Below are positions 1-64,000 of a DNA stretch of 64,000 bases, one piece after another. The notes beneath the pieces are model-generated. The model did no database searches, was not told the DNA's origin, and was given only the letters and a program-made list of their open reading frames with translations. Origin of the DNA: an uncultured delta proteobacterium (GTDB lineage Bacteria > Desulfobacterota > RBG-13-43-22); the NCBI GenBank assembly GCA_963743305.1, contig CAVUPH010000039.1:1-64000 (forward strand), written 5' to 3'. A program made the translations under genes and the position numbers. Positions within the stretch are counted from its first letter, which is position 1. The number at the start of each line of letters is the position of its first letter.

Positions 1-361
1 CCATTATCACCACTAACCCAAACCCAGTCCCAGTGATTACCACCCTCAGCCCCAATGCGCGCCAGGCCGGCGGGTCGGCCTTCACCCTGACGGTCAACGG
101 CAGTAACTTTGTGACCGGGGCGGTGGTCCGTTGGAACGGGAACCGACCCGGGTGACGACTTTTGTCAACAATACCCAGTTGACGGCCGCCATAACCCAGG
201 CCGACATCGCTACGGTCGGCACGGCCAACGTCACGCACTCGAACCCAACCCCTCGCGTGGCCGGAGAATTCAACCCCCGGGCCGCCATAATCATCACCGT
301 ACACCCGGTGCCGATTCAATTATTCTTACCGTTAATTTCAAACTCATCCCCGCATTTATAA
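1..361 (+). CDS. 3' end of a secreted IPT/TIG (Ig-like) domain protein, frameshifted near 145, with C-terminal FLPLI tail
   Basis: Frame from nt 3 reads [36 protein letters not shown] and continues in the 131..361 frame as [27 protein letters not shown], typical of an IPT/TIG repeat. Truncated by window start. Confidence 0.75.
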
Positions 362-383
362 ACCATAACTACGGGTAGACCTC

Positions 384-430
384 AAAAGGGGTTGGGCGGC
401 CGATCGGCCGCCCAACCCCTTTCTCTTTTT
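384..430 (+). terminator. Rho-independent terminator
   Basis: Hairpin aaggggttgggcggccga/tcggccgcccaacccctt followed by a T-rich tract, just after the stop at 361. Confidence 0.8.
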
Positions 431-485
431 TCCCGCCTTTTTGTTACCTTACGATTAGTCTTTTTTGGTAATAGTTCAAACCTCC

Positions 486-641
486 TGACGGACCTGGCAA
501 AAAGTCGTCACCCCGGTGAAAACAGGGGTCCAGATATTTATAATTAATTGAATTTACTGGATTCCTACTGGAGTTTACCCCGCTATTGAGGCGGGGTCGG
601 AATGACGAAAACGGCCCTTGGGCGACTTTTTGCTAAACCAT
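486..641. repeat. REP-like palindrome (CGTCA...TGACG) nested in MITE-like GCAAAAAGTC...GACTTTTTGC ends
   Basis: cgtcaccccgg..gtccag / ctggattcc..ggaatgacg (506..607), flanked by gcaaaaagtc and gactttttgc. Confidence 0.7.
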
Positions 642-642
642 G

Positions 643-731
643 GCGCTCCGCTCAACGCCGATTTTGATCCGGATGTCGTCGAGATCCTTGACCAGAGCCT
701 CTGAAACGTCCAGGGTGAGGCGATTTTTTCT
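643..731. repeat. Direct-repeat copy of an internal fragment of the brnA-like gene (partner about 2170..2258)
   Basis: 56-bp identical core at 668..723 and 2195..2250, with imperfect flanks. Confidence 0.9.
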
Positions 732-874
732 TCCTTCCTAAAAATGTTCCACTGCTCATTGCCACGGCAAGGGTCATTGTAGGATGCCCCTCATTTTTCC
801 CAAAACTTTCCCTTGACACCAAGGATTTGTGTGTACAATGGTCTAACATTGATATAAAAGACCGGGAGGTCATT

Positions 875-1195
875 ATGGCAACAACTACAATAACGGCAAA
901 AGCAAACCCTTCCCGCAAGCGGGCATCCGCCGTGCGCTCCGGCAGGTTGGGGCTGCGCACGACGCCGGCCCAGGCCGCCCTGATCCAGCGCGCCGCCGAG
1001 GCGACGCGGAAGAGCGTCACCGAATTTGTCCTGAGCAGCGTTTGCGAAAAGGCGGAACAAACCCTTTTGGATCAACGGTTTTTCATGGTTGATGAACAGA
1101 CCTGGCTGGCATTTCAAGACGCCCTCGAAAGACCGGCACAGGCGAAGAAGGGCTTGCAGTCGCTCATTGCAGAACCGGCGATCTGGGAAAAGTAG
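875..1195 (+). CDS. DUF1778 (TacA/AtaR-type RHH) antitoxin
   Basis: RLGLRTTPAQAALIQRAAEATRKSVTEFVL...LLDQRFF...FQDALERP; RBS ggagg; directly upstream of a GNAT gene. Confidence 0.9.
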   Translation: MATTTITAKANPSRKRASAVRSGRLGLRTTPAQAALIQRAAEATRKSVTEFVLSSVCEKAEQTLLDQRFFMVDEQTWLAFQDALERPAQAKKGLQSLIAEPAIWEK

Positions 1196-1196
1196 G

Positions 1197-1862
1197 ATGA
1201 CCGAAAAGATCCCGGATGCAGCGCCCTATGCGGCACCGGCGCTGCTTTCGGAAGAACATGACTGCGACGGTTTCGATTGCGGCCACGCCCTGCTCAACGA
1301 TTGGCTGCGACGCTATGCATTTCAGAATCAACGGGCCAATGCCGCCAGGACCTTTGTCGTTTGCCGTGATCAGGAACGCCGGGTTATCGGCTATTACAGC
1401 CTGGCGGTGGGGGCGGTGGATCACGCCGCCGCGCCCGCTCGCGTCCGGAAGGGGCTGGCTCGACACCCCATTCCGGTGATGGTCCTGGCCCGACTGGCCG
1501 TGGATATCCATCATCAGGGGAAAAAGATCGGTCGGGGTTTGCTGAAAGATGCCGTTCTGCGGACGCTTCAGGCCGCCGAGATCGCCGGTATCCGTGCGAT
1601 TTTTGTCCACGCAAAGGATGATCGGGCGCGCGGTTTTTATGAGCGCTTTGGCTTCGAACCTTCTCCCATCCATCCCCTGCAGCTTATGCTGCTGATCAAG
1701 GATTGCGCTCAAGATGCGATCGAAGTGTGGCGAATTTCCTATCCACCAACCGAGAGGCCCCCTCTGGCCAGACCGTCTCTTAGCCACCCTCCACGGGTTA
1801 AACACCGGAAGGTCTCCAGCGTCCGTCAGCACAAATTGCGCATTCCGACTCGGTTTCAGTAG
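1197..1862 (+). CDS. GNAT acetyltransferase toxin (TacT/AtaT family); true end probably near 1730 (frameshift)
   Basis: FDCG..LNDWL, VIGYYSLA, PIPVMVLARLAVD..HQGKKIGRGLL, RAIFVHAKDDRARGFYERFGF. Confidence 0.9.
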   Translation: MTEKIPDAAPYAAPALLSEEHDCDGFDCGHALLNDWLRRYAFQNQRANAARTFVVCRDQERRVIGYYSLAVGAVDHAAAPARVRKGLARHPIPVMVLARLAVDIHHQGKKIGRGLLKDAVLRTLQAAEIAGIRAIFVHAKDDRARGFYERFGFEPSPIHPLQLMLLIKDCAQDAIEVWRISYPPTERPPLARPSLSHPPRVKHRKVSSVRQHKLRIPTRFQ

Positions 1863-2109
1863 CGGCATCCTTCATATCCTGCTGAAGCCAGGGCGGCATT
1901 TTCGTCGTTCCGCATTTTCGGGCCTCGTTGAGTTTGGCCAGTCCTGATTCGGAAAGACGTATAGTCCGAACGATCTCAACTGGTTGCAGGACAACCAGGC
2001 CACCTTCTGCCAACTGCAGATCCAAATAACTGCCGATTTCCAAACCGAGCGGCCATCGCATGGCCGTAGACAGATTGATGCTTCCCCTTTTATCGATGGC
2101 GATCAGCAT
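1798..2109 (-). CDS. AbrB/MazE/SpoVT-family DNA-binding protein
   Basis: N-terminal IDKRGSINL...LGLEIGSYLDL...LVVLQPVE swapped-hairpin pattern. Confidence 0.7.
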   Translation of the reverse strand: MLIAIDKRGSINLSTAMRWPLGLEIGSYLDLQLAEGGLVVLQPVEIVRTIRLSESGLAKLNEARKCGTTKMPPWLQQDMKDAATETESECAICADGRWRPSGV

Positions 2110-2111
2110 TT

Positions 2112-2369
2112 TTAAGCTCCAAGAGCTTTTCCCTGCTGCACCCTTTCATGAAGCCAGATCTTGATTATAGCGCTCCGGTCGACGCCGATTCTATTCCGGA
2201 TGTCGTCGAGATCCTTGACCAGAGCCTCTGAAACGTCCAGGGTGAGGCGAACTTTTCTTCCGGGCCGAATGACCGTGGCCTGCGACATATCGACCAGTTC
2301 GTGAATATCCTCGCCAGCGTCAAAACGGCTATCAAATTCGTCGTTATTCTTTGCGAATCTGTCTTTCAT
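2112..2369 (-). CDS. BrnA-like/CopG antitoxin
   Basis: EFDSRFDAGEDI...RLTLDV..LVKDLD...GVDRSAIIKIWLHER; overlaps a BrnT remnant. Confidence 0.8.
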   Translation of the reverse strand: MKDRFAKNNDEFDSRFDAGEDIHELVDMSQATVIRPGRKVRLTLDVSEALVKDLDDIRNRIGVDRSAIIKIWLHERVQQGKALGA

Positions 2370-2425
2370 ATAGATCCACCTCCTTTTCCCTGGATCTTCT
2401 TGCCGAAATGATACGAATGCCGTGT
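2345..2425 (-). pseudogene. C-terminal remnant of a BrnT toxin
   Basis: Minus strand translates HGIRIISARRSREKEVDLYERQIRKE*, the BrnT C-terminal RIISAR motif. No N-terminal part is visible. Confidence 0.7.
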
Positions 2426-2478
2426 TTTTCTTTATTGGCTATGCTTTTTGGGGGATCCCACTCAAATAGCATGATTAA

Positions 2479-3433
2479 TTATACATGAGGTGTGTGTATT
2501 TGCAACTTTTTTGATAGTAGTTCAAACCGCACCGGCAGACGGCCCACCAATTCCCCGTCCATATCGATAAACACCTCTTCTTCCGATTCCAGGCTGATGG
2601 TTTGAGCCCGAAAAGCCTCGACTTTGGGATGGCCGGATAAGGTGCCTCGGTAAAGGCGACGGGTATTGGTTAACACTTCCATCCGGGAGACGTCGCCGAC
2701 CACCACCACCTCCAAAAACCCGTCATCCATTCGGGCCGGGGGGGCCACCCACATACCGCCCCCGAAATACTGCCCATTGGCAATAACGATGGAACTGGCC
2801 TTGACCTCGAAAGGCGGGCGGTCGTCCAGGCCGATCCGAATGCGCTTATTTCGATATTGGAGAAGGGTAGCTAAAAGTCCGCGGAAGAAACTGAGTTTAC
2901 CTCCCCAGCGTTTGCTGTGACTGTTCACATAGCGGACCAGGTCCCCCCCAAAGCCGACATCCGTAACATTTAAAAAATGCCTCCGGCAAGGATTGCCGTT
3001 CAGATCAATAAAGCGAGCCACCCCCACATCGATCTTCCGAAAAACATTTCCGCCGGCCTGTTGGGCTGCCACGGGTAAAGAATGAGAGATGCCCAGCGTC
3101 CGGACCAGATCGGCCCCGGTGCCGCAGGGCAGGATAGCCAGGTCCATAGCCTCAAAGCTGGGATGGGCCAATAATCCGTTGAGCACCTCATTGACTGTGC
3201 CGTCGCCCCCGTGCACCACCACCGTGAGGTACCCCTGTTCAACCGCCTGGTAGCGCCAGGTCCGTGGCTTGACGGGGGGCGTCCGTGGTCCAAACCGTAA
3301 AAGGAGGAAGGAGGCTTCGAAGAAGCGGCTCATTCTTCGACCAATCACGCCCGGTCCGGCCGTCGGCGCTGACCGGATTGACGATTACGACCCAGGAGGG
3401 TCGGTCCTTGGGGTCTTGTGCGGATTTGGTCAT
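2479..3433 (-). CDS. Diacylglycerol kinase (YegS/BmrU) family lipid kinase, frameshifted
   Basis: VIVNPVS (3239..3433 frame), then GGDGTVNEVLNGL, PCGTG, ANGQYFGGG, DDG, DGE in 2479..3348. Confidence 0.9.
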
Positions 3434-3521
3434 AGGCGATTATACGAACGTCGAACATCGAACATCGAACGCCCAACCTTAAACGAAAAACAACCCTCCG
3501 TAGTCCAAGGCTGTTTGCTTA

Positions 3522-3705
3522 TTAAACCCCCATGCCCGCGGGCGGGCACCCGCAAATCATAAAAATATTTGGGATACGCGTCATTGCGAGGAGAGAAACG
3601 ACGAAGCAATCCCCCTGTTGGCTTACACCGCCCCCCAAGCTAAACCGGGGGATTGCTTCGCTTCGCTCGCAATGACAATAGGGGGGCAGAATATTCTCAT
3701 GCTAA
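3522..3705 (-). mobile_element. Non-autonomous composite repeat (asymmetric-end family) carrying a GTCATTGCGAG REP palindrome
   Basis: ccccatgcccgcgggcgggcaccc..cataaaaat end, REP at 3579..3676, and tattctcatgctaa end. Confidence 0.55.
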
Positions 3706-3826
3706 CAGAGGCCAAGAGAATATGGCGAAAAATATCACCAATAAGCTGACGATTGTCAACACAAAAAGCGTTGCTTTGGCCGGTTGATCTGTTGTACACT
3801 TACGCAAGTTGAAAGGGGAAAGAACG

Positions 3827-4276
3827 ATGACAAAAAAATGGTTGCAGGGCTTTCCTTTTTTCTGTCTTCTGGCCTTTTTGGTTCTTCCAGGAAACCTTCT
3901 GGGCGCTGACTGGAAGCTATGCTCGGAAAATGAATTCTTAACCCTATACTTTGATGTAAACAGTTTGAACCGAAGGGATGCGGACCGGATTAAGGTCTGG
4001 ACCAAATATGTTCCCAAGGGGAAAAAAGGGAAGGATTTTTGGGCACATATCCGCACCTTCGATAAGATACCGATCAAGCAATTCCAGCACTATGCCTATA
4101 GTGTCGTCCTCTATGAATTCAGTTGCCCGGAAAAGACTTACCAGCTAATATCCGGGCTCGACTTTGACCAGGAAAAAAAGATGCTCAGCGAACTGCAGCC
4201 CTCTAAATCCAAACCTATCTTCCCGGAGTCCCTCCCCGAAACCCTTTATCAGGTGGTTTGCCCCAGGGAAAGATGA
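3827..4276 (+). CDS. Secreted protein, surface-adhesin E-like family
   Basis: Signal peptide ending LLGA-DW; YFDVNSL, IKVWTK, YEFSC and a terminal PESLPE...VC. Confidence 0.65.
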   Translation: MTKKWLQGFPFFCLLAFLVLPGNLLGADWKLCSENEFLTLYFDVNSLNRRDADRIKVWTKYVPKGKKGKDFWAHIRTFDKIPIKQFQHYAYSVVLYEFSCPEKTYQLISGLDFDQEKKMLSELQPSKSKPIFPESLPETLYQVVCPRER

Positions 4277-4385
4277 GGGGATGGCGTAGGGTGTAGGGGA
4301 GAAAAGCTGAAGCGCTCCTTATATCGTATCTTCTTTTTCTTCCCTCTTCCCCCTCACCTTCCCCCAACACCCTATCCCCCACACC

Positions 4386-4607
4386 CTATATCTTCTCGAC
4401 TAGAATGACCTTATCCCGGCTTTTCTCACCCCGGATGATGCGGATTTCGCTTTTGCGAACGTTCAGGTATTCGGCCAGAATTTTGATCAGGGCTTCGTTG
4501 GCCCGGCCTTCAATCGCCGGGGCGGTAAGATAAACCTTGAGTCGGTCTTTCTCGACAACCACCTTGTTTTGTTTGGCTTTGGGTATTACCCGGATGGAAT
4601 GGCGCAT
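4386..4607 (-). CDS. DUF167/YggU family protein
   Basis: VIPKAK...LKVYLTAPAIEGRANEALI...IIRGEKSRDK. Confidence 0.9.
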   Translation of the reverse strand: MRHSIRVIPKAKQNKVVVEKDRLKVYLTAPAIEGRANEALIKILAEYLNVRKSEIRIIRGEKSRDKVILVEKI

Positions 4608-4609
4608 GG

Positions 4610-4711
4610 TTTAATACGAAAATAGGGCACAGGGTATAAGGTTCAAGGTATAAGGTTTGGAGAATACCATTTTAATGCTTGGTGGGTGCCCCGCGGGGCA
4701 TGTGGGTTTAG
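4610..4711 (+). mobile_element. Asymmetric-end intergenic element
   Basis: ttaatacgaaaatag...attttaatgcttggtgggtgccccgcggggcatg. Confidence 0.55.
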
Positions 4712-4891
4712 TATGTAAATAAGCCTCTATGACCTGCAATAAGGCCAATAATCAATTGTCAATTTTCAATTGATTATTGATTATTGATATCCTGCGACTA
4801 AACAGTTGTCTCGCCCCTTTTATTTTTATGCTACGGGGGTACCCACCAGGGGCCTAGTGTTTAACTCGGGGCTAAAATACCATTTTTCCCC

Positions 4892-4919
4892 TTGACATTC
4901 CACCAGGATCATTTAAATT
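4892..4919 (+). promoter_or_regulatory. Sigma70-like promoter of the small-peptide gene
   Basis: TTGACA (4892) + 16 nt + TAAATT, about 40 nt upstream of ATG 4962. Confidence 0.55.
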
Positions 4920-4961
4920 TTAATATAACAAACATCGCACGAAGCGAGAAAGGGGCCGGTC

Positions 4962-5024
4962 ATGAAGATCCGCAAAGTGGTCAAGGTATCCAAAGGTCTT
5001 TGCAAGTGTAAAAAGACCTGCTAA
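4962..5024 (+). CDS. Putative RiPP precursor peptide MKIRKVVKVSKGLCKCKKTC (20 aa)
   Basis: RBS gagaaagggg, ATG...TAA, C-terminal CxCxxxC; followed by a terminator and then a radical SAM/SPASM operon. Confidence 0.75.
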   Translation: MKIRKVVKVSKGLCKCKKTC

Positions 5025-5042
5025 AAGAATTTTACTATTTCA

Positions 5043-5078
5043 AAAAAAGGCCGATAGTTGATCTGTCGGCCTTTTTTA
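5043..5078 (+). terminator. Rho-independent terminator between the peptide gene and maturase genes
   Basis: aaaaaggccgatag-ttgat-ctgtcggcc-tttttt. Confidence 0.85.
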
Positions 5079-5107
5079 TTCCAAACCCTAAATGAGATGG
5101 TTTCGCA

Positions 5108-5467
5108 ATGCCCAAAACCGATTTTCAAAATTATATCTGCCGGCCCTTCTGCGATTTTTTCAAGCCGGAAGTCAAGGAAGAACTGACTTGCCGGGGGGCG
5201 CTGCTGGTGGAAGACCTGGTCCGGCGCCGACGTCTCATCCCCGGAGACTTCCAGAGTCTGGAAAAAAGCGAATCGTTATTCCCGGGCCAGGAGGCCGATT
5301 TGGAAGCCGCTGTTTGCCGGGGCTGTCCCTTCCAAGCCGAAGATTGTGATTTTATGTCCGCCAATCCGCCGTCCGACTGCCGGCCCTGCGGCGGATTGCT
5401 TCTCCTGCGGCAGCTCAAGAAAAAAGGGCTGATCACCATCCCGGACCTATTCCATGACGACGAATGA
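5108..5467 (+). CDS. Cys-rich hypothetical protein (8 Cys), overlaps the rSAM start
   Basis: CRPFC...C...CRGCPF..DC...CRPCGG; 14-nt overlap with the next gene. Confidence 0.75.
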   Translation: MPKTDFQNYICRPFCDFFKPEVKEELTCRGALLVEDLVRRRRLIPGDFQSLEKSESLFPGQEADLEAAVCRGCPFQAEDCDFMSANPPSDCRPCGGLLLLRQLKKKGLITIPDLFHDDE

Positions 5468-6629
5468 TTGGCAGGAATCCTTCCTCTCCTTGCGTCCCCG
5501 GGTTTTTCTCAAACGCCTGGAACAGCCCTATCTTTATCACCTGGACCGGGATGAATTGTACGAAATCGACGAACAGGCCCTTCTTTTCTTAAGCCTTTGT
5601 GATGGAACCGCCCCAGGAAAATCCCTGACCGGCGATGCGGAATTCGTTTCTTTTTGTCTGGAGGAAGGGCTCTTGGAAACCCACACCCAACCGATCCTCA
5701 AGAACGTTTCCATCGGAGAAGCCCCCGTTCCTTCTCTGCGGTACCTGGAGCTGCAACTGCTCCACCAATGCAATCTACGCTGTCGACATTGCTACCTGGG
5801 TCCACCCCGCCCCGGGCGGTTGTCCTTGGAAGAGGCCGTCGCCATCACCCGGGAATTTGCCGCCCGGGGCGGCTTGCGGCTTTTGATATCCGGGGGCGAA
5901 CCCCTGCTTTATCCCGAACTGCCCTCCTTCCTGGCGCAGACCCAGGGCCTGGGCATCCGTCGTATTCTCTTAACCAATGGGACCCTGCTCACTACGGAAA
6001 GCCTCCTCCAACTTCAGGTGGAAGAGATCCAGGTCAGCCTGGACGGCTGGCGCAGGGGTCACGAAGCTATTCGGGGTGTGGGGACCTTTGATCAAACCCT
6101 AAAGGGTATCCAGGCCGCCCGGGAAGCCGGACTGCCCATCGCCATCGCCACCATGGTTCATCGGAAGAACCTGGGTGAATTCGATCAACTGGCCCGTCTG
6201 GTAAAAGAGATCGGGGCTGTTGAATGGGGAGTGGATGTGCCCTGCCTGGCAGGTTCTTTGAAAGAACATTCCGATCTACTGGTCCCTTACGAAGAGGCCG
6301 TCCCCTTTCTAAATTTTTCCTTTGGGGGGGGCTATCACGGCTCCGCGGATGGATATGCCTGTGGACGCCATTTGCTGACGGTGTTACCTGGCGGGCAGGC
6401 GGTAAAGTGCGGCTTCTATGAAGAGCAGATCCTGGGAGATGCTCGCCGGGGCCTGATCGAATGTTGGCTGAAGCTTCAACATATCCCGCTGAAAAAACTG
6501 GAATGCCGGGGGTGTCCGGCACTCGAGGAGTGCGCCGGGGGATGCCGTTACCGGGCCGATCATCCTTTCGGTCGGGACCCGCTGATGTGCGCCCTGTACG
6601 GACAGGCGGAGAATAAACCAACACATTAG
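5454..6629 (+). CDS. Radical SAM/SPASM domain maturase with N-terminal PqqD/RRE-like region
   Basis: CNLRCRHC, SGGEP, TNG, SLDG; SPASM cysteines ACG...VKC...CRGC-x5-C-x3-C...MC; N-terminal LYHLDRDELYEIDEQALLFLSLCDG. Confidence 0.92.
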   Translation: MTTNDWQESFLSLRPRVFLKRLEQPYLYHLDRDELYEIDEQALLFLSLCDGTAPGKSLTGDAEFVSFCLEEGLLETHTQPILKNVSIGEAPVPSLRYLELQLLHQCNLRCRHCYLGPPRPGRLSLEEAVAITREFAARGGLRLLISGGEPLLYPELPSFLAQTQGLGIRRILLTNGTLLTTESLLQLQVEEIQVSLDGWRRGHEAIRGVGTFDQTLKGIQAAREAGLPIAIATMVHRKNLGEFDQLARLVKEIGAVEWGVDVPCLAGSLKEHSDLLVPYEEAVPFLNFSFGGGYHGSADGYACGRHLLTVLPGGQAVKCGFYEEQILGDARRGLIECWLKLQHIPLKKLECRGCPALEECAGGCRYRADHPFGRDPLMCALYGQAENKPTH

Positions 6630-6663
6630 GTGCTTACATCTGTCAAATTGACAAGAGGACCCG

Positions 6664-6801
6664 TAAATCCGAAATCCGAAGCACGAAATCCGAAACAGGC
6701 ACGAAGATCCAAAATCCAAATGATCAAAACAAAAACGTTTCAAATTTTGAAATTGGATCATTTGAATTTGTTTCGAGTTTCGAAATTCGGATTTCGGATT
6801 T
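6664..6801. repeat. Heptamer-periodic inverted repeat (AAATCCG/CGGATTT)
   Basis: aaatccgaaatccgaagcacgaaatccgaaac ... gtttcgagtttcgaaattcggatttcggattt. Confidence 0.75.
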
Positions 6802-6852
6802 GGCCCAAAAAGTCAAATTGTTAAGGTTAGCTATTTAAGGAGGTCTAACCAA

Positions 6853-7536
6853 GTGGGTAAAATATTAGTCACCGGCGCCACCGGCACCATCGGCAGTCAG
6901 TTGGTGCGGCGGCTCAAAGAAAAGAACCTGGAGGTCATTGCCGGGGTCAGCAGCCTTTCCAAGGCCGGACGCTTCTCCAAACAGGGCATCGATACGACCA
7001 TCCTCAACTTTGCCCAACCCGATTCTCTGGAATCGGCCTTTGAGGGGGTCGATCGTCTATTTCTTTTGCTGCCCCTGGCGAAACCCATATGCAGAACTAC
7101 CTAAATTTTTTCGGAGGGATGATCAAGGACCAACAGTCCATCTTCCTGCCCCAGGGCCAGGGCCGGATCAGTCTGATCGACGTCCGAGACATCGCCGCCG
7201 TGGATGCTGAAATCCTGACCGCCCCCGAAAACCATTGGCAGAAAGCCTATGACCTGACCGGTCCGGAGGCGTTAACCAACGAGGAAATCGCCCGGATCCT
7301 CCCCGGGTCATGGGGAAAGCCAATCACCTCTGTGGATATCGACGAGATTAACCGCCCGCCAGGCCATGGCCCAGAGGGGGATACCGGATTGGAATATCCG
7401 ACTGTTGGAAAGCCTGAACCGCCGTATCAAGCTGGGGATGACGGCTGAAGTCACCAACTGGGTCCGGATGATTGCCGGGAGACAGCCGACAACCTTTGAA
7501 GAATTTGCCCGGGATCATGCGGATGCCTGGAAATAA
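6853..7536 (+). pseudogene. NmrA/SDR-like NAD(P)H-binding oxidoreductase with internal deletion and frameshifts
   Basis: ILVTGATGTIG; jumps from LLLPLAKP to MQNYLNF (central part missing); IDVRDIA, YDLTGPEAL; ends EFARDHADAWK*. Confidence 0.75.
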
Positions 7537-7673
7537 AGGTGAACGTCGAACATCGAACACCCAACATCGAATGTCAAATGGAGGTTTGTTTTTCATTCGA
7601 TATTGGGCGTTCGATGTTCAAGTTCGATGTGCGTCTTGCACTTCGAATTTCATATTCACCCATTAAGGTTCCT

Positions 7674-9339
7674 ATGATCTCTAGCCGCCACCTTCACCTT
7701 TTGTCCTATTGTCTTGCTGTTCTATTGTCTAATCCCTCAATTCTCCTGGGGTTCTACTCCCGACACCTCTTTTTGTACCGCTCCGGAAAACCTATTAGTC
7801 CTTCGGCTTTATTATCAATCGCCGAAGAATCTCAAAGCCGTCGCCGCCCAATATGATATCTGGGAGGCCCATCCCGAAGAGGGCTTTGTGGTCATCGGCA
7901 CCCGCTGCGGGGAATTGGAAAAAATCAGCGGCCAAGGCTGGACGGTGGAAATCGAACCAACCTTGACTCGGGAGACCAGGGCCAGTCTGCTCGGAATTCC
8001 TAAATTCCCCTGTTATCGGAGCGTGGAAGAGACCTTCGCGGTCCTTGAAAACCTGGCCGCCGACTATCCGGCCTTAACCGACCTCATCACTATCGGTGAG
8101 AGTTGGGATAAGAGCACCTCCGAAGGACCTGCAGGATTCGATTTACAGGCCCTCCGGATAACCAATAAGCAGATACCAGGACCCAAACCGGTTTTTTTCC
8201 TGATGGCCGCCATCCATGGCCGTGAATTGACCACCTCGGAAACCGCTCTCCGTTTAGCCGAAACCCTGTTGCAACAGTATGGGGTCAACCCTGAGATCAC
8301 CCTGCTCCTGGATTATCAGGAAATTCAGGTGGTCCCCCTGATGAACCCCGACGGCCGAAAGTGGGCCGAACAAGGTTATTTTTGGAGGAAAAATACCGAT
8401 CCCCTCTGGGGGTGTACCTTTCCAAACTATGGGGTCGATCTGAATCGCAACCATTCCTTCCACTGGGGAGGCGCCGGCGCCGCTCCCTGCGATGAAATCT
8501 ATCAAGGACCGGCGGCGGCTTCGGAACCGGAGACCCAGGCCCTGCAAAATTATGTTCGCCTCCTTTTTCCGGATCAGCGCGGTCCTTTGGATACAGATCC
8601 CGCCCCGGTAGACACGGCCGGCATCTTTGTCACCCTCCATTCCTACGGCAAATTGGTTCTTTGGCCCTGGGGCTGGACCGATCAATTCCCGGCTCCCAAC
8701 GACGCTCAACTCCAGGCGATCGGCGTTAAACTGGCCTCCTTCAATCACTATACCCCCCAGCAATCAAGCCTTCTGTATCCCGCTACCGGGACTTCCGATG
8801 ACTGGGCCTATGGCGAACTGGGGATAGCCTCTTTTACTTTTGAAATGGGAACCACATTTTTCCAGGAATGTTCGAGTTTTGAAGCCGCTATCTGGCCGGA
8901 CAATTTGAAAGCCCTGCTTTATGCCTTCAAAATCGCCTCCGCACCCTATCGCCTGACTTACGGCCCGGATGCCTTGTCCCCCCTGGTCAATCCCCCTTCG
9001 GGGAAACAGGGGGAACCTCTTGAACTGACCGCTCTGATCTCCGACCAGCAGAATGGAGGTCGTTCCCTCCAGCAGGCGGAATATTTCATCCTCTCCGAAC
9101 ATCAGGCAAATCCCCCCGGCACTCCCGGGACCGGACTACCCCTGACGCCCACCGACGGTCAATGGGATAGCCCGATTGAAACGGTCAGGGCCGTCATTGA
9201 TACCGCCCATCTGGTCCCCGGGAATTACTTGATCGCCCTGCGGGGCCAGGATGCGGATGGAAATTGGGGCCCGCTCACCGCGACTGCCTTGCGGATTCGC
9301 TATGACTACCAGTTATTTTTCCCCATCTTCTTGAATTAG
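7674..9339 (+). CDS. Secreted zinc carboxypeptidase, peptidase M14 (signal region frameshifted)
   Basis: HGRE, NPDG, GVDLNRN, LHSYG, FTFE motifs; C-terminal Ig-like domain and YQLFFPIFLN tail. Confidence 0.9.
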
Positions 9340-9417
9340 TGTTCCCCTTGACAGATTCTTTTTGGTGCTTAATTTAAAGATCAGTTAATTGAACCCGCCC
9401 AAAACAGGGGGCAACGA

Positions 9418-9453
9418 GCCGGGTTACTTTTAGGGTAAACCCGGTTTTTTTTT
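9418..9453 (+). terminator. Terminator in the leader of the zinc-finger gene
   Basis: ccgggttac...gtaaacccgg followed by T9; TTGACA at about 9349 upstream. Confidence 0.65.
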
Positions 9454-9682
9454 GGAGGTCAAGATCTGGCGGGAGGCCACCGAAGAAGAGCGAGTTTTTC
9501 TGATTCAAGATTTTTTTAAGGAAGCTTCACATTTTGAAAAACCGGGGCTTTTTGTTTCTAAAGGAAAACCCCGGCCCCCAGGCGACAAATATGCTCACTT
9601 GGGCATCGCCAGCGATCCCATTTACGCGGTCTTCGCCGACAAGGTCGGCGGGGATCCAAATCGAAAAAAAAGGAGAATCACC

Positions 9683-10009
9683 ATGTCGACCGTCAACCGC
9701 AAGCTCAGTCCGGAAGAGTTAAGAGAAATAGAAAAGGAAGTTAAAAATACCCTTTGCTGCCCTTACTGCGGGGAAAAAATGAAAAAATGGGCCGTTCCCG
9801 ACAATCCCTTTTCTCAGACCTGGGACAATGATTTCATGTACATCTGCTTCAACGACGCCTGCCCCTATTATGTCCGGGGATGGGATCACATGGCCCGGGA
9901 AGTGCAAAAAAGTGTTTCCTATCGACTCATGTACAACCCCGAGCGGGATTATTGTCTGCCCATTCCCGTCCCGACGCCCTTTGCCTTAAAGGAGGGAATT
10001 GTCGAATAG
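9683..10009 (+). CDS. Small zinc-ribbon protein (CPYC...CFNDAC)
   Basis: RBS aggaga; two Cys pairs. Confidence 0.75.
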   Translation: MSTVNRKLSPEELREIEKEVKNTLCCPYCGEKMKKWAVPDNPFSQTWDNDFMYICFNDACPYYVRGWDHMAREVQKSVSYRLMYNPERDYCLPIPVPTPFALKEGIVE

Positions 10010-10017
10010 TAAAAAAA

Positions 10018-10156
10018 TGATAACCCCGCAAAAAGTCCCCTGGGCCGTCATTGCGAGCGAAGCGAAGCAATCCCCACCATGGCAACTAGCTGATTCTTGG
10101 GGATTGCTTCGCTTCGCTCGCAATGACGAGTTTTTCGATTTCTTGCGAATCCATCA
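10018..10156. repeat. REP palindrome nested in MITE-like ends
   Basis: gtcattgcgagcgaagcgaagcaatcccc/ggggattgcttcgcttcgctcgcaatgac within gcaaaaagtc...ttgcga. Confidence 0.8.
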
Positions 10157-10231
10157 AAAATAACCTTGCCTATTAAGGATGAACGTCGAACATCGAACGT
10201 CCAACATCGAATATTGAATGCCGGTTTATAG

Positions 10232-11281
10232 TTAGCTCGAGGTTGGGCGTTCGATGTTCATTTTTCCTTCAACGTCGGGTCCAGGATTTCTACTTTTAGC
10301 CTTCTGGCGCAGATTGTCGACATATTCATTAACGGTCTTTTGAAATTTCTCATTTTTCACCTGGGCCTCGACTTGTCGGCGAACTTCCTCCAGAGGAGCC
10401 ACCCCCGCGGGCTTTTTCCCGTAAACCTGGATTAGATGAAAGCCAAACTGGGTTTCCACTACGGGACTGATCTCCCCTTCCTTTAAAGCCAAGGCCGCCT
10501 TTTCAAAAGCCGGGACCATCCGGCCCTTTTCAAAATACCCTAAATCTCCGCCCCGGGACTTACTCGGGTCCTCGGAATACGTTTTGGCTAATTCGGAGAA
10601 ATCCTTGCCGGACTGGGCCTCCTTAAGCACGGATTCTATTTTTTCCTTGGCCTGCTTCTTTTGTTCCTCGGTGGCCTCCTTGGGCACTCGAATCAATATG
10701 TGACGCGCCCCAATAAGTTCTCCATGGCGATATCGCTCCAGATTGGCCTGGTAAGCCGCTTCCAATTCCGCGTCGGAGACTTTCACCAGCGGCTGGATTT
10801 TCTGGTTGATGACGGCCCGGACGTAAATGTTCTTTTTAATATTGTCCCTGGCCTGGTCCATCGTCAGCCCCTCTTTGGTCAATTGCTCCTCGAATTTCTC
10901 TTTTGAACCGGCCTGTTTTTCAGCCGCAGCCCACATGGCCTCTACTTGCGAGTTCACTTCGGGAAGGTTCAGGGCCTTCCCTTCCTGGTAAAGTAACTCC
11001 ACGGCTACGAATTGATCCAAGGCCTTGCGGCGAAGCGCTTCCGGACCCTCTTTATCCGCTTCTTTATCTCCAAACTGGCGGCGCATCTCCCGGATGGTCA
11101 TCTGCAGGTCCCGGTCATAGATTTTCGTGCCCTCAACCACCGCCACCGGTGCATCGGCTTTGGCCGCGACCACTTTTTCCTTGGTGGAGGAAGGAGGCAC
11201 CTGCGCCCAAACCGAAAAAGCGATCAAGATGCTTAGAATCCAGGATCCAACCCAAACCACGCCTTGTTTTTTTCTTGGCAT
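10232..11281 (-). CDS. PpiC-type peptidylprolyl isomerase (PrsA/SurA-like); C-terminus probably frameshifted
   Basis: ARHILI, FSELAKTYSEDPS, GGDLGYF, MVPAFE, VETQFGFHLI; signal peptide. Confidence 0.92.
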   Translation of the reverse strand: MPRKKQGVVWVGSWILSILIAFSVWAQVPPSSTKEKVVAAKADAPVAVVEGTKIYDRDLQMTIREMRRQFGDKEADKEGPEALRRKALDQFVAVELLYQEGKALNLPEVNSQVEAMWAAAEKQAGSKEKFEEQLTKEGLTMDQARDNIKKNIYVRAVINQKIQPLVKVSDAELEAAYQANLERYRHGELIGARHILIRVPKEATEEQKKQAKEKIESVLKEAQSGKDFSELAKTYSEDPSKSRGGDLGYFEKGRMVPAFEKAALALKEGEISPVVETQFGFHLIQVYGKKPAGVAPLEEVRRQVEAQVKNEKFQKTVNEYVDNLRQKAKSRNPGPDVEGKMNIERPTSS

Positions 11282-11457
11282 AACCGATCTCCATTCCATG
11301 ATTTCTTTGCCGGGCTGTAATTCGCCCGACTGGTTATTATAACCCAAGCCGGCGGCAAAAAAAACCTTATTTACAAAACAGATTCAATTGTGTTATGAGG
11401 ATCAACAACTTCTAACTGATTGACTGTCGACCCCAATCAAACGGTCACCCAATTAAT

Positions 11458-11619
11458 TTAGTACGAAAATAGAAGATTCGGTGGTTATTCCAGCCCTTTT
11501 GAAATCCCCCTAAATCTCCCTTTGCTAAAGGGGGACTTTAACTCCCCCCTTTGGCAAAGGGGGGCGGGGGGGGATTTTCATACTTCGGGGTGCCCGCCCC
11601 GGGCAAGAGAGTTTTCTAG
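11458..11619 (+). mobile_element. Asymmetric-end element carrying CCCCCTTT..AAAGGGGG hairpins
   Basis: ttagtacgaaaatag ... attttcatacttcggggtgcccgccccgggca. Confidence 0.6.
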
Positions 11620-11635
11620 ACCACGCAGGAGGGCC

Positions 11636-12916
11636 ATGAAAAACCGAGACGTTGGTTACTATGACCCCCAGGGAGAGACCCTGGCCATCAACCTGAAACA
11701 TGATTTCCAGCGCCGGAAGCTTGGTGAAATCCTTCCTCTGGCCTACAGGGGATCGGCGGCCGTCCGGGAAAATTTTGACCGCCAGGGTTTAAAAGCCGAA
11801 GAAATCCAGTCTATCGAGGATCTGGAACGGATCCCGATCACTAAAAAATCAGAATTAATTGCCATTCAGAAAGAGCACCCGCCTTTCGGCGGCCGCCTGA
11901 CCCTTCCGTTAAACCAGCTTAAACGCATCTATGTTTCCCCGGGACCCATATTCGACCCTTTGGGCCCCGGTCGGGCCGATCCCCGTTGCTGCAAATGCCT
12001 ATTTGCCGCCGGGATCCGGCCGGGCGATCTGGTCCAGAATACTTTCCTTTATCATTTCACTCCCTTTGGATTATATTTTGATGATGCCCTGGTGGAGATG
12101 GGCTGCACCGTGATCCCGGCCGGGGTGGGCAACACCGAACTTCAGGCACAGGTCATGCAGGCCCTGAAGGTGAACGGCTATATCGGGACCCCCAGTTTCC
12201 TGAAAGCCGTCCTGGACAAAGTCGAGGAATTGGGATTTAATCCCCGGGAGGATCTGGATTTAAAGGTGGCGGTGGTGGGGGCCGAAATGCTGGCTGAATC
12301 CCTCCGGTCCGAGATTGAATCCCGAGTCGGCCTGAAGGTCTGCCAAGCCTACGGCACGGCCGACGTGGGCCTGATCGGCCACGAATGCCCGGAGAAGAAT
12401 GGGTATCACCTTTTCGATATGGAAATGTACTTTGAGGTGGTGGACCCCTCCACCGGACGGCAAACACCGCCCGGGGAAATCGGAGAGCTGGTGGTCACCA
12501 GCTTTAACCCGGTGTATCCCCTGATCCGCTTCGGCACCGGAGATTTGACCGCCAGCGATGATTCCCGCTGCCCCTGCGGCAGGACATCCCCCCGACTAAA
12601 AGGGCTTTATGGCCGGGTGGATCAAGTCACTAAAGTCCGGGCCATGTTCATCCACCCCAGCCAGGTGGATCAGGTCATTGGCCGGAATCCGGAAGTTTCC
12701 CGGGGCCGAATAGTCGTGACCCAGCAAAACCATCAGGATGAAATGAACTTCCAGATTGAACTGAAGGACGATTTGATAGAAGCGGAGCCGCTGCTTAAAA
12801 AAATGCGGGAAGATATCCGGGAAATCATGCGGCTCCGGGGGGAAGTGATAATTGTCCATCGAGGAACCATCCCGGCCGACGCTAAAAGGATTGAAGACCG
12901 ACGAACCTGGGATTGA
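11636..12916 (+). CDS. Phenylacetate-CoA ligase-like (PaaK family) AMP-binding protein
   Basis: SPGPIFDP, YIGTPSFL, YGTADVG, YPLIRFGTGDL, GRVD..KVRAMFIHPSQ. Confidence 0.88.
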   Translation: MKNRDVGYYDPQGETLAINLKHDFQRRKLGEILPLAYRGSAAVRENFDRQGLKAEEIQSIEDLERIPITKKSELIAIQKEHPPFGGRLTLPLNQLKRIYVSPGPIFDPLGPGRADPRCCKCLFAAGIRPGDLVQNTFLYHFTPFGLYFDDALVEMGCTVIPAGVGNTELQAQVMQALKVNGYIGTPSFLKAVLDKVEELGFNPREDLDLKVAVVGAEMLAESLRSEIESRVGLKVCQAYGTADVGLIGHECPEKNGYHLFDMEMYFEVVDPSTGRQTPPGEIGELVVTSFNPVYPLIRFGTGDLTASDDSRCPCGRTSPRLKGLYGRVDQVTKVRAMFIHPSQVDQVIGRNPEVSRGRIVVTQQNHQDEMNFQIELKDDLIEAEPLLKKMREDIREIMRLRGEVIIVHRGTIPADAKRIEDRRTWD

Positions 12917-13004
12917 AGGCGGGAGGCGCTTGCTGGATGCTGGATTGAAAAAAAATACGAAAACAGAACGGAGAAGAATTTAAAAAAGGAAAGGAACTCA
13001 AGTC

Positions 13005-14163
13005 ATGCAATATAGTCTGACCGAAGAACAGCTCATGCTGAAGGATATGATCGGCCGCCTGGCTAAGGGAAAGATCGCCCCCGGGGCGGCGGAACGGGAC
13101 GAAAAAGGGGAATTCGCCGCGGACATGGTGGAACTGCTTCGGGAAAACGGCCTTTTTGCCGCCGATTTTCCCAAGGAATACGGCGGCGGAGGAAATGGGA
13201 CTCCTCTCCCTGTGCCTGATTATCGAGGAAGTAGCCAAGGCCTGCGCCTCCACCTCGCTCATCCTGGCCGTCCATGAACTGGGCTCCATGCCCATCTTTT
13301 TGGCCGGAAACAAGGAACAGAAGGATAAATACTTCCCCAAATTGGCGACGGGTGAATATCTGGCGGCCTTTGGTCTGACCGAACCGAATGCCGGCTCCGA
13401 TGTGTCCGGTCTGACCACCAAGGCCGCGCGGGACGGGGAAAATTATGTTCTAAACGGGAGAAAAATTTTTATTTCCCACGGGGACGTGGCCCAGGTGGTT
13501 TGTATAGCCGCCAAGACCAATCTGGAAGTTCCCGGCCACAAGGGCATCAGCATGTTTATCGTGGAAAAAGGTACCCCGGGCTTTACCATCGGCAAGCATG
13601 AGAATAAAATGGGGATCCGGGGCTCCTCCACGGTGGAGCTCATCCTGGAGGAAGTGCGGGTGCCCAAGGAAAACCTTCTCGGACAGGAAGGAATGGGCTT
13701 TAACATCCTGATGAAAACCCTGGATTTCACCCGCATCCCGGTAGCCGCCCAGGCCCTGGGCATCGCCCAGGGGGCCCTGGACTACGCTATCAATTACACC
13801 AAGGAGCGCGTCCAGTTCGGAAAACCTGTTTTTGCCAATCAGGGCATTCAATGGATGATCGCCGAAATGGCCGCCAAGCTGGAGGCGGCCCGACAACTCA
13901 CCTACAAGGCCGCCGCACTTTATCAGACCTTTCCCAAAAATTTAGACCGGATGACGGCCGAAGCCGTTCGTTATTCAGCCATGTGCAAGATGTTGGCCGC
14001 CGATACGGCCATGAGTGTGACCACCGATTGCGTCCAGTTGTTGGGCGGCTACGGCTTTATCAAGGAATATCCGGTGGAACGGATGATGCGGGACGCCAAG
14101 ATCACCCAAATCTACGAAGGCACCTCGCAGGTGCAAAAGATGGTGATCGCCTCCACCCTCTAA
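13005..14163 (+). CDS. Acyl-CoA dehydrogenase (frameshift near 13190)
   Basis: FGLTEPNAGSD, LNGRKIFIS, KMGIRGS, QLLGGYGF, RDAKITQIYEGT. Confidence 0.93.
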
Positions 14164-14248
14164 GCGCAAAGCGCGGAGCGTAGGGCGCGGAGCGTAGGGC
14201 GCAGAGCGTTTTTTTAAATGGGCTCAAAATAGAAACAACGCCCTGAAG

Positions 14249-14333
14249 CGTCATTCCCGCGACGCTTCTGAGCGGGAATCCAGAATTTTCTTAAGGAACA
14301 TTGGATCCCCGACAAAGACATTCGGGGATGACG
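14249..14333. repeat. REP-like palindrome CGTCATTCCCG...GGGGATGACG
   Basis: Intergenic imperfect inverted repeat. Confidence 0.7.
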
Positions 14334-14347
14334 AGAAATTACTTTAT

Positions 14348-15231
14348 ATGGAATTGATTCTGCAAATCATTGTCAGCGGCCTGGCCACCGGCGGCGTTTA
14401 TGGGTTGATCGCCCTGGGTTTTGTGCTGATCTACAAAGCCACCAGTGTCTTGAACCTGGCCATGGGCGATTTTATGACCCTGGGGGCCTTCATCTGTCTG
14501 ACCGTGCTGGAAAAATTTCAGGCCCCTTTTTATGCGGCCTTTCTGGTCACCCTGCTGTGCGCCTTTGTCATTGGGGTGACCGTAGAACGGGTTATTCTCC
14601 GGCCGCTGATCGGGGAACCCGTCATTTCCGTCATCATGGTCACCATCGGTTTGGGGGTGTTTTTGCGGGGGCTCATGTACATGATTTGGACCCCCGTCTT
14701 TCGAAATTTCCCGGATATCTTTCCCCCCAGCCACTCAACCTGGGATTTGCCGTTGTCCCCTCCGGTCTGCTCTGGGGGTTTATCTTTGCCGTCATCGCTA
14801 CTTTCATCTTTCTGTTTATCTTTAAATTTTCCCGGACCGGGGTGGCCATGCGGGCCACGGCCAATGACCAGCAGGCCGCCCAATCCATGGGCATCAGCGT
14901 CCGCTGGGTCTTCGCCCTGGCCTGGAGTTTCGGCGCCGTGGCTTCGGTGATCGGCGGGATCGTCATCGGCAATCTCTCCGGTATCAGTGTTTACATGGGC
15001 GATATCGGGCTCAAGGTGTTGGCCGTCATTATTTTAGGCGGATTGGACAGCATCGGCGGCGCCATCCTGGGGGGGTTTATTATCGGGGTTCTGGAAAACC
15101 TGGCCGGTTTCTACATTGATCCCCTGGTCGGCGGCGGCATAAAAAACGTGGCTCCTTTCTTTATCCTGGTGATCATCCTGATGATCCGCCCTTATGGGCT
15201 GTTCGGCAAAAAGCTGATTGAACGGGTTTAG
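14348..15231 (+). CDS. livH: Branched-chain amino acid type ABC permease (frameshift near 14725)
   Basis: GLATGGVYGLIALGFVLIY...NLA; GVAMRATA; ILGGLDS; IRPYGLFG. Confidence 0.88.
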
Positions 15232-16275
15232 ATGCGTTGCGGTGATTTTAAAGAATCGTATATTCAGGACGACGCCATTTTTCAGTCCGGGCCCGTCAAG
15301 TTTTTTCTGGCCCTCTTTTTCATTTTCCTCTTGATCTTTCCCTTCGTGGCCAATGCCTATATGCTTTACCTGGCCAACATGATCGGGTTTGCCGTCATCG
15401 GGGCCGTGGGGTTAAACCTGCTCACCGGTTTCACCGGACAAATATCGCTGGGCCACTCGGCCTTTATCGGGGTAGGGGCCTATACCTCAGCGATCCTGGT
15501 CACCCGTTTAGGCTTCTCTTTCTGGCTGTCCCTGCCCTTCGCCGGCCTGGTTTCAGCCTTGGCCGGTCTGATTATCGGGCTTCCTTCGCTGCGGGTCAAA
15601 GGTCTGTATCTGTGCATCGCCACCTTGGCCTCCCAATTCATTCTGGAATTTATTTTTGTGCACTGGGAATCCCTGACCCGGGGAATCACCGGCATCCACA
15701 TTCCCGCGCCGCAGATCGGCAGTTTTGTTTTTTCCACGGAAAAGAAGTTCTATTGGATTACCCTGTTTTTTGTCATCATCGCCGTGGCCTATGCCCGGAA
15801 CCTGGTTCGGTCCCGCATGGGCCGGGCCTTTGTGGCCATCCGGGACCGGGATTTATCGGCCGAAATTATCGGCATCGATCTCCTCCGTTATAAATTGAGC
15901 GCCTTCGCCATCAGTTCCTTCTATGCCGGTGTAGCCGGTGCCCTTTGGGTGAGTTTTCTGAAGGTGGTCACTCCCGAACATTTCCCCTTTATCCTCAGCA
16001 TCCAATTCTTGGCCATGGTCATCATCGGAGGCTTGGGCAGCATCCTAGGCTCCATCTTCGGCGCGGTATTCATGACCATTGTCCCTGAATTTTTAGGTTA
16101 TATGGCCACGGTGGTGAAAACGCTGGCTCCCGGGTATGATCAGTTATTCATTCCGATGAAAGAGGTGATTTTCGGAGGTTTGATCATCGTTTTCCTGATT
16201 TTTGAGCCTCATGGACTGGCGGAAATATGGAACCGCGTAAAGAGCGTCTTCCGCCTTTGGCCGTTCTCGTACTAA
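15232..16275 (+). CDS. livM: Branched-chain amino acid type ABC permease
   Basis: GLNLLTGFTGQISLGH, GRAFVAIRD, IIGGLGSI, EPHGL. Confidence 0.9.
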   Translation: MRCGDFKESYIQDDAIFQSGPVKFFLALFFIFLLIFPFVANAYMLYLANMIGFAVIGAVGLNLLTGFTGQISLGHSAFIGVGAYTSAILVTRLGFSFWLSLPFAGLVSALAGLIIGLPSLRVKGLYLCIATLASQFILEFIFVHWESLTRGITGIHIPAPQIGSFVFSTEKKFYWITLFFVIIAVAYARNLVRSRMGRAFVAIRDRDLSAEIIGIDLLRYKLSAFAISSFYAGVAGALWVSFLKVVTPEHFPFILSIQFLAMVIIGGLGSILGSIFGAVFMTIVPEFLGYMATVVKTLAPGYDQLFIPMKEVIFGGLIIVFLIFEPHGLAEIWNRVKSVFRLWPFSY

Positions 16276-16347
16276 CCAGGATTTGGGGCCCCTGCCCCAA
16301 ATCCTGAAAATAACAAGTCAATGAACCCGGTAAAAGTTTCCCACTCG

Positions 16348-16443
16348 CGTCATAGCGGGGAGAAAAGCGACGAAGCAATCCCCCAGGCAGCTTACACCTT
16401 TCCCAGGCTCGCCTGGGGATTGCTTCACTTCGCTCGCAATGAC
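16348..16443. repeat. REP palindrome (GTCAT..GAAGCAATC / GATTGCTTC..GCAATGAC)
   Basis: Same family as 3579, 10047 and 39436. Confidence 0.75.
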
Positions 16444-16602
16444 ATAGGTGTTTGGAATTTATTTTTATACCAAGAAAGGGGGGAATCGCCGGGCATATCA
16501 TAATAATAGGAGATCCGTTCCGAACCGCGTTCATTCTCTTGGATTTCGCGATTCGGGTTTAAAGGCAAGCGAGCAACCATCAAACAAAAGGGGGGGTTCA
16601 TA

Positions 16603-17772
16603 ATGAAAAAAGCACTTATAGTTAGTATAATTATGGCGCTGGCCCTGGGCGTCTATCAGGTCAGCCAGGCCCAGCAGACATACACCCTGGGGGCGGTTCA
16701 TCCTTTTACCGGCCGGTTTGCTTTCGCCGGGATCCAAGGGCAGGACGGCATGAAAGACGCCGTGGATATGACCAATGAGGCCGGGGGCATCAACGGAAAA
16801 AAACTGCTGTATTTCTGGAAGGACGGCGAATACAAGGACGACGTGGGCATTGCCGCCTTTAAAAGCCTCTATACCCAGTACAAGCCCCAGATCATGTGGG
16901 GCCAGAGCACGGGCATGACCAAGGCCCTGGGACCGGAGATCAAGGACCGTTACAAGGTCCTCTACTCGGCCTACACCTTCGCCGATGTGGCCGCCAATCC
17001 CAAGGAAAATCCTTACCTCTTCATTCCCGGCCCGACCTATTCTGAAATGTTCGCCGTGCTGCTCAATTACATCGCCAAACAAAAACCCGGAGCCAATGTG
17101 GCTTTTTTCTATAGCGACACCGAGTTCGGCCGGGAGCCCATTGCCTTCGGCCGGGAATATGCCAAAAAATTAGGCTTGAAAGTCGTGGCCGAAGAAGTGA
17201 CTAAAGTGGGCGGAGTGGACGTAACCACCCAAATCCTGGATATGAAACAGAAGAATACGGAGTTCTGCATCTTCCAGGGCTTTGTTTCCGATCCCATCAA
17301 GACGGTTATGAAGCAGGCCAAAGACTATGGGCTTAAATGTCAGTTCATGGGTACCTTCTGGTCCACCGAAAAACATCTGCTGGATGCACTGGGTCCCTTG
17401 GCCGACGAATATATCGGCGTGACGGCCTATTCTTATTATTATCAGGACCAATACCCGATGATCAAGAAAATCCGAGAATGGGTCCATAAGCACAATCCCA
17501 AGGGCGCCGACTACCGATCCCAGGCCTACATGCAGGTCTTTATGGGCACCACCCTGATGATCGAGGCCCTCAAACGGGCCGATAAAGCAGGCCCGGTGAC
17601 CGGTGACAGCCTGGTCAAGGCCCTCCAGTCCATCAAGAATTTCGATGTAGGCGGATTGATGCCCCCGGTAACCATCAAAGGCAACAGCATTCCGGTGGGA
17701 CGCATCGTCCGCGGGAACTCCAAGACCGGGAAATTCGACCCCGTTACGGACTGGATCATTCTGGATCTGTAA
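16603..17772 (+). CDS. ABC transporter substrate-binding protein (LivK-like)
   Basis: Signal peptide; NEAGGINGKK motif; position in operon. Confidence 0.9.
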   Translation: MKKALIVSIIMALALGVYQVSQAQQTYTLGAVHPFTGRFAFAGIQGQDGMKDAVDMTNEAGGINGKKLLYFWKDGEYKDDVGIAAFKSLYTQYKPQIMWGQSTGMTKALGPEIKDRYKVLYSAYTFADVAANPKENPYLFIPGPTYSEMFAVLLNYIAKQKPGANVAFFYSDTEFGREPIAFGREYAKKLGLKVVAEEVTKVGGVDVTTQILDMKQKNTEFCIFQGFVSDPIKTVMKQAKDYGLKCQFMGTFWSTEKHLLDALGPLADEYIGVTAYSYYYQDQYPMIKKIREWVHKHNPKGADYRSQAYMQVFMGTTLMIEALKRADKAGPVTGDSLVKALQSIKNFDVGGLMPPVTIKGNSIPVGRIVRGNSKTGKFDPVTDWIILDL

Positions 17773-17857
17773 GGGTGTAGGGCACAGGGTATAGGGTGTA
17801 GGGAACACGGAGGGAAATTCCCCCCAACCCTACCCCCTACACCCCAAACCCTCAATT

Positions 17858-19777
17858 ATGGCGAATATGACTGAACCCATTAAAACCCTACCCGGCCTGC
17901 TGAAACGCAATGCCCGGGCATTTGGTCCGGATAAAGTGGCCCTGCGCGAGAAGGAATTCGGGATCTGGCAGTCCGTTTCCTGGCAGGAATATTTCGACCG
18001 GATACGCTTCTTGGCCCTCGGTCTGGTGAAACTCGGCTATGAGCCGGGAGACAAACTCTCGGTGATCGGAGACAACCGCCCGGAGTGGCTATATGCGGAA
18101 TTGGCCATCCAGGCCTTAGGGGGAGCCGTGGTCGGCATCTACCCCGACAGCCACCTGGAGCAGGTCCGTTACATCATCGACCACTCCGATTCCGTGTTCA
18201 TCATGGTGGAAGACCAGGAACAGACCGACAAGATCCTGAACATGATCGATGAGATCCCCAAGGTCAAGAAAGTCATCGTCGATGACCTGAAAGGGATGCG
18301 CCGCTATAACCACCCGCTGCTCATCCCCTTCAAACAGGTGCTGGAAATGGGCCGGGAGGCGGACCGCAAGGATGCCGGGCTTTTCGACCGATTTCTGGAT
18401 CAGGTCAATGAAGAGGACGTGGCCCTGATCCTTTATACCTCGGGAACGACGGGCCTCCCCAAAGGGGTGATGCTCACCCACCGCAATATGGTCCGGATGA
18501 TTGAAAATTTCGATCAGGTGGACCCGGCCTTTCCGGCCGACAACCACGTTTCTTTCTTGCCCTTGCCCTGGGTGGGCGAACAGGCCACCGCCGTCGCCTG
18601 GAACCTGTACAAGGGCGTGACCATCAATTTTCCGGAAAAAGTGGAGACCGTTTCAGTGGACATTCGGGACATTGGTCCGAACCTCCTCCTGGCGCCTCCC
18701 CGCCACTGGGAAAAGATGTGTTCCGACATCCAGGTCAAGATCCAGGATGCGGCCTGGATCAAGCGCTTTCTTTACAAAAGCTGTATGCCTATCGGCTACC
18801 GGATGGCTGAATTTCGACTGAAAGGGATCCGACCCGGGGTGCTATACTCCCTGCTGGACAAGGCCTGTTACCTGCTGCTGTTCCGTTCCCTGAAGAATTA
18901 TCTGGGTCTTACCAATTTGCGGAACGTTTACACCGGCGGGGCGCCCATCGGGCCGGAGGTCTTTAATTTTTTCATGGCCCTGGGCATCAACATCAAACAG
19001 CTTTACGGGCAGACCGAGGTCACCGGACTGGCCGTGGGGCATCGCAATGAAAGCGTTAAATTGAATACCGTCGGCTCCCCCATGCCGGAAGTGGAACTGA
19101 AGATATCCGATGTGGGGGAAATCCTGATCAATGGGCCCATCGTTTTCAAAGGCTACTACAAGAACGAGGAAGCCACCCGCAAAACCCTGGACGAGGAAGG
19201 GTGGGTCCATACCGGCGATGAAGGGCTCTTGGATGAAGACGGCCAACTCATCATGATCGACCGGCAGAAGGACGTTATGCGCCTGGGCGACGGCAGCAAA
19301 TTTTCTCCTCAACTTATCGAGAACAAGCTGAAGTTCAGCCCCTATATCAATGAAGCCATGGTGGTGGGCAAGGACCGCCCTTACATTGCCGCCCTGATCA
19401 TCATGGATCTGGGCAACATGAGCAAATGGGCTGAAAACAACAAATTGACCTTTACCACCTTTACCGACCTTTCCCAGAAGCCGGAGATCTATGACCTGAT
19501 CGCGGAGGAGATCCGACGAATCAACCAGTCCCTGCCCAAGGTCGCCCGGGTCAAGCGGTTCGTGATGCTCTATAAGGAATTGGATGCCGACGACGACGAG
19601 ATGACCCGAACCCGTAAGCTCCGGCGGGGCTTTGTAGCCGAACGCTACGCCCATCTGATCGAGGCCCTTTACGAAGACCGGGAGGAACTGGCGGTGGAGT
19701 CCGAAATCCGCTATCAGGACGGGACCGGGTTTACTATGAAGACCCGGGTTAAAATCAAAGAGGTCCAGATCGACTGA
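17858..19777 (+). CDS. Long-chain acyl-CoA synthetase (FadD-like)
   Basis: YTSGTTGLPKG, YGQTE, GWVHTGD, IDRQKD. Confidence 0.92.
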   Translation: MANMTEPIKTLPGLLKRNARAFGPDKVALREKEFGIWQSVSWQEYFDRIRFLALGLVKLGYEPGDKLSVIGDNRPEWLYAELAIQALGGAVVGIYPDSHLEQVRYIIDHSDSVFIMVEDQEQTDKILNMIDEIPKVKKVIVDDLKGMRRYNHPLLIPFKQVLEMGREADRKDAGLFDRFLDQVNEEDVALILYTSGTTGLPKGVMLTHRNMVRMIENFDQVDPAFPADNHVSFLPLPWVGEQATAVAWNLYKGVTINFPEKVETVSVDIRDIGPNLLLAPPRHWEKMCSDIQVKIQDAAWIKRFLYKSCMPIGYRMAEFRLKGIRPGVLYSLLDKACYLLLFRSLKNYLGLTNLRNVYTGGAPIGPEVFNFFMALGINIKQLYGQTEVTGLAVGHRNESVKLNTVGSPMPEVELKISDVGEILINGPIVFKGYYKNEEATRKTLDEEGWVHTGDEGLLDEDGQLIMIDRQKDVMRLGDGSKFSPQLIENKLKFSPYINEAMVVGKDRPYIAALIIMDLGNMSKWAENNKLTFTTFTDLSQKPEIYDLIAEEIRRINQSLPKVARVKRFVMLYKELDADDDEMTRTRKLRRGFVAERYAHLIEALYEDREELAVESEIRYQDGTGFTMKTRVKIKEVQID

Positions 19778-19827
19778 TTATGTTTCCGCCAATAATCCTT
19801 TATGCCATCCTGGGCCCTTCGCCTCCT

Positions 19828-19935
19828 GTCATCCTGAGCGAAGCGAAGGATCTCGTCTTTCGGCTCAGGGTAAACTCCGCGAAGGATCTCGCAACTTCTG
19901 AAGCCCCGAGATTCTTCGCTTTCGCTCAGAATGAC
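19828..19935. repeat. REP palindrome GTCATCCTGAGCGAAGCGAAGGATCT...AGATTCTTCG..CTCAGAATGAC
   Basis: Intergenic inverted repeat. Confidence 0.75.
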
Positions 19936-19976
19936 AAAAATCAATTACCGGACTCTTGGCGAGGATACAAATAATT

Positions 19977-20801
19977 ATGACCCCGACAAATAACCCTTAT
20001 TCTCCCGAGGAATACCAGTTGATCCTGGAGGATATTACCCTAACCTTCGGGGGAATCAACGCCCTTTCCGGGGTCAGTACCGGGGTAAAAAAGGGAGAGA
20101 TCTTCGCCATTATCGGACCCAATGGGGCCGGGAAAACCTGTATCCTCAACTGCATCAACCGCTTCTATCATCCGGACCCGGGGCGGATCTTTTTTGAGGG
20201 CCGGGAGATCACCCGGATCAAGGCCCATAAAATAGCTAAATTGGGAATCGCCCGGACCTTCCAGAATGTGGAGCTTTTCGGCCACATGACCGTTATGGAC
20301 AATATTAAGCTCGGACGCCATGTCCATCTGAAGTCCGGTTTTCTCTCCGGTGGGATTTATTACGGCAAAACGCGACGGGAAGAGACGGCCCTGCGGAAAG
20401 AGATTGAGGAAACGATCATTGATCTTCTGGAAATTGAGGCCATCCGCAAACGGACCGTCCATACCCTGCCTTACGGGCTGCAGAAGCGAGTGGAGCTGGC
20501 TCGGGCCTTGGCCATGAAGCCCAAGTTGCTCCTGCTGGACGAACCGGCCACCGGCATGAACCTGGAGGAAACCGAAGACATGGCCCGCTTCATCCTGGAC
20601 ATCAACGATGAATGGGGAGTGACCATTATCCTGATCGAACACGACATGGGCATGGTTATGGACATCAGCGACCGGATCTGCGTCCTCGATTTCGGGCGCA
20701 AAATTGCCGAGGGTCCTCCCCTGGAAATCCGGCACCATCCGCAGGTCATTCAGGCTTATCTGGGCGAAGAAACGTTGACCTTTTCGCGGCTGGGCGCGTA
20801 A
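19977..20801 (+). CDS. livG: ABC ATP-binding protein
   Basis: GPNGAGKT, ARTFQN, LPYG, LLDEP, IEHDM, AYLG. Confidence 0.9.
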   Translation: MTPTNNPYSPEEYQLILEDITLTFGGINALSGVSTGVKKGEIFAIIGPNGAGKTCILNCINRFYHPDPGRIFFEGREITRIKAHKIAKLGIARTFQNVELFGHMTVMDNIKLGRHVHLKSGFLSGGIYYGKTRREETALRKEIEETIIDLLEIEAIRKRTVHTLPYGLQKRVELARALAMKPKLLLLDEPATGMNLEETEDMARFILDINDEWGVTIILIEHDMGMVMDISDRICVLDFGRKIAEGPPLEIRHHPQVIQAYLGEETLTFSRLGA

Positions 20802-20975
20802 GGCGCAAAGCGCTGGGCGCAGAGCGCCTGGCGCGGAGCGCAAAAAAAAACAGATAAATAATAAATAGCTACATAGCCGATGCCATGAAAACTCAAAAAA
20901 GCAAAACAATATCTTTTGGATTTTTTTCTAATGGTTCTTACGCCAAGCGCTCCGCGCTCCGCGTCTTTTAGACTC

Positions 20976-21779
20976 GTGGAACCTTTACTCGTCGTCAACA
21001 ACATCGAGGTCATTTACCATAACGTCATCCTGGTCTTGAAGGGGCTTTCCCTGCAAGTCCAGGAAGGTCAGATCGTGACCGTCCTGGGCAGCAACGGGGC
21101 CGGGAAGACCACCACCCTCAAGGCCATCTCCGGCTTGCTCAAGTCTGAAGACGGGGCCGTAACCGACGGGAGCATCACCTTCCTGGACCAGCGCATCGAC
21201 CGTCTCTACCCCGAGCAGATCGTCCGGAGAGGGATTTTCCAGGTCATGGAAGGCCGCCGGGTTTTCGACGAATTGAATATCGAGGAAAACTTGATCGCCG
21301 GCGCCCACACCAATAAGAATAAAAAGAAGATGAAAGACGACATCGAGGTCGTTTACCACTACTTCCCCCGGTTAAAGCAGCGCCGCACCGTTCAGGCCGG
21401 CTATATCAGCGGCGGGGAGCAGCAGATGCTGGTCATCGGCCGCTGTCTCATGGCCAACCCCAAACTGATGCTGCTCGACGAACCCTCCATGGGCCTGGCC
21501 CCCCTGTTGGTGGCCGAGATCTTCGAGATCATCAAGCGGATCAACCGGGAGCGGGGGGTGACCATCCTGCTGGTGGAACAGAATGCCCGTCTGGCCCTCT
21601 CCATTGCCCACCACGGGTACGTGATGGAAACCGGGCGGATCGTCCTGGACGATACAGTGGAGAAACTAAAGGAAAACGCCGATATCAAGGAATTTTATCT
21701 CGGCCTGACCGAGGTGGGGAAAACCAAAAGTTACCGGGACGTGAAGCATTATAAGCGCCGCAAGCGCTGGCTGGCCTGA
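20976..21779 (+). CDS. livF: ABC ATP-binding protein
   Basis: GSNGAGKTT, ISGGEQQM, LLDEPSMGLAP, VEQNA. Confidence 0.9.
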   Translation: MEPLLVVNNIEVIYHNVILVLKGLSLQVQEGQIVTVLGSNGAGKTTTLKAISGLLKSEDGAVTDGSITFLDQRIDRLYPEQIVRRGIFQVMEGRRVFDELNIEENLIAGAHTNKNKKKMKDDIEVVYHYFPRLKQRRTVQAGYISGGEQQMLVIGRCLMANPKLMLLDEPSMGLAPLLVAEIFEIIKRINRERGVTILLVEQNARLALSIAHHGYVMETGRIVLDDTVEKLKENADIKEFYLGLTEVGKTKSYRDVKHYKRRKRWLA

Positions 21780-22112
21780 ATCTGTTGTGATCCGTTTTTA
21801 TTCCCGCCCCCCCTCCAATACCCATTCGGCCATAACCAGCGCCAGGCTCAGAAAAGGAGCACCCGGCCAGGGTGATCAGGCTGATCATAGGCACCAGAGG
21901 GTAAAGCAGTTCCTGGAAAGGGGTATTTTCCTCTGGCGCCTACAGAATGGAAACCAAAAGGAGGAATTTCTCTCATCGGGCGGATCGGGCCGCAGGACAT
22001 TGTTCCGGTCATGGGAGGCCGTAGCGAATAAAAGAACGAAAAAGAAAAGGGGGCCTCCAGTTGACGCTGAAGGCCCTTCGAAAAGGTGATGAACGGGTTT
22101 AGTTGGCGGTTA

Positions 22113-22457
22113 TCATGGCCGGGTTATGTAGTCGCCGGAGAAAGTCCAGGTATAGGTCGTTGAACCGATCACTTTTGCCAGGAAGGAGTGGCGAAGGTCA
22201 GGTTGGTCTGGTCCGCCAATTGAGCAACCGCCAGGGCGGCCTGGGGGTCTGTCCGAGTTAATCACGCATTGGGCATAAGACAACGCGGCCGCGACCGCCA
22301 GCGCCCCGGTTATCCCGTCCCGGGCTGCCAACTCGGCGCTCTGGCGCAGATCCAGGTACTTGGGGACGGCAATAGCCGCGAGGATCCCGATGATGACGAT
22401 AACGACGATCAGTTCAATCATGGTAAAACCTTTGTTGTTCTTCAATCCCTTTTTCAT
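22113..22457 (-). CDS. Type IV (MSHA-like) major pilin; C-terminal part probably frameshifted
   Basis: Class III signal KG-FTMIELIVVIVIIGILAAIAVPKY; strong RBS ggagg; terminator-like hairpin at about 22046..22080. Confidence 0.88.
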   Translation of the reverse strand: MKKGLKNNKGFTMIELIVVIVIIGILAAIAVPKYLDLRQSAELAARDGITGALAVAAALSYAQCVINSDRPPGRPGGCSIGGPDQPDLRHSFLAKVIGSTTYTWTFSGDYITRP

Positions 22458-22507
22458 TTTTTACTTCCTCCCTTTTTATTTTGTTTTTTTGAATTACGAA
22501 TTATTGA

Positions 22508-22876
22508 TCAGGATGACGGATCGCTGATCGTGGCCGGAAACGTGTACCCCCAGGTATATACGGTACCGTTAATCGTTGCCTGAAAATTGTCCCCGGTCCG
22601 CGTTATGCCTCCCGGAACCTCCAAGGCCTGATATACCGAACTCGCGCTCAGCGCCCCGACGGTGTTATCGACCGCCGCCCGGGCATAAGCCAATGAGGCC
22701 GCCGACCGCAGGTTCGAGGTCATCCCGTCCCGAACGGAACGCTGGGCTTGGGCCTGTAAATCCATAAACCGGGGTACGGCTATAGCGGCTAAGATCCCGA
22801 TAATTACGATCACTACGATCAGTTCGATCATGGTGAACCCCTGATCGGAGCAGCCATTTTTCTGTTTCAAGGCCAT
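22508..22876 (-). CDS. Type IV (MSHA-like) pilin paralogue
   Basis: QG-FTMIELIVVIVIIGILAAIAVPRF. Confidence 0.88.
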   Translation of the reverse strand: MALKQKNGCSDQGFTMIELIVVIVIIGILAAIAVPRFMDLQAQAQRSVRDGMTSNLRSAASLAYARAAVDNTVGALSASSVYQALEVPGGITRTGDNFQATINGTVYTWGYTFPATISDPSS

Positions 22877-22888
22877 TGTTTTCCATAG

Positions 22889-22904
22889 TGCAAATCAGAT
22901 ACCA
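22889..22904 (-). promoter_or_regulatory. Putative sigma54 -24/-12 promoter for the pilin genes
   Basis: Minus strand TGGTAT-CTGAT-TTGCA has GG-N10-GC spacing. Confidence 0.5.
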
Positions 22905-23029
22905 AGCTCTTCTTAATCCTTTAGGCCACCCGGCCCCTTCCCTTTGTCCACTTTATCGACCCTTATCCTCATGTTCTTTAGTTTTTTTTTTGATACCTTG
23001 GCAAAAAGTCCATCAAAGAGAAATCCTCA

Positions 23030-24265
23030 CTACCTCTTGGCCATTTTGGTCAAATCCCACATGGGCAAGAATATCCCCAAGGCCAGGAACAGGACCATGG
23101 CCCCCATGCCGATCACCAAAATGGGTTCGAGCATGGATGTCAAATTCTTGACCCCATAGTCTACTTCCCGGTCGTAATAGTCCGAGACTTTACCCAGGAC
23201 CCGATCCAAGGCCCCCGAGGACTCCCCGATGGCAAACATATGGTACACCAGGGGGGGGAAGACCTGGGAACGCCGCATCCGCTCCCACATATCCCCACCC
23301 TCTTTCACCCCTTCCTTGACCTCATTGACCTTCCCGGTCAAATAAGAGTTACCGAAGGTCTTGGCCGAGATATCCAGGTTCAGGATAACCGGCAGGCCAC
23401 TGTTATAAAGATTCACGAAGGTCTTGACGAATCGGGACATGTAAATCTTCATGAAAAGCTGGCCGAAGACGGGGAATTGCAGTTTGATTCGATCCCACCA
23501 GAGGAGCCCTTTAGGGGTCCTCAACAAAACCTTGAATCCGATCCAGACGCCGACCACCAACAAGGCCACCCAATACCAGTATTCCCGAAAATAAACACTC
23601 AGGTTCATTAATATCTTTGTTGGCAGGGGCAGGTCCAGCTTTGAGGACTTGAAGATCCCCATGAACTTGGGAACAATAAAGGTAACCGCCAGCACGAAGG
23701 CGCCGGCCATGGCGATAACCACAAATTTGGGATAACGGGTAGCCGACTTGATATCCGCTCGGATTTTAATCTCAAAATCCAATAAATTGGCCAGTCGATC
23801 GAAAACAGATTCCAGGTTTCCCGAGGATTCCCCCGACTCAATCAGGCTGACGTAGAGTTCGTCAAAAACCCTGGGAAACTTGGCCATGGCCACGGATAAA
23901 TTCTTGCCCTCCTTGACCTGTTCGACGATCTCCCGGATAATCTGCTGGAAGTAGGGATTGGTGGTCTGTTCCCCCATAAGGGTGAGGGAGTTTTGGATGG
24001 GGACCCCGGCCCCGTAAAGGGTCCCCAATTGACGGGAAAAATAGACCAATTCCTTCAAATTGATGGTATTTTTAAATTGATGTATCTTTCGGGACAACCA
24101 GACCATCATCGGGGGGACCCCCTGCTCGGAGACCGGCTGAATCTGAACCGGTATATACCCCAATTCCCCTACTCTATTGGCAATGAAGGCCTTGTCACGC
24201 CCCTCCAATTGCCCGGAGATCAGTTTGCCCGAGAGGTCCCGAGCCTTATAGGCAAAAACCGCCAT
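23030..24265 (-). CDS. Type II/IV secretion F-family platform protein (PilC/MshG)
   Basis: FSRQLGTL..AGVPI, GESSGNL, ATRYP, LEPIL. Confidence 0.92.
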   Translation of the reverse strand: MAVFAYKARDLSGKLISGQLEGRDKAFIANRVGELGYIPVQIQPVSEQGVPPMMVWLSRKIHQFKNTINLKELVYFSRQLGTLYGAGVPIQNSLTLMGEQTTNPYFQQIIREIVEQVKEGKNLSVAMAKFPRVFDELYVSLIESGESSGNLESVFDRLANLLDFEIKIRADIKSATRYPKFVVIAMAGAFVLAVTFIVPKFMGIFKSSKLDLPLPTKILMNLSVYFREYWYWVALLVVGVWIGFKVLLRTPKGLLWWDRIKLQFPVFGQLFMKIYMSRFVKTFVNLYNSGLPVILNLDISAKTFGNSYLTGKVNEVKEGVKEGGDMWERMRRSQVFPPLVYHMFAIGESSGALDRVLGKVSDYYDREVDYGVKNLTSMLEPILVIGMGAMVLFLALGIFLPMWDLTKMAKR

Positions 24266-24415
24266 GGTGTGTCCCCTTAACCAGATGATATTAATAATTA
24301 ATAATCAATTGTTGATTTTAATTATTTAATGAATGCCGGAACGTTTTCGAGTTTATTTTCGAACTACTAAACTCCCAAATATTGCGGCCACCCGCCCAAC
24401 AAGTCGAATAACCTC

Positions 24416-26098
24416 TTACTTCGGCAATTCCCGGAGCGTCACCCGGTTCAGTTCTTCAACCGAAGTGATTCCCTTGATAACCTTAGAAACTCCATCCTCC
24501 CGCAGCGTCTTCATGCCCTGGGTACGGCGAGCGGTTTCGGCCACCAATGCGGGGGAAGCCTTTTGCAGCATCAATTCCTTGATTTCCTGATCCGCGATCA
24601 ATAATTCATAGAGCCCCAGACGACCCCGATAACCGGTATTTTTGCAGAGCCGGCAGCCTTTGGGCCGGTGCAGGAGCAATTCCTTATTCGCGGGGAACTT
24701 TAAATCCTGCAAGTTTTCCGAGGTGGCCTGATAAGGTTCCTTGCAATCCGGACAGAGCTTCCGGATCAGGCGCTGGGCCAGCACCCCCTCGACGGAGGAG
24801 GCGATTAAAAAAGGAGGGATGCCCATCTCCCCTAAACGGATCAACGTGCTGGGAGCATCGTTGGTATGGATGGTGCTGAACACCAGATGTCCGGTCAGTG
24901 CCGCCTGTACGGCAATATTGGCGGTTTCCGCGTCCCGGATTTCGCCGACCATCACGATATCGGGATCCTGTCGAAGGATGGACCGCAACCCGCCGGCAAA
25001 AGTCAGTCCGGCCTTGGGGTTGACCTGGGCCTGGCGAATACCCTGAAGCCGGTATTCTACCGGGTCCTCCAGGGTGATCACGTTTTTTTGCGGGTCGTTG
25101 ATGCTGTTCAGGGTTGCGTACAAGGTAGTGGTCTTACCGCTCCCGGTCGGCCCGGTCACCAGCACGAACCCGTAAGGGATATGAATCAGGTAAAGAAATT
25201 TCTTGAAATCTTCCGGCAGGAAGCCCAGGTCTTCCAGGGTTAATAGGATGCTGGACTGGTCCAGGAGCCGCAGAACCACATTTTCTCCGTGAATAGTCGG
25301 AAAACTGGATACCCGAACGTCAATGTTATGACTATTGGAGGAAAAATGGAATCGGCCGTCCTGGGGACTCCGCCGTTCGGCAATGTCCATCTTGGACATA
25401 ATTTTTATTCTGGAAGTCACCGGATTGGTGTACTTGCCCTGCAGGGGTGTGGTTGCCCGGAGCATCCCGTCCACCCGATAACGGATACGCAACTGGTTTT
25501 CTTCCGGTTCAATATGGATGTCGCTGGCCCGGTCCCGAACCGCCTCGGAAAGGATCAGGTTCACCAGTTGACTGATCGGACCTTCTTCTATTTCTTCTTC
25601 GACCTTGCCTGAATCTTCTTCCTCGGCGCCGACGGATTCCACCGAAGATTCGTCCCGGGATAATAACGACTGCCCATACAAATCCTCGATGGCCCGCAGG
25701 ATCTCTTCTTCCAGTGCGATCACCGGTATAATAGTCAGTTTGGTTCGAATGGACAACTCGTCGATGGCCAAGATGTTGAGCGGGTCGGACATGGCCACGG
25801 TGAGCGACCCGCCATCTTCCCGAATCGGGACCAGCAGGTAATTTTCGGCCACGGTCTTCGGAACCAGCAGAATCAGTTTCTTGTCGATGGTCTGGGTGGA
25901 CAAGTCAATATAAGGAATGCGCAACTGTTGAGAGAGAGTCCGCAGGATATCCTCTTCCGAGACGAATCCCTGTCTAATCAACAGTCGGCCCAATCGTTCC
26001 CGGGTGACTTTCTGCAAGGCAATAGCCTCTTCCAACTTGCTCTTATCGATCAAGCCTGCTTCCAGTAAAATGTCGCCCAGGCGCTTCTTAGCAATCAT
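24416..26098 (-). CDS. Pilus assembly ATPase PilB/MshE with MshEN domain
   Basis: Tandem RLGxxLL motifs, SDIHIEP, GPTGSGKTTT, LRQDPD, tetracysteine motif. Confidence 0.93.
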   Translation of the reverse strand: MIAKKRLGDILLEAGLIDKSKLEEAIALQKVTRERLGRLLIRQGFVSEEDILRTLSQQLRIPYIDLSTQTIDKKLILLVPKTVAENYLLVPIREDGGSLTVAMSDPLNILAIDELSIRTKLTIIPVIALEEEILRAIEDLYGQSLLSRDESSVESVGAEEEDSGKVEEEIEEGPISQLVNLILSEAVRDRASDIHIEPEENQLRIRYRVDGMLRATTPLQGKYTNPVTSRIKIMSKMDIAERRSPQDGRFHFSSNSHNIDVRVSSFPTIHGENVVLRLLDQSSILLTLEDLGFLPEDFKKFLYLIHIPYGFVLVTGPTGSGKTTTLYATLNSINDPQKNVITLEDPVEYRLQGIRQAQVNPKAGLTFAGGLRSILRQDPDIVMVGEIRDAETANIAVQAALTGHLVFSTIHTNDAPSTLIRLGEMGIPPFLIASSVEGVLAQRLIRKLCPDCKEPYQATSENLQDLKFPANKELLLHRPKGCRLCKNTGYRGRLGLYELLIADQEIKELMLQKASPALVAETARRTQGMKTLREDGVSKVIKGITSVEELNRVTLRELPK

Positions 26099-26227
26099 AA
26101 ACAGACGCTTCCTCTTTTTCCGGACTCCCTATTCAGACCCCTACTGAGCAGCTCAATCTGCAAGATCCATTCCTAAGGTAAAATCTATTAGAAAAATAAC
26201 CTTAAAAGGCCTGGAGATCCCACTCCA

Positions 26228-26340
26228 TTAATACGAAAAGGTTTAGAGGTTATTCCAGCTCTTTCAAATCCCCCTCAATCCCCCTTTTTAAAAGGGAGGC
26301 GGGGGGGATTTTCATGCCTCGGAGTGCCCGCCCCGAGCAC
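26228..26340 (+). mobile_element. Asymmetric-end element
   Basis: ttaatacgaaaagg ... attttcatgcctcggagtgcccgccccgagca. Confidence 0.55.
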
Positions 26341-26488
26341 CATCTAGCATGGAATATCTGAATATCAATCAACTAATCGGCAGAGAAGGTGCCAACCCTT
26401 TACCTCCATCGTTTATTTTTTGTATGGTATCGGTGAAGTTTCATGTTATAGTCAAAACAAATCAATAAGTTCAACGAGGAAGATTCCT

Positions 26489-27481
26489 TTGAGCAGAAGG
26501 ACGCGAAAACCCCATAGACCTTTAAAGGCATTGGGAGTCGATTTAGGCGGAACGCGGATAAAAATCGGGGTGGTGGACGAGCGGGGTGGCTTATTTAATA
26601 TGAAAAAATACGCCACCCGCGTGGACTTAGGCCGAGAAGCCCTGATCCGACGGATAATCCGGTTGATTCAAAGGAGCCTTTCATCTGACCCTGACCTCCA
26701 AATCCCCCCGGCAGGCATCGGCCTGGGAGCCGCCGGGATGATCGATATCCGGAAGGGCGTGGTACTCGTCTCCCCCAACTTCCCGGACTGGCATCAAGTC
26801 CCCCTGGCCCGATTGATCAGTGAGCAAACCGGGCTTCCTACTTTTTTGGATAACGATGCCAATGCGATTACTTATGGAGAAAAATGGGTGGGCGCGGGCA
26901 AAGATATGAACAATTTTGCTTGCTTAACCCTGGGAACCGGAGTGGGCAGCGGGCTTATGCTGAACGGTCGCCTGTGGTATGGAAGCCAGGGAAGCGGGCC
27001 GGAAATCGGCCACATGACCATCCAGCCCAAAGGCCGGCGCTGTCTGTGCGGCAATCGGGGATGTCTGGAAACCCTGGCTTCCGCCGGTTGGTTGGTAAAA
27101 ACGGCTTCTGAGAAAAGAGGGGCTGAATCCCTGACCCTTAATCACCCCCTAAAAGACCGGGCAGCCCTCAGTGCCAAAGACCTTTACCGGGAAGCGCTTC
27201 AAGGGGACCCTTTTTGCCGGGGACTTTTTGAAAACCTGGGAGAGGCCCTGGGGATTGCCATCGCCAATTTGATCCATATCCTGAGCCTGGAAGGGGTCGT
27301 TTTGGCGGGCGGCCTAAGCCGGGCGTCCACTATTTTCTTGCCTTCTCTGGAGAAAGAATTTAAAAAGCGATTAACGCTGGTCCCTCCCGAAACAATTAAA
27401 ATCCGCGTATCCCGGTTGCAGGAAAAAAGCGGGGTCTTGGGGGCCGCCGGAATCGCCCTGGAACAATTAAGAAAGGGATAG
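26489..27481 (+). CDS. ROK family sugar kinase (glucokinase)
   Basis: GVDLGGT, DNDANA, TLGTGVG, EIGH, CLCGNRGCLE. Confidence 0.9.
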   Translation: MSRRTRKPHRPLKALGVDLGGTRIKIGVVDERGGLFNMKKYATRVDLGREALIRRIIRLIQRSLSSDPDLQIPPAGIGLGAAGMIDIRKGVVLVSPNFPDWHQVPLARLISEQTGLPTFLDNDANAITYGEKWVGAGKDMNNFACLTLGTGVGSGLMLNGRLWYGSQGSGPEIGHMTIQPKGRRCLCGNRGCLETLASAGWLVKTASEKRGAESLTLNHPLKDRAALSAKDLYREALQGDPFCRGLFENLGEALGIAIANLIHILSLEGVVLAGGLSRASTIFLPSLEKEFKKRLTLVPPETIKIRVSRLQEKSGVLGAAGIALEQLRKG

Positions 27482-27484
27482 CTA

Positions 27485-28147
27485 ATGGCTGCTCAAAAAA
27501 AATCTATCAGCCGAAAAGAACTGCTGAAGAAACCGGATGAGTTTATTACCACTTCCAATAAGATTGCCAATTGGGTCACTATCCATTATCAGAAGGTAAT
27601 CTGGGTGGGAGCCGTTATCGTTCTGGTGGCGGGGGCCTTTTTCGGCTACCGGGCCTATGTCGCGCACCAGGAAAAACAGGGCCGGGAGGCATATTTCGCC
27701 GCCCTGGAATTGCCGGATATCAACCAAAAGATAAAAAAACTATCGGGTGTCGCCGCAGACTACCCCCGCACTCAGGGCGCCCAAAAAGCCTGGATCTCCC
27801 TGGGGAACCTTTATTATCAGCAGAAAGACTACTCTCGGGCGTTGAACGCCTACCGTTCGGCCCTGAGTCAGGGGAAACTCCCCCAGGAATTTCAGTCGTT
27901 GGTTAATGAAAGCCTGGCTTACACGCTGGAAGAGAAAGGGGACCTCAAAGGAGCCGCCGATGCTTTCAACCAAATATTAAAAGGCTCCGATCCGCTGCTC
28001 AAAGAAACCGCTCATCTGAATCTGGCCAGGGTGTATGTCAAACTGGGCCAAACCAAAGAAGCCAAAAGTACTTATCAGGACTTCCTCAAATCCTTTCCCA
28101 ATTCCATTTATGCCCCTCTGGTCAGAGATCGGTTGGCCAAGATGTAA
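27485..28147 (+). CDS. Membrane-anchored TPR protein (YfgM-like)
   Basis: LKKPDEF, one TM helix, TPR repeats. Confidence 0.8.
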   Translation: MAAQKKSISRKELLKKPDEFITTSNKIANWVTIHYQKVIWVGAVIVLVAGAFFGYRAYVAHQEKQGREAYFAALELPDINQKIKKLSGVAADYPRTQGAQKAWISLGNLYYQQKDYSRALNAYRSALSQGKLPQEFQSLVNESLAYTLEEKGDLKGAADAFNQILKGSDPLLKETAHLNLARVYVKLGQTKEAKSTYQDFLKSFPNSIYAPLVRDRLAKM

Positions 28148-28331
28148 AGGAATCGATATTCGGCGTTAGTTTCACAAAAATAGGATGCTTTGCTGGTTGC
28201 GGATGCTCGGCTAAAAGGACGAAGCATCATTTTTCCTTGACAAGCTATTTTAAAGAATATAGCGTAGCTATAATATAACTATTTTTTATAAATTTTTTTC
28301 GTTTTGAAAAAAAATTTATAGGGAGATCAAC

Positions 28332-30179
28332 ATGCACGCACTATTATCGGGAAATGCGGGAGACCAAATGCTATTGCTGGGCAACGAAGCCATTGTCCGG
28401 GGGGCGTTGGAGGCCGGGGTGGCCTTCGCCACCGCTTATCCCGGAACGCCTTCTTCGGAAGTGCCTTTGAATTTTTTTCAGATCAGGCAGGAAACAGACC
28501 TGTATTTTGAATATTCCACCAATGAAAAGGTAGCGCTGGAAGTGGCCGCCGGAGCCGCCGTCTCCGGACTGCGGACCATGGTCACCATGAAACACGTAGG
28601 GGTGAATGTGGCCGCTGACCCCTTGATGACCCTGGCCTACACCGGGGTCAAGGGCGGGATGGTCATTTTGACCGCTGACGACCCCTCTTTGTTCTCCAGT
28701 CAGAACGAGCAGGACAACCGTTATTACGCCCGGCTTTCCGGTCTGCCCATGTTAGAGCCCACCACCCCTCAGGAAGCCAAAGACATGACGGTCTATGCCT
28801 TTGCCCTCTCCGAACAGTTAAGCCTGCCGGTTTTACTGAGGACCACCACCCGGATCAATCACTCCCGGGGCGTGGTCACCCTGGGAGAGATCACCCCCCG
28901 GCAGACGAAGGGGAATTTTGTCAAAGACCCCTTCAGCTACGTCACCGTCCCGGCCGTTTCCCGGAATCTGCATGTGAAACTCCTCAAGAAATACGATCAG
29001 GCCCGGGAAGAGGCCGATCGTTCTTCCTTCAACTCTATTATCGGCCAGGGGAAGTCAGGGATCATCACCCAGGGAGTCAGCTTCTGTTATGTCCAGGATG
29101 CCCTGGAGGAAATGAAGGTCACCGAGACCTTCTCCGTACTGAAGATCGGCTTTTCCTATCCTTTCCCCGAAAAGTTGGTTGAAAAATTCCTGACCCGTGT
29201 GGATAAAGTCCTGGTAGTGGAAGAACTGGAAGGGATCATGGAGGAGGCCGTTCGGGCCGCAGCCCAGAAAATCGGCCGGCAGATTCCCATCGAGGGCAAA
29301 GGACAGGGTCTGCTGACCCGTCTTTACGAATATGAGCCGGTCCGGGTTAAAAAATCTATTGCCCAATATTTTGATCTGCCTTACCAGGAAAAAGAACCGT
29401 TGGATGTCTCGGATCTCCCCGTCCTGCCCGGCCGGCCGCCCAACCTCTGCCCGGGTTGCCCTCATCGTTCCACTTTTTATGCCGTCAAAAAAGTGGCCGG
29501 CGAAGAGGCCATCTACCCCACCGATATCGGCTGCTATACCCTGGGGATCCTGCCCCCCTTGAGTGTGGCCGATTTCGTCATCTGCATGGGATCAAGCGTC
29601 AGTTCAGCCGCCGGCTTCTCCCGAGCCACGGACAAACCGGTTATCGCCTTCATCGGCGACTCCACCTTTTTCCACAGCGGGATAACCGGGTTAATCAATG
29701 CCTACCATAACAACCATAAGTTCACCCTGATCATCCTGGACAACGGGACGACGGCTATGACCGGTCACCAACCCCATCCGGGGGTGGATTCTTCCCTGCT
29801 GGGCCGGCCGAACAACCAGGTATCCATTGAAGCCCTGGTCAAGGGGATCGGGGTGAAGATGGTCACCGTGGTCAACCCCAAAAAGGTGAAAGAGACCATG
29901 GAGGCGGTCAAGAAATCGCTGGCTTTCGAAGGGGTATCCGTGATCATTTCCCAGGAAATCTGCCCGCTCTATGCCCGGCGGGTGCTGCCGCCTTCCAAAG
30001 CCAAAACTTTTATGGTCAATGAAAGCCGCTGCAAGAATCACCGGGACTGCGTCAATCTTTTTGCTTGTCCGGCTTTTTATATCGAAAAGGATCGGGTCAA
30101 AATCAACGAGAACCTGTGTATCGGCTGTGCCGTCTGCGCTCAGGTCTGCCCGGAAAATGCAATCCTGCCCCGGAAATAA
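28332..30179 (+). CDS. iorA: Indolepyruvate:ferredoxin oxidoreductase alpha subunit
   Basis: LLGNEAIVRG, YPGTPSSE, MKHVG, CPGCPHR, DIGCY, GDSTFFHSG, C-terminal ferredoxin. Confidence 0.95.
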   Translation: MHALLSGNAGDQMLLLGNEAIVRGALEAGVAFATAYPGTPSSEVPLNFFQIRQETDLYFEYSTNEKVALEVAAGAAVSGLRTMVTMKHVGVNVAADPLMTLAYTGVKGGMVILTADDPSLFSSQNEQDNRYYARLSGLPMLEPTTPQEAKDMTVYAFALSEQLSLPVLLRTTTRINHSRGVVTLGEITPRQTKGNFVKDPFSYVTVPAVSRNLHVKLLKKYDQAREEADRSSFNSIIGQGKSGIITQGVSFCYVQDALEEMKVTETFSVLKIGFSYPFPEKLVEKFLTRVDKVLVVEELEGIMEEAVRAAAQKIGRQIPIEGKGQGLLTRLYEYEPVRVKKSIAQYFDLPYQEKEPLDVSDLPVLPGRPPNLCPGCPHRSTFYAVKKVAGEEAIYPTDIGCYTLGILPPLSVADFVICMGSSVSSAAGFSRATDKPVIAFIGDSTFFHSGITGLINAYHNNHKFTLIILDNGTTAMTGHQPHPGVDSSLLGRPNNQVSIEALVKGIGVKMVTVVNPKKVKETMEAVKKSLAFEGVSVIISQEICPLYARRVLPPSKAKTFMVNESRCKNHRDCVNLFACPAFYIEKDRVKINENLCIGCAVCAQVCPENAILPRK

Positions 30180-30197
30180 GAGGAGAGGTGTTCTTAA

Positions 30198-30794
30198 ATG
30201 GAAACTAAAAGAATCGTTTTCGTAGGTGTCGGCGGGCAAGGGAACCTCTTATCTTCCCAAGCCTTGGGGGAAGCCGCCATGCTGGCCGGTTTGCCGGTCA
30301 ATGTCAGTGAAGTGCACGGCATGGCCCAGCGGGGCGGTGTGGTGGAGTCGGCCGTGGTCATGGGTGGGGCTTTAAGCGCCATCGTCTCCGATGGAGAAGC
30401 CGATGTGCTCATGAGTTTTGAGCCCTCGGAAACCCTCCGGGCCTTGGCCAAATGCTCCCCGGCTTCCACGGTGATCACCAATATCGTGCCCCTGGTCCCT
30501 TTTACCGTGGCCGTCGGGAAGGGGACTTACCCGGATATCAAGGCCTCCCTGGAGTTGATCCGGAAAAAAGTAAAACGCCTCATCGCCCTGAATGCCAATG
30601 CCCTGGCGGAAGAAGCCGGGTCGGCCATGGCGGTCAACATCGTCATGCTGGGCGCTCTGGCGCAGAGCGGCATCCTGCCCCTGACCCGGGACCACTTTCT
30701 GGCGGCTTTGAAGAAAACCATAAAAAAGAAATTGCTGGAGGTCAACTTAAAGGCCTTTGATTTGGGCTTCGAGGCGGCGGCCAAAATGGCCTAA
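30198..30794 (+). CDS. iorB: Indolepyruvate oxidoreductase beta subunit
   Basis: GVGGQG, SEVHGMAQRGG, NLKAF. Confidence 0.95.
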   Translation: METKRIVFVGVGGQGNLLSSQALGEAAMLAGLPVNVSEVHGMAQRGGVVESAVVMGGALSAIVSDGEADVLMSFEPSETLRALAKCSPASTVITNIVPLVPFTVAVGKGTYPDIKASLELIRKKVKRLIALNANALAEEAGSAMAVNIVMLGALAQSGILPLTRDHFLAALKKTIKKKLLEVNLKAFDLGFEAAAKMA

Positions 30795-30843
30795 GAACGC
30801 GGAGCGCTGAGCGCTTGGCGCCTAGCGTAAAAAATGAAAACTA

Positions 30844-30880
30844 AAAAAGGCTCCTGGCTGTCGCCGGGGGCCTTTTTTTA
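30844..30880. terminator. Bidirectional terminator between iorB and hisD
   Basis: aaaaaaggctcctggc..gccgggggccttttttt. Confidence 0.75.
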
Positions 30881-30930
30881 TTGCCTTTTATTTTTCGCTC
30901 CGCGCTCAGCGCCTTTCGCCGTGCGTCTTT

Positions 30931-32226
30931 CTACTCGAAGCGGACCTCAATCGTCTTGGCATGCAGGGGAAGCCCTTCTTTCCGGGCTAACAGGGTAATC
31001 GTATCCTTCAGCCCTTGAAGGCCTTTACGGCTCAGGTATTGGAAAGTCGGTTTCTTGATAAAATCATCCACTGAGAGCCCGGAAAACATCCGCGCGCATC
31101 CGCCCGTCGGCAAAACATGATTAGTTCCCGAGGCGTAATCGCCCGCCGGGACGGGGGCATAGGCTCCCATGAAGATAGACCCGGCGTGTTTAATCTGGGG
31201 AAGGATGATCCAGGGATCTTCCGTGACGATCTGGAGGTGTTCGGCGGCATAGGCATTGGCAAAATCCACTGCTTCTTTCAGATGGGAAGTGACCAGGATC
31301 GCCGAATGACGGGTCAAGGCCGCCTCGATAATCTCTTTTCTTTCCAACCTCGGTAATTCCGTATTGATCATCCGGCAGATTTCCGCGGCCAGTTTTTCTG
31401 AAGGGGTCACCAGCACCGCCCCGGCATCCGGATCGTGTTCAATTTGAGAGAGAAAATCCCAGACTATCCATTCCGCCTTCGCTGTTTCATCGGCCACGAT
31501 CAGGGCTTCGCTGGGACCGGCCGGCGAGTCAATGTCCACGATCCCAAAAACCGCCATTTTGGCCGCAGTTACATATTTATTTCCCGGCCCGACGATCTTG
31601 TCCACCTTGGGTATGATTCCCGTGCCGTAGGCCAACCCGGCAATCGCCCAGGGGCCGCCGATCTTAAACAAATAATCGGCTCCGGCAATATCGGCGGCCA
31701 CGATGGTTACCGGATCTACCACCTGGCCCTTCTTGGGCGGAGTGCAGGCTACCACGGTCTTCACCCCGGCCACCTTGGCCGGAATGATGTTCATCAGGAC
31801 ACTGGACGGATAGTTGGCCAGACCTCCCGGCACATAGGCCCCTGCCGAATCCAGGGGGCGGGTAACCCTCCCGGCTAAAATACCCTCCCGGATTTCGACC
31901 GCCCACATGTCCCGCTCCAACTGGGCGCGATGAAACTTCTCTATATTTCGGGATGCGGCTTTCAGCGCCTGGACCACTTCCTTCTCAACCTGCTGATAGG
32001 CGGTTTTCACCTCTTCCGGTTGAACTTGCAGATCCTGAAGGGTAATCCGGGCTTTATTTTTTTGATAATGTTTTAAAATGGCCTCATCCCCGTCTCTTTG
32101 GATAGAGTGAACAATGGCCCTGGTCTCCTCGTAAATGCCGGAGATATCCTCCATGGATCGGGTAATGAGAGCGGCCCGGCGTTCGGGATTAAGGTCTTGC
32201 AGTCGTTCCGGTCGAATAAATTCCAT
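30931..32226 (-). CDS. hisD: Histidinol dehydrogenase
   Basis: YVPGG, KIVGPGNKYV, AGPSE, AEHL, GDYASGTNHVLPT. Confidence 0.95.
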   Translation of the reverse strand: MEFIRPERLQDLNPERRAALITRSMEDISGIYEETRAIVHSIQRDGDEAILKHYQKNKARITLQDLQVQPEEVKTAYQQVEKEVVQALKAASRNIEKFHRAQLERDMWAVEIREGILAGRVTRPLDSAGAYVPGGLANYPSSVLMNIIPAKVAGVKTVVACTPPKKGQVVDPVTIVAADIAGADYLFKIGGPWAIAGLAYGTGIIPKVDKIVGPGNKYVTAAKMAVFGIVDIDSPAGPSEALIVADETAKAEWIVWDFLSQIEHDPDAGAVLVTPSEKLAAEICRMINTELPRLERKEIIEAALTRHSAILVTSHLKEAVDFANAYAAEHLQIVTEDPWIILPQIKHAGSIFMGAYAPVPAGDYASGTNHVLPTGGCARMFSGLSVDDFIKKPTFQYLSRKGLQGLKDTITLLARKEGLPLHAKTIEVRFE

Positions 32227-32249
32227 AGATAATTCTTCTCCTTGGGAGT

Positions 32250-32400
32250 TTAGTACGAAAATAGAAAGGCTCGGTGATTATTACGGCTCTCTTAAATCCC
32301 CCTGAATCCCCCTTGGCTAAAGGGGGACTTCAACTCCCCCCTTTGACAAAGGGGGACGGGGGGGGATTTAAATATTTCGCCGGCTATGACCGGGGAACCC
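32250..32400 (+). mobile_element. Asymmetric-end element with CCCCCTT..AAAGGGGG hairpins
   Basis: ttagtacgaaaatagaa start; interior similar to the 11458 copy. Confidence 0.55.
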
Positions 32401-32430
32401 GTTTGGATATAATGAACCCTCGGGAGGTTG

Positions 32431-32976
32431 TCAAGTAGAAAAGCGAGCCAGATAATCCCGCAAGGCATCCCTGGTGCTGGAAAAGGCCAAGTTCTCCCAG
32501 GGAATTTCGGGGGGATGGAATAGTCCGATCTCCAAGGTTTCGTCCCCGGCTTGAGGCGCGCCGGCCAACCATTCGGCTAAATAGGCCACAATAACCACCA
32601 AACTGCCGGGGTAAGAATAAATGTTCAGCAGGGAAGTAAGGCGGACCTCCATCTCGGTTTCTTCCAATGTCTCCCGGATGGCCGCCGATTCCACGGTTTC
32701 ACCCCGGTCCACAAACCCTCCGGGGATGACCCATTGGCCGTAACCGGGCGAGATGGCGCGCCTAACCAGGACAATTCGATCTTCATAGATAGTCACGGTG
32801 CAGGCGGCTATCTTGGGATCCAAATAATAGACAAACCCACAGCGACGGCAGACCAATCGTTCCGGTTCTTTGGGTTTTATCACCCGTTGATCCAAATCGC
32901 CGCCGCATAAGGGGCAAAATCGGTAAGGGGGATGCCCCGGGTGGGGATGGACCATTCGGGGTTCTAAATCGACCAT
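32431..32976 (-). CDS. NUDIX hydrolase with N-terminal zinc ribbon
   Basis: FCPLCG...CRRCG; PGGFVDRGETVESAAIRETLEET. Confidence 0.9.
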   Translation of the reverse strand: MVDLEPRMVHPHPGHPPYRFCPLCGGDLDQRVIKPKEPERLVCRRCGFVYYLDPKIAACTVTIYEDRIVLVRRAISPGYGQWVIPGGFVDRGETVESAAIRETLEETEMEVRLTSLLNIYSYPGSLVVIVAYLAEWLAGAPQAGDETLEIGLFHPPEIPWENLAFSSTRDALRDYLARFST

Positions 32977-33090
32977 ATTCAGCTATTCTACGGCAGACCC
33001 CCGGGGAAATAAAGACTTTTTTCTTGATTCCTGGGGCCATTCCCGTTAAATATAAAAGTTTATGTAAAGGAATTCAGGGAAGGAGCAGTT

Positions 33091-33744
33091 TTGGAAAAAG
33101 AGAAAACCTCGGGGAACGCCCCGTACAAGAAAAAATCAACAATCCGGGAATATGCCGAATCCATTGCCATTGCCATCCTATTGGCCCTGGTGATTCGGGC
33201 CTTTGTGGTCCAGGCCTTTAAAATCCCCTCCGGTTCCATGAAGCCGACCCTTCAAATCGGCGACCATATTCTGGTGAATAAGTTCATCTATGGGGTCAAG
33301 CTGCGTATTCCCTTTACCTCCCTCAACTATACCCTGATCCCGATCCGCCAACCCCAACGCAATGACGTCATTGTTTTTATTTACCCGATTGATCCTAGCA
33401 AGGACTTTATTAAACGGGTAGTCGGGCTTCCCGGGGATACGGTTCAGGTGTCTGATAAGAAGGTTTTTATCAATAATCAACCCTTTGAGGATGTTCATGG
33501 TTTCCACAGCGACCAGAATGTGATTCCTTATTTTGAGCAGCCCCGAGATTTCCTGGGTCCCATCAAAGTTCCCCCCAACAAACTGTTTGTTATGGGGGAC
33601 AACCGCGACGAAAGCTATGACAGCCGTTATTGGGGCTTCGTGGACCAAAAAGCCATTATCGGCCAGGCCTTTATTATTTACTGGTCCTGGGACCGGCTCA
33701 ATTTCGGCGTCCGCTGGAACCGCCTGGGGCGCCTGATAAAATAA
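33091..33744 (+). CDS. lepB: Signal peptidase I
   Basis: IPSGSMKPTL, FIKRVVGLPGD, GDNRDESYDSR. Confidence 0.95.
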   Translation: MEKEKTSGNAPYKKKSTIREYAESIAIAILLALVIRAFVVQAFKIPSGSMKPTLQIGDHILVNKFIYGVKLRIPFTSLNYTLIPIRQPQRNDVIVFIYPIDPSKDFIKRVVGLPGDTVQVSDKKVFINNQPFEDVHGFHSDQNVIPYFEQPRDFLGPIKVPPNKLFVMGDNRDESYDSRYWGFVDQKAIIGQAFIIYWSWDRLNFGVRWNRLGRLIK

Positions 33745-33941
33745 AGGTTCCTCTCCCCAGGCCATCCGGACCCCGAATTCGGACCTAAGACCTTAATTTT
33801 TTTAAAGCAGGCCCAAAACGGCTTGACTATTTTTGATTATTAGTTAATTATTAGATATTTGACCTGATCTGGCTCTTGATGTCCAACTCTCCACCAAAAA
33901 TAGTTGAATTTTTGGTGGAGCTTCTCCGACGCAAAGGAAAT

Positions 33942-34040
33942 ATGATGACCTGGGACATTATCCCGCAACCTTCCACCCCCTCTCCCATCGGGCTTGAGGG
34001 GGTTTTTTTTAACCCCCGGGGGTTCCGCCATGCCTTTTAG
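33942..34040 (+). promoter_or_regulatory. Putative pyrB leader peptide/attenuator
   Basis: RBS aaagga + 32-codon ORF spanning hairpin ccccctc..gaggggg-T8 (33976..34010) and overlapping the pyrB start. Confidence 0.5.
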
Positions 34041-34956
34041 TCGCCACCACCTAACCGGGATGAAAGGGTTAACCCGGGAAGAGATCGAGACCATTCTGAC
34101 TACCGCCGAGTCTCTCAAGGAAATTTCCTTCCGGGACATAAAAAAAGTCCCTACGCTAAGGGGGAAAACGGTAGTCAATTTCTTCCATGAGCCCAGCACG
34201 CGTACGCGGACTTCCTTTGAAATCGCCGCCAAACGGCTAAGCGCCGATACAGTCAGTTTGTCCGCCGGAACAAGTTCTCTGGTCAAAGGCGAAACGTTGA
34301 TTGATACGGCTAAAAACCTGGAAGCTATGGCCCCCGATGTTATCGTGATCCGCCATTCCATGGCCGGTGCGCCGCACCTGCTCTCCCGCTCCGTCAAGGC
34401 CTCCATCATTAACGCCGGGGACGGGATGCATGAACATCCTACCCAGGCCTTACTGGACCTGATGACCATCCGGGAAAAAAAAGGGACGCTCCGGGGTCTT
34501 CAGGTGGCGATTATCGGCGATATCGCCCATAGCCGGGTCGCTCGGTCCAATATCATCGGACTGAAGACCATGGGGGCCAACGTGATGGTCGCCGGCCCTC
34601 CGACCATGATCCCTCCCCACCTCGATGCCTTCGGGGTGGAAGTCAGCTTTCAACTTGAAGAAATCATTCCCCGAGCAGATGTGATCATGATGCTGCGGGT
34701 CCAGTTGGAAAGGCAACAGCAATTGCTATTCCCCTCTTTAAGGGAATATTCCCGTTTTTTTGGGCTCAATCCCGGAAACATGAAAAAGGCGAAAAAGGAT
34801 GTCATCCTCATGCACCCCGGCCCGGTCAACCGGGGGGTGGAACTTCATCCCGATTTGGCCGATGGACCGTTTTCGGTAATACTCGACCAGGTAACCAATG
34901 GGGTGGCTGTTCGGATGGCCATGCTCTACCTGCTTTTGGGAGGTGAGCGGAAGTGA
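34030..34956 (+). CDS. pyrB: Aspartate carbamoyltransferase
   Basis: [31 protein letters not shown]. Confidence 0.97.
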
Positions 34957-36269
34957 AATATTTGATCAGGGGGGGGCGTCTCATCGATCCAGCCAATCAG
35001 ATGGACGACCTCATTGATATCTACATTCATAATGGAAAAATTCAGGACTTGCAACCCGCCGCCCCCAAGAGGACCGACAGAGAGCTGACTGATTATAGGA
35101 TCATCCCGGCCGAGGGGCTGGTGGTGACTCCCGGCCTGATCGATATGCATACCCATTTGCGGGAACCTGGCCAGGAATATAAAGAAACCATACTCACCGG
35201 CGCCCGGGCCGCCGTGGCGGGAGGCTTTGCCGCCGTGGCCTGCATGCCGAACACCCAGCCGGTAAATGACCAGCGTTCGGTTTGTGAATATATAGTGAGC
35301 AAGGCCAGAGAAGCCCGATTGGCTAAAATCTTTCCGGTAGGGGCCATCAGCATCGGTCTCCGCGGGGAGGCGCTGGCGGAGTATGGGGACCTCAAGGAAG
35401 GCGGAGCGGTGGCCCTTTCCGATGACGGCCGGCCGGTCATGAACGGCCAGTTGATGCGGCGGGCCATGGAATACGCCAAAGCCTTCCGTCTGCCCATCAT
35501 TTCCCATTGTGAAGACCTCCATTTAAGCCAATCCGGTGTTATGAACGAAGGACCGACCTCCACCTGGCTGGGGCTAAGGGGTATTCCGGCCGCGGCGGAG
35601 GAGACCATGGTCCAGCGGGACATCTTGCTCTGCCAGCTTACCGGCCATCCGTTGCATATTGCCCATGTAAGCACCGCCGGATCCGTTCAATTCATTCGAG
35701 AAGCCAAAAAAAAAGGGCTCCCGGTTACCGCAGAAACGGCCCCTCATTATTTCACTCTGACGGAAGAGACCTTAGTCGGTTTCGACACCCTGGCCAAGGT
35801 CAATCCCCCTTTGCGAAGCCGCGAGGATCTTCAGGCCATACAAAAGGGGTTGAAAGACGGAACTCTTGACGTCATCGCCTCCGACCACGCCCCTCACAGC
35901 TCGTTGGAGAAAGAGGTCGAATTTGAGCAGGCCTTAAGCGGCCTCGTCGGCCTGGAAACCGCCCTGCCCCTGACGCTGCAGTTGGTGCACAAGGGGCTCT
36001 TAACACTGCCCCAGGCTATCGCCAAGTTCACCACCGGACCGGCACGGGCATTGAATCTGGAAGGATGGGGGCAGCTCCAGCGGAATGGCCCCGCCCACTT
36101 GACGATATTGGATCCTACCTTGGAATTTCAGGTCGATGTCCAACAATTCCGGTCAAAGAGCAGGAATTCCCCCTTCAACGGCTTTGAATTGAAGGGCAAG
36201 GCCCTTTTAACCATGGTAGAAGGTCGAATCGTCCACAATCTGTTGTTCCAAACCATTGAGGGCTTATGA
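34953..36269 (+). CDS. pyrC: Dihydroorotase
   Basis: [27 protein letters not shown]. Confidence 0.95.
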
Positions 36270-37642
36270 AATCCATACTGGTTGTCGACGATGAGGCCAG
36301 CATCCGGGAAATGCTGGAGATCATGCTGGCCAAAGAGGGATACCAGGTTACCACGGCCGCCAGCGGAACCGAGGCCCTGCAAAGCTTCAAAAAATACCCC
36401 GCCGCAGTGGTCCTGACGGACATCCGGATGCGGCCCCTCGACGGGTTGGCCCTGTTAAAAGAAATAAAGAACCTCCACCCCCGGACGGAAGTGATCATGA
36501 TCTCCGCTTTTGCCGATACGGAAACCGCTGTGGAGGCCATGAACGAAGGGGCCTACGACTACTTCCCGAAACCCTTTGATATCGTCGAGCTGAAAACGGT
36601 TATCCATAGCGCCTTTTCCAAGTATGAGGGGCAGCCCGAACAGCCGACACCGGCCGGGACGCCCCTTCAATACCAGACCAAGCCCCTGATCGGTCATAGT
36701 CCTCAGATAAAGCGGGTGTCCGAATTGATTCAGCGCTCCTCCCAGGTAGTCAGCAACGTCCTGATCACCGGGGAAAGCGGCACCGGCAAGGAGTTGGTAG
36801 CCCACTTGATCCACGAAAACAGCCAGCGCCGCGAATTTCCTTTTGTCACCGTTTCTTGCGCCGGGATCCCGGAAACCTTGATCGAAAGTGAACTTTTCGG
36901 TTATCGCAAAGGGGCTTTTACCGGGGCCCAGACCAACAAAATCGGATTGGTGGAAACAGCCCAACGGGGGACCCTTTTCCTGGACGAAATCGGGGAACTT
37001 TCACCCACCATGCAGGTGAAACTATTACGCCTTCTCCAGGAAAAAAGCTTCACTCCCCTGGGCGGAACCGATGAGCGCTTGGTGGATATCCGTTTTATTT
37101 TGGCCACCAATAGAAACCTGGAAAAGGAGGTTATGGAAGGACGTTTTCGGGAAGATCTCTTTTACCGGATCAACGTGGTTTCCATCCAGCTCCCTTCGCT
37201 TCGCGAAAGGCCGGAAGATATTCCCCTCCTGGCCCACCAGTTTCTGGAAAACTATTCCCGCTCCTTAGGTAAAAAGATCAATAAAATCTCCTCCTATGCC
37301 CTGAAAGTCTTAAGTCAGTATCCCTTCCCCGGAAACGTCCGGGAACTGGAGAATATTATCGAAAGGTCGGTGGCCATGGAACGTTCCACTATCGTCCTTC
37401 CGGAAAGCCTGGCTCTGGCCACTTTCAAAGGAGTGATCGCCTCCACCGGGGAACTCCCGCAGATCACTCTGCCGGGGGAAGGCCTGGATCTCGATCAAAC
37501 CATGGATAAAATAGAAAAAAATCTTATTATCCAAGCCTTAAAGCGGGCACTGGGCAATAAGCAGCGGACTGCCAATCTATTGAAAATCAACCTTCGCTCG
37601 CTGCGCTACCGAATGATCAAACACGGATTGGAACAGGAATAA
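36266..37642 (+). CDS. Sigma54-dependent response regulator (PilR/NtrC family)
   Basis: REC domain, GESGTGKE, GAFTGA, FPGNVREL, HTH ending RSLRYR (PilR-like). Confidence 0.9.
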   Translation: MKSILVVDDEASIREMLEIMLAKEGYQVTTAASGTEALQSFKKYPAAVVLTDIRMRPLDGLALLKEIKNLHPRTEVIMISAFADTETAVEAMNEGAYDYFPKPFDIVELKTVIHSAFSKYEGQPEQPTPAGTPLQYQTKPLIGHSPQIKRVSELIQRSSQVVSNVLITGESGTGKELVAHLIHENSQRREFPFVTVSCAGIPETLIESELFGYRKGAFTGAQTNKIGLVETAQRGTLFLDEIGELSPTMQVKLLRLLQEKSFTPLGGTDERLVDIRFILATNRNLEKEVMEGRFREDLFYRINVVSIQLPSLRERPEDIPLLAHQFLENYSRSLGKKINKISSYALKVLSQYPFPGNVRELENIIERSVAMERSTIVLPESLALATFKGVIASTGELPQITLPGEGLDLDQTMDKIEKNLIIQALKRALGNKQRTANLLKINLRSLRYRMIKHGLEQE

Positions 37643-37645
37643 ATA

Positions 37646-38213
37646 TTGGAATCATTCATCAAAAAATATAAGCGCTCGATTACTATCCTCCTCCTCGTCG
37701 GACTGGCCTTCGGACTGGGACTTACCTGGCGCTGGCTGGAGGGGACCCCCCAATACGCCTTATATCGGATTGGGGCCAGTTTAAAAAACCGCGATTCTGA
37801 AACCTTTTTATTGTATATTGATCTGGATAGCATTCTTAAGCAACAGGTGGCTGATTCTTTTTCCACGCTGTTCAAATCCTCCAATTCAGACAGCCCCCTG
37901 GGAAAGTTATTAGGGCCCCTGGGGGAGGTTAGTATCACCTTGATACCCGGGAGTCCAGAGCGGGTTGTCCGCTCTGGCTCGGCAGGAACTGGAAAATTAT
38001 CTAAAAAACCCGAATAACCCCACCCTGCCCTCGGCTTTTTTGCTGCTTTCCGCAGCTCAATTCACTACCCGGGATGACCTCTCGTTAGTAACCTTGAAAA
38101 TGGAGGGTGATCAGCTTCGGATGGCCATGCGCAAGACCGGCGGGACTTGGCGGGTGATTGAATTTAATCCCGAGGATACCCAGCGGTTGATCAGGAAGTA
38201 TCTACTTCATTGA
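37646..38213 (+). CDS. Membrane-anchored hypothetical protein (DUF2939-like), frameshift near 37960
   Basis: TM helix then TPQYAL...RD.ETFLLYID; continues in 37965..38213. Confidence 0.6.
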
Positions 38214-38262
38214 GTCCGAACGTAAAGCCGGCCCTTATTCCTTCGTAACCCTCTATTCTAAG

Positions 38263-38982
38263 ATGCGACCTCTTGCCGAATATATAGAGAATCCTCAGGC
38301 GATCATTGCTTTTCTGGAAAAATTACGTAAATCCATCATCCAGATGGCGGTCGTCGTCCTAGGCTTCTCTCTGATCGGGTACGTGTTTTCTAAGGATATC
38401 CTGTCCTTTCTCCAGCGGCACACCGGGGTGACCCTGGCTTACTATGCCCTATCCGAGACTTTTTTCGCACTGTTGAGTATCGCCCTGGCCGTCAGCCTGG
38501 CGGTCAGCACGCCCTTTATTCTCTTTAAGGTCTTGTCCGCCCTGCACTCCACCTTCGACAATTTCACCAGGACCATGATGTTCAGCTTCTGGCTGGGCTC
38601 GGTTTTATTATTTTACCTGGGCGCATCTTTTTGCCTTTGGATTACCTTGCCCTACGGGACTAAATTTCTCTTGGGTTTTCAAAACCAAAACCTGGAAGCC
38701 ATCATCTCGGTTCAAAAATTTATCTCTTTCTGCCTCACTTTTATCTTCGGCTTCGGAGTCATGTTTGAGTTGCCCTTGGTCATGATCCTCTTGGGCCGAG
38801 TCGGATTAGTCAAACGGTCGGTCTTTACCCGCTACCGAAGCTATGCGGTCCTAATCATCGCCATCATTTCGGCCGTTTTAACCCCCACGCCGGATGCCTT
38901 CAACATGATGCTGATGGCCGTCCCATTGTATATCCTTTTTGAAATCGGGATTATCGGCATGAGGATCTGGGAGAGAAGTTGA
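38263..38982 (+). CDS. tatC: Twin-arginine translocase subunit
   Basis: LEKLR, FGVMFELP, AVLTPTPD, LYILFEI. Confidence 0.9.
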   Translation: MRPLAEYIENPQAIIAFLEKLRKSIIQMAVVVLGFSLIGYVFSKDILSFLQRHTGVTLAYYALSETFFALLSIALAVSLAVSTPFILFKVLSALHSTFDNFTRTMMFSFWLGSVLLFYLGASFCLWITLPYGTKFLLGFQNQNLEAIISVQKFISFCLTFIFGFGVMFELPLVMILLGRVGLVKRSVFTRYRSYAVLIIAIISAVLTPTPDAFNMMLMAVPLYILFEIGIIGMRIWERS

Positions 38983-39016
38983 CAGGCAGGCCGGCAATAT
39001 GGTAAACAATCAATAT

Positions 39017-39104
39017 GGAGGGATGGCCGAGGGGTTTAAGGCGGCGGTCTTGAAAACCGCTTTCCTTCCGGGGAACGGGGGTTCGAATCCCTCTCCCTCC
39101 GCCA
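39017..39104 (+). tRNA. tRNA-Ser (UGA)
   Basis: GGAGGGA/TCCCTCC acceptor, CTTGAAA loop, long variable arm, GTTCGAATCC, CCA. Confidence 0.95.
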
Positions 39105-39206
39105 TTCGCGCCGGTATCACCCCCCCTTCATGCCCAGGGCGGGCACCCGCGAAGCATGAAAATAAGGGAAGTGGAGGCTTTGGCTTAAGCACTAACTATT
39201 ACTAAA

Positions 39207-39299
39207 GGAGAGATGACCGAGTCGGCTGAAGGTGCTCGCCTGCTAAGCGAGTGTAGGGGGAAACCTCTACCGAGGGTTCGAATCCCTCTCTCTCCGCCA
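39207..39299 (+). tRNA. tRNA-Ser (GCU)
   Basis: GGAGAGA/TCTCTCC acceptor, CTGCTAA loop, long variable arm, CCA. Confidence 0.95.
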
Positions 39300-39398
39300 T
39301 CCTTAACTTCCAAAATTTCCAACGATCGCCAATCCTCCGCATATCAAGAAACCATTCTGGCAGTTCTGGCTGAGTCCTAACGGAATCGCCAGGGGTCC

Positions 39399-39575
39399 GT
39401 CAGGATTGACGGTTTCGCAAAAAGTCGCCAGGGCTGTCATTGCGAGGAGTGAAACGACGAAGCAATCCCCAAGAATCAGCTAGTTACCATGGTGGGGATT
39501 GCTTCCCCCGGATCAAGTCCGGGGTCGCAATGACAGGTTTTTGGACTTTTTGCGAGGTTGTCAGGATTGACGGTT
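39399..39575. repeat. REP palindrome in MITE-like ends, flanked by a 16-bp direct repeat
   Basis: gtcaggattgacggtt at 39399 and 39560; REP at 39436..39534. Confidence 0.75.
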
Positions 39576-39586
39576 GATCGTTTTTT

Positions 39587-40282
39587 TTACTTGAGGCTTT
39601 TTACTTTTTCCCGGCAGGCTTGCAGGTAAGATTGCAGTTTAGGTGGGTGGGGAGTCTGGGGATATTTATTAATAATACCCTCGAAACGTCCCAAGGCGGC
39701 CCGATAATCACCCTTTTTCAGGTAGAATTCCCCTATATAAAATTCATGGGCCACAATATTCTTTTGGGCCTCCTCTCGGTTAATCTTGGCCTGGGTGACA
39801 TATTCACTTTGCGCATGGTTTTTGATGAAGCGGTCAAATTCCTGAACGGCTAAGAGGGCCTTTGATTGGTCCCGGTCAATAGTGGGCATCTGTTTAAAAT
39901 AGCTCATGCCCTGCATGAAGACCACATAGGCGATCACCTCGTTGGTGGGATGCATCCTTTCAAATTCCTTGTAACTGGTGGCCGCCAATTCGTAGTCCTT
40001 GTTCAGATAGTAGCTGTCCGCCAATTTCAATTCAGAGAGAACGGCGTATTGACTATAGGGAAACCGGTCTTTTATTTTTTGAAAGGCTTCGGTCGCCCGC
40101 TCGTATTTTTTCAACTGATAGGCATCCAGTCCTTCTTGGATCAAGGCATCCGCGCTCTGCTCGGTTTCATCCTTGGTGGAACTGGAAAACCAGCCGCACC
40201 CTCCGGCCGACAAAAGAAAAAAACCAACCGCCAGTAAAATGAATCCGCGCCTTCCGCCAAAATAAAAAAGACTCTTTTTCAT
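39587..40282 (-). CDS. bamD: Outer membrane assembly lipoprotein
   Basis: Lipobox AGGC, FPYS.YA, HPTN, DRDQS, HEFYIGEFY. Confidence 0.9.
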   Translation of the reverse strand: MKKSLFYFGGRRGFILLAVGFFLLSAGGCGWFSSSTKDETEQSADALIQEGLDAYQLKKYERATEAFQKIKDRFPYSQYAVLSELKLADSYYLNKDYELAATSYKEFERMHPTNEVIAYVVFMQGMSYFKQMPTIDRDQSKALLAVQEFDRFIKNHAQSEYVTQAKINREEAQKNIVAHEFYIGEFYLKKGDYRAALGRFEGIINKYPQTPHPPKLQSYLQACREKVKSLK

Positions 40283-41190
40283 AAGGAACTCAGATAGTTT
40301 TCTACCGCCAGAACCGCCGTGGCCGCATCGCCTACCGCCGTGGAAATCTGCCGAACTAATTTTTGACGCGCATCCCCGGCGGCAAACACCCCGGGAATGG
40401 ACGTGGCCATAGTCTGATCGGTTGGAATAAACCCTTGGGAATCCAAAGAGATCTCCCCCCGCAACCAATGGGTATTCGGTTGAATCCCCACATAAATGAA
40501 CGTCCCCTGTACCTTTAGCGTTCGACCGCCGGAACCATCCGCATTCTTGATACGCAGGGCCTCCACCTGATCCACCCCTTCGATCGATTCCACCACGTTT
40601 TTCCAGATAGGTTCAATCTTGGGATTGGTCAGGGCCTTTTCCTGCAAGACCCGGATGGCCCGCAGTTGGTCGCGCCGATGAATCAAATAGACCTTGGTGG
40701 CGAAGCGAGTCAAATAGGCGGCTTCCTGAACGGCGCTGTCGCCTCCCCCGACTACGGCGATTTCCTGGCCCTGATAAAAAGGCCCGTCACAGGTGGCGCA
40801 ATAGGAAACCCCCCGGCCGGTCAGCCGCTCCTCCCCGGGGACCCCCAGCCGCTTGTGCATGGCCCCGGAGGCGATAATTACGGACTGGGCCTGATAGTTT
40901 TGCTGGGCCCCTTGAATGATTTTTTCCGGGCGGCTGAAATCGACCCTGGTGACTTCATCGGAAACGATCGAGAGGCCGAAACGTTCAGCCTGTTGCCGCA
41001 TGCGGTCCACCAAGTCAAAACCGGAAATGCCTTCCGGGAAACCGGGGTAATTATCCACCCAATCGGTGGACAAAACCTGCCCGCCGGGGACCAGTTTCTC
41101 GATCATCAAGGTTTTTAACTTGGCCCGACAGGCATAGAGACCGGCGGTCATCCCTGCGGGTCCTCCACCAATAATAATAACCTCGTGCAT
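40279..41190 (-). CDS. trxB: Thioredoxin reductase
   Basis: GGGPAG, SYCATCDG, GGGDSA, FAAGD. Confidence 0.96.
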   Translation of the reverse strand: MHEVIIIGGGPAGMTAGLYACRAKLKTLMIEKLVPGGQVLSTDWVDNYPGFPEGISGFDLVDRMRQQAERFGLSIVSDEVTRVDFSRPEKIIQGAQQNYQAQSVIIASGAMHKRLGVPGEERLTGRGVSYCATCDGPFYQGQEIAVVGGGDSAVQEAAYLTRFATKVYLIHRRDQLRAIRVLQEKALTNPKIEPIWKNVVESIEGVDQVEALRIKNADGSGGRTLKVQGTFIYVGIQPNTHWLRGEISLDSQGFIPTDQTMATSIPGVFAAGDARQKLVRQISTAVGDAATAVLAVENYLSSL

Positions 41191-41248
41191 CGAAATCCCC
41201 AACCAGGTCAAATTGAAACAGATAAGCGGCTAAACGCCCGGACAGGGG

Positions 41249-41578
41249 CTACAAAACCTTCTTTATGGCAGTCTCCAAGGTCGTTTTGGATACCGCTCCG
41301 GTAATCTGCTCGGCCACGGTACCGTTCTTGAACAGGATCAGCGTGGGGATGGCCCGGATACCGTATTGACCCGGTATTTTCGGATTTTCATCCACATTGC
41401 ATTTCCCGATCTTAATCTGGCCTTCATATTGGCCGGCCAGTTCCTCGACCACTGGCGCAATAGCGCGGCAAGGACCGCACCAAGCCGCCCAGAAATCCAC
41501 CAAAGCGGGAACGGCGGCATCTAATATTTCGATTTTGAAATTTTCATCGGTCACTTCGGTAATGTTCTTATCGGCCAT
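41249..41578 (-). CDS. trxA: Thioredoxin
   Basis: WCGPC. Confidence 0.96.
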
Positions 41579-41601
41579 ACGATCTCCCTCCTTGCCTTTC
41601 T

Positions 41602-41655
41602 AAATTATGTGGACAGTTCAATTGGCGCCCACCAATTGAACTGTCCACATAATTT
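41602..41655. repeat. Perfect 24-bp inverted repeat upstream of trxA
   Basis: aaattatgtggacagttcaattgg-cgccca-ccaattgaactgtccacataattt. Confidence 0.9.
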
Positions 41656-41834
41656 GAGAATGGTAATCCCCTTTCCCCTATTTGTCAATAGTCCCCTTTT
41701 TTCTCTCGAAGAGAATTCGGTTCGGGGTATTCCGCTGGATTAGGGAAAGTTGACAATTCTTGTTGACAAATTTCATGAATATAATATACTTATTTGTTTA
41801 TGTATCTTAAATTCTAGTAAAAGCGTCAAAAAAA

Positions 41835-42872
41835 ATGACTAATCGTTACCAGGAAGCCGGGGTGGATATCACCCGGGGGAACGCCTTTGTGGACCGGATT
41901 AAGCCCCTGATCCGTACAACCTTCACCCCGGGGGTGATTACCGACATCGGCGGGTTCGGTGGACTGTTTCGATTGGAGACCTCGTCTTTTCAAAGGCCGG
42001 TACTGGTATCTTCAACCGATGGCGTGGGCACCAAACTAAAGATCGCCCAAGGGCTCAATCAGCATCAGACCATAGGCCTTGACCTGGTAGCCATGTGCGT
42101 GAACGATATCATCGTCCAGGGGGCGACCCCTCTTTTTTTCCTGGACTACCTGGCCACGGGAACAATGGATTTGGACACGCTCACGTCCGTTGTCGAGGGC
42201 ATTGTCGAGGGTTGTCGCCAGGCGGAATGCGCCTTGATCGGAGGAGAAACAGCGGAGATGCCCGGACTCTACGCGCCGGAAGAATACGATTTAGCCGGTT
42301 TTGTGGTGGGTATTGTGGACCAGGAACGACTGATCGACGGGAGTCGAATACAGCCTGGGGATCGTCTGATCGGACTGGCCTCCAACGGACTGCACAGCAA
42401 TGGTTTTTCCCTGGTCCGGAAAGTTTTTTTCACGGATCAGCAGTTCGATCCCCAACAGGTCCTGCCGGAATTAGGCATCCCTTTGGGCGAGGAACTGCTG
42501 AAGCCCACCCGAATTTACGTCAAGTCCATCGTCTCGCTGCTAAAAAAATATCCCCTCAACGGTTTGGCCCACATTACCGGGGGCGGAATCATTGAAAATT
42601 TGCCCCGAATCTTGCCCGACCACTGCCAGGCCCGGATTCAGGGCGATAGTTGGGACATCCCTCCCATTTTCCCCCTGCTGAAAAAACTGGGGGCGGTTTC
42701 GGAGGAGGAGATGTGGCGAGTTTTTAATAACGGGCTGGGGATGATCTTAGTCGCTTCGGCGGAACAGACACTTTCGATCCAAGAGGAATTGTTCCGACTG
42801 GGGGAAAAGACCTTCCTGATCGGTGAAATTATCGCCCGCCCCGAATCGGGGCCGGCGGTACTTATTGATTAA
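41835..42872 (+). CDS. purM: AIR synthetase
   Basis: [35 protein letters not shown]. Confidence 0.96.
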
Positions 42873-42907
42873 TCCTATTAAAAATTATTAATAAAAGGAG
42901 TTATACA

Positions 42908-43099
42908 ATGGCCAAAGTTTGTGCGGTATGCGGTAAAGGATCACAGATCGGGCATAATGTCAGCCATGCCAATAATAAGACTTTCAAACTCTGGAGTCCG
43001 AACCTGCAACGGATTAAGACCGTCTATCAGGGTACGGTCAGGCGAATCCAGGTCTGTACCCGCTGCCTCCGGTCAGGCAGGGTAATTCGGGCCTCGTAA
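42908..43099 (+). CDS. rpmB: 50S ribosomal protein L28
   Basis: [16 protein letters not shown]...PNLQ...CTRCLRSG. Confidence 0.95.
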
Positions 43100-43130
43100 C
43101 CCTAGCCAAAAATAATTGCAATATTTCTGG

Positions 43131-45320
43131 CTATACTAATAAACACTGCCACGGATTTAAAGATAGCCCGCCTCGGATCAATGATATAACCCGGGTAACC
43201 TGAAGGACCCCTTTGATCTTTTTGATCCCGGAAAGGACCTTTTGCAGGTGCCGGGCATCGACCACCTCAATGGTAAAATTGTAAAAGGCTTTTTTGTCCA
43301 GCGTGGTATAGGCCTCGGCTTTTAAGATGTTCGATTCCGCGGAAGTTATCGCCGTGCTCACCTGCGCCAGCATCCCCTTGTCGTCGGTTGAAGAAATTTC
43401 CACTTTTACCGGGTAATAGGCCCCCCGGTCTTTTTCCCAAAGTACCTCTACCAACCTTTCAGGATCCTCATGGGTGATCCGCGGGCAGGACCGGCCATGA
43501 ACCGTTATTCCCCGGCCCCGGGTAATAAAGCCGATGATCGGATCCCCGGGGAGGGGTGCGCAGCAACGGCCGAAGCGGATCAGCACGTCATCCACTCCCC
43601 GAATGACTACCCCTCCGGCGGGTTTGGTTTTTTTGGGTTTTTTAGGGAGTTCTAAGGGGATCTGGTCCGGATCCTTTTCAACCTCCGGTCGTGGGGCAAT
43701 CCGGTTGATGATCTGCTTAATGGAAATCTTGCCAAAACCGATGGCCGCCAGCAGGTCCTCCCCTTGTTGAAAAGAAAATTCACGGGCAATTTGCAACAGG
43801 GATTCTTGTTTCATCTGCTGAGAAACGTTCAGGTGCAAACGCCTTAATTCCTTCTCCAGCAAATCTTTCCCGAGAGTGATGCTGCGGGTCCGTTCTTCGT
43901 TCTTGACCCACTGCCGAATCTTGGACCTGGCCCGGGAGGTCTTGGCGACCTTGAGCCAGTCCTTGCTCGGTTTACGTTTGGCCGAGGTGATAATTTCCAC
44001 AATATCGCCGTGCCGCAAGGTGAACCGCAGAGGCACCATCTTGTTGTTGACCCGGGCTCCGGTGCAGCGATGGCCCACATCGGTGTGGATGGCGTAAGCG
44101 AAGTCAATGGGGGTGGCCCCTTTGGGCAGGGTCTTAACCTCACCGCGGGGGGTGAAGACGTAGACTTCGTCAGGGAAAAGATCCACACGCAGGGTTTCTA
44201 AAAATTCCTTGGCATCCGGATATTCTTTTTGGGATTCCAGCAGTTGGCGGACCCAGGAGAATTTTTTCGCGTCGGTTTCATCCAGGCGGCCCTCTTTATA
44301 CTGCCAGTGGGAGGCGATGCCCTCCTCGGCCACTCGGTGCATCTCAGCAGTCCGGATCTGAACCTCGATGCGTTCCCCGTAGGGACCAATGACCTTGGTG
44401 TGAAGGGATTGATAGTGATTGGCCTTGGGCAGGCTGATATAATCCCGGAATTTTCCGGGAATCGGTTTCCACAAAGCGTGGATGAGACCTAAGGCCTCAA
44501 AGCAGGCGGCCACTTCCGGCACGATCACCCGGAAGGCGATCAGGTCATAAAGCTGGTCGATTTCCAGGTTCTGGTTGATCATTTTCTGGTAAATGCTGTA
44601 AAAATGTTTGTGTCGCCCCTCCACCCGACACTCGAGGTGGGCTGCCTCCATTTTATCTTGAAGGATGGTTTTGACCTCCCGGATATAAGACTCTCGCTCC
44701 TCCCGTTTCTTAGCCACCCCCAGTTTGATTTCCTGATATTTTTCAGGCTCCAGATAATATAAACAGAGGTCCTCCAGTTCCGTTTGGATGCGGCGCATCC
44801 CTAAGCGGACGGCAATCGGGGCATAGATTTCCAGGGTTTCTCCAGCGATCTTCCGCTGCTTCTCCTGGCTATGAAAACCCAGGGTGCGCATATTGTGGAG
44901 CCGGTCGGCCAGCTTGACTAGGATTACCCGGATATCGTCCGACATGGCTAAGATCATCTTCCTGAAATTTTCCGCCTGCCGTTCTTCCAGGGTCTGAAAA
45001 TGAAAGCTGCTGATTTTGGTCACTCCGTTGACAATGCGGAGGACCTCCGGTCCGAACTGTTCCTTGATCATCTCGGGGGTCGCCAGGGTGTCCTCCAGGG
45101 TGTCGTGCAATAGTCCGGCAGCGATGGTCACCTGATCCATCTTCATTTGAGTCAATATCCAGGCCACTTCCAACGGATGGGAGAGGTAGGACTCCCCGGA
45201 AAGACGGACCTGCCCCTCGTGGACCTTGGCGGAAAAAACATAGGCTTTTTCAACGAGTTCAATGTTGGCCTGAGGCCAATAAGAAAGGATCTGATCGATG
45301 ATGGTGTTGATGCGGATCAT
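43131..45320 (-). CDS. relA: Bifunctional (p)ppGpp synthetase/hydrolase
   Basis: LLHD (HD intact), KLADRLHNM, YQSLHT, EVQIRT, TGS and ACT domains. Confidence 0.95.
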   Translation of the reverse strand: MIRINTIIDQILSYWPQANIELVEKAYVFSAKVHEGQVRLSGESYLSHPLEVAWILTQMKMDQVTIAAGLLHDTLEDTLATPEMIKEQFGPEVLRIVNGVTKISSFHFQTLEERQAENFRKMILAMSDDIRVILVKLADRLHNMRTLGFHSQEKQRKIAGETLEIYAPIAVRLGMRRIQTELEDLCLYYLEPEKYQEIKLGVAKKREERESYIREVKTILQDKMEAAHLECRVEGRHKHFYSIYQKMINQNLEIDQLYDLIAFRVIVPEVAACFEALGLIHALWKPIPGKFRDYISLPKANHYQSLHTKVIGPYGERIEVQIRTAEMHRVAEEGIASHWQYKEGRLDETDAKKFSWVRQLLESQKEYPDAKEFLETLRVDLFPDEVYVFTPRGEVKTLPKGATPIDFAYAIHTDVGHRCTGARVNNKMVPLRFTLRHGDIVEIITSAKRKPSKDWLKVAKTSRARSKIRQWVKNEERTRSITLGKDLLEKELRRLHLNVSQQMKQESLLQIAREFSFQQGEDLLAAIGFGKISIKQIINRIAPRPEVEKDPDQIPLELPKKPKKTKPAGGVVIRGVDDVLIRFGRCCAPLPGDPIIGFITRGRGITVHGRSCPRITHEDPERLVEVLWEKDRGAYYPVKVEISSTDDKGMLAQVSTAITSAESNILKAEAYTTLDKKAFYNFTIEVVDARHLQKVLSGIKKIKGVLQVTRVISLIRGGLSLNPWQCLLV

Positions 45321-45496
45321 GGATTATTAGTAGAATGAACATTGAACATCGAACGCTGAACTTCGATTGAAAAACAAACCTCCGTCATGTTTTTCGTTCA
45401 ACTTTTCAGCGACCCTTCCAGCGTCCAAGCAGCGCAAAAATGACTTACCGCCTACGAGGGGAAGGGGATGATGAAAGGTCAAGGTTATTTATGTTC

Positions 45497-45665
45497 TAAA
45501 CCCCCATGCCCGGGGCGGACACCCCGAAGCATGAAAATCCCCCCCGCATCCCCGGCTCTTGCCCCGCTGCAAGCGGGGTCTAAGGGGGGAGTTGAAGTCC
45601 CCCTTTAACAAAGGGGGATTTCCAACGAGCCGAAATAACCCCCAAACCTTTTATTTTCGTATTAA
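45497..45665 (-). mobile_element. Asymmetric-end element (reverse orientation)
   Basis: ccccatgcccggggcggacaccccgaagcatgaaaat ... tattttcgtattaa. Confidence 0.6.
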
Positions 45666-45669
45666 CCGG

Positions 45670-47391
45670 CTAAAGTCGGGGCGACTCCGCGGCGATAATT
45701 TTCTGAATCGCCTCCAGGACCTCTTCCACTTTGACCAGTTCCATCTGTTTCGTCCTTCGGGGCCGCAACTCGACTTGGCCTTGTTTCAACCCCTTGGGGC
45801 CGACGGTGACCCGTAGGGGAATACCGATCAGGTCCCCGTCTTTAAACTTTATTCCCGGCCTTTCGTCCCGATCATCGAGTAACACCTCGATCCCGGCCTT
45901 TTGGAAGGATTCATAAAGGGCCATAATGGTGGCCTGCTCCGCTGACCCCGGTTTCCAATCAATGGGGGTGATCAGGACCTGGAAGGGTGCCAGGGCCAGA
46001 GGCCAGACAATCCCGTCCGAATCATGGTTTTGTTCGATGGCCGCGGCCACGGTCCGGCCCACGCCGATCCCGTAGCAACCCATGATCATCAACTGCTCCC
46101 TTCCCTGTTCGTCGAGATAGGTGGCCTTCAATGCTCGGGAATACTTGTCCCCCAATTTAAAAACGTGCCCCACCTCAATACCCCGGTAAGAATCCAGCGG
46201 AGCCTGGCAGCGGGGACAGGGTTCTCCGGATCTGACTTGACGCAAGTCGGCCCAGGTGACAGGGGGGACATCCACCTCCCAGTTCAGGTCCAGATAGTGC
46301 TGGTCAGCCTCATTGGCCCCCATGATGAAATTTTTCAATCCCTGGAGAGTCTGATCCGCCCAGAGAGGGACGGTAAGCCCCACGGCACCCGCAAACCCCA
46401 CCGGAGCACCCGTTAACTGCTCCACGAGGCGCTCATCCGCCAGGGTGATTTCATCTAAACCCAACGCCCGCAAGACTTTGGTTTCATTCACCTCTTGGTC
46501 CCCCCGCACCAGGACGGCCACCGGACCGGCGGAGGTTTGATAAAGAATGGTCTTCACCAGACGATCTGCCGGGACCGACAGAAATCGGGCCACCTCCTCC
46601 ACCGTTCGCTGCCCCGGGGTGTGCCGCTTCTCCCGGGGACGAACCAGGGCCTGGGGCTCTTCCCGGGGCTGCCAGGCGGAAACGGCCCGTTCCACATTGG
46701 CGGCGTAGCGGCAGGCGCTGCAGGCCATGACGGCATCCTCCCCGGTCTCGGCCAAGACCATGAACTCATGAGAAAAGCTCCCGCCGATGGCCCCGCTGTC
46801 GGCTTCCACCGCCTTGAAGCGCAGACCGCAACGTTCAAAGATCCGCCGGTAAGCCTCGAACATCTTGGCATAGGAAAGTTCTGCGCCGGCCTCGTCCCGG
46901 TCGAAGCTGTACCCGTCCTTCATCCCGAACTCCCGCCCCCGCATCAATCCGAACCGGGGGCGGATTTCATCCCGGAACTTGGTCTGAATCTGATACAGGT
47001 TAACGGGCAGTTGGCGGTAGGAACGGATCTCGTGGCGGATTAAATCGGTGACGACCTCCTCGTGGGTAGGTCCCAGACAATAGGCATGATCGTGACGATC
47101 CTTCAGGCGGAACAGCTCCTTCCCGTACTTTTCCCATCTTCCGCTTTCCTGCCAGAGCTCCGCCGGCTGCAGGGCCGGCAGGATGACTTCCTGGGCACCG
47201 GCCCGCTCCATTTCCTCCCGGATGATGGACTCCATTTTTCTCAGGGAGCGGACTCCCAGGGGAAGATAGCTGTAAATTCCGGAAGAGAGTTTGCGGATCA
47301 AGCCCGCCCGAACCATAAGCTGGTGACTGATGACCTCGGCTTCAGCCGGTTTTTCCTTCAGCGTAGGAATATAAAGTTGGGAAAAAAACAT
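45670..47391 (-). CDS. proS: Proline--tRNA ligase
   Basis: LGPTHEE, FRDEIRPRFG, GIEVGH, MGCYGIG, insertion editing domain. Confidence 0.97.
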   Translation of the reverse strand: MFFSQLYIPTLKEKPAEAEVISHQLMVRAGLIRKLSSGIYSYLPLGVRSLRKMESIIREEMERAGAQEVILPALQPAELWQESGRWEKYGKELFRLKDRHDHAYCLGPTHEEVVTDLIRHEIRSYRQLPVNLYQIQTKFRDEIRPRFGLMRGREFGMKDGYSFDRDEAGAELSYAKMFEAYRRIFERCGLRFKAVEADSGAIGGSFSHEFMVLAETGEDAVMACSACRYAANVERAVSAWQPREEPQALVRPREKRHTPGQRTVEEVARFLSVPADRLVKTILYQTSAGPVAVLVRGDQEVNETKVLRALGLDEITLADERLVEQLTGAPVGFAGAVGLTVPLWADQTLQGLKNFIMGANEADQHYLDLNWEVDVPPVTWADLRQVRSGEPCPRCQAPLDSYRGIEVGHVFKLGDKYSRALKATYLDEQGREQLMIMGCYGIGVGRTVAAAIEQNHDSDGIVWPLALAPFQVLITPIDWKPGSAEQATIMALYESFQKAGIEVLLDDRDERPGIKFKDGDLIGIPLRVTVGPKGLKQGQVELRPRRTKQMELVKVEEVLEAIQKIIAAESPRL

Positions 47392-47393
47392 GG

Positions 47394-48494
47394 TTATCCT
47401 TTCTCTTGAACCATTTTTTTAATTTCCGTCAGTAGGGTGGCCACCAAATCCGCCTCCTTGACCCTGCGTACCAGCCGGCCCCGGGCAAATAACATTCCCT
47501 GGCCTTTTCCCCCGGCAATGCCGATATCCGCTTCCCGGGCCTCACCCGGTCCGTTGACCACGCAGCCCATAATGGCCACTTTGATCGGGGTGGTGACTTT
47601 CTGAACGGCCTTTTCCACCTGACGCACCAGGGGGATCAGATCGATTCGGCAGCGGCCGCAGGTAGGGCAGGAGATGATCTCCACTCCTCGTTCCCGGAGT
47701 TTAAGGTTCCGCAGAAGCTCAAAGGCCACCCGGATCTCCTCCTTGGGCGGGGCCGTCAAGGAAACCCGCAGGGTGTCACCGATTCCCTGATAAAGGAGCA
47801 GGCCTATTCCCAAGGTGGATTTGATCGTCCCCGAAATCAGAGTCCCGGCCTCGGTGACCCCCAGGTGAAAGGGATAGCGCACCTGGGAGGCCAGCCCCTG
47901 ATAGGCCCGGATAGTCTGCATCACGTCCGAGGCCTTCAGTGATATTTTCAGGTTCGTAAAATGATGCTTTTCAAACAGCTCAATGTGGCGCAAGGCCGAA
48001 TCGACCATGGCCTCGGCCAAGTGCTCCTCTCCCTGGCCCTGCAGATCTTTTTCCAAGGAACCGGCATTGACCCCGATCCGGATGCAGACCCCGCGATCCC
48101 TGGCCTCCTGGATGATCCGGATGACCTTGGCCCGGGACCCGATATTCCCGGGATTAATCCGGATCCCCGCGGCCCCGGCTTTCATGGCTTCCAGGGCCAG
48201 GCGGTGGTCAAAATGAATATCGGCGATCACCGGCAACGGGGATCTTTCCACTATGCCCCCTAGAGCCCGAGCAGCCTCGAAATCCGGCACCGCCACCCGG
48301 ATCAATTCGCAGCCCGATTGGTATAAGTTATTTATTTGCTTTACTGTACTGGCTATAACCCGAGTATCGGTATTCGTCATGGACTGAACCACAACCGGGT
48401 GTCCTCGGCCGATCAGGACCCCTCCTACTGAGACCGTATTGGTTTTCCGCCGCGGTCTGGGGCGGAAGGATTTTGAAAAGCAATATGATTCCAT
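47394..48494 (-). CDS. ispG: HMBPP synthase
   Basis: VQSMT, ADIHFD, RINPGN, SCPTCGR, MGCVVNGPGE. Confidence 0.96.
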   Translation of the reverse strand: MESYCFSKSFRPRPRRKTNTVSVGGVLIGRGHPVVVQSMTNTDTRVIASTVKQINNLYQSGCELIRVAVPDFEAARALGGIVERSPLPVIADIHFDHRLALEAMKAGAAGIRINPGNIGSRAKVIRIIQEARDRGVCIRIGVNAGSLEKDLQGQGEEHLAEAMVDSALRHIELFEKHHFTNLKISLKASDVMQTIRAYQGLASQVRYPFHLGVTEAGTLISGTIKSTLGIGLLLYQGIGDTLRVSLTAPPKEEIRVAFELLRNLKLRERGVEIISCPTCGRCRIDLIPLVRQVEKAVQKVTTPIKVAIMGCVVNGPGEAREADIGIAGGKGQGMLFARGRLVRRVKEADLVATLLTEIKKMVQEKG

Positions 48495-48635
48495 TTTAAA
48501 AAGAATTGACAACCCCGGTCAAATGGGTTAAAAATTTTATCAGGCTGTTATTTTCTTCTATTACTATTTTTATACCATAAATTATCGTTAGACAAGTGGT
48601 TTTGATCCAGTTTCTGGAAACCCCTGCCCTTCCGG

Positions 48636-49574
48636 ATGGAATATTCCCCCGACCATGAATTGAAAGGTCTCATTGAGCTTGTCAGCAATGTGAACGACGC
48701 TTTCACCGCCGCTTTGTTTCTCTACAATCCACAGCGGGATCGGCTTTTACTGAGCGCTTACCATACCTTGAGCCTCCAGGTAAACCCTAAAACCACAATC
48801 CAGCCGGGAGACAGCCTCATCGGGTGGGTGGCCAAAAACGAACAGCCCGTGAATGTGGCCCAGTTCGATCGAGATAACCGGAATCTGAAACTCTATCTGA
48901 GAGATGAGGGCATCAAATCCTTTATGGCCGTCCCGGTGGGGGACGCCGGGGTACTTTGTGTAGACAGCAAACGCAATTATGTCTTTACCGATAAAAATCA
49001 GAAAATTCTGCAGGATTTTGCCAGGGTCATCTACCAGGTTCTGCAAAATCAAATTCTCTGCTGTCAGGAATTGAAGCAGCGCCGGCTATTGGATTTTATT
49101 TACCGGATTAACACCCTATCCCGAGAAAACCATGACCTGCAGGAGTACTACCAGAAGATACTGAGGGCCTGCCGCATTTTTTCCGGCACCGATGCGGCTT
49201 TTTTGGCGTTGCTGCCCCGGAAAGGGGATCGTTATACCATCGTGGCTTCCGAGGGCAAGTTATTCGCCCCCATGAAAAAGAACTCGATCCCCATCGACAT
49301 GGGCCTAACCGGTTGGGTTATCAAAGAAAAGAAACCCCTGGTCCGACGGGAGATGAAACCCAGAAATCACAAGTCCTATGTTTTTTTTCCGGACGATCCC
49401 TGCGGGCAGTTTTGTTCCTATATCGGGTTGCCTCTATATTTTTTTCAGAAATTGTACGGGGTGATGAATTTGGTGGGCTACCAGGAGAACCACTGGGAGG
49501 ACGAGGAGATCCAGGCCCTCCTGCTGACCGGCCAAACCATTATCACTTCCATTCTCTACCGGATGAACGATTAA
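48636..49574 (+). CDS. Tandem GAF domain protein
   Basis: Two GAF-like repeats (GDSLIGWV..SFMAVP; GLTGWV..SYIGLP); no output domain. Confidence 0.8.
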   Translation: MEYSPDHELKGLIELVSNVNDAFTAALFLYNPQRDRLLLSAYHTLSLQVNPKTTIQPGDSLIGWVAKNEQPVNVAQFDRDNRNLKLYLRDEGIKSFMAVPVGDAGVLCVDSKRNYVFTDKNQKILQDFARVIYQVLQNQILCCQELKQRRLLDFIYRINTLSRENHDLQEYYQKILRACRIFSGTDAAFLALLPRKGDRYTIVASEGKLFAPMKKNSIPIDMGLTGWVIKEKKPLVRREMKPRNHKSYVFFPDDPCGQFCSYIGLPLYFFQKLYGVMNLVGYQENHWEDEEIQALLLTGQTIITSILYRMND

Positions 49575-49750
49575 TAGAGGGCGGACTCGATAGATGTCCG
49601 TCAACAGACCGAGGGCGATTAAGCCCCGGTCTGGGGTAGGGGTGGAACCATTTGAATTCACTTCAAATGGCGGGGGAGGGAAAGCCCTCCCCCGCCGAGC
49701 AGAAAATCGCTTTTTGACTTTTTGCGAGGTTAATAAGGACTATCGGGTAT

Positions 49751-50773
49751 ATGCTGCGCCGCTTATTGGGATTATTTTCAGAAGACCTGGCCATGGACCT
49801 GGGCACGGCCAATACTCTGATCTATAAAAAGAAGCAGGGGATCGTCCTCAATGAACCTTCCGTGGTGGCGATAAACAATGAAACCGGACAGGTGCTGGCA
49901 GTGGGCAAAGAGGCTAAAGAGTATCTGGGCCGAACCCCGGCCCGAATCTCGGCCATTCGCCCCATGAAGGACGGGGTGATCGCTGATTTCGACGTGACTC
50001 GGGAGATGATCAAATACTTTTTATTCAAAGTCCGGGAACGGTCCCGTTTTTTTAGACCGAATTTAGTGATTGGGGTGCCTTCGGGGATCACCATGGTGGA
50101 AAAGCGGGCCGTAGTGGAATCCGCCCTGGAAGCCGGAGCCCGGGACATCTTCCTGATCGAAGAACCCATGGCAGCGGCCATCGGGGCGGGCCTGGAAATT
50201 CAGAAACCTCAAGGAAACATGGTCGTGGATATCGGCGGCGGCACCACCGAAGTGGCGGTTATTTCCCTTTTCGCCACCGCGTATTGCGAATCGATCCGCG
50301 TGGCCGGGGACGAACTGAACGAGGCGCTCATCTACCATCTGCAAAAGAAACACCATCTGCTGATCGGAGAGAATACCGCCGAGCAGATCAAGATAAACTA
50401 TGCCTCGGCCTATCCGCTGGACGAACCTATTCGGTTTTCCGTTTCGGGAAAGGAAGTTTTTTCCGGCATTCCCAAAACGATTGAATTAACCGACCGGGAC
50501 CTTCGGGAAGGCATGGCCGAACCCATTTGGGCTATCGTCGATGCCGTCAAAAGGGCCTTGGAAAAAACTCCGCCCGAATTGTCGGGGGATATCAGTCAAA
50601 AAGGCATCACCCTGGCCGGGGGCGGGGCCTTATTGAAAGGCTTAGACCGCTTGATCCATAGGGAAACGGGCCTGGAGGTGCATATTGCCGATGATCCCTT
50701 AACCTCGGTCGTACTGGGGGCCGGCAAGGCCTTAATTGACACCGACTACTATCTTAAGGTTTTTATTAATTAA
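49751..50773 (+). CDS. mreB: Rod shape-determining protein MreB (stand-alone copy)
   Basis: DLGTANT, EPSVVA, DGVIADF, DIGGGTTE, AGGGALL. Confidence 0.95.
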   Translation: MLRRLLGLFSEDLAMDLGTANTLIYKKKQGIVLNEPSVVAINNETGQVLAVGKEAKEYLGRTPARISAIRPMKDGVIADFDVTREMIKYFLFKVRERSRFFRPNLVIGVPSGITMVEKRAVVESALEAGARDIFLIEEPMAAAIGAGLEIQKPQGNMVVDIGGGTTEVAVISLFATAYCESIRVAGDELNEALIYHLQKKHHLLIGENTAEQIKINYASAYPLDEPIRFSVSGKEVFSGIPKTIELTDRDLREGMAEPIWAIVDAVKRALEKTPPELSGDISQKGITLAGGGALLKGLDRLIHRETGLEVHIADDPLTSVVLGAGKALIDTDYYLKVFIN

Positions 50774-50844
50774 CCCCACATGAGCGGAGCGGGCGCCCCG
50801 AAGCATGAAAAGGCTATTTACCTATTGACTAAAGAGGTCTGGAC

Positions 50845-51636
50845 TTGAATCTGAAAAAAGAATTTAATTTGGCCCTGAAAGCCGTCCTGGGGGCCGGCCG
50901 GATACTGCATAGCGGTTTTCAGACTCCTAAAGGGTATCGGCTCAAAGGTGCGATCGATTTGGTGACCGAATGGGATCTAAAGTCACAGCAATGGATTACC
51001 TCCCGGATAAGAGCTCAATTCCCCGACCATGATTTCCTGGTCGAGGAGGGCGGACTCGAACGCCGGACCTCCCCTTTTTGCTGGATTCTGGATCCGTTGG
51101 ATGGAACGACCAATTTCGTGCACGGCTTCCCGGTTTACTGCGTATCCCTGGCCCTGCTTAACGGGCGGGAAATCGTGCTGGGCATCGTCCACAACCCGGA
51201 GCTTGAAGAAACCTATTGGGCCATCAAAGGACAAGGGGCATTTTTTAACGGTCGGCCGATCCGGGTTTCCACCGTGCCCCGGATTTCCCAAGCGCTGCTG
51301 GCTACCGGTTTCCCTTATAATATTAAGAAAACCCACCGCCGGGTGGTTCGACGTTTTGAAAAGATCATTACTCGTTCCCAAGGAGTCCGACGCCCCGGGT
51401 CGGCCGCTCTGGATCTCTGTTGGGTGGCCCGCGGGGTGTACGATGGATTCTGGGAGGAATATTTAAAACCCTGGGACACGGCGGCCGGGATCCTTATGGT
51501 AGAAGAAGCCGGCGGCCGGGTTACTGATTTTACCGGCCGTTCCGGCCCGGCCTTCAAAAAGCAAATTTTGGCCACCAACGGGCTGCTCCACCAGGAGTTG
51601 CTCGAGTTACTGAATATTGAAGGAGAAGTCGAATGA
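50845..51636 (+). CDS. suhB: Inositol monophosphatase family
   Basis: WILDPLDGTTNF, GSAALDL, PWDTAAG. Confidence 0.9.
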   Translation: MNLKKEFNLALKAVLGAGRILHSGFQTPKGYRLKGAIDLVTEWDLKSQQWITSRIRAQFPDHDFLVEEGGLERRTSPFCWILDPLDGTTNFVHGFPVYCVSLALLNGREIVLGIVHNPELEETYWAIKGQGAFFNGRPIRVSTVPRISQALLATGFPYNIKKTHRRVVRRFEKIITRSQGVRRPGSAALDLCWVARGVYDGFWEEYLKPWDTAAGILMVEEAGGRVTDFTGRSGPAFKKQILATNGLLHQELLELLNIEGEVE

Positions 51637-51842
51637 TTTTTAAAATATCCGCCGAACAACTACGGGGACGCTTCGATTGTTTCAGCCAGTTCAAACGGAA
51701 TGATCTCGTTTGTCTCAGTCATTGCGCCTTAAATATTCGCTGTGCCCTGGCAAAAAGAGAGTGGTTCGATCAGGAAGCCAATGAGGACTGGATCTACCCG
51801 CCGTTGCCCTTGGATGGGAACTTTGATCTGGGGCAGGGTTGA
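51633..51842 (+). CDS. Small Cys-rich hypothetical protein
   Basis: ATGA overlap with suhB, RBS ggaga, C-x10-C-x3-C-x5-C. Confidence 0.55.
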   Translation: MIFKISAEQLRGRFDCFSQFKRNDLVCLSHCALNIRCALAKREWFDQEANEDWIYPPLPLDGNFDLGQG

Positions 51843-51868
51843 GGGTATTATTGTTTGACGGCCGGCAC

Positions 51869-52165
51869 CTAAAGCTGGGTGGCCAATTGCCGCAAACTGT
51901 CCACCACAAAATGCTGAAGGAAAATAATTACTAAGATCATCACCAGCGGAGAAAAATCAAATCCCCCCAGGGCTACCGGCAGGCGTCGTCGGATGGGGCG
52001 CAGAACCGGTTCGGTTACGGCATAGAGAAACCGGACGATGGGGCTGTAGGGATCAGGACGGACCCAGGAGAGGATCGCCTGGGCAATAATAATCCAGGTG
52101 TAGGCCGTCAGCAGGTAATCGATGATGATGGCCACGGCATTGATGAAATTTCCCAAAACAAACAT
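51869..52165 (-). CDS. yggT: YggT family membrane protein
   Basis: ILSWV.PDPY.PIVRFL..VTEPVL.PIRR...DFSPL. Confidence 0.92.
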   Translation of the reverse strand: MFVLGNFINAVAIIIDYLLTAYTWIIIAQAILSWVRPDPYSPIVRFLYAVTEPVLRPIRRRLPVALGGFDFSPLVMILVIIFLQHFVVDSLRQLATQL

Positions 52166-52370
52166 AATTTCCTACCCGACTCCAAAATTCTAGCATTATT
52201 ATAGACTAATTCAAAAGTATCTGAGAGATCCTTTTCCCGCTCGGGAAAAGAACTTTCACCTCAATTCTGCCATACCATACCCCCTCATAAGTTTCAAGCG
52301 GTTTATTATCCCCCGGCAGGTCAAATTCCTTTGAATTTTTTGTATTTTTACGGTAAAAAGAATACACGGT

Positions 52371-52447
52371 GCGCCCGTAGCTCAGTTGGATAGAGCGTCG
52401 GACTTCGAATCCGCAGGCCGCCCGTTCGAGTCGGGCCGGGCGCACCA
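52371..52447 (+). tRNA. tRNA-Arg (UCG)
   Basis: GCGCCCG/CGGGCGC acceptor, loop CTTCGAA, GTTCGAGTC, CCA. Confidence 0.93.
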
Positions 52448-54568
52448 GTTTTACCGCCCTTTGCCTATCATTACCATCCGTTCGCTGCCCTTCAACTGAC
52501 CAGTTTATGGTTATTCGCCCTTTGAAGTGGATGGCTACAACCTAATGATAGATTAACCGGGAATTGGGCCTCCGGCCAAGACGACGGAACAACATCAAAA
52601 TTCATCCTGAATGGCCCCATAAAAATTTGTCGCATCTTCCCGAAACTTATCGATGAACTGATCCTGATGCATATCGTCGTATCGTTAATTGTTTTAAGAC
52701 GCAACTCCCGACGAGCTTACGCCCCTCGCACCTGCAAGCCAGATTTTTGATCTTTTTTGTTAAGGATTTCCACCCCTTCAAACTCCAGCAATATTCTGAT
52801 AAAAATATCTTTCCTTTTCTCTTTGAAGTAGGTCATTTTCTCAATACCATAAACTGGACAATACCGAGGAGGAGTTATGCCGAACCGTAATCCCAGTCGC
52901 CACCAAGGACGATTTCTGTGTATTTCAGTTTGTCTTGTGTTGCTGTCTTGCATCGTGATCCCCGAAGCGAAGGCTGCCAATTTCCCGGTTACGGTCTTTA
53001 CGGACAATGCCTCGGGCGGATTGGCCGGTACGGGCGCCGGTGATCCCGGCGACTTGCGTGCGCAGATCCTGGCCGCCAATGCGGCCGGGGGGACCAACAC
53101 CATTTCATTCACCTGCGGCGCGCCGCCTTGTACGATTTCGCTTGGCGGCCCCCTGCCGGCGATTACCGGCGATCTCTCCATCGACGGTGTTACCATGGGA
53201 GATATCGTCATCGACGGAGCCGGCACCTACCGGATTTTCTTCGTTGACACCGGCACGGTGGCTCTTCAACACCTCGTCATCCAGAACGGTCGTGCCCAGG
53301 GCGGCGCAGGCGGCACTGGCGATGGTGGCGGCGGCGGCGGTGCCGGTCTGGGCGGCGGTCTGTTTGTCAATCAGGCCTCTGCGGCGGTAACGTTAACCAA
53401 TGTGCGGTTCATCGGGTGTTCGGCAATCGGCGGCGCCGGCGGGAATTATGTCAGCCAAGCCTTTCCGGGCGGTGGCGGCGGAGGACTGGCGTTTCCGGGC
53501 GGCAGCAGCACGGCCAATACCGGTGCTCCGGGCGGCGGGGGAGTTCAAGGCGCGGGTACTGATGTCCCCGCAGGCGCTAATGGCAGTGCCGGCGGTGCCG
53601 GCGGCGGTGGTGGTGGTGGACGGCTTGGCGCCGGAACCCCTGGCCTCGGCGGGTCGGGTTACGCCACCAACGGCGGCGGCCAGGATGGAAGCACTGCAAA
53701 CGGCGGTAACGGCGGTTTCGGCGGCGGCGGTGGTGGTGGGCCTTTAGGCACTGGGGGCACCGGCGGATTTGGGGGCGGTGGCGGCGGTACCGGAACTTCC
53801 ACCCTGGCCGGCAACGGCGGTGCCGGCGGCGGCGGCGGTGGCAGCGATGGAGGCACAAGAGGAACAGGCGGCTCCCTCGGATCCGGCATCAGTGGCGGTA
53901 ATGCGGGAACGGGAACCGGTGGCGGTGGCGGTGGGGCGGCGGTCGGCCCGGCGGTTTTTGTGAACGCCGGCACTTTGACCGCAACGAATGCAGTGGCAAC
54001 AAGCTCGACGGCGACAGCCGGTTCGGGTGGCACGGGTCGGACGGGTGGCGCAAGCATCGGAGCGGACGGCGCGGCGAACTCCACCTCTTTGTTCAACTTC
54101 GCTGGAACCGTAAACGGTTCCGGAACGACCGGCCCGCTAACTCTATTGAATCCGCCGCAGACCATCACCTTTGCCACACCAGCTCCCACGCCGGCATTCG
54201 CGAAAGGGGGCACGTTCACGGTCAGTGCCGCGGCGACGTCGGGCCTGCCCGTGACCTACAGCAGCCAAACGACGGAGGTCTGCACGACCGGAGGCACGAC
54301 GACGCCGGCGACGGTGACCATGGTCACGACCGGCACCTGCATCGTGGCCGCGAATCAGTCGGCGACGGCACGTTTCTTCCTGCACCCGAGGCGACACAGA
54401 CCATCAGCATCACCAGCAAGGTTTTATTACCGTTAATTAGAAAAGGTGAGACTTTGGAGTAAATGGGGATGATTCCGGATGGTTAATTATAGATCGGAAT
54501 TTCAAAGGCCTATCTAAGAACGACTTCGAATCCACGGGCCGCCCGTTCGAGTCAGGCCGGACGCAGCA
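52401..54568. mobile_element. Decayed tRNA-integrated mini-island (attL/attR-like 47-bp repeats)
   Basis: 3' half of tRNA-Arg (52401..52447) repeated at 54522..54568 with 5 mismatches; no integrase inside. Confidence 0.75.
52877..54462 (+). CDS. Secreted glycine-rich surface protein with Ig-like repeat and LPLI tail (frameshift near 54360)
   Basis: Signal peptide, GGGGGAGLGGGLFV repeats, QTITF..ANQ; alternative frame GDGTFLPAPEATQTISITSKVLLPLIRKGETLE*. Confidence 0.8.
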
Positions 54569-54967
54569 TCAAATCAAGCTTTTCCTACCTGTAATTTGGT
54601 AGCAAGTGACAAAAAATGTTGAGTTCAATCGGAATAGGATGAATTCGGGACGTATTTCTCTCCCCAAACAGGGCCGGCTTTTCCTGTTTTCCGCCTTCTT
54701 TTATCTTTTTCCAAATTCCCTAAAATAAATACAACTCCTTATATTAATTATTTATTTTAGCCATCAATCTTTTGGCCTTCCTATCCCCTCCTCCACATCC
54801 CCGGCAGGTTGCCGGGGTCCAAAAACCTCCCTGGTATTAAATTTGCTGAGTTTACTCCATATCTAAACAAAATCCCAAAAAGTGCCGATGTAGTCGTTAT
54901 CAAGAATTTTAAGATTTCAACAATTTTTTCTTTCCAACGATTGGAAAGCAACTTGAAGGGAGGAGCT

Positions 54968-57329
54968 ATGATTGGAGCAAAATTCAAGAAGTCATTTATG
55001 GGTGGACTGCTTTTAGGATTATCTTTATTGCTGCTTTTGACTTCACCGGCCCTGGCCGTGGAAACCCATTGGACTGGAATGAACAGCGAGTGATTGGATT
55101 GTACCGGAGAATTGGGATCAACGGGGTGCCTGACCAAGGATATGATGTATTTATTGACCTCCCGGGGGCCTATGTTTTTTATCCAGCTTCCGATGTTTCA
55201 CTTCATAATTCCGGCAACCCAACGCTCAACTCGCTGTTGTTGGATCCCTCTGACCTTCAGGCAGGAGATGTCAGCCTCGAACAAGTCCAGGACATTCTGA
55301 CTGTCAAAAACACTACGATCGGTAATAACGGCACGGCCAATTACTTCCTTAACGCCGGGACCAACAAAGTCTTGCAGGACCTGACCTTGGGCACCACCGT
55401 AAATGGGGAAGGAAACTATATCATGACCGAGGGATCCCTATCGGTCGGTGGGCATGAAACACTGGGCCTGGCCGGATCAGGGATTCATATTTCAATTTCA
55501 GAAGCTTTCAAGCACATCGCCTTGGGAAGATCACCTTCTTTGGGATGCACTCCTCATGTGACTCCTCCTCACCATGTCACCCCTCCGCCAGTGACGCTCC
55601 TCTGTCAGTGCCATCCATTCAGTGGGCAAAAACCTTTATCTGGGGGTTGAACGCCTCGGCTTTGGCGAATTCGATCTAGCCGACAGCAGCCTGGACGTCG
55701 GCGGGTCAATCAGAGTGGGGATAAAGGGGACAGGGGTACTTTGAACCAGACCGATAGCACTGTAAAAATAAAGGGTAACGATACGACTCCCTTGACCAGC
55801 GAGGGCATCCTTTCCTCCGCTCCCGTCTTTTCCGCGTTATCCAAGAGTAACCTGAAAAACAATCCACTAGGATGCGTTTCCAGCCGGCAACCGGGATTAA
55901 TCGTGGGCCTCGAAAACGTGCACAGCGAAACGAAAACATCGACAACTTGGCCAATATAACCTTTCGGGCGGTACCCTCAATGTCAATTATAGTGAGATCA
56001 TTGGGTTAGATGAAGGCGGAGATGGTACCTTTACTCAGTCAAATGGCGTCCATACCATCAATGGAAATCTCTACCTGGGAATGAACAGCGGCAGCTTCGG
56101 AGTTTTTGATCTTTCCGTGAACCCTCTTCCGAGTCCGGACACTCCTACCCCTCCTTCTGTCGGCCTCCTGGACGTCTACGGCTTTGCCTCCGTGGGCTAC
56201 TTAGGCCAAGGCGATTTTCTCCAGGATGGCGGAACGGTTAAGATCAGGGGTATCGATCAAGAGGTCAACCTGAGAGGGAAGTCGCTCTCCACAACTATAA
56301 CCAAGGTCGCACCATTAGGCTGCAACCAACCACAACAATATATTGGTTTTACGGTCGGACGTGGGGGAATTGGAACCTATGAGTTGGATGACGGGGAACT
56401 TTTGGTGAGCCGCGGCGAGGTTATCGGGATGCTTTCCGGATCCAACGGCACATTTAGTCAGTTCGGCGGCAATCATTTCATCGGCGGAAATATGACCATC
56501 GCCCGGGACCCGGGGAGTAACGGCCTCTACACCCTTGGCGATCCTAATGCCGATCCTGATGCCGTTGCCCCCAACGGTACTTTGAAGGTCCAGGGCAGCC
56601 TGTTGAATAACGCCGGCGGGACCTTTAATTACTACAGTGGGGAACTTCAGGCCAGCGTAATCAATAAAGGGACTTTCAACGCTTATGGTCCCGGAACCAG
56701 GACCTTCCCGAGCCAGTTCTTCAATTATGGGACTTTTGAGCTCCAAGGCCAACCCGCTGGGTACGGCCGCCTTCGCCCAGAAATTCCGGAATTATGGTGT
56801 CTATAAAAGCAGTGGGAACCCAGGCGTCGATAACCGGTTCACCTACCTTTATGTTGCCAACCAAGGCTCTATCTATACCGAGTCGACGGATAATTATTAT
56901 GTCACCAAGGAGTTTACCAATACCAGCACCCAAAATACCGCTTGGAAAACCGATACAGCCAACCTGATCTTCACCGGCCCCGGCCGGAAACCCTTCAAAA
57001 CCGGCAGCTTGAACCTGGGGCCTTCGGGGTTTACCAACAACTTTGCCTGGGACAGCCTGGGAATCGAAGACAATGCGAGTGTCCAGCTCCTCGGCCATCT
57101 TTATGCAGATCAGATTCGAGGGGTTAATGTGAATCCCGTAACCAAAAAAGTCACCAACCTTTTTGGATACTGCGGGATCCATATTTACTATGATACTTCA
57201 GATAGTTATAACACATATCTGAATGGCTGGATACTGACTACCCCTTATGGAAAACCGGTGGGACAATTCACTTCCACTGGTTTTGAAGCTTATCGTCTGC
57301 CATTAAAAGACTTACAGATTTATCGCTAA
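54968..57329 (+). pseudogene. Large secreted beta-strand repeat (autotransporter/PEP-CTERM-associated-like) protein broken by several frameshifts
   Basis: Signal peptide PALA-VETHWTG; repeated G.F.Q.GG / G.Y.L..G.L.V motifs across fragments 55069, 55741, 56081 and 56685. Confidence 0.65.
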
Positions 57330-57401
57330 GGAGGTCTAATAACTTGATTTAAAATAAAGAACTAGGAGCGAGGAAGGCTTTGCTCCTTCCTACCCTCTCC
57401 A

Positions 57402-57442
57402 CCCGGCACATAAGTCATCCAGCTCATGTGCCGGGTTTTTTA
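57402..57442 (+). terminator. Rho-independent terminator
   Basis: cccggcacat..atgtgccggg-tttttt. Confidence 0.75.
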
Positions 57443-57777
57443 TTCTCATCGGGTTAACATAAAAAAAAGCAGACATTACGTTTGGTATTTGATTTGGCCT
57501 GAATCCCGGACTCGATCCGGGATCCAGGGTAAGAGAAGCTAAAAGGATCCTGGATTCCGGATCGCGCTTCACTTGTCCGGAATGACGAGCTAATTCGGTT
57601 CCTTGGAAACCTGCTTTCAGGCTTCGTGGGTACCCGATTCGAGAGCCTTCTGCGGGTTCATCAGGCTATAAACCTCCCCATTATCCCCCTACTTTCTTTT
57701 GTTGAAAAATAGGCCCCCATTCGCTATAGTCGATTACGGCTTAGTTTCCGGTTCTATTTGATCCCCTGATAGCCCAG

Positions 57778-58581
57778 ATGAATTCTTTACTAATAAAATT
57801 AAGCATTTTCATGCTTTGCGGTGGTCTGCTGGCCGGGTGTTCCCGGGGTCCGGCCAAATCTCAATCCATCACCGTTGCCGGGTCCACTTCTGTTCAGCCC
57901 TTTGCGGAAAAGTTGGCCGAAATATACATGGAAGTCAACCCGGAGACCATCGTCAATGTCCAGGGCGGGGGATCCACGGCCGGGATCACCTCCTGCCGGT
58001 CGGGAGCCGCTCAGGTCGGCACCTGTTCCCGGGAGTTGCGCGACGAGGAAAAGGATTTGCACCGCATCGTCATTGCCCATGACGGCATCGCTATTATTGT
58101 TCATCCCGGAAATTCGATTACCAATCTCTCGATCGAACAGTTGCAAGGAATTTTTACGGGGAGAGTCCGGTCGTGGTCCGAGCTGGGATGGGTAAATAAA
58201 CCCATTCATTTCGTCACCCGGGAGGAAGGTTCGGGGACCCGGGATGCCTTTGAACATTTGGTCATGGGTAAAAAAGAGATCTCCGACGAGGCCCTGGTCC
58301 AGGACTCCAACGGTTCGGTACGGGAGATAATCGCCAATGACCCGCAGGCGATCGGCTACATTTCTTTTGGGCTGGTCAATCATCAGGTAAAAACCCTGTC
58401 CGTCAATTCCGTTGTCCCTTCTTTGAAGACGATCAAGGACAAACAATACCAGTTGACCCGGCCCTTTCTCTTTGTAACACAGGGTCAAACCTCGGCGGCC
58501 ACCAAAAAATTTATTGATTTCGTGCTGGGCGCCGACGGACAGCGGATACTGGAGCATGAGGGCCTCATCGGCATCCATTGA
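57778..58581 (+). CDS. pstS: Phosphate ABC substrate-binding lipoprotein
   Basis: LAGC lipobox, AGSTSV, GGGS, REEGSGTR, AIGYIS. Confidence 0.9.
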   Translation: MNSLLIKLSIFMLCGGLLAGCSRGPAKSQSITVAGSTSVQPFAEKLAEIYMEVNPETIVNVQGGGSTAGITSCRSGAAQVGTCSRELRDEEKDLHRIVIAHDGIAIIVHPGNSITNLSIEQLQGIFTGRVRSWSELGWVNKPIHFVTREEGSGTRDAFEHLVMGKKEISDEALVQDSNGSVREIIANDPQAIGYISFGLVNHQVKTLSVNSVVPSLKTIKDKQYQLTRPFLFVTQGQTSAATKKFIDFVLGADGQRILEHEGLIGIH

Positions 58582-58583
58582 TC

Positions 58584-59420
58584 ATGAAAGAAAAAATTAT
58601 TGAAAAAATCCTCATGATCCTGGCCTTTTCCGCTATCGGGCTGCTTCTGCTGATCACCGTTTTTATTTTCCGGGAGGGGTTTCCAGTCATCCTGAAAGCC
58701 GGACTCCAGGATTTTCTTTTCAGCGCCAAGTGGGCCCCTACCAAAGGACATTTCGGAATCCTGGCCATGATCATCTCCTCCCTGGCGGTCACGTTCAACG
58801 CCATCCTCCTGGGAGTGCCCCTGGCCTTGGCCTGCGCCATTACCCTGGCGGAGTTTACTCCGCCCCGTTGGGTAGTCGTATTAAAACCCACCATTGAACT
58901 CCTGGCCGGGATCCCCTCCGTGGTCTTCGGGTTCCTGGGAGTGATCTTTCTGGTTCCCCTGATCCGAGAATACCTCGGCGGGCCGGGGTTATCCCTTCTG
59001 GCCGCCTCCGTCATCCTGGCCATCATGATCCTCCCCACGATTACCAGTATTTCGATTGACGCCCTCCAGGCCGTACCCTTGTTATATAAAGAGGGTGCCC
59101 TGGCCATGGGCGCCACCCATTGGCAGGCTATTCGCTACGTGTTGCTTCCGGCCGCCCGTTCCGGTGTGGTCACCGCCATCATCCTGGGCATGGCCCGGGC
59201 CATCGGGGAAACCATGGCCGTCATCATGGTGGCCGGGAATGCCCTTAAAATCCCTACCTCGTTCCTGGACCCGGTCCGGACCTTAACCAGCAACATTGCC
59301 TTGGAAATGGGCTATTCCACCGGAGATCATCGCCAGGCCCTTTTCGCCACCGGGATCATCCTCTTCGTTTTTATTATGGCCTTGAATATCCTGGCCACCA
59401 CCCTGATGCGCCGAAAATGA
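58584..59420 (+). CDS. pstC: Phosphate ABC permease
   Basis: LLAGIPSVVFG, RAIGETMAVIMV. Confidence 0.92.
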   Translation: MKEKIIEKILMILAFSAIGLLLLITVFIFREGFPVILKAGLQDFLFSAKWAPTKGHFGILAMIISSLAVTFNAILLGVPLALACAITLAEFTPPRWVVVLKPTIELLAGIPSVVFGFLGVIFLVPLIREYLGGPGLSLLAASVILAIMILPTITSISIDALQAVPLLYKEGALAMGATHWQAIRYVLLPAARSGVVTAIILGMARAIGETMAVIMVAGNALKIPTSFLDPVRTLTSNIALEMGYSTGDHRQALFATGIILFVFIMALNILATTLMRRK

Positions 59421-60256
59421 AATTTTTCTCTCCCATCGTCTGGCAGATTATGGTCAAGACCTTGCTCTGGACCCTCACCGGTTTGACCATCGGCATCCTT
59501 TTTTTTATCATTTTCGTCGTCTTCGTTAATGGCGTACCGCAAATTTCCTGGGAGTTTTTATCTACTAATCCGGTCGATATGGGCCGGTCCGGCGGCATTC
59601 TGGCCACAATTGTCAGCACCTTATACATTATTGTGATTGCCCTCCTTTTTGCCACCCCCCTGGGGCTGGGAACGGCCATTTATCTGACTGAATATACCCG
59701 GGAAGGCCCGGTCACCCGGATCATCCGCTTTGGCACGGAATGCCTGGCCGGAATACCCTCGATTATCCTGGGTCTCTTCGGGTTTGCCATCTTCGTCATG
59801 GCCTTCGGCTGGGGTTGGAGCCTGCTTTCGGGAGGTCTGACCCTTTCGGTCATGTTGCTGCCGACCATCATCCGGACCTCGGAAGAATCCATTCTGGCCG
59901 TTCCCCGGGAATACCGTGAAGTCAGTTTTTCTTTGGGGCTGGGCAAATGGCAGACCATCACCCGCATCGTCCTGCCCAGCGCGCTGCCCGGAATCGCCAC
60001 CGGGATCGTGCTGAGCATCGCCCGCTCCATAGGAGAGACCGCCGTCATCATCTTCACCGCCGGGTCATCCCTGCGGTTCCCCAAAACCATTTTTGAATCC
60101 GGGCGCACACTGGCCGTGCATTTTTATATCCTGGCCCGGGAGGGGATATCCATGCCCATGGCCTACGGCACTGCGGCTGTCCTGATCATCGTTATCCTGG
60201 TAATCAATGTCAGCGCTTACGTGATGATGCGCTATTTCTTAAAAAAATATTCATAG
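59417..60256 (+). CDS. pstA: Phosphate ABC permease
   Basis: AIYLTEY, LAGIPSII, ARSIGETA. Confidence 0.92.
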   Translation: MKFFSPIVWQIMVKTLLWTLTGLTIGILFFIIFVVFVNGVPQISWEFLSTNPVDMGRSGGILATIVSTLYIIVIALLFATPLGLGTAIYLTEYTREGPVTRIIRFGTECLAGIPSIILGLFGFAIFVMAFGWGWSLLSGGLTLSVMLLPTIIRTSEESILAVPREYREVSFSLGLGKWQTITRIVLPSALPGIATGIVLSIARSIGETAVIIFTAGSSLRFPKTIFESGRTLAVHFYILAREGISMPMAYGTAAVLIIVILVINVSAYVMMRYFLKKYS

Positions 60257-60291
60257 AAGCGTCACCCGGATCGCCCCTACCTAATTTCATC

Positions 60292-61048
60292 ATGGCTCCT
60301 AAAATCGAAATAAAAAACCTTTCCGTGGCTTATAATAGAGTCTCCGCCCTGCGGGGGATCAATCTCTCGATTTTCGAAAAGGAAATCACCGGGATTATGG
60401 GGCCGTCGAACAGCGGGAAAAGCACGCTTCTTCAGAATACTAAACCGGCTCATCGACCTGACCCCCCAGGTGACTATCGAGGGGCAGGTCCTGCTGGATG
60501 GAGAGAACATCCTGGATCCCCAATATGATGTCAACCGCCTCCGGACCCGGGTGGGAATCGTTTTTGCCAAACCCATTCCCCTGCCCCGTTCCATTTATGA
60601 AAATCTGACCTTCGGACCCCGCCTCCACGGGGTTCGGGACCGCCGTCTTCTCGATGAACGGGTGGAGGCGAGCCTTAAAGCCGCCATCCTCTGGGGCGAA
60701 GTCAAGGACCGCCTCCATGAGTCGGGCTTGAAGTTATCCGGAGGCCAGCAGCAGCGGTTGTGCATCGCCCGGACCCTGGCCATGCAATCAGAGGTGATCC
60801 TTTTAGACGAGCCCACCTCGGGTCTCGACCCTATCTCCACGGCCAAGATTGAGGAGGCACTGCGGACGCTGAAAAAAGACCATACGGTGGTCATCGTCAG
60901 CAATAACACCAAACAGATCGCCCGTATTTCCGACCAGGTGGCTTTTATCCTCCTGGGGGACTTGATCGAATACGGGCCGCCTGACCAGATTTTCACCATG
61001 GCCAAGGACAAACGGACCGAAGATTACGTTTCCGGACGCTTCGGCTAA
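60292..61048 (+). CDS. pstB: Phosphate ABC ATPase (frameshift near 60435; H-loop His absent)
   Basis: [40 protein letters not shown]. Confidence 0.88.
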
Positions 61049-61061
61049 TAAAGGAATCTTA

Positions 61062-61820
61062 GTGCCCGAAATTACCATCAATCATTTGAACCTGCACTAC
61101 GGGTCCTTCCACGCCCTCAAGGACGTCTCTTCATTTTTCAAAACCCGGACCATTACGGCCCTGATCGGTCCCTCGGGTTGCGGCAAGTCCACGCTCCTGC
61201 GCTGTCTGAACCGGATGAACGATTTGATCGCCGGGGTCCGCATCGAGGGAGAGGTGGTGATCGGGGACAAAAACATATACGCCCCGGCAACCAACCTGAT
61301 TAAACTGCGCCGGGAGGTGGGCATGGTCTTCCAACGTCCCAATCCCTTTCCCCTCCCCATTTCGGAAAATGTCCTTTTCGGGCCTAAAATGCACCAGATC
61401 CTGCCCAGGGAAAAAAGCCGGCGCGACGAAATCGTTTTCAATTCCCTTTCGGCTGTGGGGTTGTGGGAAGCGTTAAAAGACCGCTTGGCTCTGTCCGCCC
61501 TCACCCTGACCCTGGAACAACAGCAACGCCTCTGCATGGCCCGGATCCTGGCCCTGGAGTCCCGCATCGTTCTAATGGACGAACCCTGCTCGGCCCTGGA
61601 CCCCATGGCCACGGAAAAGATCGAGAGCCTGATGCTGGAGCTTAAGGAAAAGTACACCATCGTCATCGTCACCCACAATATGCAGCAGGCCGCCCGCATC
61701 TCCGATGAATCCGGTTTTATGCTCCTGGGCGAACTGATCGAGTTCGGTACCACCGGCCAGATCTTCACCAAGCCCCGGGATGAAAGAACAAATGATTATA
61801 TTACCGGGAGATATGGATAA
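61062..61820 (+). CDS. pstB: Phosphate ABC ATPase with degenerate signature motif
   Basis: GPSGCGKST, LTLEQQQR, MDEPCSALDP, VTHNMQQA. Confidence 0.9.
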   Translation: MPEITINHLNLHYGSFHALKDVSSFFKTRTITALIGPSGCGKSTLLRCLNRMNDLIAGVRIEGEVVIGDKNIYAPATNLIKLRREVGMVFQRPNPFPLPISENVLFGPKMHQILPREKSRRDEIVFNSLSAVGLWEALKDRLALSALTLTLEQQQRLCMARILALESRIVLMDEPCSALDPMATEKIESLMLELKEKYTIVIVTHNMQQAARISDESGFMLLGELIEFGTTGQIFTKPRDERTNDYITGRYG

Positions 61821-61881
61821 CAAAATTGAGGCCTCCCAACCAAAAGGGCGAACAACTCTAAATATCAACCGGCGATCAATT

Positions 61882-62535
61882 TTAATTTTGTTGCTGGTGT
61901 TTGATTACTTTCCCCTCGATCATGTAGATCACGTGTTCGGAGATGTTGGTAGCCAGATCGGCGGTCCGTTCCAGATTGTGGGCGATTTTCAGGAGGTGCA
62001 AGGCCCTCTCGATTGTCGACGGGGCGGCTATCATGTAGGTGATCAGTTCTCGCAAAATCTGGGAGGCCAAACCGTCCACCATGTCGTCCCGTTCGCAGAC
62101 GCTGACCGCCAGGTCCGGATCTTCATGGACAAAGGCATTGACGGCGTCTCGCAGCATGCCGCTAGCCGCCTCAGCCATCCGGGGCAGGTCCAGCAAAGGT
62201 TTAACCAAAGGTTGGGTGATAAGGAAAAGGCCGTTTTCGGCGCTGTTGGCGGCGTGATCGGCAATCCTTTCCAGGTCATTGTTGATTTTGAGACTCATCA
62301 AGATGGTCCGCAATTCTTTGGCCTTGGGACTGAATTGGGCGATCATCGTCGTACAGAGGTCATCGATCAGGATTTCCGTCTCATTGGCCTTTTTTTCACT
62401 TTTTTCGATGACCTGAAGGAACAAATCCCGGTCGCTTCTTAACAGCCCGACGATGCTGTCGTCGATCATTTTTTCCACCAGGAGGGCGTATCCGATCAAG
62501 GTCTTCCTGAGCCCGACAATTTCCTTTTCCAACAT
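61882..62535 (-). CDS. phoU: Phosphate signalling protein
   Basis: DLERIADHA, ERDDMVD, LERTADLATNISE. Confidence 0.93.
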   Translation of the reverse strand: MLEKEIVGLRKTLIGYALLVEKMIDDSIVGLLRSDRDLFLQVIEKSEKKANETEILIDDLCTTMIAQFSPKAKELRTILMSLKINNDLERIADHAANSAENGLFLITQPLVKPLLDLPRMAEAASGMLRDAVNAFVHEDPDLAVSVCERDDMVDGLASQILRELITYMIAAPSTIERALHLLKIAHNLERTADLATNISEHVIYMIEGKVIKHQQQN

Positions 62536-62546
62536 AGTTCCCCCGA

Positions 62547-63314
62547 TCAACCAAATTTTCCGGTTAAATATTCTTCCGTCCTCTTGTCCTTGGGAACGGT
62601 GAACATCGTTTTCGTCAATCCGTGTTCAATCAATTCTCCGAGGTAAATAAAAGCCGTATAATCGGACACCCGGGCCGCCTGGCCCATGTTGTGGGTGACC
62701 AGGAGCATGGTGACGGTTTCTTTCAGGTCCGCGATCAAGGCTTCTATATGGGAGGTCGATTTCGGATCCAGGGCGGAAGTCGGTTCATCCAGTAATAGAA
62801 TTTCCGGATTCATGGCCAGGGCCCGGGCGATACACAGCCTTTGTTGCTGGCCTCCGGACAAAAAGGTCCCCTTGCGATGCAGGAAATCCTTGACCTCGTT
62901 CCACAAGGCGGCCTGCTGGAGTGACCGTTCCACGATCTCCTCGGTTTCCTTTCGGCTGAGCCGAATCCCATTCAATTTATAACCGGCAATGACATTTTCA
63001 TAAATGCTCATGGTGGGAAAGGGGTTCGGTTTTTGGAAGACCATGCCGATTTTTTTGCGGAGCACGATCGGTTCCATGGCGTAAATATCCTTATCCCGCA
63101 GATAGATCTTGCCTTGGATGTTAGAACCCGGGATCAACTCGTGCATCCGGTTGATGCAGCGGATGATCGTGGTCTTGCCGCATCCCGAAGGCCCCATCAA
63201 GGCGGTGACCTTATTGTCTCCGATGGCTAGGGAAACGTCCTTCAGGACGCGGTTATCTCCATAACCGGCGGAAAAATGTTCAATGCGTAAGACGTTTAGA
63301 GTTGGATCTTCCAT
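62547..63314 (-). CDS. pstB: Phosphate ABC ATPase (canonical)
   Basis: [32 protein letters not shown]. Confidence 0.93.
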
Positions 63315-64000
63315 CTTTTTGAGACTCTCCGGGCGATCAGATTAAACACCAAAACCAGGCTGACCAGGATAAAAGATGCCCCCCAGGCAAATTGGTGAAA
63401 TTCGGGATAAGGGCTGGTGGCATAATAAAAAATGATATGGGGCAGGGACTCCATGGGTTTAAAGAGGTTCCAGCTTAAAAAGGGATTGCCAAAGGAGGTG
63501 AAGAGCAGCGGAGCGGTTTCCCCGGTGATCCGAGCGATACCGAGTAAAATGCCGGTCACGATGCCGCTGAGACCGGACGGTATAATCACCTTTAAAATGG
63601 TCCGGTGGTAAGGCACCCCCAGGGCCAGGGAGGCCTCCTTCAGATGATAAGGAATGAGTTTCAGGGTCTCCTCCGTGGACTTGATGATTACGGGAATCAT
63701 CATCAGGCTCAAGGCGATACCCCCGGAAAAGACCGAGAAGCTCCTGAAGGGACGAACGATCCAGGTATAGGCGATGATGCCGATGACGATCGAGGGGGTG
63801 CCTTGCAGGATTTCGACACACAGTTTTACCGTTCGCGAGAGGAAGCCCTCCCGCTTTTCCGAGAGGTAGATTCCCGAGGCTATCCCCACGGGCACGGAGA
63901 AAAGGCTGGAGAGTATAATCAGGACAAAAGTGCCCACAATAGCGTTAAAAACCCCGCCCCCGATTTCTCCCGTGGGCCGGGGAACCTCGGTCAGGAAAGC
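63296..64000 (-). CDS. pstA: Phosphate ABC permease (5' truncated by window end)
   Basis: [27 protein letters not shown]. Confidence 0.9.

Follow-up and report, generated by a model that had tools for sequence, protein, structure and literature searches.

A 20-residue CxCxxxC peptide and a radical SAM/SPASM enzyme form what looks like an undescribed peptide-modification system of anaerobic bacteria

The locus and its expression signals

The window, that is, the whole stretch of 64,000 nucleotides that was analysed, carries three consecutive genes on its plus strand, which encode a 20-aa peptide, a Cys-rich protein referred to here as the helper, and a radical SAM/SPASM enzyme. The features of this locus are as follows.

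4892-4919, plus strand: sigma-70-type promoter-like site, TTGACA at 4892-4897, a 16-nt spacer and TAAATT at 4914-4919 (score 10/12)
4946-4955, plus strand: Shine-Dalgarno region GAGAAAGGGG, with AAGGGG at 4950-4955, 6 nt before the ATG
4962-5024, plus strand: peptide gene, 20-aa product MKIRKVVKVSKGLCKCKKTC (ORF reading and DNA-pattern match)
5042-5078, plus strand: intrinsic-terminator-like hairpin made of an A-tract, a 9-bp GC-rich stem (5049-5071), a 5-nt loop and U6
5108-5467, plus strand: helper gene, 119 aa (ORF; no Pfam family)
5454-6629, plus strand: radical SAM/SPASM gene, 391 aa (PF04055 match and AF2 model)
5454-5723, plus strand: predicted N-terminal peptide-binding (RRE-like) domain, residues ~1-90 (predicted model)
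5769-5792, plus strand: CxxxCxxC radical SAM cluster motif, C106, C110 and C113 (invariant in 57 sequences)
6360-6590, plus strand: SPASM-type auxiliary cluster region, C303, C319, C351, C354, C360, C364 and C379

The 63-nt peptide ORF had been proposed in the first-pass annotation of this DNA, and its translation at 4962-5024 on the plus strand was confirmed. Searched with a degenerate DNA pattern describing the peptide family, the window yields this ORF as its single match, and none of 100 shuffled sequences contained a match. The enzyme gene starts 430 nt downstream of the ORF, and the reading frames of the helper and the enzyme overlap by 14 nt. The source genome of the window has one copy of the peptide gene; single copies are found in the majority of peptide-bearing genomes, and extra and unlinked copies also occur.

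The signals around the peptide gene differ in how well they stand out. The TTGACA promoter that had been claimed is present as a site and lies in a block that begins near 4878, reaches to the ATG and is conserved in three relatives (G002, G001 and G004), with DNA further upstream diverging; however, the consensus scan alone is at chance level, with 2 sites against 2.3 expected. The one RNA library among four sequencing runs compared has a contig over 4865-5015. This indicates no more than presence in that library, into which DNA may have been carried over; the start of the contig, 27 nt upstream of the promoter-like site, was counted against that site as the transcript start. The same library has no contigs over 5036-6523, and contigs are uninformative on absence or level. 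Among the sequencing runs screened, none contained at least half of the window's sampled words. The purine-rich ribosome-binding site was read correctly, since AAGGGG precedes the peptide ATG by 6 nt, and a purine block of the AGGAGG/AAGGGG type is seen within the 18 nt preceding the start of nearly all of 67 peptide genes, as judged by eye and uncounted.

The strong terminator assigned to the end of the peptide gene is well borne out. The 83-nt spacer has a folding energy of -28.3 kcal/mol (z = -5.77), a stability that none of 200 shuffles attained. Behind 57 of the 67 peptide genes there is a comparable hairpin with a U-tail; among random 110-nt windows from the same loci, used as controls, 37 of 308 have one. 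The consensus scan for signals did not list the hairpin at 5042-5078, and Rfam gave no match at the gathering score over 4400-7000.

The enzyme and the Cys-rich helper protein

The enzyme belongs to the radical SAM superfamily by both motif and core fold. It matches PF04055 with 82.4 bits (cut-off 29.5), and many radical SAM structures can be aligned to the core of its AF2 model (pLDDT 93.6) with Z >15. The overlapping gene with CxxxCxxC and a full set of SPASM cysteines was described accurately, and all seven Cys of the SPASM pattern are, like the motif, invariant among the 57 homologues. From this Cys pattern, that of the SPASM subfamily with its seven or eight C-terminal Cys (C-x15 containing G-x4-C, then C-x2-C-x5-C-x3-C, then C), the enzyme would be expected to bind two auxiliary 4Fe-4S clusters. 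Named families are matched less closely. Among the best 25 of 71 NCBIfam matches none reached its cut-off (the top one has 91.8 bits against 500), and the PDB search with the enzyme profile matched the radical SAM core only (residues ~90-275), not the N-terminal domain. The match to the PADLOC pVip models (best 66.8 bits) covers nothing but the generic core of radical SAM proteins (residues 100-258), and the NCBIfam viperin model gives 54.1 bits against a cut-off of 180.

Structural comparison extends over more of the protein. The model matches SkfB (6efn) with Z 27.2 and rmsd 4.1 over 321 aligned positions (model residues 15-368), and SuiB (5v1s) with Z 25.3-25.7 and rmsd 3.7 over 348 positions, model residues 10-384 being laid onto SuiB 1-439. 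Identity in sequence to this pair of maturases is no more than 18%. The other matches are to anSME (model residues 94-387, Z 24.2), CteB (93-383, Z 23.9) and PqqE (6c8v, Z 21.0). Most structural matches begin only at residue 91, whereas the full-length alignments to SuiB and SkfB begin at residues 10-15 and include the N-terminal domain, which in the model consists of strands (17-21, 25-29 and 34-37) and then helices; an RRE has a three-stranded sheet and three helices and takes up the precursor's leader as an additional strand. The segment likened to PqqD/RRE leader-binding domains in the first-pass annotation is in part backed by this fold alignment and by the predicted contacts described below, but not by the Pfam PqqD model, which recognises 1 of 57 family members (E 0.037). 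The Pfam SPASM model likewise recognises 1 of 57 (E 0.014), so that motif and fold are the basis of both domain assignments.

Co-folding of the enzyme with the peptide, which had been suggested as a check, passed, with the N-terminal half of the peptide on the N-terminal domain. The predicted complex scored 0.86, against 0.02 for the best of 3 controls; 58 of 80 solved complexes and 2 of 110 mismatched pairs attain the pass mark, with a predictor that was calibrated on partners of at least 30 residues, the peptide here having 20, and that was supplied with our own alignments. Contact agreement between runs was at least 69% and the partner pLDDT at least 62. Two interfaces are predicted. Peptide residues 1-12 would lie on enzyme residues 26-27, 33-45 and 59-71, with errors of 0.5-0.8 A for the contacts of peptide 2-6 with enzyme 34-39, and peptide residues 14 and 16 would lie on enzyme residues 261, 289-297, 303, 319 and 361-364, which places Cys14 and Cys16 beside SPASM cysteines. 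Since peptide-bound structures of this enzyme class are known (SuiB with SuiA, 5v1t), the pass may reflect class likeness and not this particular pair.

The second gene had been noted as an 8-Cys ORF. The 119-aa ORF at 5108-5467 does contain eight Cys, but the conserved number is seven: C11, C15, C28, C70, C73, C80 and C94, the last followed by GG, are invariant in 54 homologues, and Cys91 is not conserved. The AF2 model of the helper is all-helical (pLDDT 83.1). No structural relative of this domain was detected: Foldseek against the PDB found no match at E<=0.001, the best Z in a wide VIA search (4.4) is under the noise guide of that tool, and the sequence profile has 0 matches in the PDB. 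The helper matches no Pfam family, NCBIfam offers a sub-threshold zinc-ribbon hint only (17.2 bits against 31.3), and the ESM Atlas places it in unnamed clusters; by these results together, novelty of the fold is not established. The helper gene was found in 69 of 80 loci and is fused in frame to the N-terminus of the enzyme in 14 of the 80, giving proteins of 500-546 aa; in view of this fusion, we infer that the helper is a subunit or domain of the enzyme rather than its substrate. In another family, 5 of 5 genomes have a 54-aa, 3-Cys version directly upstream of the enzyme (hhalign probability 96.3%). In Nitrospirota- and Chloroflexota-type loci that keep the peptide, no helper was detected within 4 kb.

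Conservation and linkage of the peptide gene

The first-pass annotation had proposed that homologues of the enzyme should be accompanied by a short basic peptide ending in CxCxxxC, and this is what was found. Similarity to the enzyme (42-95% identity) was the sole criterion by which eighty wider loci were fetched; by the labels of the database records, they come from Desulfobacterota, Spirochaetota, Nitrospirota, Nitrospinota and Chloroflexota. An ORF on the plus strand ending in C.C...C-stop is present in 63 of them, and all 63 read M.I.K....CKC...C. Five further loci have a peptide ending in ...CKCSKSC plus one residue, which brings the loci with a peptide gene to 68 of 80; among the remaining 12, at least 6 do not include the relevant flanking sequence. 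In an alignment of 110 peptide sequences, M1, I3, C14, K15, C16 and C20 are invariant, a result that is partly circular since the search pattern and the regular expression demanded those same residues; the set free of this circularity is that of the 63 loci, selected solely on C.C...C-stop. The peptide appears to be divided into an N-terminal recognition segment, MKI(K/R)KV.K, and a C-terminal CKCxx(S/T)C. In Desulfuromonadales-type loci the last Cys is one residue short of the C-terminus (...CKCSKSC plus one residue), which speaks against any chemistry that requires a free C-terminal Cys.

The reverse search gives a similar picture. When the peptide DNA pattern was the only criterion for collecting metagenome loci, 56 of the 80 so obtained had a member of the enzyme family or the helper next to the peptide gene, 12 ended early and 12 were unlinked. 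The peptide pattern occurs in 42 of 401 genomes of the phylum (0 for a reversed-pattern control) and the enzyme family (E<=1e-60) in 44 of the 401. The enzyme is present in every one of the 42 peptide genomes and the peptide in 43 of the 44 enzyme genomes, including one (G179) that is enzyme-only by pattern and carries a variant peptide that the pattern missed. In the genome with the enzyme and no detected peptide (G237), the enzyme gene lies at the very edge of its contig, from base 3 on. Gene order is variable. There is a second locus type with the peptide gene downstream of the enzyme, and elsewhere it lies on another contig; it stands apart from the enzyme in 12 of 68 evaluable metagenome loci and in two genomes (G072 and G172). 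The genetic coupling of a short precursor gene to a modifying enzyme, one of the marks of a RiPP system, is thus present here.

The amino acid sequence is kept while the DNA changes. The peptide of the relative G004 is identical to that of the window, although the enzymes share only 70% identity, and the two peptide genes differ by 7 synonymous and 0 non-synonymous changes. Differences among the 47 pattern matches in the 401 genomes fall mostly at third codon positions, as judged by eye and uncounted. Five peptides were sought in a collection of 15 billion proteins, and none of the five was present.

Other genes accompany the system less regularly. Against the claim that no protease is adjacent, a Peptidase_M14 gene lies at 7714-9339 in the window, two genes downstream of the system; the claim is right in so far as this gene is not conserved with the system. 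The M14 carboxypeptidase was rejected as the protease of the system, as it is shared with close relatives only and does not recur in the 80 loci. No protease, transporter/ABC exporter or immunity gene is among the gene clusters that recur in these loci. A cupin-like protein is encoded in 36 of the 80, and 34 of the 36 proteins end in a His-rich GGHSxxGHHH tail. The name is tentative because the matches are weak (Cupin_2, E 0.0015; PDB, E >=0.06). This protein was rejected as an obligate member: 25 of the 44 genomes with the enzyme encode it, as do 10 of the 357 lacking the enzyme, and in G003, from the same genus, it occurs with neither enzyme nor peptide. In the 15-billion-protein collection, both the helper and the cupin-like protein are labelled only as hypothetical. 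Neighbours restricted to sub-lineages of the 80 loci are a second radical SAM gene (17 loci), DUF364/DUF4213 (8), PCC (6), a truncated CysRS-like gene (6) and a methyltransferase (6); none of them is found in the window.

Interpretation and relation to described systems

The 63-nt ORF is a real gene, and its product is probably the dedicated substrate of the downstream radical SAM/SPASM enzyme. As sequence and models suggest, the peptide would be chemically modified by this enzyme. In the mechanism proposed, the fused N-terminal domain would grip the conserved half MKI(K/R)KV.K as an added beta-strand and so feed the invariant CKCxx(S/T)C into the active site beside the SPASM auxiliary clusters, where 5'-deoxyadenosyl-radical chemistry would then modify the C-terminal end. 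The most likely product would be a peptide with at least one intramolecular cross-link involving its cysteines, and this might conceivably be a thioether. The 7-Cys helper would serve as an enzyme subunit, probably binding metal or Fe-S, with no substrate role, and the terminator behind the peptide gene would keep peptide mRNA in excess of enzyme mRNA.

An intracellular cofactor-like or metal-binding peptide is more likely as the product than a secreted antibiotic, since the sequence of the peptide hardly changes from phylum to phylum and genes for a protease, an exporter or immunity do not accompany it. A 20-mer kept near letter for letter over such distances suggests a housekeeping-type function in anaerobes, not chemical warfare. 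A more specific version is a tentative one: the modified 20-mer may act inside the cells of anaerobes as a cofactor or a metal-binding prosthetic peptide, comparable to PQQ and mycofactocin, in which CKCxx(S/T)C forms a cross-linked tri-thiolate metal or redox site, with the helper as a previously unseen Fe-S/metal scaffold domain of the maturase and the cupin-like protein as metal-handling partner. That the peptide is instead released from the cell as an antimicrobial or signalling RiPP similar to sactipeptides or ranthipeptides, with generic peptidases and exporters for its processing and release, seems unlikely. The closest structural matches of the enzyme are indeed maturases of secreted RiPPs (SkfB, SuiB and CteB), and the window has its M14 gene nearby. 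However, a peptide that is near-unchanged over five phyla (by database labels), has one copy in most genomes and leaves, with 20 aa, little room for leader and core together does not fit such a product, and neither does the lack of a recurrent protease, ABC exporter or immunity gene in the 80 loci.

Co-occurrence and predicted binding would suit a subunit as well as a substrate, so that the peptide might be a regulatory, structural or metal-delivering part of an enzyme that acts on some other molecule; its CKCxxSC end could ligate a metal or cluster, and the cupin-like protein with its His-rich tail travels with the system in many loci. We consider this improbable, since the full-length fold matches are to RRE-bearing peptide maturases and Cys14 and Cys16 are predicted beside SPASM cysteines, both as for a substrate, since the conserved terminator and the resulting excess of peptide over enzyme suit a substrate better than a stoichiometric subunit, and since extra and unlinked peptide copies occur. 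It is very unlikely that the 119-aa Cys protein, rather than the 20-mer, is the substrate. QhpD, with QhpC, is a case of an enzyme that cross-links a Cys-rich protein. Thioethers made in whole proteins by radical SAM/SPASM enzymes are documented in one report (PMC13692751), and the overlap of the two genes suggests translational coupling. But the enzyme of that report, CrpC, is in a different family (TIGR04463), and a protein that is fused to the N-terminus of its enzyme in 14 of 80 loci, shrinks to 54 aa and three Cys in all five genomes of another family, and goes undetected near Nitrospirota- and Chloroflexota-type enzymes whose loci retain the peptide, does not behave as a substrate. The order of short ORF, terminator and genes also resembles that of an attenuator, in which the ORF would be a cis-acting leader peptide for the downstream genes and the peptide itself functionless, and there is a weak match to the Rfam Thr_leader family over 4903-5079 (29.5 bits, E 0.0073). 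This score is far under the gathering score of 55, and the amino acid sequence is kept through synonymous changes. An attenuator is already contradicted by gene order, as the peptide gene is downstream of the enzyme, unlinked or on another contig in many loci, and this explanation is left with hardly any probability.

Radical SAM/SPASM enzymes with peptide-binding domains have given several new natural-product classes as well as the redox cofactors PQQ and mycofactocin. The precursors of these two cofactors are short, highly conserved and usually single-copy, the product is intracellular and there is no exporter; the enzymes of PqqE/PqqD/PqqA and MftC/MftB/MftA use a PqqD-like peptide-binding domain. 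The system of the window resembles them in its short, conserved, mostly single-copy peptide, its radical SAM/SPASM enzyme and the lack of a travelling exporter. It differs in that the putative peptide-binding domain is part of the enzyme chain, being separate in those systems, and in that dependent dehydrogenases or further cofactor-processing genes are not consistently linked in the 80 loci. Membership in either system was rejected, with 64.4 bits against 381.35 for PqqE (TIGR02109) and 64.1 bits against 265 for MftC (TIGR03962).

In architecture, the nearest systems are SuiB/SuiA (streptide) and SkfB/SkfA, whose enzymes have the same three-part organization over their full length and whose short precursor gene is adjoining. 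Both enzymes have an N-terminal peptide-binding domain, and the predicted peptide binding of the window enzyme likewise uses its N-terminal domain. In contrast to theirs, the peptide of the window is unrelated, 20 aa long, without a recognisable cleavable leader and conserved across phyla, and its system has a 7-Cys helper and no travelling exporter or protease. The enzyme scores 73.7 bits on the NCBIfam model of the StsB family (cut-off 625) and 56 bits on that of AlbA (cut-off 850). CteB/CteA (thermocellin/SCIFF) and StsB/StsA, which form Cys-to-carbon thioethers, share the seven-Cys SPASM region and a Cys-rich core, and the SCIFF maturase model is not among the best 25 NCBIfam matches of the window enzyme. 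The Cys of StsA stand close together, at positions 2, 4 and 6 (PMC10288494); in the same work, reductive desulfurisation with NaBD4/NiCl2 and MS/MS were applied to StsA. As the three Cys of the window peptide are at its extreme C-terminus, any acceptor residues would lie before or between them. In Methanococcus voltae, CrpC, a radical SAM/SPASM enzyme with an RRE, cross-links the Cys-rich protein CrpA, a large repeat protein that has a C-x-x-Q/D motif (PMC13692751). This resembles the window in that a radical SAM/SPASM enzyme with an RRE, a putative one in the window, adjoins the gene for a Cys-rich product, but the conserved partner here is the 20-mer, and Cys-rich proteins of the 119-aa type are the ones found fused to the enzyme.

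The first-pass annotation had placed the peptide outside described families, and no match was found in NCBIfam, Pfam or the literature. The peptide/enzyme family is not described in the publications consulted, including the accessible part of PMC10288494, a compendium whose supplements (~15,000 radical SAM proteins) may list it. The locus therefore looks like an undescribed peptide-modification system that is present in hundreds of anaerobic bacteria. It has been easy to overlook: the peptide genes are missing from the protein collection, the partners are named hypothetical, and Pfam PqqD recognises a single family member of 57, as does Pfam SPASM. With two or three genes, the system is small enough to be tested directly. 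The family is sizeable, with relatives of the enzyme on at least 555 contigs of a one-genome-per-species collection, relatives of Desulfonema, Desulfuromonas, Trichloromonas and Desulfomonile being among the record labels, and in more than a tenth (44 of 401) of the phylum genomes sampled.

Linkage of the peptide gene to the radical SAM enzyme

The 20-aa peptide ORF proposed by the first-pass annotation lies where it had been placed, and is followed by the genes of a cysteine-rich protein (here, the helper) and a radical SAM enzyme.

4962-5024, + strand: peptide ORF, 20 codons, 63 nt, product MKIRKVVKVSKGLCKCKKTC
Between the peptide and helper ORFs, + strand: spacer, 83 nt
5108-5467, + strand: helper ORF, 119 aa, 8 Cys
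5454-6629, + strand: radical SAM enzyme ORF, 391 aa, overlapping the helper ORF by 14 nt

The peptide DNA pattern has one match in the window (none in 100 shuffles), and this is the single match in the organism's own genome. Compared with a relative whose enzyme is 70% identical (G004), the peptide gene differs at seven synonymous sites and in the stop codon, with no non-synonymous change. Neither the peptide nor the helper matched a Pfam family.

Among 7999 candidates, 2344 proteins were related to the enzyme at E<=0.001, all with generic names only. Full-length orthologues occur in six of 60 relatives' genomes, and the peptide gene is beside the enzyme in all six, encoding the identical peptide in three and a variant such as MKIKKIERTQRGLCKCKSSC in the other three. 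In a collection with one genome for each species, at least 555 contigs proved to encode an enzyme relative. The best 80 loci belong, by record title, to Desulfobacterota, Spirochaetota, Nitrospirota, Nitrospinota and Chloroflexota. When only C.C...C-stop was demanded of an ORF, one was found on the enzyme's strand in 63 of these 80 loci, and all 63 read M.I.K....CKC...C, so that the short basic CxCxxxC peptide anticipated near enzyme homologues is indeed there. Five Desulfuromonas/Trichloromonas-type loci have one additional residue past the last Cys. The remaining 12 include two without upstream DNA, two cut just 5' of the helper gene and three that end right after the enzyme, from a lineage in which the peptide sits downstream of it. 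M1, I3, C14, K15, C16 and C20 are invariant in a 110-sequence alignment, partly because the search pattern imposes them; unbiased support for I3 and K15 comes from the 63 loci selected on C.C...C-stop alone, in which Lys15 is invariant. Position 19 accepts S, T, G or A across homologues.

The inverse search found the peptide DNA pattern in at least 120 stretches of a metagenome collection. In the 80 loci kept, the enzyme family or helper is adjacent in 56; another 12 are truncated, and 12 show no linkage. The third test was a phyletic profile.

Occurrence in 401 genomes from across the phylum
Peptide pattern: 42/401
Reversed-pattern control: 0/401
Enzyme family at E<=1e-60: 44/401

The enzyme is present in all 42 genomes with the pattern, including two with the peptide gene on a different contig (G072, G172) and two with a second peptide copy (G141, G224). 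Only two genomes have the enzyme without the pattern: G179 carries the variant MTIKKATKKASITCKCKASC, which the pattern excludes, and the enzyme gene of G237 starts at base 3 of its contig. From these forward, inverse and phyletic tests, we conclude that the 20-codon ORF is a genuine gene whose function is linked to the radical SAM enzyme.

Tandem peptide-gene pairs, about 70-170 nt apart, were seen 5' of helper and enzyme at three places (L142:3296-3492, L161:806-960, G235:C80:20614-20839). An unlinked peptide copy lies amid putative hydrogenase maturation genes in two loci (L114:2441-2503, L171:8144-8206), flanked, as read from translations, by hypA/hypB-like genes and on the opposite side by hypC-like, maturation protease-like and [NiFe]-hydrogenase large subunit-like genes; their synteny is identical, and they count as one observation.

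Expression signals around the peptide gene

4892 (TTGACA) to 4919 (end of TAAATT), + strand: promoter-like site, score 10 of 12

The TTGACA promoter of the first-pass annotation was upheld in part. The motif scan did no better than shuffled sequence (two sites found against 2.3 expected), but three relatives, with enzyme identity as low as 70%, retain a block reaching from about 4878 to the ATG, 5' of which the DNA diverges. The site thus appears better backed by comparison than by motif scan. A 151-nt contig from an RNA library spans 4865-5015 with one synonymous difference, which indicates presence in that library only; since its first base lies 27 nt 5' of the promoter-like site, the transcript start is not fixed by that site. 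About 110 nt 5' of the promoter-like site is an AT-rich palindrome (4746-4779) whose stem is 13 bp long (CAATAATCAATTG...CAATTGATTATTG), present in one relative (G002) and not in two others (G001, G004).

The strong terminator claimed past the peptide ORF is borne out by the spacer, which holds a 9-bp GC-rich hairpin bordered by runs of A and of U (-28.3 kcal/mol, z = -5.77), a stability equalled by none of 200 shuffles. Defined as a hairpin of <= -8 kcal/mol with a U-rich tail within 110 nt past the peptide gene, such a structure follows 57 of 67 peptide genes, compared with 37 of 308 random windows of the same loci, and the stem sequences vary between lineages. The terminator would keep the peptide well in excess of the enzyme.

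The enzyme, its helper and the candidate chemistry

Pfam recognizes only the radical SAM core of the 391-aa protein (82.4 bits). Among the 25 best of 71 matched NCBIfam families none came near its cut-off (top, AhbD, 91.8 bits against 500), and scores below cut-offs place the enzyme outside the PQQ and mycofactocin families. It is not in the CrpC family either. The CxxxCxxC motif and full SPASM cysteine set noticed earlier hold throughout 57 homologues, in which C106, C110, C113 and seven C-terminal Cys with SPASM spacing are invariant, as are N-terminal L22, E23, Y28, D33, L35, C49 and F64. An AF2 model (pLDDT 93.6) was compared with solved radical SAM enzymes.

Structural matches of the enzyme model
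SkfB: Z 27.2, model residues 15-368
SuiB: Z 25.3-25.7, model residues 10-384, target residues 1-439
anSME: Z 24.2, model residues 94-387
CteB: Z 23.9, model residues 93-383

Foldseek ranks them in the same order, and the best matches of the predicted structure are RiPP maturases. The alignments to SkfB and SuiB, two enzymes that have a peptide-binding domain at the N-terminus, span the full length and therefore include the N-terminal ~90 residues of the model. The RRE-like N-terminus that had been proposed is thus a candidate from whole-protein model alignments, but Pfam PqqD matches only one of 57 members; Pfam SPASM also matches one, and both accessory domains all but escape sequence models.

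The helper was found in 69 of the 80 loci. Seven of the eight Cys that had been pointed out are conserved: C11, C15, C28, C70, C73, C80 and C94 (then GG) are invariant in 54 homologues, and Cys91 is not. In 14 of the 80 loci it is fused in frame N-terminal to the enzyme (ORFs of 500-546 aa). Loci of a second type have the peptide, which reads ...[S/T/L]TCKC..., 3' of the enzyme; there a 54-aa three-Cys protein, which aligns to the helper's first 48 residues (hhalign probability 96.3%), is directly 5' of the enzyme in five of five genomes checked. Because it is fused to the enzyme and modularly reduced, the helper is regarded as an enzyme subunit, not a substrate. Such three-Cys substitutes, of 54-86 aa, stand at L223:730-990 and L224:1558-1722 (minus), where the peptide follows the enzyme. 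The helper model is all-helical (pLDDT 83.1), with no convincing relative in structure searches, the ESM Atlas or a PDB sequence profile.

Complex prediction for peptide and enzyme scored 0.86 (best control, 0.02), with contact agreement of at least 69% between runs and partner pLDDT of at least 62. In calibration, 58 of 80 solved complexes attained that mark, as did 2 of 110 mismatched pairs; the calibration set has no partner below 30 residues, the input alignments were custom, and a similar complex, SuiB with its peptide SuiA, is already solved. Peptide residues 1-12 are predicted to rest against enzyme residues 26-27, 33-45 and 59-71, the expected error being lowest where residues 2-6 pair with strand 34-39, and Cys14 and Cys16 to contact 261, 289-297, 303, 319 and 361-364, a SPASM-region loop and cysteines. 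The predicted pose resembles, without proving, the mode expected of a leader on its recognition domain with the core at the active site.

A conserved peptide gene is thus coupled to a peptide-maturase-like enzyme, and linkage, predicted RiPP-maturase fold and predicted complex support the earlier reading of a peptide-maturation system, which would operate in the manner of RRE-dependent radical SAM systems for RiPPs or cofactors. The N-terminal domain would bind MKI(K/R)KV.K of the peptide, the CKCxx(S/T)C end would be modified by radical chemistry beside the auxiliary clusters, and the helper may contribute a function based on metal or Fe-S. A first guess at the reaction, drawn from SPASM enzymes that form thioethers, is Cys-to-carbon cross-linking. 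In CteB, a substrate Cys is bound by one of the auxiliary clusters, at an iron with an open site. A side-chain-specific acceptor at position 19 is unlikely because S, T, G and A are all accepted there, and the additional residue that one lineage has at the C-terminus speaks against chemistry requiring a free C-terminal Cys. MftC chemistry needs a C-terminal Tyr. The peptide is near-identical across phyla, single-copy and without export genes, like PqqA and MftA, the PQQ and mycofactocin precursors, and unlike bacteriocin precursors. A metal-binding or redox role for the product is plausible, if speculative, because of three thiols in seven residues, a His-tailed partner and the Cys-rich helper.

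The first-pass annotation did not recognize the peptide as a described family, and neither a Pfam or NCBIfam model nor a description in the literature searched was found for peptide, helper or enzyme clade. None of five peptides tested occurs in a 15-billion-protein collection. The system stands out by its unusual accessory domain and the cofactor-like conservation of the peptide.

Associated genes and other features

7714-9339, + strand: Peptidase_M14 zinc carboxypeptidase gene (191.8 bits), two genes downstream of the enzyme
G000:C42:72425-72751 (L222:1498-1827), minus strand: the own genome's cupin-like copy, with His-rich tail, on a contig other than the window's

The claim that no protease or exporter is adjacent fails for the Peptidase_M14 gene, also present in one relative (G001), but stands for the 80 wider loci, among which there is no recurrent gene for a protease, transporter or immunity protein. 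A cupin-like protein of ~110 aa occurs in 36 of them, ending in GGHSxxGHHH in 34 of the 36, and in 25 of 44 enzyme-bearing genomes against 10 of 357 others. It is an enriched associate of the system; it was rejected as a core part because one genome (G003) retains it without the system. The ORF beside the own-genome copy looks, by translation, like a metallo-beta-lactamase-fold hydrolase.

Other genes mark sub-lineages and are not in the window: a second radical SAM/SPASM gene (17/80 loci), DUF364/DUF4213 (8/80), and PCC, truncated CysRS-like and methyltransferase genes (6/80 each). A Desulfobacterales-type expanded cluster (L077:2110-7728) has the order PCC/DUF296, DUF364/DUF4213, peptide, helper, enzyme, second radical SAM/SPASM, cupin-like, CysRS-like; its CysRS-like protein has 417 aa and scores 292.8 bits against the cysS cut-off of 340.

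Directly after the enzyme stop codon is an imperfect palindrome of ~137 nt (6665-6801) with AAATCCGAA-type repeats and 33-nt arms that are 85% complementary. Summed contig depth at 6648-6700 is very high in all four sequencing runs; therefore, the repeat is common to many organisms. The NmrA/SDR-like gene at 6853-7448 is in 83-aa and 119-aa pieces with the middle absent, while G002 and G001 have one 288-aa ORF in the same place; the split reflects either misassembly or an internal deletion. At 827-1862, two overlapping + strand ORFs encode 122 aa and 257 aa, which we take from their translations to resemble a pair made up of an antitoxin-like protein and an acetyltransferase of the GNAT type.
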